A stretch of 64,000 nucleotides of DNA from Epiperipatus broadwayi (lineage: Eukaryota > Animalia > Onychophora), in assembly GCA_028023455.1 (NCBI GenBank), contig JAQFVV010000006.1, positions 3,782,001 to 3,846,000 on the forward strand. Direction: 5' to 3'. Numbering within the stretch: the stretch's first letter is position 1; each line of letters opens with the position of its first letter. The notes under the pieces are model-generated. The model did not search any database, had not been told where the DNA came from, and saw only the letters and a program-made list of their open reading frames with translations. The position numbers and the translations under genes are program-made. Below, one piece after another: positions 1 through 64,000 of the stretch.

Positions 1-520
1 ATATTGGATAAAGTAGATGACTGGGTTAGCATGAAAGTTCTTCAATTACATTTAGATTAAGTATATGCATTGTAGTTATATTTCAGTAGTACATATTCAA
101 CCTGTATTCTGCTCATCCCTCTTTTAGGTATTTAAATGGATATATTAGGGTCCTACATATGAGGGGTCAGATTTACTTAGGGTCAACATGGGTATGACTA
201 TAATATTAGTGTCATCAAGGGCTAAGAGTATTCCATCATCAGATTTTCAATGATATGGATGGTTGAAGAGTTGGAGTGTGGAGATGATCGGAACCTGTCC
301 ATTAAAGTGTGTAAATTTTCTATCTTAATATAAACAGAGCACTGTTTGCATGTGTGTGTGGAAGAGGATAATCCAAACCACCTGATGAGTGCTGGTTTAG
401 CATGAATTCCGTGTATTGGAGATCATTTGTTTTATTGGATAGAGTGAATGATTGCGGATAGGTTGAAAGTGCAGTTATTTTGAAAGTTTTATTATTATTG
501 TTATTATTGTTTTTGACATT
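1..520 (+). mobile_element. Family B HHR-bearing repeat (PLE pseudo-LTR/retrozyme-like), about one unit, cut by window edge
   Basis: Homologous to 49670-50570, 53290-53710 and 11370-12080 (gggtcaacatggg...ccatcatcagattttcaatg...cctgtccattaaag). Contains ctgatgag-tgctggtttagca core. Confidence 0.8.
378..420 (+). ncRNA. Degenerate minimal type-I hammerhead (B1)
   Basis: CTGATGA-GTGCTG/TAGCAT stem II, but GAAA is mutated to GAAT. Confidence 0.55.
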
Positions 521-1523
521 CTTGATTAGATTTATGTAATTTTAATCTTAATAATTGCTGGTAATAATCATTTATATATAGAAATTAGCTTCATCTGGTA
601 TAGTTTCTAACGTGCTATTTGTAATCTCTAATGTATATGCAAATATGCATTTTAAGAGTTCTCATTTCTCTCTTGAATAGAAGCAAACGTTTTTATTTAT
701 ATATTAAAAGATTATATTGATATATGGAAAGATGGGGGAGAGGGGTTCGAAATTAATTTTGAGTGTCACGTGATGAAACCCCTGCTCTGGAATAAAATTT
801 TATATCATTACAAAATGATTGTTGTTTTTTCTGTGTATTGACGTGGGTGACTAATTATGTATTTATTTATCTGCTTGAGGGTAATTCAATTAATCAACTT
901 TGTTACATATATTTAAGCTATTTTGAAGTATGTCTTGGATATATTATTTATATTGGAAGCGTGTGTTTTATAACTACATTAGTAAAATGATAATAAATAT
1001 AAAATATGTTAACATTTTTTTAAAGAAATAAAAAAATCAACTCTAAAATAAAATTCATATATATTTAAACTAAGAAATATTTCAAAGTAAATTATTTTTA
1101 ATAAACTAAAAACAATTTTTTTTACAAAATGATTAGGTTACCAAAGGTTATATAAAGGCGTTTATAAGCAAAGATCATTAAAGTTATATGTAATATTCTT
1201 CAAGTATTCCGTTTATATTCTTCTGTTCAAAATTATAAAAAAAAGAGAGAGTAAAAATATATTTATATTTTTCTATTTAGAATATTACACCTTAGGTTAT
1301 TAAATGTTGCCATTTTAATAATTTTAAAACAAGTTCTAAAAATGAACGCGAATCAGTCATAAAAATAAAAAAGTATTCAAAATAAAGTCATAGATCACAT
1401 GACCCTATTCTGTTAAGCTTGTAAGTTATAAACAGTGAGAATTGCCAATTCCTCAACAAGCTTTATGTTAAATGCTTAGCCAGAGAAAGCATTTAAATAT
1501 CTCTGTCAGGAACCTCCCCCAAA

Positions 1524-1562
1524 CCCTGACCACGGTTTCGTGCTTTGGCACTCCTCAGAGAG
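1524..1562 (-). ncRNA. Minimal type-I hammerhead ribozyme (A1), intact core
   Basis: Minus strand reads ctct-CTGAGGA-GTGC-caaa-GCAC-GAAA-cc-gt-gGTC-aggg: stems I, II and III and a GUC cleavage triplet. Confidence 0.85.
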
Positions 1563-1852
1563 GTGCCAGGATGGGTTCAGACACTAGATGTAAAAATACC
1601 AACCCAAAGCCAGCATTTGACTATTTATAGTCTCTGCCTTAAGGCTTAAGCGATGTTATATTTCTAAGACTACTAATATATGGTATGGCTGAAGATCTTT
1701 CAGCCCCATATAGCTATTTGAGTTGGATAGATGGGTTTGAAAACATGTAGGTCTCTGAAAATTTCAGATTTTCCACTCAATAGATAACTTTTAGTTAAAT
1801 GCTGGCTTTGGGTTGGTATTTTTAGATCTAGTGTCTGAACTTATCCTGGCAA

Positions 1853-1891
1853 CTCTCTGAGGAGTGCCAAAGCACGAAATCATGGTCAGGG
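1853..1891 (+). ncRNA. Minimal type-I hammerhead ribozyme (A2), intact core
   Basis: ctct-CTGAGGA-GTGC-caaa-GCAC-GAAA-tc-at-gGTC-aggg; predicted cleavage after 1887. Confidence 0.85.
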
Positions 1892-3149
1892 GTTGGGGGG
1901 GGTTCCTGACAGAGATATTTTTAATGCTTTCTCTGGCTAAGCATTTAACACAAAGATTGTTGAGGAATTGACAATCCTCATTGTTTAAAAAAGTATTCAA
2001 TTTCAGTTTTTTTAGATTACATATATCCCAAACTTAATAATAAATATAATAATTTACGAGTGATCTTTTGTCGTATCTATTTTAAAAGTGGATTAATATA
2101 CAAGATGAAAAACAGTGAGCTAAGTGGCAAGCCTTGTGAGATGGACTGAATAGGTATGAAGGATGATGCACTTTTCCTGTTGAGCTTGAGATGTATTCCT
2201 CTATTTCTTTGTCATTTCAAAAAATGGGCTTTGGAACCAAAATCCTTTGACTTCCTACTTCGTTTTAACCTTCACACCCTTCCTACATCTTACTTTCTGT
2301 GTTACCATCTCCTATACCAAAAGATTAATCTATTTTTATCTCTATGTCATGTGGTGGAAGAGCTGCAGCAACAAATTTTTAATGATCATCAAACTGTCAC
2401 ATACACCAGATAATCTCAAATACATACTGAGAACCTGGTAAATTCAGCCAACAAATAATCCAATCACATCAAAAACAATACACACCCACAATATAAGCAG
2501 GCATCTTCATCCACTTTGCCTTTTGGTAAATCCATTGTATTTTTACACTCAGCAATAAGACCAGACAGCACCCCTCCATTTTTCTAAACAAGGTTCCGTG
2601 CATAGCACTAACAGATATTTTATAGCTACCTGGTTAGTCATAAGGTAATCTTCCAATTTGTAAACGTCTCTCAATTGGCACTCTCCATTTCCACAATATT
2701 CATTATTTCGGTGCCATTCACGTAGGCCATCGATTTCCTGAATTATCGCTTCATGCAACATGCTTGCTAATCTTCAAACTGCACCCAATTTTTAGTGACT
2801 GGCAAACAAGTGGCCAGTCATTGTACACCAGCCCATGACTTGGATAATAATTAACAGTATTGATTGTATGTTACCTTAGGAACTCAACCATATGTGAAAA
2901 TAAAAGCCTGAATTCTACATTTGGAGACAACATCCAAATTTTTCAAGAACTCTTGCAATAATATTTTAAACATAAAATGTATTTTTTTACATCAATTGAC
3001 TTTCAAACCACGGATTACTCATATAACAATTTTTCAAAAAAAAATCTATCGCAACTCTCTTAGATAAATAAAAATTGTTGAAAATTTAAATAAAATGATT
3101 TACCTCAGTTAAATTAAATTTTTACTTTCATTAAGAGAATTTATTCATC

Positions 3150-4421
3150 ATTTATTCATTGTTTGACATCAGTCTTTTATCAGTTCTATTGAAATTTTTT
3201 ACCAAAATAATTACAACTCGTCTACAGAAAGCACTGGATTTCCACCAACCAAGAGAACAAGCTGGATTTAAAAGTGGTTTTAGTACAGTAGATCATATCC
3301 AAGTATTGAGAGATGATATAGAAAGGATCAATGAATATGAATTGCCATTATACTTTGGATTTATAGGTTATGAAAAGGCATTTGATTCTATAAACATTTC
3401 TTTGATAATTAAGACATTAGATCATCAAGGTATAGACCCAGAATATTGTCATATTCTGAAAAATATTTACAAAAATGTAACAACAATTAGATTTCACAAT
3501 GATACTAAAAAAATAACATTGAGGAGGGTGCATGACAGGGTGATTCCACATCTCCAAAACTTTTTGCAGCAGTTTGGAAAGAAGTAATTTTTGGATTAAA
3601 ATGGTAAGCTAAAGAAGGTAAAAGTAAATGGAGATTATTTAAGTCATTTAAATTTTGCAGATGATGTAGTTGTTTTTGTAAATAATACTTTAGAGCTTCA
3701 GGAAATGTTACAAGAATTATCAGATGAAAATAACAAAGTATGATTAAAAATCAATGTTAAAAAGACTAAAATAATGTTCAATTCATTTTATCAAAAGATA
3801 GGAATAAAAATTGATAATGATTAATTACAAGAAGTTAATAACTACAAATACTTTGGCCAAATCATTACTACAAATGGAAACGCAATTGATGAAATTAAAC
3901 TTAGAATTAAACTTGTTTGGAGTACTTTTGAAAGAAATAATTTAATATTAAAAGGAAATATGCCATTGTGTTTGAAAAAGGTTTTTAATAAATGCATTTT
4001 ACCAGTTCTTACTTATGGATCTGAGACTTAGAGACTTAACAAAAGATCAATACAGAGACTTCAGACTACTTAATGAAGTATGAAGAAATATATGTTAGGA
4101 ATAACAAGTAGAGATTGAAAATGAAATACATGAGTGAGAAAACAAACAGGCGTTATTTACATCATTGAAAAAATTAAAAGACTGGAGTTGGACTGGATAT
4201 ATTGTTGGAAGAGAGGATAATATATGGACAGTTGAAATCTTAAACTGGATTCCAAGAGATTGTAAAAGGCCTAGAAAGAGATTACAAGTGAGATGGATGA
4301 ATGAATAAGGAAGTATGCTGATGTGATGTGGAAAAGAGAAACTAGAGGTTGGAAAAGGTGAATTGAACTTGGTGAGATTCTGCAGTGGATTCATAATGAT
4401 TGAAAATGATGATGATGATAA
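3150..4421 (+). mobile_element. 5'-truncated, decayed RTE-clade non-LTR retrotransposon (RT region to 3' tail)
   Basis: Translated motifs include ISLLSVL.KFFTKII..RL, QPREQAGFKSGFSTVDHI, YEKAFDSI, FADDVV, YKYFG and LTYGSET, interrupted by stops and frameshifts; (GAT)n tail. Confidence 0.92.
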
Positions 4422-5427
4422 CATTATATGTAGGTAAGTGACCTAATATCAAAGAGACACGTAGAATACAACATTTCTATTTGCAATATTTAAATGACAT
4501 TTAGAGTACACTTTTCTATTATTTCTCAATTAAAAAACATCGGTAAGCATTTAGGTCTTCTGCTTGCTACTTTTGCTATTGAGCTACGATGCATAACCTA
4601 TTTTTTGATATATTTATATATAAGCCAAAAATTATTGCTAATGTAGAATCAATGGTCAAAATCACAAATATTTTGGGTTTTTTTTAATCATGAAAACAGA
4701 AAAGAATAGATTACAGATTCAATCCATAAACGATTAAGTTCAATGTGATGAAAAAAAAAACTAAACAATAAAGGAGATGTAATAATAACTATAGTGAAAC
4801 TAACTTAATGGCCATTCTATATAATTATGTAATTGAGTTATCTTGGATTCAAACCCTGTTTTTTAACTCAGGCTGTTAGCTTAAATAATATAAAGAGAGT
4901 AAGTTCCAGCCTTGAATTCTAGTTTTCATTCACAAGTCAGTAGATGACTCTGGAATTGGGTGAAAAGTGCTATTTCTCGATTCTTACTGACCTTTATAAA
5001 ACTCCAGATATATAAAATATACTCGTATTTAAAATATTACGAATTCTTATTTTTATAAATTTATCAGTTTGGTTTACATTAGTTTTAAATTATAAATTTA
5101 ATTCCCCTCTATTGGTAGAAACCTAATTTTTTTTATTTTTATAAAGTATATATTTTGAGCCGTATTAACTGTTTATATCATAAATAATTCTCAATAGTGT
5201 ATACTCTTTTCATACAATTATGTAAGCCTAACAAACTTCTAATGTTGAAATTAGTCTGAAAAGGTAAACTAAGTCTACACGAAAGTCTTAAATGCACTGA
5301 GCCAGATTTTGGAAGATCGCTGCGAGGATCGTAGTGCTGTATAAGAGTATCCACTAAAAATATGCTTTTATATTAGTGTGGCCCAATATCTAAATTAGGC
5401 ATGGTATGTAAATGAAGTGATTAAATG

Positions 5428-5855
5428 TTATATTTTTTCGATAATGAGGAATTCTTTTTTATTGATGGAATGTGGACTCCTTACAATAGTCCACGCATCG
5501 TTATATTTTTTGCCCATCACTCTTCTCAGCACTATTGTTCTAACATTGAAGGGTGAAAAGGTGTGACCCATAGTAAGCCTATGATTGAAAAAGATCGATC
5601 TGTATTTGCGATTTTCTTTAGCTTTATTGTATAAATACGTGTGTTGGGTGATTCTTGTCGATCTGTTGGTATGAGATTCACCGTAATACATAGAATTTAG
5701 GATGCGAGGCATGGAAGTTTGTATATGATTTTAGCAGCTTGTTCAACAGGTATCCTGCCTTTTGCATTGTTTAATACTCTGTTAAGTGAGGGGGCGATGT
5801 AAAACTAATTCTATAGTGTCCATGCAAATAATTTGAGGATATTTTGCAATCCGAG
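5428..5855 (-). pseudogene. Penelope-like element C-terminal GIY-YIG endonuclease remnant (frameshifted, 5'-truncated)
   Basis: RIPVEQAAKIIYKLPC, then a frameshift, then MYYGESHTNRSTRITQH...SIFFNH...GHTF..FNVRTI...DAWTI...HSIN. This matches the PLE pattern VVYxIPCxxC..YIGET.R.L..RI.EH..S..F.H...GH.F..N..I..EA..I..IN. Confidence 0.85.
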
Positions 5856-5907
5856 AGAGTTATATATATATATATATAAAATTAAGAGCGTGCTAATAGC
5901 TCTAAAC

Positions 5908-5949
<42 letters not shown>

Positions 5950-6034
5950 TTTTATATAGTATGCAAACACACAGATAAAGTTTAGCCTATTTAATGGGAA
6001 AAAAAGTTATCTTTGCATAGTGAGGCTAGGGATC

Positions 6035-6107
6035 AGGAAAATGGATTAAACTTGGAGACAGTTTCATCCAGCATTGGATTGATAATGGTTAAAAACAATG
6101 ATGATCA
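6035..6107 (+). mobile_element. RTE 3' tail fragment
   Basis: Matches 4350-4421 (tggattaaacttggagacagtttcatccagcattggattgataatggtt...gatgat). Confidence 0.6.
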
Positions 6108-6559
6108 AAATATAATATAGCTAAAAAGTATTTTTAGTTTGACAGTTTTCTGTCTGTGAGAAAAAAAAAATTATATGTTGTCTTTCAATAATAATAAATC
6201 AACTCTTTGCTCATTCAAACTTCCTTAATGATCTTCTTCAACAGTGAAAAATGCATTGCCATGATTTAGAGATAGTTATCTGAAGATGATGTTAATGGGA
6301 AATGTAGACGTTTGTCTCTGCTGATGGAGACATTCTGCTATTGCTCAAAGTTTCTCTTGATTGTGGACGTAAAGTCTTATGCTGCTGAGAATCTGAAGTT
6401 AGAGATTAATCCTATGTATGATTGATAAACAAACCAAATACCTAAACAAATATTAAACAAACTATTATGATAAAGTCCTTTTTTTAGTTTTAAAACAATA
6501 CCTTGAGAATATTATTAATTATTAAATCTGTGGCAAGTTTTGTTTATATATATATATAT

Positions 6560-6706
6560 AATATAGAGGATTTGAACACAGATTTTCAAGCTCTGTTCTC
6601 ATTCAACCAGTACACATGACCACAGATATGTGACAAGATAAATAATCTTCAATATATATATTTCATATTGAACCAACACTCGTCAGTTGGTCCATATCAC
6701 CATCTT

Positions 6707-6741
<35 letters not shown>

Positions 6742-6800
6742 ACCAGGGCTCTGTTTAAATTAAGATAACACATCTTTACACTTTAATGTCCATACAATTT
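6560..6800 (-). mobile_element. Family B repeat fragment with hammerhead B2 (6648-6690)
   Basis: Minus strand reads ccaa-CTGACGA-GTGTTG-gtt-CAATAT-GAAA-tatatat-a-ttga. Confidence 0.75.
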
Positions 6801-6839
6801 AAAATCTGATATATATATATACACACACACAACTCTGAA

Positions 6840-7505
6840 GAAGTTAAAATTATTTATTGCAAAATATCAAGAAAACTGTTATTCCTTTACTTTTTTCCAT
6901 GTATAAATTTAGCTTTCTGGGTTTAAACTATAAGAACTTGGGTTTGATATAAAAAATGACCTTTTTTTATTTCAATAAAAAATCCCATCAAAAGTATTTT
7001 AAGTTAATAAAAAATCTTGTTTACTTTCAAGGATTGTCAATTAGCAGTAATTGATATTTTCATGGCAACATCAAAGGTTAAATGTTATCTCAGTTGACAT
7101 GGATATAATCTCTTCATTTCTATTCTTTGTTATGATTACAATCCACAGAAATATTTAATTCAACATACACAACTCTATGGAAAAATTAAAATATTATTTG
7201 CAGAATGTCAAGAGAGATGCTATTCTTTAACATTTTCACACCTATAAAATAGCTTTCTATGTTTAAATCCATGTAAGAACTTGGATTGGAGGTAAATGAG
7301 GACTTATTTTACTTCAATAAAAAAAACTCCAACAAAAGAGGTATTATAGATTAGTGACAAAACTTGTTAAGTCTCAAGGACAGTCAATTGACAATTTCTT
7401 GGCAACATCAAAAGCTAAAAATGTTATCTTTGTTTACATGGATATAATCTCATTTTTATTTTTTATTATAATAACAATCCATGAAAATATTTAATTGAAT
7501 ATATA
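6840..7505 (+). repeat. Two diverged tandem copies (about 340 bp) of unclassified dispersed repeat F; other copies near 24170-24545 and 51425-51560
   Basis: Shared ggcaacatcaaaggttaaatgttatctc..ttgacatggatataatctc..tttctattcttt block. Confidence 0.7.
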
Positions 7506-7710
7506 TATATAAAACTGATTATTAGACTGATAAATGTAAATATTAACTGCCACATTTCATCTGGCTGAATTTTATTCTGAATTACCAACAACTTTGACAA
7601 AGGTTTGCTTATAAACATTAAAATTCCAAGAATAGATGGTTTCATCTATTCTTGATCTTTTGTTCAACATTTAGAGTGATTTTAATTCACAGCCTGAGAA
7701 AGGGGAATTT

Positions 7711-7725
7711 ACTCCATTTGTTTAT

Positions 7726-7765
<40 letters not shown>

Positions 7766-7781
7766 CATAAACAAATGGAGT
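7711..7781. repeat. Perfect palindrome centred on (TA)n
   Basis: actccatttgtttatgtt-(TA)n-aacataaacaaatggagt. Confidence 0.9.
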
Positions 7782-8142
7782 ATATATATATATATATATA
7801 TATATATAATGTAAACTACATTTGACTTCAAATGTTAACATACATATGTACAAAACATATATAGATATACAGTATATACTAAATAATAATTTTTAAGGTA
7901 AATAAAAAATTGATACAGAACACCATTGATTTAATTAATTAAATAGGTAATATTTATATATAACATTCAAGATTATATATATATATATATATAATAAACA
8001 AAACAAGTTATAAATTTCGGAACTTGCTCTTAGCTTGCATTTTATGATCACTAGATGAAGCTTTACCAATAGCTCCTAACAAACTTTTTTTTACATAAAC
8101 ACTGAGAGAGGTAGAATTCAGTATCTCTTTCGTTGTCTCCAA

Positions 8143-8187
8143 CCTTCAGACCATGGTTTCGAGTTAATTGGCTCACCTCAGTGAAGG
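8143..8187 (-). ncRNA. Minimal type-I hammerhead (A-related) with A9>U substitution
   Basis: Minus strand reads ccttca-CTGAGGT-GAG-ccaattaa-CTC-GAAA-ccatgGTC-tgaagg: 6-bp stem I and palindromic stem III. Confidence 0.75.
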
Positions 8188-8239
8188 GTGGGAAAACCAG
8201 AAACTATATATATATATATATAGTTTCTGGTTTTCCCAC

Positions 8240-8241
<2 letters not shown>
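8186..8241. repeat. Perfect palindrome centred on (TA)n
   Basis: gggtgggaaaaccagaaac-(TA)n-gtttctggttttcccaccc. Confidence 0.9.
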
Positions 8242-8274
<33 letters not shown>

Positions 8275-9165
8275 TTGGAAAAACTGAATTTAACTTGGAG
8301 AGATCTTTTTCCTGAAGGAGAATGATAATGATATTGATGAAATATACATATATATTAAAATAAATCAGACATGTCTTTAAACAAATAGCATGAGGTAAAA
8401 ATAAAAGAGAAACCTTTACTCTTTATATGGAGAGAATTAATATATTTTTTTCATCTTTTAACCTCTATCTAAGAATAATTACATATTTATTTATCAATTA
8501 TTTGATTATTAAATAGATTGTCTGTGAAACAGCTAAGTGGACAAAAAAATTTAAGCCTGTTTAGAGCCTAAAAATATCACTTTATCCAAACTGGGTTCAA
8601 ATCCTAGATATTTAGGATAGAATGTAGAGATGTATCAGCCATTACACTATAAAACTCTTGATTGGTCAGGCATATGAAAAAAGAAAACTCTTGAGAGTGC
8701 ATGTGTAATGTACGTGTGTTTAAGCAATATGTAAATGTATTAGCCATTATTCCATGAAACTCTTAGGTCTGTGTGTATGTAATGCATGCATGTTTATGCA
8801 ATGTAGAATTTTGAAATATCATGTTATAAAAAAAAATTAATATTGGTTTAAACAATGAAAAATATCACAAATAAAAATAATTCTGCATAATTTTAAACAA
8901 GATATGAAATAACAATTAAATAGATTTTTAATTTGTTGCACATTGAATTAGAAAAGTAAAATAAAAACAGTTTATTTTATTTTACTCTAGAACTATCTAT
9001 TGTAAATTTGAATAACCAATGGACACCATGATCTTCAACATTGAAACGTATTCTAATGCATTTGTAAATCTAGCAGCCAGTTGTTTGCTTATTGATGTTA
9101 TTAAAGATAAACTGAAATTCAAAAGAATCCTAAAGAGTTTTAAACATAAGTTAACTCATTTATAT

Positions 9166-9249
9166 ATGTCAAAGCGTTGATCGGGAAGTGAACCTGAGCC
9201 GGCTGCTTCGAAGGCAACTACACGAGCAGCTAGACCACCAAGGCTTGAC
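9166..9249 (-). mobile_element. tRNA-derived SINE (family S) copy
   Basis: Homologous to 24601-24705; B-box-like ggttcacttcc; flanking direct repeat tcatttatat. Confidence 0.75.
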
Positions 9250-9879
9250 AATTCATTTATATATTTTTATAGACCTAATTTCAGCTGAGATTCTTTATTT
9301 TTAAGAGATTTCAAATTTAAACTAACTGCAGCCTCTTTCTACGGTTGGTTTAGAAGAGTTAATATTACTAACATCGCTTGACTTATTTATATGTTTACTC
9401 ATATACTACAAGCAGTTGTCTTCAATCTATTATACTGCCATCTATCATAAGCTTGAGTAATCAACTGCCATGATATAGTGAGTTTCCAAACCGGTTCAAG
9501 ATGTGAGAAAATCATGTGACATTTGTTGTCGATAAATAAAAATAAATTTACTATTATAATAATCGAATAATTAGTTGCACAGATGTCATGTGTTGATCAA
9601 GCAAATTAAAGATAAGCGTTGATCTGAAAACTTTTAACTTTAAATCTCAGTCCACTATTATGTAAAACCGCGTAGGGTTAAAAAAAGTTTGTGTATTATA
9701 TTTACGTAAATCATATCTTATTTGGGGCAGTGTTTAGATTCTAAAGGTCAAAGTTCATGCATCAGCCCAGAGATCATGCATCATGCCCAGTTATGTCATA
9801 GCAGGTGCTCGAACTTTTTATGACATCATAAATTAGCAAAAAAAATGTTTATATATACTATTGGTGAAGTTGATGTAAT

Positions 9880-10990
9880 GCATTGCGCCTTCTCCTTTTT
9901 CAGGGTCAGTTAATCTCTCAGCCACTAAACCCAGAGAAACCTGTTAGCCACTTTACCTTACCTTCCCTTTTTACTCCCAAATGTAAGTTTTTCTCATATT
10001 ATTCTCTATCCTGCTCCATCCCATTTCCACAACATTATCTTTGTCAACCCTATGACCTTTATATCTAACCCCTCCCCTATCTTTTTCCAAATTCTACATA
10101 AAATCCAAGAACCCATTTTCTGTATAATCATGTTGTTTATATTTATTCTTCCACAACTTCATTATTTGTACCCTTTCTGCTTGCAAACATTTACATTCAA
10201 TTAATGGATACCTAATATTTTATATGCCTTCTTTACATAACTTGCAGACTAAATCACCCATACTTTTCCATTTATGTGTATATTCCCTTGTTGCTAAAGA
10301 TTCTGTTAGAGTCTTAAATAATAAACTACTTTTCTTGCTATTATCATAGATTAACTTTCACACAATATTATGTTTACTTCTATATATATATAAACACTTT
10401 TTACTCTCCATACTAGTTTTCCATCTCTCCAGCTCCCTATTTTTTATTAATGCATCTATTCTTCTATCCCATTCTTTGCCACAATATGATGCAATGCACT
10501 ACGTTTTTTTTTCCCCAAAGTCAGGAATCTCTCAGCCACTATGCCCAGAGAGACCTGTTAGCCATCTTTCCTTCCCTTTCCATCCCTAACCTTAGTTTTC
10601 CCCATATTCTTCTCTATCCTGCTCTATCCCATTTCCACAATGTAATCTTAGTCAACTCCATATTTAGATCGCTCTTATCTTTTTTCAAACCCAGCATAAA
10701 AACTAAGAACTCACTTTCTGTATAATCACTTTGTTTATATTTATTCTCCCACAACTTTATTATATGTACTCTTTCTGCTTGCAGGCATTTACATTCAATT
10801 AACAGATAACTAATATTTTCTATGCCTTCCTTATATAACTTGCAGACTAAATCACCCATACTTTTCCATTTATGTGTATCTTGTCTTGTTGCTAATGATT
10901 CTGTTCGAGTCTTAAACAGTAAACTACTTTCCTTGCTATTATCATAGATTAACTCCCACCCAGTATTTTGTTTACTTCTATATATATATA
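9880..10990 (-). mobile_element. Two tandem about 540-bp 3' fragments of a non-LTR retrotransposon with a C-terminal zinc knuckle
   Basis: Minus frame FKTRTESL...VCKLYKEGIENISYLLIECKCL is a decayed CxxC..E...H.L..C motif. A third copy lies at 57265-57770. Confidence 0.7.
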
Positions 10991-11369
10991 TTTAAACTCT
11001 AATGTAGCAATGTAATACAACTGCAACATCTGAAGTAAATTTAAATCGGAAACGAAGCATCACTAATAAGAAATATTACCGAAGACACTTTACCGATTTA
11101 CGTTTTCTCTTTAAATGGAAAACTGTCAATACGCCCTGAACAAAGACACTTTATCAATTATAAGAATTCAAGAGATTTTACGTTAACAACAATTATAATG
11201 CTTACTTTTAAAAGGTGGATTGATTTTAATATCCACAGTTTACTTTCAAAAATCAAAACTTTATTTACATTATAAATCATATTAATATTCCATTGCGAAA
11301 ATAATAAACTGAGATAGGTATGTGTCTTTATTAGCACCATTTGCAAAAACCTTTAATATATGGGATATA

Positions 11370-11701
11370 TGCGCACAGACTTTCACACGACCCACCACTC
11401 TCCACTCTATCTCATAACACTGATATACTTGGAACACATTTATGTCGAAAATATAAATAATCACCAATATATCGAAAAGATAAATAATCACCAATAGACG
11501 TATTTCATGCTAAACCAGCAATCACCAGTTGGTCCAGATTATCATCTCTACACATATATACAATAAGTGCTCATATATATATATATATCAAAACTACCCC
11601 AAATCTAAAACTAAACCAGACCAGCATAAAAATAATATTAAAACACAACCTAAGGCTTCACTACTACAAGCTTGTAATGTTTATATATATATATATATAT
11701 A

Positions 11702-11757
<56 letters not shown>

Positions 11758-12080
11758 GATAACCAATCTTTATATTTTAATGGACAGGCTCTTTAATCCA
11801 CTCCACACTCCAACTTTTCAACTGTCCATCCAATTGAAAATCTGATGGCGGAACGCTCAAAGGCCACCCTGAGACTGAGATTCTCATCACACCCATGTTG
11901 ACCTAAAGTCAATCTGACCCCTCATGTTCAGCACATAATCCATTTAATACATATACGAGGGATGGGCAGACATCTCTACTATGTAATAACTGAAATACAG
12001 GCTTATTATATATCTGTATCAATATATGTAATATATAGGGTATATGAGCACAGACTTTATATGCACGATTAAAAATAGCA
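11370..12080 (-). mobile_element. Family B repeat interrupted by (TA)n; degenerate hammerhead B3 at 11491-11532
   Basis: Minus strand reads ccaa-CTGGTGA-TTGCTG-gtt-TAGCAT-GAAA-tacgtct-a-ttgg; core A6>G. Confidence 0.75.
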
Positions 12081-12191
12081 ATATAGAAGTAATATTAATG
12101 ATTTTTCTAGGACAATAGTAACATAGTTGGTTGTGCAATAAGCTAGCACTACCATACTAAATTGTAATAATTAATAATTATTTTACTTATG

Positions 12192-12236
<45 letters not shown>

Positions 12237-12564
12237 GGGTAAAAGCGATGAACTTCTTATTTGAACACACTGTAGCAAAAACTCTTTCTACTCAGTCTTA
12301 AGCATGATGTTATAAAAATAACGGATACAAAATAGTATATAAAGAAGCAATTAGAAATATAAAAGCATTAAATAGCATATAAAGAAGTAATTAGAAATAT
12401 AAAAGCATTAGTATAGCGATTTATGTGAAAGGAAATTGCTCTTCACACGTGCGCTATGAAACTGATATTTGAAGCATAAGTGGCCTTGTATACTATATTA
12501 ATTTGGCATCATTTTCTGATATATAAAAAGGTGTATGGCTTAATTACTCAGGTATTTATAAAAG

Positions 12565-12635
12565 AAATTCAGGATCCAGATTCGATCCTGGGACCTCCAA
12601 AGTGTAACGTTTCACCAACTACACCAAATCATGTC
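12565..12635 (-). mobile_element. Decayed tRNA-like/SINE head
   Basis: Minus strand has tggtgtagttgg (A-box-like) and ggatcgaatct (B-box-like). Confidence 0.35.
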
Positions 12636-12924
12636 AGACATTATTTCTGATCATTTATGTTGTATGGGTACCTTTCTATCTTATATGGTTTTTTTAATAA
12701 ATAAATAAGTTCATATTACTAAATAAGAATTAATTAGAGAGGATATGAACTCAGACTTTCAAGCTCTAGCTTAAAAGTATAAGTAATATACTTGTATTTA
12801 AATATTAAATAATAATTAATAAATATGCAAAAATAAGTTAAAACCTTAAAACAAAACATGATCACATTTTTTTGAACTTACCCAAGATGTTAAAATAGTA
12901 GAAATATCCCCCCTACCCACATTT

Positions 12925-13095
12925 AATGCAAAGCCTCTTAGTAATTGAAGCCATAATCTAGAAAATAGACTGGGGGATATTGGATGGAAAATCCCTGATA
13001 GGCATTATGACATACAACATTCCAGCATTTATTGATTACTAGAGAATTGCCCTAGATGGCACTGTGGTGGGGAAAATATTGCTACTGTTTCAAAA
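12925..13095 (+). mobile_element. Old, degenerate family C copy
   Basis: aagccataatctagaaaatagactgggggatattggatg...cattgattact aligns to 41209-41360. Confidence 0.6.
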
Positions 13096-14484
13096 ATAAA
13101 TTTATTAGCTATCAATCCTGATGCTAAAGTGTTTCCCATAATTTTTTCCTTCTTGAATAAGTTTCATGCATTTCTAGTTGATAACTTGGTTATATGTTTT
13201 CGTGTTACGAAAAATTACAAAATAATTAATGTTTCTCTAATACTAAGTAAAGCAGTTGCTTATAGAGATATCAAAGATTATGGAATATTTTATAATTCAA
13301 GCTTGTATTGATGTAAAGCAGCGGAACTGTTTGATTTTCTCATTTAATCTGTTAATATTTAAATAATATGTTGCATTGGAATTTGCGTATTACTATGCCA
13401 TATGTATGATGGTTCTAAAATTATATTGTCATCTGTATGATAAATATAAAGAACTTTAAGCAAATTTTTCAGTACTCTTCTTAAACGTTCTTATTTAGTT
13501 TTTAATTAAACTTCATTAGTGAAAATTTTAAACAGTACTATCAAAAAATTCCATACTTCTTAGTTGGGTTCTATAATTTCATCTGTATTTTATTGTACCT
13601 ATACTAACTATCTCACAATCTCATTCGACCTTGTAATTTTTCGCCACTAATTCCAGATGTACACAGCATAAAATAAATTTCCAAATAGTTCAATCCACAA
13701 TTAACTTAGTCAGTTAAATTCACTGCTACAGGCCTCACATGTGTAGAAGACAAATCAACTTAATGATACATCCTCATATGGTATTATTTCAAGCCATTAA
13801 AAGAAGACAACATGATCATAAATATCTATGTTATTAAAAAGTAGATTAAACTAATAATCATTAATTATATTTCTGATCACCAGTTTTAGTATCAATCTCT
13901 ATAAGGATCAGCAAAACTTGCAATCAATAAAGTATTTTTATAAAACCCGAGTCATATGGACTTCATGTGCCACTTTCTCCATGCATCAAAAGAAAAAATA
14001 CTTTAAACACATACTTCTCAAAGTGAGTGGTATACAGTATAAAAGTAGACAAAACGAGATTTACAAGTTATATGTAAAGTGAGATGAATGGATAAATTGA
14101 ACACTAATAGCTGATCCTACTTGTTAATATATTAAATAAATAAATTAAGTAACACCTCCAATCATTATTTTAAACTCAAATGACCCATTATAACATTATA
14201 ATATCAGGACATAAAGACTCCCCTTCCCCTATTCTTTGAGTGACACATAGATACATAAATATATACCCCTATAAAAAATTAATGAATAATAATTATAAAA
14301 ATATTGACTTTTCAAAAGATTAAAAAAATATTATTATATAAAAATATAAAATAATTAATACACGTGCACCTAGGTATATGGGTTACTTATCAGTGGCATT
14401 TACAAAAAATTAAAAAAAATCCTAAATTTAATAGATTTACAATAAGATATTATACCACACCCGCACACACGCACATAAATATAT

Positions 14485-14840
14485 GTACCCGGTGTCCATA
14501 AAGTCCGTGTGCAGTTTAAGAAATTTATAACTTTATTAGTATTTGTGATAGAGAAATTATTAAAATGTATTGGAAATAAAAAAAATCTTGCATAGAAATG
14601 AAAAAAATCTATATTTTTTGTTTTCTTGTTTTATTGTATTTTATTAAGTTTTCACATGTCCACCCACATTAGTAATACAAAGGGTATTACGATTTTGTAG
14701 TTCTCTAAAAACAATTGCCAATTGACTTATAGTAATGCCTGAAATCACATTAGTTATTTTAGCTTTCAACTCTTCTAACACTTGAGGTATGGTTGCATAT
14801 CTTATATAAATGCACTTTATCCACTCTACTTTGAACACTT
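14485..14840 (-). mobile_element. Tc1/mariner-superfamily remnant (transposase C-terminus plus TIR)
   Basis: P..LEELKAKITNVI..I....L..VF......R...C....GGH pattern in the 14644-14838 ORF; TIR-like ta-ccggtgtccataaagtc at the left end. Confidence 0.75.
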
Positions 14841-15085
14841 TTAAGCAAAAAACTTTTTATTGGACATATATACATACACAATCTTATGTTTTGACTGTCC
14901 TGCAGTCTTCTTCAGAATTTTCACTTTATTGTTTCAAGACATTTTTTTTACTTTTAAAAACATTAACATAAAACTCTGAAGAAGACTGCAGGACAGTTGA
15001 AACATATGATTATATATGCATATACATATAATAAAAAGTTTTTTGCTACAAAGTATGCAAAAAAGAGTGAATAAATTACAAATTC
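14815..15085. repeat. Inverted repeat with family D hammerhead-like cores (14888-14915 minus; 14976-15002 plus)
   Basis: CTGAAGA-A-GACTG-cagga-CAGT(C/T)-(A/G)AAA in both arms; stems I and III are not convincing. Confidence 0.7.
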
Positions 15086-15609
15086 TAATATTTTGGTCTT
15101 ATTGATTACTCAAGTTTTTAATGGATGATAGCAGTGGAGTAGACCAAATATACATTTTTCTAAGAATTATTGCATAAGCTGGGAATCATGTGACTATAAA
15201 GAGTTTAAATTCTGGCATTGTACTATATAATCTGTGTGGTTTAGTGCAGTTGTAAAATATTCCCCCCTGAAATGTAGAGTCCCCTATTCCAGTTGTAGCT
15301 TTTCCAGTGTTTGAACTTCTACAAATTCTCAAGCTATAAAGACATTGGATTACTTTTTGTTGTGATATTTCAAAGATTTAGAAATTTTATCTTTATGATA
15401 GTTATCTATTTACATTTGTTATCAAAGGGCCATCTCTTTTATCATCATAAGCAAATGAGCTAAAAAAATTCTGTGGTCCTACAGCTTAACCATTTTCTGG
15501 TCTAACTATCAATGATGGTTGAAAATCCAATTTATTGTAAAAATGATTTATCTAGTAGTAAGGTTTGTTACTTATTTATTTAGATGAATGATCATTACTG
15601 TGTTTATAA

Positions 15610-16460
15610 AAATTTTGAGATATTTTGGGTCCTAGACACAAATTTTGAGACATTTGTATCCTGAACACATCCAACTGCTATTATGTTAGACCGAATCAAT
15701 ATAATTACAGTCCTACATAAATTTGTACACTGCAAAAGTGGCCAATTCGGAGTTAAATATTCTAGAATCAATTTTCAACTAACACAAAATGGCTCTAATA
15801 GTAGTAGTAAGGTATTTCGATCCTGGACACATCTAACTATTCTTATGTTGGACAAAATTCATCATCAACCACTATTCCACAGCAGGATGAAGGTCTCTCC
15901 AAGTCCAGTCCATCTTCTCTGATCTTTAACTTCTCTTCTCCACATCACCTATTCACACTTTCTTATATCATCCATCCATCTCACATGTGGTCTCTTTCTG
16001 GGTATTTTACAAATCTCTTGAAATCCAGTTTAAGATTACTATTGTTCTTCTATTATCATCTATTCTAGCAATATGTCTAGCCCAACTCCACTTCAGTCTT
16101 TTAATTTTTTCAATGAGGTCAGTAACACCTCTTTGTTCTCTTACCCATATATTGTGTTTTCGATCTTTTCTTGTTACTCCTAGCATGCATCTCTACATAT
16201 GTCTTTAAGTGAGTACTCTGTAAAAGTGATCAATTCAGAATTAATGATTATACAATCAATTTTAAACTAAGATGAAATGCATATAATGGTAAGGTATCTG
16301 TGATTAAAAATTTTTTGAGATATTTGGATCCAGAATCCTTCTGACTATTATTATGTTAGACCAAATTAATATAACAGTCCTTCACAATTTAGTACTGTGC
16401 AGAAGTGGAAAATCAGGATTAAAGAAACAAGAATCAATGTTCAACTAAGATAAAATATAA
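15610..16460 (+). repeat. Diverged tandem repeat (about 190-bp unit) with an RTE fragment inside it
   Basis: Repeated attatgttagacc.aat.aatata..acagtcct..c..aa..tt.gtac..tgca.aagtgg..aatc.gga.t.aa...aagaatcaat.ttcaactaa. Confidence 0.6.
15863..16210 (-). mobile_element. RTE 3' fragment
   Basis: Minus frame IEKIKRLKWSWARHIARIDDNRRT..ILNW; tgatgatga tail; homologous to 4080-4420. Confidence 0.85.
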
Positions 16461-17656
16461 AAATATTTATGAGGAAGATGTGCTAATAATAAAAGGTTTG
16501 AAGTACTCTGAAAATGCACGATCCCAACTTACTTTGAATTCATTTTCAAATTGCTGAATAGAATCCTATTAACAATGACTTTCTCAAACACGGGACTGAA
16601 AATGAAGTTGGACCTTATAGGTACATTCCGCAAGATCAAAAAGGAAATGTTTTTCATCTTTTTCAAGAATATGGAGCATTGGAATAAATAAGAAAAAAAA
16701 ATTTAATATCCCATATATGAACTTGTAGATAATATTATGAAATGAATGGAATCAACTATATTGGACACATAAGGAAGTCAAAAAAAAAGAATGGTCTACA
16801 GGCAATTCATTCATACTCTCACCGATTATCAAATTGACAGATCATACAATTAATGATGTAACAAAGCAAATAAAAAAAGTAATTTAAATTTCCATCCTAT
16901 AGGGAATGCTTTAAAAACAATGTGGTCAATAATGTATGATAATTTGATAATAAAAAATACTTCTGGTTAAAAATGGAATAAAATAATTTATCAGATGTCT
17001 AAGGTAACTTTCAAAGAAATTACTGAGAAAAAATTGGTGGAGTAATGACCTTTTTTGTGTGAAGTATGAAAATAAAATTTTATAAAATTAAAAACAGTTA
17101 TTTAAAAATTAAAGATCTTGTAAGATTTTAAGTGGCAAAAGATGCAGAAAAATTAAGAAAGAAATATGGCAGTATAGAATATATGTATACAATTATATAA
17201 AAATGTAAATAATATACCCTTTTATTAATAAATGTATTAGAGTAGAAAAAGAAGGGTTCTAATCTTTGTTGTCACGTGCTTTAAACACTTGTATAATAGC
17301 CACACGATGTAGTTATTAACTACAGCAGCACCGCTCAAACCTTAACACAAGATAGGGACTTTTATAAAGATAAGAACTGCCATCTTATCCTTAATCTAAA
17401 TTCTTACTTATATAGGCCAATCTGAAGCAGCTTTATTTGAGAGCAAGAAGAGTTCATCTGTAGTCATAAACTATATTGTTTGGCTATTATACAAATATTG
17501 AATGTGCATGTAAAAAAAAGGTTAAAGCCTTTCTCTTTCTAATTGCATACTGTCCGTGTGCTTGATAAATAATTAGAATGTTAGATTTGTTTCTATATTT
17601 CTCATAAAGATATTATTTAAAATAAATAATTCAGATTACTAAATTGTTACATTTTG

Positions 17657-17957
17657 ATTTACAGGTGTCAAACTCATTCCACCCACAACTTTTCTATTAC
17701 CCATCTCAATTAAATACAATAATGATTATCCCTAATCTTTCACTAAACTAGTAATTATCTCTAGCACAGTTATAAACTTTAAACCTCAGATGAAGATTAA
17801 CATATCTCATTTTTTTAATTTTTAACTAAGGTTTAAAATTTATACCTCTGCCAGAGACAATCTCTAGTTTAGTAAATGATTAGTAATAATCATTACTGTA
17901 TCTATCTGAAGTGAATGGTGTAAACTGTAAGTTGAGTGAATTTGACACTTGTAAATC
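17657..17957. repeat. Inverted pair of repeat G (also 53733-54075 and 63775-63930)
   Basis: gagacaatctctagtttagtaaatgattagtaataatcatt block in both orientations. Confidence 0.7.
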
Positions 17958-18030
17958 CATATGTAACATTTTTTCTATAGACGAATCTTGTTTATTTAAT
18001 GGAGATATATATAAAATATGATAACGTGAG

Positions 18031-18070
18031 CCAATTGATGAGTGATGGTTCAGCCCAAAATGCATCTTGG
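18031..18070 (+). ncRNA. Degenerate family B-type hammerhead (B4) downstream of repeat G
   Basis: ccaa-TTGATGA-gtgatg-gtt-cagccc-AAAA-tgcatc-ttgg; C3 and G12 are mutated. Confidence 0.45.
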
Positions 18071-19730
18071 GGGACATTTATCTTTTATTGTATTTTAATT
18101 TAAATAATTTTAAAAGCAATAAGTGGAAATGTGAAGATTGATTAATATATTTGTAATTCAGCTTACCCGAGCAAGTTATTATTTCCTGAATTTTCCACCA
18201 GAGTGCTCAAATATCACATGACCTTTCAAACAATTAACCATATGATTATTTATATTTAATATAGTCATGAAAAACTGCTTAGGATGTGGGGGTAAATTAA
18301 TGATAAATCTCTATATTGATATCTATAAATATAGATGGTGTATCATTTGTATTTTTACATCTTAATTTTAAGTCCATAAAACTAAATACGTTTTGTGTGT
18401 ATGCCCAATCTATAGGCACCACACTTCTACCTATGTCAGTTTCCATAAATTAAATTGTCTATTTGAATTCGGCAATTATAAAAATTTATTTTAAGGAACA
18501 ATTGGATCAATTTTGATTAGGTGAATGGCTACAAGTAAAAAAATTCACACTTGAAATCATAATTAAGTATTTCTACTGCAACTTTTTTTTGAAAAATCTT
18601 CACCTTTTGGTATCCATACATATAAGAACAATTATTTTCATCCTACCTTAGAACCATTCATTGTAAGCTCGAGTAATCATTATGATGCATGACCTTTTAG
18701 TATCTATTGATTACTAGAGTTTATACTGGGTGAACTATTGTGAAGGGAAAATTGCTATTGCTTCAACAACTTGTCTAAGTATAAAGAAAAGATGATCATG
18801 TGATCTCTTAATGTTTCTAAAGCAATCCAGATTAAAAATAAAGATGTTTATGGTTATTAAAAATATCAACAACACCAAAATATGTAGATAATGTATTGGA
18901 TTCAGATCTGCACAACTATAGAAACAAATTATCTTATATTGAAATTTTTATTGTATTTTCAATTTGGGCTGATAGCTTTATGGTTAATCAAAAAGGTAAA
19001 AGATGGATACTGCAGCAATGCATTGGATTCAAAGCCCTGCTCCAAGATCTACTCCCCATGAAAGACATAAGTTAAAAACTTTTATGGGATTAGCATTGGA
19101 TAGAGATTATGATGCACAAACTTCTAGCAACTATTAATTAATAGATCTTGCACTAAGTGGCACTATTGCAGAAAATTTTTTGCTACAAGTTAACATAAAA
19201 ATTATTGATGTCAACTAAACATTGTAAATCAGCTTCCAGTATTATCAAGTCTGTTTTTATTTCTCTCATTTGTCTATTGAACTGATATGAGTAAAAAAAA
19301 ATTTCCACCATGAGCATTGGGAGCAAAAATGATGATGAAGTAGTTACAAAATTTAAGCATCTCAGAATATTGTTTTCTAAATTTAAATTTATATATAGCC
19401 ATCTATTTTTTAATAATTTACACATACTGTACCATACAGTGTCGTACAATATCCAATAAAAAATGATTGAAATTAGTTAAATACAAGATATTTAGATAGA
19501 ATTATAAATGAAATGGTTATATTAAAATAAAAAGTGGTCAATAAAAGAGGTCATCTCTACCATATCACATCTGAAAACTATAAACACATTAAATTTCCTC
19601 ACATTTGTCAGTTGTTATGGTTATAAGTCAGTTTAAGTTAGATTATTTGAAAAGAATATTGAAAATTTTAATTGCTTAAGGGAATATTTATAATGGTAAA
19701 ATCTTTTCATTAAAATACAAAACCTTGGAC

Positions 19731-19915
19731 CAGTGGTTCACAACCTGTGGGTTGTGACCACTTTGAGTGTTAAACAACCCTTTCACAGGAGTCACCTAAG
19801 ACCATTGGAAAATATGTTTATGATTCATACCAGTAGCAAAATTAAAAGTTGGGAGTCACCACAACATAAGGAACTGTATTAAAGGTCATGGCATTAGAAA
19901 GGTTGAGAGCCAGTG
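19731..19915 (+). mobile_element. hAT MITE resembling SPIN non-autonomous/URR1 elements
   Basis: TIRs cagtggttcacaacct / aggttgagagccagtg; 8-bp TSD ccttggac/ccttagac. The interior (accctttcacagg.gtc.cctaagacc.t.ggaaaa, gattcata.cagtagcaaaatt, gtcaccacaacat.aggaactgtattaaagg) follows the URR1/SPIN consensus as I recall it. Confidence 0.85.
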
Positions 19916-20229
19916 CCTTAGACTGCCCCTACAAGTACAATATGGGACAACAAAAGTCATTGAACAAGATAAAACAATTCCATATGCAAAGATATATGGC
20001 AGGTCTAGTATCAGATTTTGATTATCAGGGCCACTCAGGATTTGAATCCATTTCTAAGTAAAATTATTTTTAAAAGACTTAAAATTGCTGGTTTTTCACC
20101 AATCTTGCTAATCATCCAATATTGGTTCAACAATAGATATCTAGATATTTTTAAAGGACATGTAACCAGGGATGACAAAATTCTCATAATATCACCATCT
20201 TGCAATTGGTGACTAATGGTTGCATTTTT

Positions 20230-20700
20230 ACTTCTTCTATGAAGGGTATTTTATCTGACATTGCCTGTCAATAGTCTATTTATTAAAAAGGTTAATTTGT
20301 AGTATTTTTATGTCTGTATTATAAATGTTAACAATTACTCATGTTTTTTTATTCACTTTTTGCAGAATTTACTGATAAACATGTTTAAAATTGTAATGTT
20401 TTTATAACAATGAAACTAGGTACAGTGACAGAAAACATGCAACATGGTCTCATTATTTCTATGTCATAAAGAGCAGATCTGGTATATGCACATGAAACCT
20501 CTACAGGTGACCAGAAAATGGTTTGTAGGAAGTACATTTAGATTTATCTTGATTACAAAGTCTAAATATGTAGGTTCCAGATGCCACCACTTGAACTTTT
20601 TAATACTAGTATGGTTAGAAAAGGGTAAAAGAGATGGACAAGTAGGAATATCATTATTAATAAGATGATGTGCCTTTCAAAAGTTAATTTTTTGAGAATT
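20230..20700 (-). mobile_element. Decayed non-LTR retrotransposon C-terminal region (CCHC knuckle; clade uncertain)
   Basis: Minus frame FVIKINLNVLPTNHFL...CSL*HRNNETMLHVFCHC. Confidence 0.6.
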
Positions 20701-21512
20701 TGGTTTAATAGCTATAATGGTAAATTTTGAGATGCACTCTAATAGAGATGACAACCAGCTCTTCACAGTAGGAGGAGGGGTGTATGTAGGGGAAACAGCA
20801 GTGAAGCATAATGCATCAGGGAACCAAGGAAAAAATTTTAGGATCTATATAAACCAGAAGCCCACTCTTTATACCCTGATTAATAATATTGGCAACGGTG
20901 TGTTTATATCTATTAGGATTTCTATTTTCCTACTCTTTGCATATTGGTCCATTAGATGTATGCTTACCTTTAATCCTACCATTGATAATCTCCATCAATT
21001 ATTCACATCAAAGATTTGGATTATCCATGATAGAGACAAAAAATTAGCTCCTTTATTTATTTTTTAAGACAACATGGGACCTTCTTGCTATTGAAGAATT
21101 TCATTTATGATGCTTGGGCTGTACAATTAGTTGTTCCTGGCTGTAAGACTAGTGGGGTGATCCTCATCCCGGCTTTGTCATGAACTGTATTTCTTTCACC
21201 ATTGTAGTGATGTAAACATATAATATAATCAATAAAGTTTTTATGAGAAAAAAAAACATATTTAAAATTATCTGCATTTAATATTTGTAAATTAATCTTT
21301 AACGGTAAATGACTTGCTATCTCAGGATTCTTGATGATAATTAATATATACAAGCATATTAAAACTATTGTTATTGTTTTCGTTATTTCAATTTTTTAAA
21401 TTTCAATCTCATCTTTCTTGTTTTCTCTTTTCTTTATTTTGCTGCAGTTTTGCAAAATTTTTTTTTACATTTAAACAACCTTTCCTTTTGTTTTTCGTAT
21501 GATCTTTAACTT

Positions 21513-21594
21513 TTTTTTCTAATGTGTCAAAGCGTCGGCTGGGACAACTGCTTGTAAGGCGGCTGTGCTAACCACTCGGCCACCAACACTTGAC
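21513..21594 (-). mobile_element. tRNA-Val-like SINE (family S), internally deleted
   Basis: A-box tggccgagtgg; gccttacaagc anticodon loop; 15-bp TSD tatgatctttaactt. Confidence 0.85.
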
Positions 21595-21689
21595 TATGAT
21601 CTTTAACTTATCATTCTCTGCTTCATACTGTTTTAAAAACACAATATCAAGATCATAAAATTAATCAACATGCTCCTCACCTTGCTGAA

Positions 21690-21990
21690 TAGTATACACT
21701 AAAGTCCGCTATTGGAAAGTTACAACTTTATTAGATTGGACATGTAAAATCACTAAACAATGGAAGAACTGCTGAAAAGAATGTTTTAGGGTCAATTTGA
21801 GCAAGATTTTCATGGAAGATGTGTCTCTGCTATAAACAATATCTCAAAGACATTCTAAAGAAAGTCCATGCCATTTGATTCCATTGAGAAGATCCAGTAA
21901 TGAATAGGATATATTGTTTGCTACATTTAGACATGATATTGAAAGTATTGCAGAAAGAAAAGTTTCCAATTAAAAAACTAAAAGACAATA
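21690..21990 (+). mobile_element. RTE (BovB-like) 3' remnant
   Basis: RW.GHV...LLKRMF.GQF...GR...YKQYLKDILK pattern, with frameshifts. Confidence 0.55.
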
Positions 21991-23301
21991 CCCTAAATTA
22001 TCAAGTAAACAAATATTATATATGTTCATGGTTCATAGATTGGTTTGTATATTTGCTAGATACCTCATTTCTAGAGTAAATTTTTCTCTTTTTCTTCTTT
22101 TTTTATGCATTTGAATGGTATTAATCCTTTACGAATGAATGTCGTCTTCTCCTCCTCCTCTTCTTCTGATTTTTACTTCTTCTTATCATCATCATCATCA
22201 TCATCATTTTACCAATTGCAATTTATTATAGAACAAAAGTCCTTCCAAAGCATACCATGAATGGAAATAGCAATATTCACTAGACATGATGTGGGTTTAA
22301 ATAGTTTCTATTCTTGCTTATTCTGTAATATAAGAGTGGTTACATTCTGTCAATTTATCGACCGATTTCAGATAATTAGGTGAATTGGCTATGGGTCAAT
22401 TAAATCAAAAAATCCTAAGCATGTCTAAAAAAATTTTAAAATATATTAGCCCATATTTGAATCCTGGGCATAAGCATTGAGAGATAGATGCGCCATCTTT
22501 TCTTCACGAACTCTTCAGCAGATATATAAATATGAATAAGTATGTCTTTTGTTTAGTATTTCAATCTAACATTGTTTTACTTCATGCCCACGGGCATTTA
22601 GAGCTGTGGATGAGTATCATACCCCGAAGTGTAAAGTTCAAAGGTCAATTCCAGCGCTGGTATTTCCGGCTCTCGAACCTTTTACGAACTCTTAAAGAAT
22701 AAAGCCATTCAATATTTTTTATTTATTCATTTAATAATTATCAATATGTTATTAATAGTTGTACTTCGTTAATTTTAGACTTACTTTATAAGTTTTAAAT
22801 TTCTGTCATTTTGTTCTTTTCCGAATCTTATTCGTTCGACGCAAATAGACGATTTCGTTTGAGTGAATGAAAATCAATTAATTAATCTCTTTTGTAAACA
22901 AATAAATGCGGTTGAGATTTCTTCAACAAAACAAATGTCTATCAAAAACATATTTTATTTATAATAATGTTTATTAAAATGTCAAATAAATATTTATAAA
23001 AAGCGAGCGTTTGATATTTAAATTAATTTTTTTGACTTTATATGCACGAATGTATATATATATAAAGGTAAAACATCCTTATATAAAGGTAAAATATAAA
23101 GGTAAAACATCTATAAATAATCTCTGCATCTCAAAGACCTCGGCAAGAACAATTCATGAGTAGAAGTGAAGAAGGCAGCACCGATCAAGCCTGTCAATTG
23201 CTGGATGATAAGGCTAAGATAAATTTCCTACTTCATTTACCATTTAGCTAAAAATAGTCAGATACCCATTTACCAACCAATATTGAATAACTAGCTAGTT
23301 T

Positions 23302-23630
23302 GAATATTGAATCATCATCATCCATTACATAATGAAGATCGTTCTGAGTTTAATTTCTTCAATTCTCAGTCTCTCTTTTGCAAACTTTCTTATTTCCTCC
23401 ATCCATCTCACATGTGGGCAGTTTGGGGGTCTTTTACAAGATATTGGAATCTATCTATTATGAACTGTTCAAGAAATATGTTCAGACCAACTCCATTTCA
23501 GACTTTTAATTTTTTTCAAGGATGTCAGTAATGCTCGTTTGTTCTCTCACTCATGTATTTTCTTTTCCTTATCTTTTTCTTACTCCGAACATAAATATCT
23601 CCATATATCGTCTCTGAATTGTTCTTCTGT
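23302..23630 (-). mobile_element. RTE 3' fragment
   Basis: Homologous to 4080-4420 (reverse); tgatgatga tail. Confidence 0.8.
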
Positions 23631-24600
23631 TAAATGTTTATGTTTAAAATTCATAAGTAAAAGCTGCTAAACAGCATTTTTAAAAAATCTTTCTTTTCAA
23701 ACATATATATATATTTCCTTTTAATATAAAATTATTTTTATCAAAAGCACTCCATGTTAGTTTAATTCTATAATTATACTTCCATCTGTATTAATAAGCT
23801 ATTTGTAATTTTTAACTTCATCTAATTCATAGTTATCAATCTATTTTCTTCTTCTGAGAAAATCTATTGCACATTAGTCTTTTTATCATTTATCTTTAGC
23901 TCTACCCTCATACCTTCATCTGGTAATTCTTACAGCATTTCCTGAAGCTCTGAAGCCAAAACAACCAAATGGCTTAAATAATCATTCATTTGCTTTTATT
24001 TTACTAAAAACACCACGTGACCACCATTTCCTATGCTTTCACAAACTATTAAAATTTGTTTTGCTTTGTAAAATTTTATTATTTATTTACTTATTGATAT
24101 ATATAATACTTGAAGATATTAAGCCATAATCACTGTCTATATATAACTGCAATGCTACACAGTCCCTAAAAATTCTATCAGCTTTTGCATTCAGAAAATG
24201 AATATTTCTATCTATAGATTTAAGGTATTACATGGGAAATTGATGAGAATAATAGCAACCAAAACAGTGAATTTTTATTCAGCAGAGTTGTTTGTAGCGG
24301 CTTTTATTCAAGTCATTTCTTTCCAAATATTTCAGCATTTGTTAGCACTTCAAAATTCTATCACCAAAATAACTATGATTGGTTAATGACAAAACTTGTT
24401 TAGCCTCAAGAATTGGCAAATAGTAGTAATTGATAGTCTTTTAGCAGTATCGAAATCTAAATGTTATCTCTGGTTATATGGGATATCATATTTCTATTCT
24501 TTATTATAATAACACTCCATAGAAATATTTAATTCATATGTATACAGATCTAAATTATAACAGGAAAATAATCATTTCCTTATTGCAAAGCAGGTAATTA

Positions 24601-24705
24601 TTAGTCAAGCGTTGGTGGCCCAGAGGTCAGCATGGCTGCCTTACAAGCAGTTGTCCCGGATTAGCGGGTTCACTTCCCGGCCGATGCTATGACACATGAA
24701 AAAAA
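24601..24705 (+). mobile_element. tRNA-Val(TAC)-like SINE (family S), fullest copy
   Basis: A-box tggcccagagg; anticodon arm ctgc-cttacaa-gcag; T-arm cggg-ttcactt-cccg; A-tail; 14-bp TSD aaagcaggtaatta. Confidence 0.9.
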
Positions 24706-26289
24706 AAAGCAGGTAATTAATGTGGTAGCTTGAGGGCAATTAAAATGATAATTAAATTTGGTGATTATCACATGATTTGACATTTATTACATAGAAAGGA
24801 TATTATATGTATGACAAGATTCTATTATAGAATTTTAAAAATGAGTAAAATATGTTCATTCTGTAAAATTATTAGTAGTCATTTGAAAATCAATTTGCAG
24901 TAAAATATACAGGTGGATTTACAATTGTTCTTGGTTTGTTACTATTCTGAATACTGTTAGATAGATCGATCTAAAATATAATAGGAAATTGTTATTTTAC
25001 TATTGCAAAATGTTATTGAACATGGTAGCTAGAGAGTAATTCAAATATTAATTAAATAGCATTTGTGAGGTAATTACTTATTAAATCTGCTATACCTTTT
25101 TACACATGTGTCAGACTACTGATAACTTTGTAAGCTTGCAGTGTGATCAAATAATGTGTATACTGGAATATTTTGAGAAACTGAAGTGATAAAGTTGTCA
25201 AAATGGATCCCATGTACATGATATTTTATGACATGTTTGCAAAGGTTAGGAAGCTACTGAAAGACTGATATGTATGTGAAAAAGTATAACATGTCTATTA
25301 CATATTAGTAATCATATTTTATGAGTAATACCTGAAAAAGAATATTTATAATAATATGAAAAGTATAAATTTGTGAAAGAGCAAATTTTGCTTATGTAAT
25401 ACTTTTTTTAGTTGATATACATAGTATTTTTTAATTTTAAGTATAATTTGGAAATCAGTGTTTGTATTTGCAATGATTAAATGCTGTTGCTTTCTCTAGT
25501 GGGGAGAGGAAGACCTCTGCCATGGGTCAAAGTGCATTTCAAAAAGTCACAATAACCTGTTTTTATTCAGTACGTATTGTGTTTTTATTATCTTGATGTA
25601 CAAATTGATACTTTTTATGTTGTTAAAAATTTATAGGTAGTTGTGAATTAATAAAATGGCACTTTGTATTATTGCAAACATTCCCTTCCCCTCCCCCTCC
25701 CCACACTGGAGAAAGATACAGCATCCTACCAATGCAAATATGAGCAGAAAAAATAGGAGCAGAAATGTACCAAATTATAATTAAAATTAAAAGTAAAACT
25801 CTCCATACAGTAGTGCCACCCTGTGCCAATCAGAGAAATCAATGATCATGTGATGTTTAGTGGTTTAAAATTAAAAGTACTACATAAATTAACTCTGGCA
25901 GAAAATGACAAAATACATTGAAGCAAAACTAACAGAAAAATACCACATAAGCAAAATTCAAAAAAAGATAAATTTACTATATCCATTCACATCCTTAAAA
26001 TCAAAACATTTTTACCATGTATCAATTACAAAATGAACAGCAAAACAAAAAAAAAAGAAATCAAATACTAGATATATTAACTATGACAAAATGATTACAA
26101 AGTAGAAAATCAAAAACAAATCCTACATCTGGCTGAAGCTGTAACAAAATAGAATTAAAATATTCGTGTTTATGTGATATAACACCTGCATGGAATATTG
26201 ATCAAGAATGTGGTTAAGTACATCTATTTTGTTTAAAAAATTAGTAAACTTTTATTAAAATGGAATGACTGTGATGGAATAATTTTATA

Positions 26290-26570
26290 TTGGCAAGAAT
26301 GCAAAGAAGGCATCATCTATAGTTGACTTAAAAATGTTCATATTCAGCAGAATGTATTTGGCACATTTTCTTTGATCACTTCCATCCTCAATTGCCATGT
26401 TGAAACAGTCATTAGTCTTAGCCAGAATGCAAAGGAAATTATGATCTACAATTGACACAAAAATGTTCATATTCAGAAGATTGTATTTGGCACACTTTGA
26501 TCCTTCCATCAGAATTGCCACTATTCTATCCTCAATTGCTATGATAAAACAGTCATTGGTCTCCCTGCTC
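26290..26570. repeat. Two or more diverged tandem units of about 125 bp
   Basis: Repeated aaaaatgttcatattcag.aga.tgtatttggcaca.ttt and tcctcaattgc.atg.t.aaacagtcatt.gtct. Confidence 0.65.
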
Positions 26571-27804
26571 ATGGATACCTGTTTTTATTCAGTATTGTAA
26601 TGTGGTTTTATTATTTTTATGAACATATTTATCACTTAGAAATTTCCATGTATACATTATTTGATGAGATTTCAGGGTTTATTTGTCAGACAGAAGGTTG
26701 GAAATTTATCAACAGAATATCATGGATGCGAAAACATATAGCAGGTCTAATACATAAGTACTCTTTGTGGATATGATTGTATATTTAGCCAATATAAACT
26801 TATTATTTACCATTACACAAATAAATTGAATTTATTTCAATGTCAGTAGTATCAATGTTTATCTACAAAGTAAATGAAATATGAATCCATTTTTACTTAA
26901 AGTTCCAAATTTATATATAACAAGCTGATTCAACAAATGAAAAACACAAAAATTAAATGCCCCCAGATGGAAATATTAACTTAATCCTATTCAAAATGAC
27001 CTTAATCGACCATAGACATTTTTATAACCATGTGAAAATCTAAATACTTCAGAAATATAAAAATATTAAAATAATACTGTGCTAAATAAATATAAAGTTT
27101 TGAAGTGATGAATTTACATGTGGTATCTCTTGAAGAAATATCTTGTAGTGTAATCTAGATATGCATTAATACTATAAGATATGGTGAATTGAATCCAACT
27201 ACAGACAACTGTTAATGAATTCATTACTGTATAATTTCAATATTACAAACTTCTGATAAGATTTTTACAAAAAATTAAAATGAATGCTTAGCAACTCTGC
27301 CTTGTGATTATAAATTAAATTATCATTAAATAAACCTGTAATAACCGGTCTGCCCATTTCAGTTCTGCTCTTATGGATATAAATGTCTAAATTTGCTTCC
27401 CTTATGGCCGAAAACATAATATTATAGTATTTTCAAAATATTCAAAACTTCTTTCCCATATTTATCATACTGAACTTTTTTACATTGCTTTGTTTAATTC
27501 TTAACAGTTTTGATTGACTAATAAATATCTTTCATCACAGCAAAATATTTGAACAAGTCTGTTGCAAGTAAAAAATAAAGCATTGGGAAAAGTACATTAT
27601 GGGAAGTATATTTTATTGATAAAGACTTCCATATATATATATTTGACATAGATAAACTCATTTTTCATATTGTTTTGCATATAGATGTTGACACTATGAG
27701 ATTGGTGAATTAAATAGAACTATAAATAATATTTTGAAATTCATCACTCTGAAATATGACATTTACTTAGTGCTATATAAACTTTATATATATTGTAATA
27801 TTTT

Positions 27805-30230
<2,426 letters not shown>

Positions 30231-32820
30231 ATGATATATATTGGCACACATCCCGTTTTACCTACTATGTCGCATAGTAGTAATTATTCTAGGTTTAAAC
30301 CTTACCATGTATACATATATTCACATGTAGTTATGTATATACATGTATATCTCCATATAATGTGTATATCTAGGTATATTTTGAATGTTAAATTAAACAC
30401 ACGTATCTACATATCTGTATTTATTTAAGCGTATATTTGTGAAAACATCATTATGTATTGTAGGGTGTTGCATTCAAACCCTACATTACAAAATTCCAAA
30501 GACTTCAGGAGTAAAGTGGGAGAATTTTTTTTTGTCTCTATTCAACTGATTTTACAATAAATAAATAAACGACCATTGAGTTTATTCAGTTGAGTACTTT
30601 CGAAGGAATACCTTCATTATCAACGCTGTGTGAAATATATACTATATATACTACTCATTACAAACACGCACACAAAGTGATTATTAATTACAATCAACTG
30701 ATTTTATTAATGAAAGAAGACAATGTATAATTTTTTGAGTGATTATATTTAAGAATTAAAGATTAAGCACATGTAAACAGATGTCTGTAGAAGTAGTCTG
30801 TATAAATCATTTTTCTAAGTTTACTTATTAACTGTTTATATTTAATTTATATCTAATGAATTATAATGTTCTTTCTTAATAATGCTTTGATTTTAATACT
30901 TTGTCATTACTAATTTATTCTATGACTTTAATTTAATACTAATAATGTTAATAATCTGTAGCTTTATAGATCGTTTGGCTTACTTTCAATGAGCAAGTTT
31001 TATGTACATGGATATATGTAGTATATGCGTGTGTATGTGCAAACATTAACATTTAACCATTTACAGATATATTAAAAGTGTTTTTAAATAATTTCATATT
31101 TTCTGTGCAAAAAGTTGTTTTTTATTTATTTAAAAAAGGTGCTAAAAAAGATTTGAGAGAGATAAAAAAAATCAATTTTAACTTAACTTTAGAATAAAAA
31201 AATAGGAATTGAAGAAAAATAACTCATTAGTAAGCAGTTTCCAAAATTAAGAACTGTTGATTACTGTTGGAGCACTCAAAGGATAACATAAAGACTACAG
31301 AGACCACTGATCATTATTTGGATCACACCAAATAACAAATTTTGACAAAATTATAAGGATTGAAGATATTTGTATCGCAGCTGCACTAATAAAGTATATT
31401 TTGTAGACATCCAGGTGTTTCAATAACTAAATGTGTGTAATGTCATCAAAAGGGCAGCGCATACATAATCTGAAAATTAAGACAGTTTAGCTTAATAAAT
31501 CTTATTGCCTCTTGGAATCAACGCTTCATATTTTATATACATATATGAAGCTTTCTACAGCAGAATGGAGCGTTGGAAAGATGTTTTGCTGAACAGTCCC
31601 AACGGTCAATCCAAAGAACTCTATGCACATCAGAAGAGTTAAAATCTAAAATGAAAATAACAAATAGCATCCTTTGGCTGATCTCCAATGTCCGAAGAAG
31701 AATTTGAACCTTGTTATTGCTTCACCGATGCCGTTGCTGAATCCAAATCAAAATAAAAACACAAAGTAAAAATGCTAAAATTATATTAAAAGCAGAAAAT
31801 ATCCAGTTGTCTATAAAAGTAGTCATATCCAGAGCAGAAGAAAGAAGAAATGAAGAAACCATCATGATACAACAATGGTCCTTAAAGAAATGCAATTTAT
31901 GTCACAGCATCATCATCATCATTACAGTAAAATAGAAGAATTACAAACCCAAACCTAAAATAGAACTTTTCCAGTAAACTGCTGTAATTGATAAATCTAT
32001 GTGTGTTAAACATTATTATGTGGCTAAATTCAAATTTTAACCTTGAACAAGCTGGCTTTCAAATGAAATATACTAAACTCACTGAAACTGTCTATACGTC
32101 GAAAATAAAAACAGAACTTGGTAATATCAATTTTAATTTTTTTTCTCAATGACTATTAACAATTTTTCTTTTAAATAAATCAATTTATCTCTCTCCCTAC
32201 GTATTACAAATACAAATCAATTATTAGGAAAGGTTTTTTCAATAATAGTGATTATGGATTTTATATATTAGGTGTAATTTGATTATCATTTCATGTGATC
32301 ATTTATATATGTATTTTTTTGATAAAATGTCGTATTATTATGTATTAATTCAGATATCATAAGAAATTTATTATTCTTATCATATATAAAGGTTGAATAC
32401 AAGATTTATTAATGGGAAGTAACATATACACACACCTAATGATATAAATGTGCAAATCAATAAGGGTAGAAATTTAACATCATGAGAGATAGATTCTAAA
32501 GAAGTGAGTAACTTAGATTAATGGAAGTTGAGATAAATAATTTTAAACGGTTTTTTTAGATATTCTTATCTTTATAATTCGACTAACTTTTCTCTACCTA
32601 TTTCTCGATTATTATTTTCTAAGATTGTAGATATAAAAATGTATGTTATATGCAATATGCGAGTATGTATGTGTATTGGGTATTTATTTCAAAATTAAAA
32701 TGTTTCTATGATATGAGATTTCTATTCACCTACTAGTGATATGAACATACACATATCATTTATATAATATTAACGATTGGGTTTAAGTTTCATTAAGGGG
32801 AAGGGGGGGGGAGTCTTTTG

Positions 32821-32821
<1 letters not shown>

Positions 32822-32877
<56 letters not shown>

Positions 32878-32890
32878 TATTATTATTATT
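32822..32890. repeat. (ATT)n microsatellite
   Basis: Direct reading. Confidence 0.95.
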
Positions 32891-33187
32891 TGAATGTAAC
32901 AAATTTTATTATGAATTACTTTAAAATTAGACTCTATTCTATACACATTACATTGGTTAATTAAATATTTATTCATTACATATGTATATCTTTTGTTTAT
33001 TTAATTTTATATATATATGCGTGTATGTATATTAAATAGTGAATATTTGTTTTTAGTGTTATCGATGGTGAAGAAGTCAAGGATATTGATTTAATTACAA
33101 GGGTAAAGAATATATTCACTTCTTTACCTTTTAATGAAGACAAGATGATGGGTAAGATATTTAATTTTCTAATTATATATATACACA

Positions 33188-33413
33188 ATTAAAAGCCAGT
33201 CAACTCTTAAACAATCTCAATATCAATAACAATCAACAATTTTAAACCTGTTGTCAAGGCAACCTCCTTTTAACAATAAAGATGGAATCTCTTTATTTAA
33301 TACTAGGGAAGGGATTCCACTTTTATTGTTAAAAGGAGGTTGCCTTGATAACAGGTTCAAAATTGTTGATTGTTATTGATATTGGGGTTGTGTAAGTGTT
33401 GACTGTTTTTTAA
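33188..33413. repeat. Inverted repeat, about 105-bp arms with about 15-bp spacer
   Basis: Arms 33188-33293 and 33309-33413 are reverse complements with mismatches. Confidence 0.85.
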
Positions 33414-33464
33414 TGATTACTTACAAACCCATTTACCCTTGAGAATTATTATATATATATATTG

Positions 33465-36140
33465 TGTGCAGCATCCAATTCTGGCCATGCCAATATTACA
33501 AGATACTTAAATTTAGAATACGTTAATTAAGTGGGAGATAATATTTAATTTTCTTATATTTTTTTATAATAAGAATAGTATTTTACTTTATCATATTCCT
33601 ATACTAAGTCTTGATTTAATTATTTGCCTTTACTAAATAATAACATGAGATATCTCAATCATTAATATTTTTAAAAATATGAATATTTTATTATATGATA
33701 TAAATGTTTGTAAAAGAGAGAGAAAACTATAAAATTGGATAAGTAATTTCTTTTGTTTTCTCTTTTCAATAATTTTTACTATTTACCAGAATTAATTTCA
33801 ATTTTAATTTAAAAAATATTGAGAAAAAAACAATTTTCAATAAATTACTTAACAGTTTTTCATTTTAACATTTAAGAGAGATAAAATAGGTAATTTTTTT
33901 ATGTTTGTAAAGTTTTTTTTTTTAAAAAAAAAAACAAAACAAAAGAAAAGAAGGCAAAATTTTTGGTAAATTTTATTTTAATTTAGAAAAGTTTTTTTTC
34001 TTTATCTAAAGGCAGTATTTTCAAAATCAGTATAATTAATCTGATTCTTTTGCTTTTCCTTTGGCAGACAAAAACTAATAAAAGAGAAATTTAAAAGAAA
34101 ACTATGATTTTAATTTTAAGTTTTGACTTGTTTTCCAATTTTAATTTGAAGGAGAGAAATATCTAAACAATGTTCTTGCAAAAATAGACCTGTTTAGTCA
34201 GTATTTAATTTGTTCATATAAAATACAAAATTGTGATTGATGAGAAACAGGTTTGTTCCAAACATACAGGGGTCAGTAAATCATTAGGTCTGATTAGTTT
34301 TAATCAAGCTCTTGAGGAGAGCAGTCAGTTCTGATCCAGCTGGTGAAGAAGTCGAGCTGTGTAGAGCACACTAAGTTCAGCTATAAAAATGTTTTCTAAA
34401 AATGAGAACAACAATGTACTAAGTTTAGCAAAAATCATCTATCTCCATGTAAGCTACTTCGCTGAAAACAATGTGAAAGAAAAAATACTCTAAAGTAATC
34501 TGCTACAAACCATTTCTCCAACTGACAGCATAAGTGTCTTTATCTTTATGTGGATAGTAATTTATCTAGAACTGAAAAATTAGTAGAAAGAAAAATATAA
34601 AAATTATTTTTATGTGTTAGCCTGAAACTATTGTATGGAAAAATGGATAAATTAATTGTATATATTGGTAGACTGGAATTGAAAGTCTTCAGGAAGAAAA
34701 CCTACTTGGAAACTGGAAATTATGAGTGTTAAAAAGGACTCACAAAGGAATTAATACTATTGTGCAAGGTATTTTCTTTAATGAGTGCATTATATTTAAA
34801 TTATTAGAACAGTTTTAAATTAACTAACAATTGATAATTAATAATTTTATTCCTATCTTTTTTTTATTTGTAACATGATTTTTATATTACTTTCCCTCTA
34901 AAATTAGAAGGATTTTTAGTCAATTTAAAATTTATTTTTGTTAGGTAAATTTTTGTTTTACAAATAATATTTAGACTAATGAAAAAATTTTAAGGTAATA
35001 TTTTTTTTGATACATGTTTTGTTTTTATTCAATTATTTTTCCTTTAACATTATAAAAAAGTATTTATATGGAATTTCTTTTGAAACATGTTTTTTTTTTA
35101 TTAATTTAATTTTCTCTCCAAAATTATACAAAAAGATTAAGAATATTTAACTGCTCGTGTCTTATTACAAGTTGCTTTGTTATTTAATGAAAGTAAAAGT
35201 TAATTAATGCAATCAATAAAAATCCACTAGTTAATCATATTTTTTGTAAAATTATGTTTTTTATAAAATGTATAACTTTGAATTATCATATTACCATGCC
35301 ATTATTTATTTATTTAATTGTTAATAAGTTCCTTTATTAAAAAATGTTTAACAATATTCTAATGTTAATGTCTCTATTTCTACAGCTATTTGTTCTATGA
35401 ATGGGAAGTGTGTGTGACTAGATTTTATTACAGCTAAATGATTTAGATTTTTTTAAAAGTACTTCAGTAACATTATGTAAAGTAAAATAGAGTAAACTGC
35501 TATAATTATCTTTCTCTTGTTAAAAGTTAAAGTCTCTAAAGGGTTATAATTTTGAGCTAACTTTAGAGAGGATAATGATCAGTTATATAGATATAGGAGT
35601 TTATGTTTGTGTTTGGAAAGGCAGATGACAATTCTGTATGGGGCAAAGATATTACATTTAAAGTCCATTCACTGCAATTGTTTTTTTATTAGAAATTAGG
35701 TTTATGGTTGCTTGCAGACTAATGATAACATATAGCCAGAACATTGTTGATGATTAGAAGGTATAATTATCCCAATACTTCTTTTTATATTCTGATGGAT
35801 ATTTTAGCACTTAAATAAATGCATTCAAAAAATTGTGTTACATTCTGTCCAGAGTTTGGCAGTGGCTAGATAAGTAGCCTGTTTATGATGTACCTTTTTC
35901 AGATCCAGCCATGGCTTGACTATGATTGTTGAATTTATTATTGTTGATGATTTGATGTAGTTCATATCTTATTATAAATTATGATTAGTATAACTACATA
36001 GATGTATAGTTTTATTCCATACTGATTCTCTATTTTGTTATTTATGATTACTCATTTTATATTTATGATCAATAGGGATGTTGATGTGATCCCATCTCTC
36101 CATGTTCTTCCCATCAAGAGCTCATACAATTATGATATAT
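33465..36140. repeat. Diverged copy 2 of the duplicated segment
   Basis: See 27805-30230. Confidence 0.7.
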
Positions 36141-36619
36141 ATTGTAATGCTTGGCTTATTAAAATTTATTTTAATTAACTTGAGTACCAACTAACATTAA
36201 ACATAAAGGAATAGACCAGCACATGTTTTATATATATAGATATTTAAATAAACTTTGAAAATATTTTGTTAATATGATGATGGTGGTGATGATCACTACT
36301 TAACCACTATTTGCAATATCTGGCTAGATCATGTAGAACATGGGTATTCCCAATGATATGGACAAAGGATAAAGATGCAGACCAAACCCATATTACATAT
36401 AAAAAAGTTACCATAGTATTTAAGCAAGTAACAAGAATCATTTATTTACAAAATATTATAATTGGCAGGAAAAATATGTTCTTTTTTTTAATAAGCCACT
36501 TCTATATTTTGTTTTATTGTTTTTTTAGTTAACATGCACCACGGGAAATAATAGTTATTTATAAAATTGCCAAGGTTTATTTTGATTAATTTTAAAACAT
36601 CAACTTTCCAGTTATATCG

Positions 36620-37130
36620 TATAGTACATTTTTTATGATCAAACCCATTTATCATGGAGCAAATCTCTGGTCTTTAATATACCCTGAATGTAATCTTATG
36701 TATGGATGATCCTCACAAATATGATACATTTTTTTATCATTAGCTTCATAGTATAGTCACACATCTATATCTCATATGAGATTATTATTATGAGCAATAC
36801 ATCTTTCTTACAATGATAATTGCTGGGAATGGCCACTTTAGATCCAAATCCCATTAAACAACATCACAAATTAATTGTGTGAGATTTTTCATAATTTTTA
36901 TTAGACATTCATTAGGCTACAGGTTATTTGAATTTGACTCCAATTTACTAGAGAAAACCATAAATAAATCATCCATATAGTATATAACAATCATTTAATG
37001 GTGCTTTAACACTTGCATGCATATAATAAGTTCTAACAAACATAAAATGTAATTCATAGCAATCAGAATGAAGGCTTGTCTATGTACTAATGGACTTGAT
37101 GGAATTTCAAAATAAATCCCTAACTTAAAA
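36620..37130 (-). pseudogene. Decayed Penelope-like reverse transcriptase fragment
   Basis: Minus frames give IPSSPL...AMNYI..LE...VLK...IYYMDDLFMVF, then CDV, IVRK and RPEICS, in the order of the PLE RT motifs GSPLSP, RYVDDIF, FLDV, VYRK and RA..IC. Confidence 0.5.
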
Positions 37131-38407
37131 TACTAGTAATTATATTACATTCATCATTTTTTAACACATAGACATTTTAAATATTTTGCAAGCATGTTTT
37201 TTTAAAATGAATATTATACCTTTGATTATTTTTCTGACAATTTCACATTAAAGAAAACTTTAAAAAAAAGAATGTTAACAAATTATATATATATATAACA
37301 AAGAAAAGATTGAGCAATTTTTTATACATATCTTTTTTTACCAGTTGCTTTAAAGCACAACTAACTTTTTTTAAAAAAACTTTTACTTCCTGCTTTAATC
37401 AATCAATAATATAAATTATAATTTGTTAGAATTAACTATATACTAACATAAAACTTTAAAATAGTTCATATATTAGGATAACAGTGTAAACAATTTTTTA
37501 AAACTTATAAAGTGAATGTACTATAGCTGCAATTCTGCACATTTTGTTGAGAAGGTTTATCTTTTGTGAACTAATATTTCTTCCATGATAGTTTCTATTA
37601 ATTGATCCCATGTATAAGCCTGTTACTTTTTGCCCAAAGATTCCTATGAAAATAACTGACCAGGTCCATCTTTAGATATCCAGGCTAGATTTCAGGCAGT
37701 CAGCCATTTTTTTATTTATTCAGTCATCATAATGAAGGACCAATGCAGATAAACTAAAGTAAAAATCCAAATTGACTCCCTAATTTTAAGAAAAATTAAG
37801 TATATATAGGTTTTGATCTCTTATAGCATATTTGATCTTGTTTTTCAGTCTTAACAATCACTTATTTTCAACACCTCTATGATGTCATTTTTCTTTTAAT
37901 TTCCAGAATTTTATAAACATCTTGATTATTTAATTGATTGAACTTTTAAAATACTGTAATTATTAATTTGCTTGATCTTTTTCCTTGTTTTTGAATCTCA
38001 TGTCTCAAAACAGGCTTAATTAACTTATTTTTAATTATTTAAAATCTATTTCTTAGCCGAGTTGTTTTTAATACATTCCATATATTCTCTTAGTATTTGA
38101 TAAGAAAAACAATTTTAACATTTTTTATATAATTTATAAGTATCTCTTAAATTTAAACATTTTTAACAAACGTATTATATTATTTTTAAAATGTGACATT
38201 TAATAATTTATTTTAACATTTGAATATAGCTGTTATTATTATATTTAATACTTTATTCTAAACTATTTGCTCTATTTTATATATTAATATTTTAACTTTT
38301 AAATGTGATATTTATTAGCATCCAGCTTACAGTGCTGAAAACTAGATCACAATCGTGTGAAAGACCCCATGGCTGATAGTGAAATAAATAAGATATATTA
38401 TTTATTT

Positions 38408-38463
<56 letters not shown>

Positions 38464-39199
38464 AAATAGCTTTAAGCTATACATGTAATTATATGGAAAA
38501 AATACCCATTTATTCATAATAAGTAGACATTGCTTCATATCAACAAATGTTTTAAAAAGAGTGAATGCCCATTTTTTTAATCATTTATTGACATAGAGTG
38601 TTGTATATTCATAGGATAAGAGAGTAATGGTAATTTTCTTCCATATAATTATATATATATATAATTGAGAACTAAAATGAACAAATAATTTAACCAATCA
38701 GATTAACCTTTTAACCGCTAATTATATTATTGGTTGTATGAGGTAAAAATCAAATCTTTTAATTGGCCAACTCACAAACTGAAGACAAAGCCTATTGTTA
38801 AAACATATTTGCCTATAATATTAAATTCAACTCAGATATGTTTATAAAAAGTATATTATTAATTTTTCAGGTTATGAAGAGAACGAAAGTTCTTTCAAAA
38901 ATAAATTGCTATTTATTTATTCTAAAATATTCAATTTCGGCAACATAAAAGCTATAATATAAACAAAAAGATCGACTTTTACGTTATAGAAAAGTAAATA
39001 TTTCTTTTTACTACAGCTTCAATATTTTTACAAAAATCTTCGATATTTTTCGAAAATAATTTTGTTTTTTTAGTTTATTTTTTAAAAAATTATTTTTAAT
39101 TTGGCAAATTATACTTTTTTTAATACTTAAATCACATTCGAAATGAAAATCTCAGCGTTTATCTTTATTTTCTTTGATCAGGCAGTTTCTTTGTTTTTT

Positions 39200-39460
39200 C
39201 CAGCCAATCAGAATGTCTTTGTCGGCTGAGAACTGGCTGAGAGCCAATCAACAATAAGCTTCTTTCTTTGTTTAGTTTAAATGCAGTTTTTTTTTATTTT
39301 TTACTTGTAAAAGAATTCAGAAGAGGGCACCATCTTATAGAGCTTTTAAAAACCTATTTAAAAACATATTGAACGAATATTTTCGTATAAAAACTCGCAG
39401 AGTTAGAGTGATGTCAGATGTCTACGAGGAGCCTCGTAAGAGGCGGGAAAAGGGTTAATC
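39200..39460 (+). promoter_or_regulatory. Candidate Pol II promoter and first exon
   Basis: Two agccaatca boxes (39202, 39242), tataaaaa at 39386, Inr-like tcag about 28-30 nt downstream, CpGs retained, possible donor GT at 39454. Confidence 0.5.
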
Positions 39461-39740
39461 CATAGCATTTCTAATATTAGTTATATACTCTTGCGGGCTA
39501 TTAACAAATGAAACAGTTAGAAGGCTGACCTACTTCTCAGAAATAAATCTCTAGTTTCAAGATGAATTAGAAATTTAAATACCTAAATTTTTTCACCAGA
39601 AGTAATAATTTGACTTTCTAATTAAATACCATGATTGCAAATTTACCAATATTAGTGTTTGAAGGTATTTGCAGTTTAATGATATATATATATATAATAG
39701 TTGAAACTTCAGACTGTAAAAATTTTTACTGTAAGCACCT

Positions 39741-39914
39741 GAGCTGCCCTCTAGTTGCAATAATTCAATACATTTGTGCTATAAGAATATGCTCGCTTTT
39801 CATTGCATGCCCAATTTTTTCTATACGAAAAACTTTCTTGAACAACAATAGTAAAAACTGGTTGTTTTGGTGCTACAAAAAGTTGATTCAATTATGACAG
39901 CTAGAGGGCAGTTC
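39741..39914. mobile_element. Short MITE-like element
   Basis: About 29-bp imperfect TIRs gagctgccctctagttgcaataattcaat / attcaattatgacagctagagggcagttc. Confidence 0.55.
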
Positions 39915-40636
39915 GATAGTTTATATTGATAATGCACAGAATGTAACTTTGACTAATATATATATATATATAATTGACATTATAATTGTCCAATATCATA
40001 AATATATATGTAATAATGAATTACTATGTGGAAGAAACAAATGTAACCAATCAATTTAATCTACAGCTTTTCTAGTCTAAGTTTCACATTCTCATAAGTT
40101 ATTGACATGATAAAAAATATGACTTTTCACTAGAAATGTTTTCCTCACAATAAATTTCTGATCATTGAGTGGAGCAGACGTCTAGACTCTTCATTCTCTC
40201 CACCAGAAATGATTACTCTGATTTTATGTTTAAATACAGTGTTTGCAAACTTGTCATTATTAACAATTGAATACATTTGAAATCATAAGTATTAATAAAA
40301 ATATTAAGCTTTTTATTTCGATATTATAACCAATTTTCCATCAGTAATCATTTCTGGGCACGTTGGAACACCCAAATAAATTTTAACCACCAAATTTTGA
40401 TATATATATAAACTAAATTTAAAATTCAAAAGAACTAACCAAAATTTAAAAACGAAAATTTTCACAACCTATCAGTTTCACTATCAAGACAGACCTCTTA
40501 AGTCCAAAAGAATGTAAACAAGAAAAACAGAGCAAAACTCTCCATACAGTATTGCCACCTGTGCTAAACAGAGTAATCAATGGATGCCAGAAGGCTTGTG
40601 CATAAAATCCCTATCTAATGCCTACTCATCCAATAT

Positions 40637-40675
40637 CCCCAGACTAGTTTCTGGCTTGTGGCCTTCGTCAGTGAG
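40637..40675 (-). ncRNA. Hammerhead C1
   Basis: Minus strand reads cctca-CTGACGA-a-GGC-cacaa-GCC-a-GAAA-ctaGTC-tgggg. Confidence 0.8.
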
Positions 40676-41092
40676 GAGCTTTGGATCTGAGAGCACTGCA
40701 TCTAGATCTTAGGATCTAATGCAACCCTCTAGCAACCACCTTTTATCTCTACTTAACTACAAAACTATGAGAATGAAATTGAAAACACAAAAAATATTTT
40801 CAATCTAAGCTCAATAGCTTATATAGTCATTTGGGTCTGAACTCAGTTCAGCACCCATACATTTTGGTGTCTTTGGCTCTTTTACAACCATAGCCACCAC
40901 TATCCTATTAGGCAGGATTGGTTTTAAACCATTAAGCATCACATGATCACATTTCCTATACTAGCACATTAATTGTTGATGAACAGAGCAAAACTCTCCA
41001 TACAGTATTGCCACCTGTGCTAAACAGAGTAATCAATGGATGCCAGAAGGCTTGTGCATAAAATCCCTATCTAATGCCTACTCATCCAATAT

Positions 41093-41131
41093 CTCCAGAC
41101 TAGTTTCTGGCTTGTGGCCTTCATCAGTGAG
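41093..41131 (-). ncRNA. Hammerhead C2
   Basis: Minus strand reads ctca-CTGATGA-a-GGC-cacaa-GCC-a-GAAA-ctaGTC-tggag. Confidence 0.8.
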
Positions 41132-41208
41132 GAGCTTTGGATCTGAGAGCACTGCATCTAGATCTTAAGATCTAATGCAACCCTCTAGTGCTCTCAGATC
41201 CAAAGCTC

Positions 41209-41247
41209 CTCACTGACGAAGGCCACAAGCCAGAAACTAGTCTGGGG
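41209..41247 (+). ncRNA. Hammerhead C3
   Basis: ctca-CTGACGA-a-GGC-cacaa-GCC-a-GAAA-ctaGTC-tgggg; predicted cleavage after 41242. Confidence 0.8.
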
Positions 41248-41849
41248 ATATTGGATGAGTAGGCATTAGATAGGGATTTTATGCACAAGCCTTCTGGCAT
41301 CCATTGATTACTCTGTTTAGCACAGGTGGCAATACTGTATGGAGAGTTTTGCTCTGTTTATCAACAATTAATGTGCTAGTATAGGAAATGTGATCATGTG
41401 ATATAAACAAGAAATGAATTTATAGTATTTAAATTTCCCATAATTCTCATTTACATTCTAATTACTATATTTTTAACTTGTGTTGTGTTTGTGCTTCTCT
41501 GAACATAAGAAATCTGCCTCCACAGTGAAACCAATGGTTGTAAAAATTTTAGTTTTTAAATTTGGCCTAGTTGTTTACTTTGAATTTGGAGTAATTTATT
41601 TTCATTGCCCAGTTTCGCTTTTGATATTTTATATTTTTAGAAGATTCTGATATATAAATATATATAAGGGAATACCAAAATATAACCTGAATCATTCTAG
41701 TAGCTGCATTTGTTGTAGTACATGCTTCTATATTTAGATATCTCTTGCAGGGACCCTTCTGCATGAGTCCGCCAAATGACACCAATGTATGAAATCTTTG
41801 TGACATGTAGCACCTTTTTTTGTATAGTGTAATGGCTGAAAAGTTGAAA

Positions 41850-43228
41850 CAATACAAAATTCTGTTTTTCTGTAGAGAAAATGGCAGGGAAAACAGTTGT
41901 AATCCATCAAACAGCTTACAATCAAATTGCTCTGGGAAAAACACAAGTTTACGAATAGTTTAATGGAAGTGTCCATTAGAGTCATGCCTAGATGTAATTT
42001 TACTTGAGGCAGTAGAATAAAATCTCATCACAATGCATATGTTTTTTTCATTTCTAATAAGTATTAAGTAAAAATAAATAAATAAATGATTTGGGGAATA
42101 AAATAAATTTATTAATTATTAAATAAAATGCAGTAATAGTACAATAGTAGGAGGAACATAAAATTGCACATATTATTGATAAAATCACGCTAAGCATCGG
42201 TGGTTGGGAGATCAGCGATCGCTGATTTACAAGCAGTTGTCCTGGGATAGCAGGTTCACTTCCCGGCTAATGCTATGACACATGAGAATATATATATATA
42301 TATTTTTAAAAAAAGTCCTATACATGAGATGAATTAGAATATTACAAAATTTTCAGTAATTTAATAATACTAACAAAATAATATCAATGATACTATCGAA
42401 TGAGAGCCCAAGTGAGTACACAAGTCTAGACATATTTGTACCATTTCACTTATTAGGGTGATATCATATGACAAAACAAGTATATAGATTTAGGGCAGCT
42501 AACATGAAATATTAGTTTGCTTAAAGTATTGGCTAAACATTGTAAGATACATTTGTATTTTTATTTATTTTGCAATAGATTAATTTTAATTTTTGACCAA
42601 TTTGGTATCCTTTCCAATGTTTATCTGAGGTAAGTGCCTCATTTGCCTTACCGTTGCCCTGGCTCTGATGTTAAATTCACCACATTCCCATAAAGCACGG
42701 CAAGAAAAGTCCAATGACAAGATAATGCTCACTTTGTTTTTTGGATGCAAACCACATTGTTCATTCAGCAGTTCACTGATAATGGTCAATCATTTAAATG
42801 TACATGTAAAATTTTTGTGCAATGCAGTAAAAACAAAACACCCACTTTGTGGCAAAGTGAAAAGTGTAATATTAAACAAAACAATGCACACCTTGAGTGT
42901 GAAATAATTTTTAATTAAAATTAGTTCAATCTGGCTTATCTGTCAGCCATATTTGTTTTATCTCACTCCATGTGACTTCTTTTTATTTTCTTGAATAAAA
43001 AATGCCTAAAATTTTGTTTCTTTTGCAGAGTTAGAAGTAGTAAAGAAAAAAATAACAGGTATTAAAAGGCATCTTTTTGCAAAAGTTTTCAGATGTCTTG
43101 AAACATATTTAAACTGGCACATTGCATTAAATGGACAATACTTTGAAAAGAATTCAATTTGTAATACCTAATAATAAATACACAATTTTTATTACAAAAT
43201 TATTGTTTTTGGGGGTACCCCCTCATAT
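41850..43228 (+). mobile_element. Fragmented mariner element with later insertions
   Basis: N-terminal KFCF..KMAGKTVVIHQTAYNQIALGKTQVYE* (41850-41965); C-terminal LTPCDFFLF and F.KVF....NWHIALNGQYFE (42930-43150); TIR-like ggggtaccccctcata end. Confidence 0.75.
42188..42288 (+). mobile_element. tRNA-derived SINE (family S) nested in the mariner remnant
   Basis: ttacaagcagttgtcc...ggttcacttcccggc.aatgctatgacacatga. Confidence 0.8.
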
Positions 43229-44214
43229 GTGCATACATATTAAATAGAAGCATTTTTAGATATGTATGTAAATTTATAAAAGAACAAATGGTCATCTATT
43301 CTTAAATCTTACTATTAAATAAGCCAACATTTCTGGATTTACTATGATGTATATAATGCAAATTGAGGGATTATATTTTTGCAAACAGCTAGAAATAACA
43401 CTACATTTCAATTACTGGAAAACCATGAATTACTAATTGACAGTCCTGATGCTAAACAAGTTTTATCTAATAACTTGTTGTAGTTCTTTCATCCTGAACT
43501 TAATCAGAAAAATAATATTTGTTACATCTCAACTGAAGTTAACACTTTCCCATCAGCAAGTAATGTATTTATATTTATTCTTTCCTCCATATACTCTGAC
43601 AATAGTCATAATTGTTTTTAACTTGATCTCAAACTGCTAATTTTTACATTATTTTGCTGGTTTTATGCTTATTTTATCAGGAAAAACATGCTATGTGATG
43701 CTGTTCTTTTAAAATTATTTTACAACTAAAAAATCCATAATATTTAAATTTAAAGCTATAACAATGAGATAAGGCCTTCCTTCCAAGGTGATGATTGGTT
43801 GTTTGTCATCCTCTACAATAGGAAGCACTTGCCAACAATTTTGACAGGTTTAAGTTCTTTGTTTTGATTTTCAAAATAAAAATGTATGTTTTAGACTATT
43901 TTTTTTTACATATTTGTTATTATTTTCATAAAATATGAATGAAAATATAATTATTTTAGAAAAATAGTTCTAATTTTAGTAAAAGTTATTTGCTTTTACA
44001 TGAAAGTAAATTGAGGAAGAAATCAATGACCTAGGCAGAATTTTGTTATAGGTTATAAAAAGTATCTTTTATGTTGTCTGCTATAGATTATTTTTATCAA
44101 TTATAAATAGAAATTTATTTTTGAAAAAACTATCATTTACTTTAATAATCGGACAAATTATTAATTTGTTTTTCTACAGTACTGGTGTTTTCATACCTAC
44201 ACTCAAATATGTAA

Positions 44215-44520
44215 TATATAAGGGGTTTGAACTCAGACTTTCACATAACCCTCAACTATTCCCACTATTTCATACTGCTGACACACTTGATCACACACAT
44301 GAAAAAGGTAAATAATCACCAATATACATATTTTGTGCTAAACCAGCACTCATCAGTTGGTCCAGATTATCATCTCCATATGTATATGCAATCAATTCTC
44401 AGTCCTCATCTTCATACTTTAATGGACAGGTTTCAATCCACTTCATCCCACAATTCTTTAGACATCCCTTTCATTGAAAATCTGGTGATGGAATGCTCAA
44501 AGACCACATTAGCAAATGTT
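44215..44520 (-). mobile_element. Family B fragment; hammerhead B5 at 44319-44360 with G12>A
   Basis: Minus strand reads ccaa-CTGATGA-GTGCTG-gtt-TAGCAC-AAAA-tatgtat-a-ttgg. Confidence 0.75.
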
Positions 44521-47356
44521 TATTTTGCCAATGTAATTTTTTTTACCTTCCCTTCTATTCTCACTCAGTTATTACTGGAACAATGTGGACTTTAGTATTG
44601 TCCCAAGGAATGACCAATTAGATCCAGATAAAAATATAATAATAATAATTGCAAGCTACCATATTATACCAGATACTCAATCTATTCTGACACAGAGGGC
44701 GCCACCAGACCATTACGTGTCTGGAAAATTTGTTTACTGTGATCAGAATAGATGATGATGATGGTTTGTGCCGACTAGACCCAGGGAGAAACAAGAGATC
44801 TTAAATTGTTTAGACAATTGAGACAAAAGCACAAAGACAAACGTCAGCCAAATTAAGTTTAAACATATTTCATAAATTTTATTATGAGAAAATAAATTAT
44901 TAAATATAAGTTTATGATACGATAGATGGGGGTTAACTCAGGCGTGTACCAGACATACTAAAGGCAAAGCTATGACAGACTGACTGATCTTCTAATAAAC
45001 AAATTTAAAAGGGAGGAAGCAAATTTCATTCAGCAGAGGATTCACCTAAACATTGGTTTTCACCTTCAGATATTTAAACCATATGCCCCTGAAATAGATC
45101 AAAGAACCCAGTGCCGATGAGCTTTCCGAGATCTAAGCATGGTCAGATCTCAGATGTCCTTATATCGGTATGAACTGCACCAATTACTACATTTAAAATA
45201 ACGGCGATTGATCCACCCCAAGAGCAATCGAAAAATATCATTGAAATGAAGAAACAATTAAACTGGTGAATCCCAGCCAAACGATTGGCGAAAATTACTT
45301 TAAAATTAATAATTAATGGTCTCAATAAGAGACAAGTAAATGATTAGAAAAACAGTTGGTCTGCCCCAGCAATTAAAGAAAAGAAAATGAATTACAAACA
45401 AATTCTGAGTACATGCTCTGATAAATTTAAAGCATACGTAATAAATACAAAAATAAATCTATCAGAGAGTGCACATGAGTACAAGAATATTAAAAGTTGT
45501 AAACACTTTAGCAGAACGGAAGTATCGCTCACCTGTAATTTAAGAAAGGACAAATTTTATCTTCCTGCTGACGACTTATAAAATTACAAAGAAAAACACT
45601 ATTCTAATTTCCGCTTTTAGAGATCTTAGAAACGAAATCTCCACCTGCAAAAATCAGACAATAAAGTCGTCAGCCAAAAGATTTTTGGAGGTTTAGCAAG
45701 AGGGCAAACATAGAGTATAAAATTAATTAATTATTAAATACTAAATAATTACAGGTAAGCATTTTAAAAGCACGACTGCCAAAGCATTTATAAAAATCTT
45801 ACATAAAATAGAAAACACACTCGTCACTCTCCAATAAACAAAATGGAAAGCAAATTAGAATCTTAAAACTAAGATTCTAAGACACACTATAAAATATTGA
45901 AAAACACAGCAAATATTAAATATGAGGCTCTATTGATTTAAGAATACATATTTGTGGTTAGATTGAGCGGAGATTTAATGAGAACTAATTTACCCTGGGA
46001 AGAATAAAAATGAAAATAATTACCTTTCGGTAAAAGCAATGTTCACGGAGAGTGCGCACTTTTAATTAAGTTCATTTTCAGGTTCTTTAGGCAGCAAAGT
46101 AGATGTAGAGAGGTTCCGGATTCTTTTAGGTGTTCAAAGCATTACTGGAGCAAACTTGGAAGTCAGGGATCCGTCTTTTGTGGAGTTAGCAAGCCATTCA
46201 GGTGGTGATAACGAGTATAGAATTTGTCATTTTTGTCAGTGAAAGTCTCTAATAACAGCTGATGTCCTTTAATTAAGAAATTTAAATGTCCGTGCTGCTA
46301 TAACTTTCACGTGAGACAACCACTTGTCTATCTCTCAAAAATGGATTAACTGACACTCCAAATTTTCGGGGCTATTTATAGGATGCTCCATTTCCCACGA
46401 AACACTTTCCTTGTTGTTCAATTTCTTTGCCTTAGGCAGGGCAAATATTAATCTCCCGCTCAATCTATCTAGGAATTCTACCCAGGGTTTATTGAAATGA
46501 AAACAACAACATAAAAATCAAATCTCCGCTACCAAAATTGTTTACAATAATTAAAATAAAAGCAACAGGAATGCAATTAGCTAGCCAGCTTGTTTTTAAA
46601 TCAAATGGATTAAAAAACAGGTGGTATATGAAAACTATTTTAAAATAAATCGATAAATATTTTTAAAAAATCTGTTTTACATATAAATGCGTGTATACTT
46701 GGATACACGCATTCTGTTTAAATAATAATGAAATTTAAACCTTACATTTAATGAAACTTAAAAGCTTAGTAAATTTCTTTTTTTCGATAACGCAATTGAA
46801 TCGGATTTCAATTAGGTTCAATATATTCAATAAAACTTAAAATGTATTTATCTCTACTATCCATTTAAACATTAATTTGGCATAGTTAATCTTTACAGGT
46901 AAGATAATAACCTACTACTCAGAACATTTGAATGAGGAATAGATACTGAGGTACCAAAATTACTTGGATGATGTCGAATGGCATATATCTGAAAAATTGA
47001 TGAATGCACACACATATTTATGAGTGTGTACATTTTTTAAATATTTTGATATGTGAATATTTATAATAATATGAAATGCAAAAACTTTCATTTTAATCTT
47101 TTATTTTACTAGAAAGCTCAGATTATTACTAAAACTCTTTAAATTCCAATATTATTTCCAATTATTACGTCCAGCCCGAACATAATTTCAGATCTGATCA
47201 CTAACAATATTATTTATAAATATGCCTGTGCAGAAATGGAGATTATTTTTTTTATTTTGAATCATTCAATTGTGAAGTATATTTGATATCTTTATACAAT
47301 ATTTTTTTAAGTGAACTTTAAAACAATTCTATACTTATAAAAAGTAAGTAAGTGGT

Positions 47357-47408
47357 TGGATAGATGAATATATATATATATATATATATTCATCTATCCA
47401 TGACCATT

Positions 47409-47445
<37 letters not shown>

Positions 47446-47455
47446 GGTCATGGTG
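47357..47455. repeat. Two adjacent (TA)n-centred palindromes
   Basis: ggatagatgaa-(TA)n-ttcatctatcc and ccatgaccatta.aa-(TA)n-tt.taatggtcatgg. Confidence 0.85.
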
Positions 47456-49384
47456 TGGGTGATCAAAGAGTCTTACCATATCTGCACTACAGGGCACCAC
47501 TAGGACATTGGAACCTAGAAAATTTATAGAGTAGGCAGATATGCGCTGTTAAAAATCCAACTTTTCTTTTATTGACCGTTTGCCCTTGCCACTAGCTCAA
47601 GGAGATGCAGAAACTTAATATAACTTAAAATATATTACTATTTAATAAAATAAGCCACTGCCAGTAATAACACACACAAAAAAATTTATTAACAAACATA
47701 TATAATATATTTAAAATTGAGGAATAAAATTTATATTTAGATTTTAACACATTTAAATTTAAATTACTATTTTAAATAGATCGCACAGATAGACATTTTA
47801 ATAATATTTTACTTTAGCATGTTGGATATAGATAGGCTACATAGAGTCCACAGTTAATAACCTTTCAAAACAAATTATTCAATCTCAGACTAAAGGTTCG
47901 CAGCCAAACCAACGCCTGCTTCCAGATATATAGTCACAGCCAATGTAATATAAAGATGCTAGCATAAAATCATGCCGACAGGAATGTGCATCTGACAGTA
48001 TGATATTATTTGAAGGACATGATCCTCATCCAGTACAGGAATGGGCATCTGTCTGGTGAAGCAATCATGTATATAAATTAATTAAAGAGTGCTACGTATG
48101 GGGAAGAGCGGTCTTTCTGCCGACTTATAAATCCCTGTCCATAGAGCTAGAAGGGGTTAATGGTGCAGAAAATACATCTGCAACCATTGCAACAATATGA
48201 CTGCCTCTTTGGGGTCATGCATTCAGTTGGGCATGTTGCCCTGTATGCTAAACACGCTCCACATTACATTGATATAAACACCCACATATCCCTCCACAAG
48301 CATCGTCCTAACTACAAAACAAATAGCCTGAAATTAACCCTTTAAAATAAATGAATTTAAACATAGTTATTAATTTTTATCCATGCAGCTATCTACACCC
48401 AACTTTAATTTGATACATTTTTAATTAACACTTAACACACAAAAAAGAGAGAAATGGAAATGATTGCTTAAACATATGCATACAAAATATTAATAATTGA
48501 TTTTAAAATTCTTTAGGTCAGATCATATTTCTTATTTTCAGCTATAAATTGCAAATTTTGGAAAAGTTCCTATTAGATAAACACAAGAGTTCATACTTTA
48601 TGGATTGAGCAGATTTAGAGGTCCATCTTCATGATCACTTTTGTAGATTGTTTGTCCTTCTTAGAAATGAAACCGCTACTTGCCATGCATTTGGTCAGGA
48701 ACTGTCATCCAGAGGCCTCACCTGTTGTCCAGAAAATTAAATTTATTGCAGACTTCCACATCATGAAAATCTGCAATATAGCTAGTTATAATGGTATATT
48801 CATACTCAGCTCTAAGATAACAATTATAATAATTATTTGCCCTTTATATTTTTATTAGCCTTTTATCATCAAATGTTCAGATTCAATGAGCAAGACGTCA
48901 CTAATCCTCATGTTTCATTTACGGTCCGTGCTGTCATTTCATGCTTGCATTGGTCATTTAATTTCTTTTTATTCTCTTATCTGACCATTTAATTATTCGA
49001 GTGTCCCAAGGGCTAGTGTGCTTTAGAACAATCATTTAATTAATAAAACAATCATTTCCATTTTCTAAAATTATAGAAATCAACACTATTTCTATTTTCA
49101 AAAATATTAAATCTTTGTATTATTTTTTATTTTTTTTTTTACAAAAAAAATACTTTCAAATGCTTTTATTTTTAAAAGTTTTTAAAGTTACCCATCTGTG
49201 CGATATATATATATTAAACAGCGTTTAATTTTCAGTTTTTAAGTTGTTGTTTTTTCTTTTTAATAAATCAATTTTTATTTACCATCTTTTTATTTTCTTT
49301 TTAAAATAATGTAACAGCATTTTATATACCATTACAATATATATATATAACATTTAAATATGTGTATATTGGTATACTAAACGT

Positions 49385-50570
49385 GATATAATTAGAAGGG
49401 ATTTGAACCCAGACTTTCAATCTCCCTACAACTATCCAATCCATCTTATACAACTGATACCCGTGACTACATACATGTAAAAAATATAAATGATCTCCAA
49501 CATATGTATTTCATGCTGAACCAGCACTCATCAGTTGGTCCAGATCACCATCTCCCACACATGTATACAAACAATGCTCTATTTATACTAAAATAGCAAA
49601 TTTTCAAACTTTAATGGACAAGCTTCAATCTTCTCGACTCTCCAACTCATCAGATATCCATGTTTTTTTATAATTACATTAAGTTTAGTATAGACAATAT
49701 ATATGTATTTAAATATTATATATTCAGCCTATATTCTGCCCATATCTCTTCTGTATATTTAAATACACATATGTGAGTGGTTAGAGTAACTTGGGGTCAA
49801 CATGTGTATGACACTAATAATGGCATCAACAAGGACTTTAAGCATTCCATCATCAGATTTTCAATGATATGAATGACTGAAGAGTTGGAGGGTGGAGAAG
49901 ATTGAAGCCTCACCATTAAACTTGGAAGATTTGCTATCTTAAATATAAATTGATCATGTATGTGTGTGGAAGATGGTGATATGGGCCAACTGATGAGTGC
50001 TGGTTCAGCATGAAATACATATCTTGGAGATCATTTATCTTTTTCACATGTATGTAGTCATGGGTATCAGTTGTATAAGATTGATTGGATAGTTGTGGCG
50101 AGATTGAAAATCCTTTCTAATTACATTAAGTTTAATATAGACATTATACATGTATTTAAATATTACATATTCAGCCTTTATTTTGCCTACCCCCCCCTCT
50201 TCTGCACATTTAAGTGGACAACTTGAGGTCAGTATGACAATAATATAGGCATAAACAAGGGCTTTGAGCATTCATCCTCAGATTTTCAATGATATGGATA
50301 ACTGAAAATTTGGGGGGTGGAGAAGATTAAAGCTTGTCCATTAAAGTTTGAAGATTAGCTATCTTAATATAAACTAAGCACTGGTTGTATATATGTGTGA
50401 GAGATAATAATCTGGATCAACTGATGAGTGCTAATTCGGTAGAAAGACATATATTGGAGATAATTTATCTTTTTTATATGTATGTAGTCATGTGTATCAG
50501 TTGTATAAGATGGATCGGATAGTAGTAGTGAGGTTGAAAGTCTGAGTTAAAGTCACTTCTAATGTATATA
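49385..50570. mobile_element. Family B cluster: one inverted partial copy plus two tandem units, with three hammerheads
   Basis: B6 minus 49497-49538, B7 plus 49986-50027 and B8 plus 50417-50457; 430 nt between the B7 and B8 cleavage positions. Confidence 0.88.
49986..50027 (+). ncRNA. Hammerhead B7, best-preserved family B copy
   Basis: ccaa-CTGATGA-GTGCTG-gtt-CAGCAT-GAAA-tacatAUC-ttgg; stem I ccaa/ttgg. Confidence 0.82.
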
Positions 50571-50584
50571 CAGTAGACATAGAT

Positions 50585-50970
<386 letters not shown>

Positions 50971-51567
50971 GCAGAAAATTATAGTAGATAAAACATATTT
51001 GGTCAAATATACAGTACTATCAATCAATACATCTGTATGTGATTGTATTGAAAATAACGAATGGCACATATTCAAAGTTTGTTGATGAAATGTTACCTCA
51101 ACGGGTGTTCATTGTCCCTACACTGTGGTCTACAATGTGATCAATTGCTAACTTTACACATAAATATCTATATACCAATCGATTTATCTACCTATAAATC
51201 AATCTACACATATTTTTATCTATCCATTTTGTCATTCTCTATTTGGATCTCATATATTACATATATCTAAGATTTTTTTGATAGAGCACAATCTAAAGAA
51301 ATTATTAGACATCACTGTCTATGTATTATATATTTACATGTATATATGAGATCTACTTATTTGTTTGTATATATAGATATATGTGTGTTTGCATCATTGT
51401 TTATGATTATTATATCTGTAAATTATAGGTTAATGGGGAAACTTGTTTAGCCTTGGGAATTGTCAATTACTAGTAATTGATAATTTCTTAGTAACATCAA
51501 GGGTTAAAAATGATCTCTGTTTACATGGATATTATCTCATTTCTATTCTTTATTATTTACATATAAG

Positions 51568-51765
51568 TATATACTTCTGGATTCCAAGAGATTGTAAAAG
51601 ACCTAGAAAGCGACCACATGTGAGATGGATGGATGAAATAAGGAAATGTGCTGGGGTAATCTGGAGAAGAGAACCTAGAAATTGGAGATGTATTAAAAAT
51701 AGAAAGACCTTCATTTTGCAGTGGATTGATAATGGTTGACAATGATGAGGATGATAATGATGATT
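51568..51765 (+). mobile_element. RTE 3' fragment
   Basis: WIPRDCKRPRKRPHVRWMDEIRKCAGVIW; degenerate GAT tail. Confidence 0.85.
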
Positions 51766-53289
51766 TCATATAATAAAGTTTATTCATAATTGAAAGGTGC
51801 ACTAGAAAAATCCAGTTCCAGCTAATTTCATGACACATTCATTGATCACACGGTTTAGAAGTTTGGACTTGAAACAACTCTTTCCACATTCTTAATACAG
51901 ACTTTTTTGAAAAATAAATATACAAATGATTTTATTATAAATATGGATTAGTTTTTAAAGGTTGGAATTTATGCAATTATTATTTCATAAATTAAAACTT
52001 TTTAATTCCCTAAAGCCATTTGGATCTCAATATATATTAATTTTTTATATATAGTGTACTCATCTTTTTAACAGGACACAAAGTCAACGTTGTTTGAGTG
52101 TCAAAACTCAGAATTAAATAATGACGCTTCCAACATATTAGTCTCAAGTGAGGTCCCAGTAGATGAGATATTTCTCTACGGTCATTAGTCAGTTTTTAGA
52201 AGCTAAATATTTGTACAATGTGGTTCAACAAAACTCGAAAATATTTATGTTTCCCGCTGACTTGGGGATAAAATGTTCAATTACTCGTCGTTTAATTCCT
52301 GTTATATGAATAAAAATTACTATTATCTGTAAATAAATGTTTTAATAAAAGAAGTTGTCGCTATTGGATCATCTCGCTAACTTTTACGGTCAGGAAAACC
52401 AAAAGTAACGATAATGTCGTTTAAAAATATTGAATAAATAAAATAATAAAGGGTTAATAGTTATAGATGAAGTGCATACTTTCAGTAAAGTGCTAATTGC
52501 ATTTATTTTGTTGTTTACTTTCTTCAAAGATTTTAATTAGTTTATATTACTGAATATAGTTAATGCTTCTAATTAGTAACATTAGCTTAATTAAGTCATC
52601 AATTAATAAATAGCGACTGATATTTAAATGAAGGTAATGTTATTCACACACACACACCCTATCCCCATTTACTACACGCTGGCAAAAACTTAACGGAGTC
52701 TTGTTGACATTTTAATTCTTCTTAGAAATGTTGTTTACTTTATAAAGTGTTTTACTGCGAGCTTTTTACGAAAGAGTTTTTTCTTTTGACGATTTCTTAA
52801 GATGCTCCTTCTAAATTTTAAACTGCTTTAGCACGCAGCGACACGTAGTATCAATATTTGAAACTATAAACATCAATAATCTTTAAAGTTATTCTTGCTG
52901 ATATTATCATATCATTTTCAATATTAATGACGATATTTTTTTCTTAGTAATGAAGAATGCTGATATTATAATTTATTTAAATAAGATAATCTAAATTAAA
53001 TGATGATTATGTTGTGAAATACATTAAAGATATCAGTTCAGGATAATTCATTGTGATGGAATAAATTTTTCGATGCTTTCAAATTGTCTTCGCTTGTAAG
53101 ATATTTTTAAATATTTTTTTTTTTGCTATCAAGTTGTAATATATATAGCAATTTAAACAAAAATAAGATGGGGAAAATGTAAATTAATCTGCAAGCTTTT
53201 TAACTTCATATTTAATTTGATTATTTCGGTATTAAGTATAAAAATTCTTATGCCTGTACAGTGTATTAAATTACATATTTAAACATAGT

Positions 53290-53710
53290 GCGTTAAAGAT
53301 CTACCCACCCCTCGCTTATGTATGTAAATGGATTATTCTCCAGTACATGAGGGTTCAGAATGACTAACGGTCAACATGGGTAGAATGACAACCTTGGCAC
53401 TAACATGACCTTTGAACGTTCCATCATCAGATTTTCAATGTAATGGATGGCTGAAGAGTTGTGGGTTGGAATAGTTTGAAGCCTGTCCATTAAAGTATGA
53501 AGATTGGCTATCTTAATATAAAGCTGAGCATTGCTTGTATATATATATGTGGAGATAGTAATCTGGGCCAACTGATGATTGCTGGTTTAGCATGAAATAC
53601 GGCTATTGGTGATTATTTATCTTTTCAACATGTGTGTGATCAGGTGGGTCAGCAATATGAGATGGCTTGGAGAGTTGAGGGTCGAGTGACAGTCTGAGTT
53701 CGAATTCTAT
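53290..53710 (+). mobile_element. Family B unit; hammerhead B9 at 53568-53609
   Basis: ccaa-CTGATGA-ttgctg-gtt-tagcat-GAAA-tacggct-a-ttgg. Confidence 0.8.
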
Positions 53711-53732
53711 ATATTATATTTGGATTTAAAAA

Positions 53733-54075
53733 TTTTGACATCAACTATGTCAGATAATACATTAATGATTATCACTAATCATTTATTAAACTAAAGATTA
53801 TATCTAGCTCAGATATAAACTTTAAATCTCAGTTAATACATATATATATATTAATTATATATAAACACACTCCACGTATTCTTAAAACACCTACATGGAA
53901 AAAGATAAATAGACTTGAGTATTATATTTGTGTGTGTGTATTTTTAAAAATAAATACATATTAATCTTTAAATAAAATTTACAATTTATATCTCTGCTAG
54001 GGATTATCTCTAGTTGATTGAATGATAAATGATAATCATTAACGTATTTATCTATAGTGATAGATATCAAAGTTG
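53733..54075. repeat. Inverted pair of repeat G
   Basis: Homologous to 17657-17957. Confidence 0.65.
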
Positions 54076-54489
54076 TGAAGGTAGAAAAATTGATACTTAT
54101 AATAAATACTGAACAAATGACTACATATGTAAGAGAAGACTGTGATCGAGGATAAATTCTGAATGCTAGTTCATGCCTATCATGGGCCTCATTTAACTTT
54201 CTGAGATATCTTTATTCACGTGTCAAGAATAGTTGGTCAATACATATGAAAATGAGATGTTGTGGTTAAGAATTCAATGGGATCAAAAAATGTCCTTATT
54301 TTTTATTTTGTCCACATCATTTTTGGTGTCAATATATATTTTTTTAATTATTGTAAATCTATATTTGTTGATATTTATTCAAAGGATTAAGGCATCTCAT
54401 CTAAAGAGCCTATTAAAAGTATGCCAAGGAGCTTAGAAACAGCAATATTTTGTTTTAGATGATACATGAGTATCATCACTTGTCTAGTT

Positions 54490-55270
54490 ATAGCTTGCAT
54501 TTAGATCATCACATGATCAGCATTTCCTATGCTTACACAAGCTATTAAAACAGGAGCAAATTCTCTGTACAATCGTGCAAGTCAGGGCAAGACTTAGTAA
54601 TCAATGGATGCAATAATGTTTGTGCATAAAATCTCTATGTAACGCTACTCACCCAGTAGCCCTAGATTAGTTTCTAGCGTGTAACTTTCCTCAGTGAGAA
54701 GCCTTGGATAATGGTGACTGTTATGGTTTTAAAAAACCAAAGTCACTAAAATGTATAGATACAAAACTGGGTTTAGATTTGTATGACAATACAAGACATT
54801 CACAGAGGCAAAATCCTCCATATTGTAGCACCACTCAGTGCAAACCAGAGTAATCAATGGATGCAGGAAAATTAGTGCATGAAATCCTTATCTAGTGCCT
54901 ACTCATCCAACATCACCAGACTAGTTTCTAGCTTGTGGAGAGTTTTGCCTCTGTGAAAAACAGATTGTGTAAGCCTAAAAAATGGTGATCATTTGATGTT
55001 TGATGGTTTAATTGAAAACATAAATGTATTTTCATCTTAGGTTCATAACTTTATAGTTAATCAAATAAATAAAAGTCAGCTGTTGGAGGGTTGCATTAGA
55101 TCTTAAGATCAAGGTGCAGCACTCTCTTATTTAAGGTACCTCACAGATGAAAGCAACAAGTTGAATACTATTCTGGGGATAAATAGGGATTTTATGTAAA
55201 AACTTTCTTGCATCCATTAATTACTAAGGCTTGCACTAGGAGGCACTACAGTATGGAGAGTTTGCTACTA
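54490..55270. mobile_element. Older family C cluster (two minus copies, one plus copy) with degenerate hammerheads
   Basis: Minus core at 54660-54698 (CTGAGGA...GAAA ctaaTC), partial copy near 54915, plus remnant at 55138-55178. Confidence 0.75.
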
Positions 55271-55682
55271 TTTGACTAGGGTGGAGAATATGACATAGGT
55301 CTATATAAACTTCTATATTAATTGAGATCTTCCCCCCTTCAAATCCACCATATTAATTTCTTGCCATTCCATGGATATCTAAAGACAAAATAATATAAAA
55401 TTCTATTTAATGTAATATTTAATCGTTTTGTTGAAGCTTAAATGTAATAAAGATATAGCTTAAAACGTTAGTTTTAATTTGTACATAATAACCTTCCAAT
55501 TTGAAAAGGAAGTTATATTAAATTTAATTATTAAAAATATAAAATGAATTTTACATTTATTATGCATTTAATTTTTATAGGTAAATCTTATGTCTGAGCC
55601 TTTATTTAATATCATTTTTAACATATGGGTTGTGTAAATTTAAAAAATAATAATACTCATAGTTATTAATCATTAAAACAGT

Positions 55683-56225
55683 GATAAACTCTCCATACAA
55701 TAGTGACATCCAGTGTACATCTAGTATTCAATGGATACATGAAGGTTTGTGCACAAATTCCTATCTAGTGACTACCCGTCCAATATTCCCAGACTAGTTT
55801 CTATCTTATGGCTTTAATCAGTGAGAAGTATTGGATCTGAGAGCACTGCATTTAGATCTTAGGATCCAATGCAACCCTCCAGCAGCCACCTTTTACTTTT
55901 TACGTAACTATAAAGCTATATGTCCAAAATGAAAACAATATTTTTAATTTAAACTCATTCATTTATATAGTCATATATATTTGACCCCAGTTTAATATCT
56001 ACACATTTTAGTGCTCTCAGATCTAAGCTCCTTACTAATGAAAGCCACGAGCTAGAAACTAACCTAGGGATATTAAATAAGTTCCAGTTAAATGGGGATT
56101 TTATGCACAAATGTTCTTGCATCCATTGATTACTGTGGCTTGCACTGGGTGCCCCCCCCCCTACTGTATGGAGAGTTTGTCAGTGTTTTAATGGCTCGTG
56201 TAAGCATAGGAAATGGAGAGCACAT
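55683..56225. mobile_element. Family C inverted pair with degenerate hammerheads (55787-55825 minus; 56030-56070 plus)
   Basis: Homologous to 40526-41401; cores ctgatta and ctaatga. Confidence 0.8.
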
Positions 56226-56234
56226 GATATTACC

Positions 56235-57135
56235 CATCACATTATATGGTGATATTAAGATGATTAACATTGAGAAGGGTGTACAGCAGGGTGGTTTTAT
56301 ATCCACATTTTACAAAAGTGTGACAACATTTTGTGGATTAAAATATGATAGTGATTAAAAACGAACCAAGATTATTTAAGTCATTGAGGTTAAATATAAG
56401 TGCTATGGTTGTTTTTGCAAATAATGCTTCAGAACATCAAGGAATATTGCAAGAGTTAACAGATAAAAGTACGAAGTCAGGACTAATGATAAATATTTAA
56501 AAAACAGAAGCACTCATCAATGGATTTTCTCAGAAGATGAAAATAAATAGTGATTATTATGAATTCTGAGAAGTTAATAACTACACTGCTGATAGAATTA
56601 TAATGGGTGGAATTAATCACAGAATTAAATCTGGATGGAGTGCTTTTGATAATAATAATAATAAACCTAAAATTGAAAGGAGTTATGCATATGTGTTTGA
56701 AAATGAATTTTTTAATAGATGTGTTTTACCAGTTCTTAATTATGGATCTGAGAGTTTGGAACTTAATGAAAGAACCAATTACAGACTTCAGACTGCTCCG
56801 TGAAGTAGAGAAATATATATTAAGTGTGGTAAGATTGATTATGAAATACGTTAATGAGAGAACAATCAAAATGACATGATCAAAATATTTTAAAAAATAA
56901 AATGTTTTTGAGATGGATATATTGCTAAGAGAGATACTAATAGGTTGACAATTGAAGACTTAAACTGGATCTTAAGAGATTATAAAAAGCTTTAAAAGGT
57001 GACCACATATGAGATGGATGGATGAAACAAGTGAGCTTGCTGGGGTGTTATAGAAAAATAAGGGTATAGTATAGAGAAACTGGATTATAGTTGGACGATT
57101 TTTCTTCAGTGGATTGATAGTGGTTGTAAAAAAGG
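56235..57135 (+). mobile_element. Decayed RTE fragment (RT domain 4 to 3' end)
   Basis: INIEKGVQQG, NHRIKSGWSAF, FNRCVLPVLNYGSESL; homologous to 3500-4420. Confidence 0.85.
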
Positions 57136-57264
57136 GGGATAATGATAATTTTTGTTAATAAAAATATTGCTAAAATAAATCAAAATATATTTTCAATGTA
57201 AAAATATGTTTCCATATTTAATTAAAATTTATCTTTCTCTATGTGAAAAGCAAATGAATACAAA

Positions 57265-57770
57265 TCTTGTGCTGTGATGCACTGTGGCTTCTCCTTTATC
57301 AGAATTAGGAATCTCTCCACCATAATATCCAGAACCACCTTATCTTTCATTCCCCACTCTGTTTTTCCCCATATTCTTCCCTATCTTGCTCCATCCCATT
57401 TCCATAACATAATCTTTGTCAATTCCATAGCTTTTATTTCTAAATCTCCCTTATCTTTTTCCAAACTCAGCATAAAAATAAAGAACCCACTTTCTGTATA
57501 ATCTCTTTATTTATTCTTCCACAACTTCATTATTTGAATCCTTTGTGCTTGTAGGTATTTGCGCTCAATTAACAGATCTATAATATTTTCTTTGTTTTCC
57601 GTACATAGCTTGCAGACCAAATCTCCCATATTTTTCCACTTACATGTATATTCCTTTGTTGCTAAAGATTCTGTTCAAGCCTTAAACCCTAAACTACCTT
57701 TCTTGCTATTATCATAAATGAATTCACACCCAATATTCTGTTTACTTCTATATATTTTTAAACTCTTTTT
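57265..57770 (-). mobile_element. Third copy of the zinc-knuckle LINE 3' fragment
   Basis: Collinear with 9880-10400 and 10440-10990. Confidence 0.75.
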
Positions 57771-60019
57771 ACTCTTTGCTTACAACTGATAAGATCTAAC
57801 ATCCATTTTCAAAAATAAAAAACAAAGCATATATTTATTGTTTTTAAAATAAATTGTTAATGAGGAGAAAAATAAACATAAATAAAAAACAATTAGTGAT
57901 GTAACATCACTCCATATTAATGCCTGAATCAACAAAATTGAACAGCATTGTGGCTCCAATTTGTGTCCGGTCAATAATGAAAAGGTAAAAATGTTTACAG
58001 GTCTCTATATTACCGTATAGTTTTAAAATGTTTGTTTTAAAATATATCCAACATTAATAGTTAACATTTATTTAAAACCCTACACAGTTTGGTATAGTTG
58101 ATTGAGCATCCAATTTAGGACCAGGATGACTCAAGATCAAATCTGGTTCTCAAAGTTCCAATGATCAAACTTCTCATAAACTTCTGAACAATAAAGACAT
58201 TAGTCATTTTGCCATGTATGGTTTAGAATAGTTGGTAGAGGATCTGACATGGGATTGGTAGGTTCCAGGATCAATTCTGGTGCATACAGATCTGGTGCTC
58301 AAACTTTTATGAACTCACAAGTAATAAACCCATGTTATACCTTTGCCTGATATCATTGGTGAGGTAGAGTATTTAGTTGCCATGCAATTATTAATGTGTC
58401 TTCAAGAACTCTTTTAAGTTTACTACCACATCCAGATGTACCATGACAACTTCCATCATGATTAGGTATGATGATGCTTCAGGATGCTTAGTGACAGCTT
58501 GCTTTATGTCTGATTTAAGTTCTAGCAGCTTCCAGTTTTAACATGAACTTTCCTCACTGTTTTAGCCATATAGTGGACCATGTGCATACTGCCATTCAGG
58601 TCTGACAGTTAAATTGTTGATGTCAAACTTTACCTCCAACTGAACTGATTATATATAGTCAGATCTCCTTCTATAATGAAATTAATTGGATTCACTGAAC
58701 ATCATCACCCATTGGCTGTTTCTCCTATTGGATATATATTGTCTATTCATATATCCATTAGTCTGTGGTAATGAATGTTCAATCCTACTGAGATGAGATC
58801 GAATCTGGACTAGTTCATTAGACAGATATAGCAACGATCTTCCTGCATATATTTACCAAAAATTCTTGTCTCTAATTATCAGTTTCCTTTTAATTCTTTC
58901 CTTCAACTACAAATACTCATGTCCATATGTAATATGTTTTTGATTACTGTGTTTATATTAATAATTTATTGATTTTGATAATTCTCTCATATCCAATTTA
59001 AAGTCACTATAGATTTTCTACCCAATATATTTATCCCTTTTCATCTGTTGTTCCTCTTTACATGATCTTCATGCCTAGATGCTTATATTCTTTATATTTT
59101 TTACTCCATTGTCCCATTTTCTAATATTATATTTTGTTATCTTCCTTCAGTATTTATAATTGTTTGTTTTGTGTTATATTTATTTCTGTGCCTCATTATC
59201 CTCATTATCTAAATTCCATATTAATTTTCCCTCTCATATAATTAAAATTGTTAATAAAAATTTAAGTGTTAATGATAATAAAGAGTTTATTTCTTTGCCA
59301 TATAAGTCTCCAATTAGTAGGTTAATTTGTAAAAATAGTTTTTATTGGTTGGTATATGAAAGTAGTTTGGAAGAAAGGCCTGAATTTAAATTCATTACTA
59401 CATAGTTCAAAACAGTAAATTGATTGCAAATCTACTTCTGGAGTAGTTTATAACATTTCTTGTAATTATCATACAATTTATATAGGTCAGAATAAATTGT
59501 CTTAATAAAAGAGGCAAAGTTCATAAGTGTAGAGTTAAAAATAGATATCATAACTTAGCTTTACTGAATACAGATCATAAAATATTATTTGACTATGCAA
59601 ATGTTATCTTTTATGAAAAAAAAATAATTGAAAAGAAGATGAAAAGAAACTTGAATGATAAAATATTTGAACTGAGGCTACTAATCTCATGAAGACATCC
59701 TTTGATGTTAGATGAAGTTGATTTTTGAAATAAATGATGGGAAGGCTATATTGTTTTGTGTGTATGTATATAAATTATATGTTTAGTTGAATTTCACTTC
59801 AAAAGGTTTATTTATTAATAGATGAAATCATGGTTGTGAAAGGATTTTAGTAAAGTTGCGTTTTTGAGCTAGTATTGAAATATTATATGAATTTCTATTT
59901 TATTTTATATCTTATTTATGTTTCAATGTAAAATAGTGCTAGTAAACAATAATAATAATTTAAAGAAACAAAGTTTTTTAAGACTGAGAAAATAAGCAGT
60001 TTTTATTATCATCATTAAA

Positions 60020-60240
60020 AGAATCAAGAGAGAGAAATAAAGCTGTTCTTGATATAATGTTAGATTAAATGGAAAGAGAAGATCATATAAAATCTTAAAC
60101 TATATTCGAAGAAATTGAAAACCTAGAAAAATAGCACATATGCAGTGGTTAGATGAAACAAGAAAGCTTATTAAATAGTGTAGGAAAGAAAAACGATTGG
60201 ACCAAGAAACCATATTAACTTAAGGATATTTGCAATGGAT
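60020..60240 (+). mobile_element. Highly decayed RTE 3' remnant
   Basis: cttaaact..attcgaaga...acctagaaaa...gtggttagatgaaacaagaaag resembles 4235-4380. Confidence 0.45.
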
Positions 60241-60641
60241 TTTTTTCAAGAAAATGCCCTATAGTTAATCCAGCTTCCTATCCAATATTGGTTAGTAAAT
60301 GGGTGTTTAGCTATTCAAATAGTTCTCAAAGTATTACCATCCAGAAATTACAGTCTTGTAAGTAATGACTTTTTTTTTTCATGGGAAGTGAATTTAAAGC
60401 CATTGCTTTGATGAGTGCTATCTAAAAGTTATTTAATATATATATATATATAATTAAAATGTCTGTTAATTAAAACAAAATTGTAATTATAATAATAAAT
60501 TTAACGGTTTATAAACTATTATAAACAATCCTTAAATCTGCAGAAGTACTTTCAGTTAATTTCTTAAACCTGCCTCAACTGCCATTAAATTATATATATA
60601 TATAGTATACGTAACTGCCATTAAATTATATATATATATAG

Positions 60642-60862
60642 TATACGTAACTTTATAAATAAATATTTGAAAATACAGTAATTAAAAGTCTATAAAAATT
60701 ATATGTATAACTATAACTTAGAAGCGCTTTCACTACCTTGTAGCTTTGTCAACTGCAAAGCTACAAGGTAGTGAAAGCACTTCTAAGTTATAGTTATGCA
60801 TATAATTTTTATAGACTTTTAAATACTGTATTTTCAAATATTTATTTATAAAGTTACGTATA
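60642..60862. repeat. Near-perfect hairpin, about 107-bp arms, 7-nt loop
   Basis: Arms 60642-60748 and 60756-60862; about 3 differences. Confidence 0.92.
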
Positions 60863-61577
60863 TTATATTATTTTGAAGAAATACAGACATCGATTTGAAA
60901 TATATATATATGTGTGTATGTGTGTGTGTATATAGGTAAAATAAATTTTAAATGTGTCATTCTTTTCAACAATTGTATAAGGAGAAGCTGTGAACAAAAT
61001 CACATTAGTCACCAGGTTCACAAATTATCAAAAAAATAAATTAATTTTTTTATTATTACTTTTTAGCTAAGAAGATCTAGATACCCACTTAAATCAATGA
61101 TTTGAATATATAGCTAAAACAGCTTCAGATGGATTATGGCCTAAACTATCTGTATATAATCAGAAAAAAAATTCAAGCTTATCAACTTCTTATCAAACCC
61201 CATGTTAATGGTGTAATGAGTGGATGCATTAATACCACAAGCAATAAGGACTTAAAATGTTGATACATCAATAGCAGCAGCAGTGATCCCTCACATATGA
61301 GAACAGCCATTCCAACTCTAAGGGGAAAAAGAAAAGCCAAAAACAAAACATAAAATCAACCAGTAAATAAGAGTTTACTATGATTGGATAAACCAGTGAA
61401 TCACAAATATATCCACTTACAGAGTATATTGGTCCATTATTCTGTTTGATTGATATTTTTAATGCTGTCTTTAACTTCCATGGAAACTTCCTGTCTAAAA
61501 TACTTTAACACCATATTTTCCTAATAATGACAATCAACATTTTTCTTCTTTAGAATGCTTATAACATTATCTTTCTT

Positions 61578-61830
61578 AAAACAGGCAAAACTCATCCATA
61601 CAGTAGTGTCACTCAGTGCAAGCCAGAGTAATCAATGGATAACAGAAGACTTGTGCATAAAATACCTATCTAGTGCCTACTCATCCAACATCACCAGATT
61701 ATTTCCTAGCTTGTGGCTTTCATCCATTTATTGCTCTGGCTTGCACTGGGTGACACTACTGTATGGAAAGTTTTGCCTCTTTTAATAACAGTTATGAGAA
61801 AGCATTAAAAATGGTGATCATGTGAAGTTT
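61578..61830. mobile_element. Family C fold-back fragment
   Basis: aggcaaaact..ccatacagtagtgtcactcagtgcaagccagag ... ctctggcttgcactgggtgacactactgtatgg..agttttgcct, with a partial hammerhead between the arms. Confidence 0.75.
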
Positions 61831-61864
61831 AGTAGTTTATCTTTCTTATTGTGTTGCCAAATCC

Positions 61865-62067
61865 ATATAACATTAATATCATTTATGTTCTTTATTACTT
61901 TTTACAATGCTTTTACAATCCACTAGATGGTTTCAATTGTCCCAGCAATCTTCTTCAGGATTAGTAGAAGTTCTGAAAAAGGTTGCTGGGGTAATTGAAA
62001 ACATCTGATGGGTTGTGAAAAGCATTGTAAAAAGTAATAAAGAACATAAATTATACTAATATTATAT
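61865..62067. repeat. Inverted repeat with family D hammerhead-like cores (61931-61958 minus; 61973-62000 plus)
   Basis: CTGAA(G/A)A-A-G(A/G)TTG-ctgg..-(C/T)AATT-GAAA in both arms. Confidence 0.7.
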
Positions 62068-62349
62068 TCTTTTAGAATTTCTTTGAAATAATCATTGTAA
62101 TGTAAGTGGGATCGATTTCTCCTATGAAAATTATGTTCAAGTTTACTATGAAATGGTCTTTTTGTTTTGGTTCTTTGTTTTACTTGTCCAATCCAATGCA
62201 GATTGCAGTAATGGGCTATTATAGTTTCACACCCAGCAATTTGAAAAAAAATATTGAATATTTTTTATGATCTTACCAATTTTCAAAATTTTTTGGACTA
62301 ACCTTAAATTAAATATTTTAATGCCATTATGTTATATATATATATATAT

Positions 62350-62760
62350 TATATGGTTGTGGATCATGGACACTGTGTAAAAAATTAGGAACAGATTGAA
62401 AGCCTTTGACGTGTGATCATGGAAATGGATAAAAAAAATCAGTTGGATAAATAAAATGACAAATAAAAAAGTTTTGAAAACAGTAAATAAAAAAAGATTG
62501 ATTGAGAAAAACAGAGATAGAAAATGATGCTCGACTGAGTATTAAGAAGGAAGAATAGTTTAATGAAAGATATTCGAAAGTAATAATGAATGGAAATAAG
62601 AAAAAATGAGAGAAAAGATTAACCTTTCTGGATAATATAAGAGATGTAATAGATACATGGAACTGAAGAGTTAGGCAAAAGAGAATGGAGTGGAATGCAT
62701 GAATTTGTGATGTGACTGCTCTTTAGACCCATCCATAGGCCAGAATACTGTTGATTGATG
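62350..62760 (+). mobile_element. RTE-1-type 3' remnant
   Basis: YGCGSWTL...RLKAFDV..WKWIK.ISW..KMTNKKVL...RKNSLMKD...G pattern. Confidence 0.75.
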
Positions 62761-62924
62761 TTACATTGATAAATATCCCAATCTTTTTTTAATAAAATTA
62801 GTAAAATAATATTCTAAGTACAAATAATTTATACACACACCCATATATATTATATTTATATATTGGACTATTTCCATCATCTAATATGAGTATTGAATGT
62901 CTTTAGTAAAGCAGACCCATTAGT

Positions 62925-63375
62925 ATATTGACAATGTTTTGAGAGGTATTATTCTCCCCTCTTCTTCAGGTGTTGGTAGCCTAACCAGTAACAGTACTAG
63001 CATGGGAATCAAACCTGGACCCTTAGATTCTTGAGTATTCACTTTTAAGGTAATGTTCTAGCCAACTGAGCTTTTGGCAGAATGGCTCAATTGGTTAGAA
63101 TTTTATCTTATTCTTCAGGTAGTGCTGATCTGACCAATGACAGTACTAGTATGGGAATTGAACCTGGACCCTTAGATTCTTAAGTATTAAATTTTAAGTT
63201 AATGCTCTAACCAACTGAGCCTTTGGCAGGATAGCTCAGTTGGTTAGAGTGTTACCTTAAAATTCAATACTCAGAAATCTAAGGGTCCAGGTTCGATTCC
63301 CATGCTAGTACTGTTACTAGTCAGGCCAGCAACACCTGATGAAGAGAGGAGAATAATACCTTTCAAAACCTTGTG
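62925..63375. mobile_element. Family E: tRNA-Lys-like SINE head plus hammerhead-like tail, two minus copies and one plus copy
   Basis: A-box tagctcagttgg (63232), B-box ggttcgattcc (63290), then CTGATGA-A-GAGAGG-agaataata-CCTTTC-AAAA. Confidence 0.8.
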
Positions 63376-63569
63376 CATAGTCTAATCTATGTAGTATTAC
63401 TAACAATTGAATGTATTTGGAATATTTGAATAAAGTTAACATTTTTCTAAATATGTTCAATATTTATATTAGATGATGGAAATAGTTTGATACGAATAGA
63501 ATCAAAACACCATCATAACAAACCTTCAGAAAAACATTCATATATAAATAAACAAAAAACAGTCAAATA

Positions 63570-63930
63570 TCAACTGATGAGTGCTGGTTCAGCATGAAAT
63601 GCCTCTTGGGGGGGGGGGAGGGGGTCATTTGTCTTTTATTGTATCTATATTTATATAAAATTTAAAAAGAATATGGAAGTATGGAGGTTGTTTAATATAT
63701 CTATAAAGATATTACACATGGGAAAGAGAAAGGTGAATAACTCCATGTGTCTGTATGTTCAAAAAAAATAAAAAAAATTCAGATATATTAATCTTTAAGT
63801 GAGGTTTAAAGTTTATATCTGTCCTGGAGATAATCTCTAGTTTAGTAAATGATTAGTAATAATCATTATTGTATTTACCTGAAGTGGATGGTGTCAAAGT
63901 TGTGAGTGGAGTGAGTTTGATAGTTATAAA
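63570..63930 (+). mobile_element. Hammerhead B10 (63570-63609) followed by repeat G
   Basis: tcaa-CTGATGA-GTGCTG-gtt-CAGCAT-GAAA-tgccTC-ttgg. Confidence 0.7.
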
Positions 63931-64000
63931 TAAAAAAATGTAACGATGAAATATAAAATAATTAAACGTCAGAAAAAGAATTATAGAAATGTATTTTAAT

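Follow-up and report, generated by a model that had tools for sequence, protein, structure and literature searches.

The SPIN transposon and the locus studied

SPIN (SPACE INVADERS) is a Buster-type hAT transposon of tetrapods that has also been reported from Rhodnius prolixus and freshwater snails; among DNA transposons it is the textbook example of movement from one animal phylum to another. A short element carried by the velvet worm Epiperipatus broadwayi raises the question of whether SPIN is present in Onychophora as well and, if so, by which route it came there. The element lies in a 64-kb stretch of DNA, the whole of which was analysed and is called the window below. With a probability of about 0.9, it is read here as a MITE, a non-autonomous form left by internal deletion of the Buster-type hAT element SPIN, which transposes as DNA by cut and paste. 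The host is a Neotropical velvet worm (Onychophora) from Tobago, collected under Trinidad and Tobago permits.

Structure of the element and its family

Positions 19731-19915 of the window (185 bp) formed a complete hAT-type MITE with 16-nt terminal inverted repeats (TIRs) and an 8-bp target site duplication (TSD), in agreement with an earlier note on this DNA. The features of the element were as follows.

19723..19730, + strand: left copy of the TSD, CCTTGGAC, matching the right copy at 7/8 positions
19731..19746, + strand: 5' TIR, CAGTGGTTCACAACCT, from inverted-repeat pairing with the 3' arm
19731..19821, + strand: 5' arm, traced to the 5' end of full-length SPIN by alignment to the bat copy L079
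19822..19844, + strand: short block GATTCATACCAGTAGCAAAATTA of SPIN 3' subterminal origin, by alignment to the long copies and the rodent-like MITE
19845..19915, + strand: 3' arm, 3' TIR included, matched at the 3' ends of L044 and the long copies
19900..19915, + strand: 3' TIR, AGGTTGAGAGCCAGTG, from inverted-repeat pairing with the 5' arm
19916..19923, + strand: right copy of the TSD, CCTTAGAC, an exact fit to NYYTARRN

The two TIR arms (19731-19746 and 19900-19915) were complementary at 13 of 16 positions, and the flanking 8-mers had one mismatch. The element opens with CAGTG, which satisfies the terminal motif YARNG stated for hAT TIRs (PMC3014272).

The published assembly of E. broadwayi consists of 5,601,407,943 bp in 18,588 scaffolds (PMC9985152, Table 1), and the genome searched here comprised 5,601,407,764 bases in 18,588 contigs. 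A search with the 185-bp query revealed at least 1,637 candidate copies. The best 40 of these were scored; all were full-length (86-90% identity) and were distributed over many different Mb-scale contigs. The window element is therefore not a chance pattern. Within the 64-kb window the family was represented by one copy.

Family statistics were obtained from 30 candidate copies aligned with their flanks. The family consensus was 186 bp long, and the mean distance of the 30 copies from it was 7.0% (range 4.3-10.8%); the window copy was 91.4% identical to the consensus (8.6% distant). The TSDs were perfect (8/8) in 14 of the 30 copies and matched at 7/8 positions in 8 more, and the target-site pattern of the sister copies was mostly nYYTARRn. 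The variation among copies clustered at CpG sites (GTCGCGAC, GTCGTGAC, GTCATGAC, and GTTGTGAC variants), as is expected for decay from a CpG-bearing founder.

The GC content of the window was 22-34% throughout, and there was no compositional break at the element. The Rfam search of the window gave no match. Elsewhere in the window, a 142-aa open frame at 3159-3587 (+) matched RVT_1 (E 9e-10) and represents a retrotransposon remnant, and the five remaining open frames with a length of 110 aa or more had no Pfam match.

Terminal inverted repeats and target site

The TIR of SPIN_AC was published as CAGYGGTTCTCAACCT, and the families derived from SPIN have the TSD pattern NYYTARRN (PMC3014272, Table 1). 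The consensus TIR of the velvet-worm MITE family, CAGTGGTTCTCAACCT, equals this published TIR, and the right TSD of the window copy conforms to the published pattern. The earlier note had recognised the element as SPIN-like; with these published features matched, and with full-length relatives that were 90-95% identical to bat SPIN copies, that identification held.

Relation to the rodent-type MITE

URR1 is a rodent non-autonomous SPIN derivative, and the element had at first been likened to this form. A 33-nt block from the 3' arm of the window MITE matched two contigs in metagenome_contigs (L044 and L045), and the same block gave no match in viral_contigs and genome_contigs. L044 contained a complete 227-bp MITE (L044:416-642) with the same ends, lying between GC-rich mammal-like flanks; L045 carried a 3' end and was used only as a 79-nt end match. 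Pace and colleagues are said to have found in 2008 that SPIN is absent from the human genome, and both contigs were therefore taken for rodent-like, not human, host DNA. The MITE of L044 is presumably URR1.

In comparison with L044, the window copy showed 82.6% identity in a 5'-terminal stretch of 69 nt and 89.7% in a 3'-terminal stretch of 68 nt, with a good share of the mismatches being of the CpG-decay type. At the level of the consensus, the velvet-worm MITE and L044 had in common the TIRs, the 5' 69 nt and the 3' 78 nt at about 91% identity (93-97% without CpG-type changes). However, L044 joins the 5' ~70 nt straight to a 3' subterminal stretch that is lacking in the velvet-worm MITE, whereas the velvet-worm MITE retains AGACCATTGGAAAACA..., which is lacking in L044. 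The order in the window MITE was the 5' arm, a 23-nt 3' subterminal block, a 30-bp deletion, and the 3' terminal 71 nt. The 23-nt block was common to the long velvet-worm copies described below and to L044, and the 30-bp deletion after it was seen relative to both. Compared with L044, the window MITE was without two 3' segments kept in the rodent-like form.

Since the internal breakpoints differ from those of L044, the window MITE and L044 are independent deletion products, and the window MITE probably arose independently in the velvet-worm lineage. The view that the interior tracks a SPIN MITE with CpG decay was thus borne out by the identity at both ends, but the breakpoints contradict the view that the differences are just short deletions. 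The identification of the window element as URR1 was rejected on the same breakpoints, with L044 taken to stand for URR1.

Full-length parent elements in the velvet worm

Parent elements were sought with a probe of 97 interior bases of L044, which are mostly absent from the window MITE. The probe had at least 157 candidate places in the host genome, and the best 40 scored 88-93% identical. The places matched were not MITEs, as the repeat extended through the whole 1.5 kb upstream. Both TIRs were 2.47-2.71 kb apart in ten long copies and 3.4 kb apart in one. The search for autonomous copies thus recovered parents of about 2.7 kb with both TIRs, but the transposase frames of the sampled long copies were all broken, the longest open stretch being 204 aa. 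Among the approximately 95 SPIN-type matches listed for the genome, the longest open frame was 311 aa.

The majority consensus built from 11 long copies was 2,719 bp long with one 614-codon open frame, and each of these copies was 5.1-6.8% from it. A natural 170-aa fragment (L069:600-1109:-) was compared with PF05699 (hAT dimerisation) and scored 19.5 bits (E 8e-4), under the curated cut-off of 21.4 bits; the close homologues of this fragment carry precomputed PF05699, PF27046, and PF27073.

The sampled long copies (L066-L077) shared a deletion of about 76 bp adjoining the 5' TIR relative to the bat copy (e.g., L066:2050-2060). The length of SPIN_Og is 2,836 bp (PMC10162687), and the gap between it and the velvet-worm parent of ~2.7 kb is largely accounted for by this 5' deletion. 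Positions 1-93 of the MITE consensus aligned at 88% identity with L079:1674-1766, where the bat copy has its 5' end, and the MITE keeps part of the segment (CCTAAGACCATYGGAAAACA...) deleted from the sampled long velvet-worm copies. The retention of this segment indicates that the MITE derived from a fuller SPIN than the sampled long copies, and that at least two SPIN sublineages amplified in the velvet worm.

Comparison with SPIN copies of other hosts

The outside references were individual copies from genomes or metagenomes, identified only by NCBI protein names and assembly accessions, and not curated consensus sequences. Reference DNA was taken from Rhodnius (L078), Hipposideros armiger (L079), and a Logan contig (L080, SRR23263160). 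L080 was 96-97% identical to the H. armiger copy and was therefore regarded as a tetrapod-type SPIN, this identity being its sole tie to bats.

The velvet-worm consensus had a DNA identity to L080 of 93.5% by BLAST and of 95.0% over 2,241 ungapped positions, rising to 96.3% once CpG-type mismatches were left out. The protein identity was 94% over 614 residues, and codon comparison gave dS 0.146, dN 0.025, and dN/dS 0.17. The consensus was 90-93% identical in DNA to the bat genomic copy L079, 93.7% identical to L044 over the non-coding 3' 158 nt, and 81% identical to Rhodnius L078 (one copy compared). Over the non-coding ends, the velvet-worm and outside sequences were 89-96% identical. The similarity is thus not limited to the TIRs, and the comparison supports an assignment of the element to SPIN proper, with a likeness reaching far past the TIRs.

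Similar results were obtained with natural fragments. An N-terminal velvet-worm fragment was 84% identical to the product of L080, and the 170-aa fragment shared about 79-88% amino acid identity with proteins of bats and R. prolixus [Myotis myotis: 86%; Molossus molossus: 84%; R. prolixus: 82%; H. armiger: 79%], with 72% identity to Hydra vulgaris (P0014) and 66% to the myxozoan Thelohanellus kitauei (P0028). The PDB sequence search with the product of L080 gave no match.

A maximum likelihood tree was constructed from the C-terminal ~170 residues of 40 rows, which comprised the top matches of at least 140 residues and five distant rows. Bats, Rhodnius, Logan rows, and a JGI metagenome row grouped tightly with the velvet-worm rows in one clade (support 95/83), and the rows of Hydra, Thelohanellus, and a 19-row ENA clade lay outside it. 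The bat, bug, and velvet-worm rows were separated by internal branches of near-zero length, and the sister grouping of the velvet worm with Rhodnius was weak (96/71, branch length 0.007). SPIN-like transposases of 65-74% identity form sister lineages in Hydra, a myxozoan, and one eukaryote assembly with many copies; the ENA rows lie within P0012-P0036 (e.g., L082 from ERZ22157276 contig ctg13812l, 2.8 Mb).

Alternative explanations

Three other origins of the sequence were weighed. A mammal or reptile element mis-assembled into velvet-worm sequence, through vertebrate contamination or a chimeric contig, would fit the facts that SPIN is best known from tetrapods and that the nearest outside copies found were bat-type. 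However, the candidate copies number at least 1,637 and are spread across many Mb-scale contigs, the flanks of the window element are as AT-rich as the rest of the window, and the TSDs are built from local sequence. Decay of the copies amounts to 5-11%, and there are subfamilies peculiar to the velvet worm: the MITE is marked by its own breakpoints and the long copies by a common 5' deletion. A chimeric contig, which the earlier note had named as a possible objection, is incompatible with a family whose copies are so scattered and decayed and have TSDs on either side; taken together, the number and spread of the copies, their locally derived TSDs, their decay, and the lineage-specific subfamilies exclude contamination for practical purposes. 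Vertical inheritance of an ancient bilaterian Buster-type hAT, kept alike by selection in velvet worms and vertebrates, can draw on the low dN/dS, which indicates purifying selection on the transposase, and on the related lineages at 66-74% identity in Hydra and a myxozoan. Synonymous sites are saturated across the split between velvet worms and vertebrates, which is older than the Cambrian, and yet dS was just 0.146. The sampled copies are moreover dead and decaying neutrally, and the internal branches joining bat, bug, and velvet-worm rows in the tree have almost no length. The low dS and the highly identical non-coding ends across so old a split exclude vertical descent with practically no room for doubt, as the earlier note had anticipated in calling such conservation hard to reconcile with it. 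A separate SPIN-like Buster lineage, native to panarthropods or other invertebrates and having the ends and motifs alone in common with SPIN, is suggested by the more distant SPIN-like clades (the 19-row ENA clade, Hydra, and Thelohanellus) and by the low identity of the one Rhodnius copy compared. Against this stand the 95% DNA identity to bat-type SPIN over 2.2 kb, the TIR identical to the published one, and the position of the velvet-worm rows inside the clade of bat and Rhodnius rows; on the tree and the DNA identity this origin was set aside as very improbable.

A different objection is that the velvet worm may already stand recorded as a SPIN carrier in Dfam, Repbase, or a paper, so that nothing would be new. 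The genome was annotated with RepeatModeler in 2023, and an automated library could have labelled SPIN. However, the genome paper of E. broadwayi is silent on hAT and DNA transposons (PMC9985152), and the literature found joins Onychophora with neither Buster nor hAT. A previous record is thus considered unlikely, though with an appreciable chance.

Proposed history and age

With these alternatives weighed, horizontal transfer of SPIN into the velvet worm is the only reasonable reading, and the arrival itself is reconstructed from its products. A full-length SPIN would have entered the velvet-worm germ line by horizontal transfer. Its transposase would have recognised the 16-nt TIRs and subterminal sequence and would have excised and reinserted copies, with 8-bp duplications arising at nYYTARRn-like targets. 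Copies with internal deletions but with both ends retained, the 185-bp form among them, may then have been mobilised in trans and have reached well over 1,000 copies. Excision, reinsertion, and mobilisation in trans are proposed from the established behaviour of hAT and Buster elements. The family would then have died, leaving broken transposase frames in the sampled copies, a drift of 5-7% from the consensus, and marked CpG decay. From the broken frames of the sampled copies and this decay, the SPIN family is probably now inactive in the velvet worm.

From the drift of 5-7%, the age of SPIN in the velvet worm may be put loosely at about ten to a few tens of million years, as an order of magnitude only.

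Other observations in the velvet-worm genome

A second hAT family was present in E. broadwayi, with approximately 40% protein identity to the SPIN C-terminus. It comprised dozens of copies with identical scores and intact 636-aa open frames (C6258:1887651-1888136; C485:100770-101255; C14:14734652-14735140; and, outside the window, C6:3478794-3479279). The identical scores and the intact frames suggest that this family has been active recently or is still active.

Nuclear copies of mitochondrial DNA were very numerous (386 COX1 candidates, 97 matches). One of these, L040 (G000:C2:8154334-8158671), translates with TGA stops only and has the order ND2-COX1-COX2-trnD-ATP8, with a trnD of 52 nt; the ND2-COX1 and COX1-COX2 intervals contain no tRNA genes. 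COX1 directly adjoins COX2, without the trnL2 that marks insects and crustaceans, and the COX1 piece was nearest to Arthropoda clusters in the Atlas. These mitochondrial features are in accord with a velvet-worm host. In addition, a divergent H2A/H2B gene pair was present at positions 4229-5356 of L039 (G000:C12446:7108228-7109355), and neither of its exact H2A and H2B proteins was found in a collection of 15 billion proteins.

Novelty and significance

An additional host lineage had been suggested for an apparently invertebrate genome, and the host is an onychophoran. No earlier report of SPIN, Buster, or hAT horizontal transfer in Onychophora was found, in a literature search without the main SPIN papers or Repbase/Dfam; within that literature, the host did not appear as a known SPIN carrier. 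In the search made, the literature treating Onychophora, horizontal transfer, and transposable elements together did not have SPIN as its subject. What is new is the host phylum; the phenomenon itself is well known. SPIN makes up a small share of the E. broadwayi genome, which consists of 71% repeats.

A further-reaching reading makes this the first transposon documented in Onychophora as having arrived by horizontal transfer and places the velvet-worm SPIN closest to the SPIN of the Neotropical bug R. prolixus. It is put forward tentatively and is more doubtful than probable. If it is true, the SPIN exchange network of South America would include a free-living predator of the forest floor, and SPIN could be carried by predation or a shared virus as well as by blood-feeding parasitism.

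The idea of host-parasite contact as the vehicle is based on the invertebrate carriers of SPIN known so far, a blood-sucking bug and freshwater snails. The velvet worm brings in a new phylum and a new ecology, as a predator that lives on land in the same Neotropical region and is not parasitic. SPIN also provides a dated marker for onychophoran genome history and another case for testing how SPIN spread and where.

Comparison with known SPIN systems

The velvet-worm family and SPIN have in common the TIR CAGYGGTTCTCAACCT and an 8-bp TSD of the pattern NYYTARRN. The velvet-worm parent and SPIN both have a single transposase frame of approximately 600 aa, and both have short MITE offspring at high copy number. 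The SPIN_NA families of Anolis, Myotis, and Rhodnius arose in the same way: SPIN lost internal sequence, the shortened forms were mobilised in trans, and they reached thousands of copies; SPIN_NA_12/13_RP are further named SPIN MITE families (Rhodnius). Compared by description, SPIN_NA11_AC (273 bp) and SPIN_NA_9_Ml (311 bp) are longer than the velvet-worm MITE (185-186 bp). The hosts of SPIN are tetrapods and invertebrates that are blood-feeding or linked to aquatic parasites, whereas the velvet worm is a free-living onychophoran predator.
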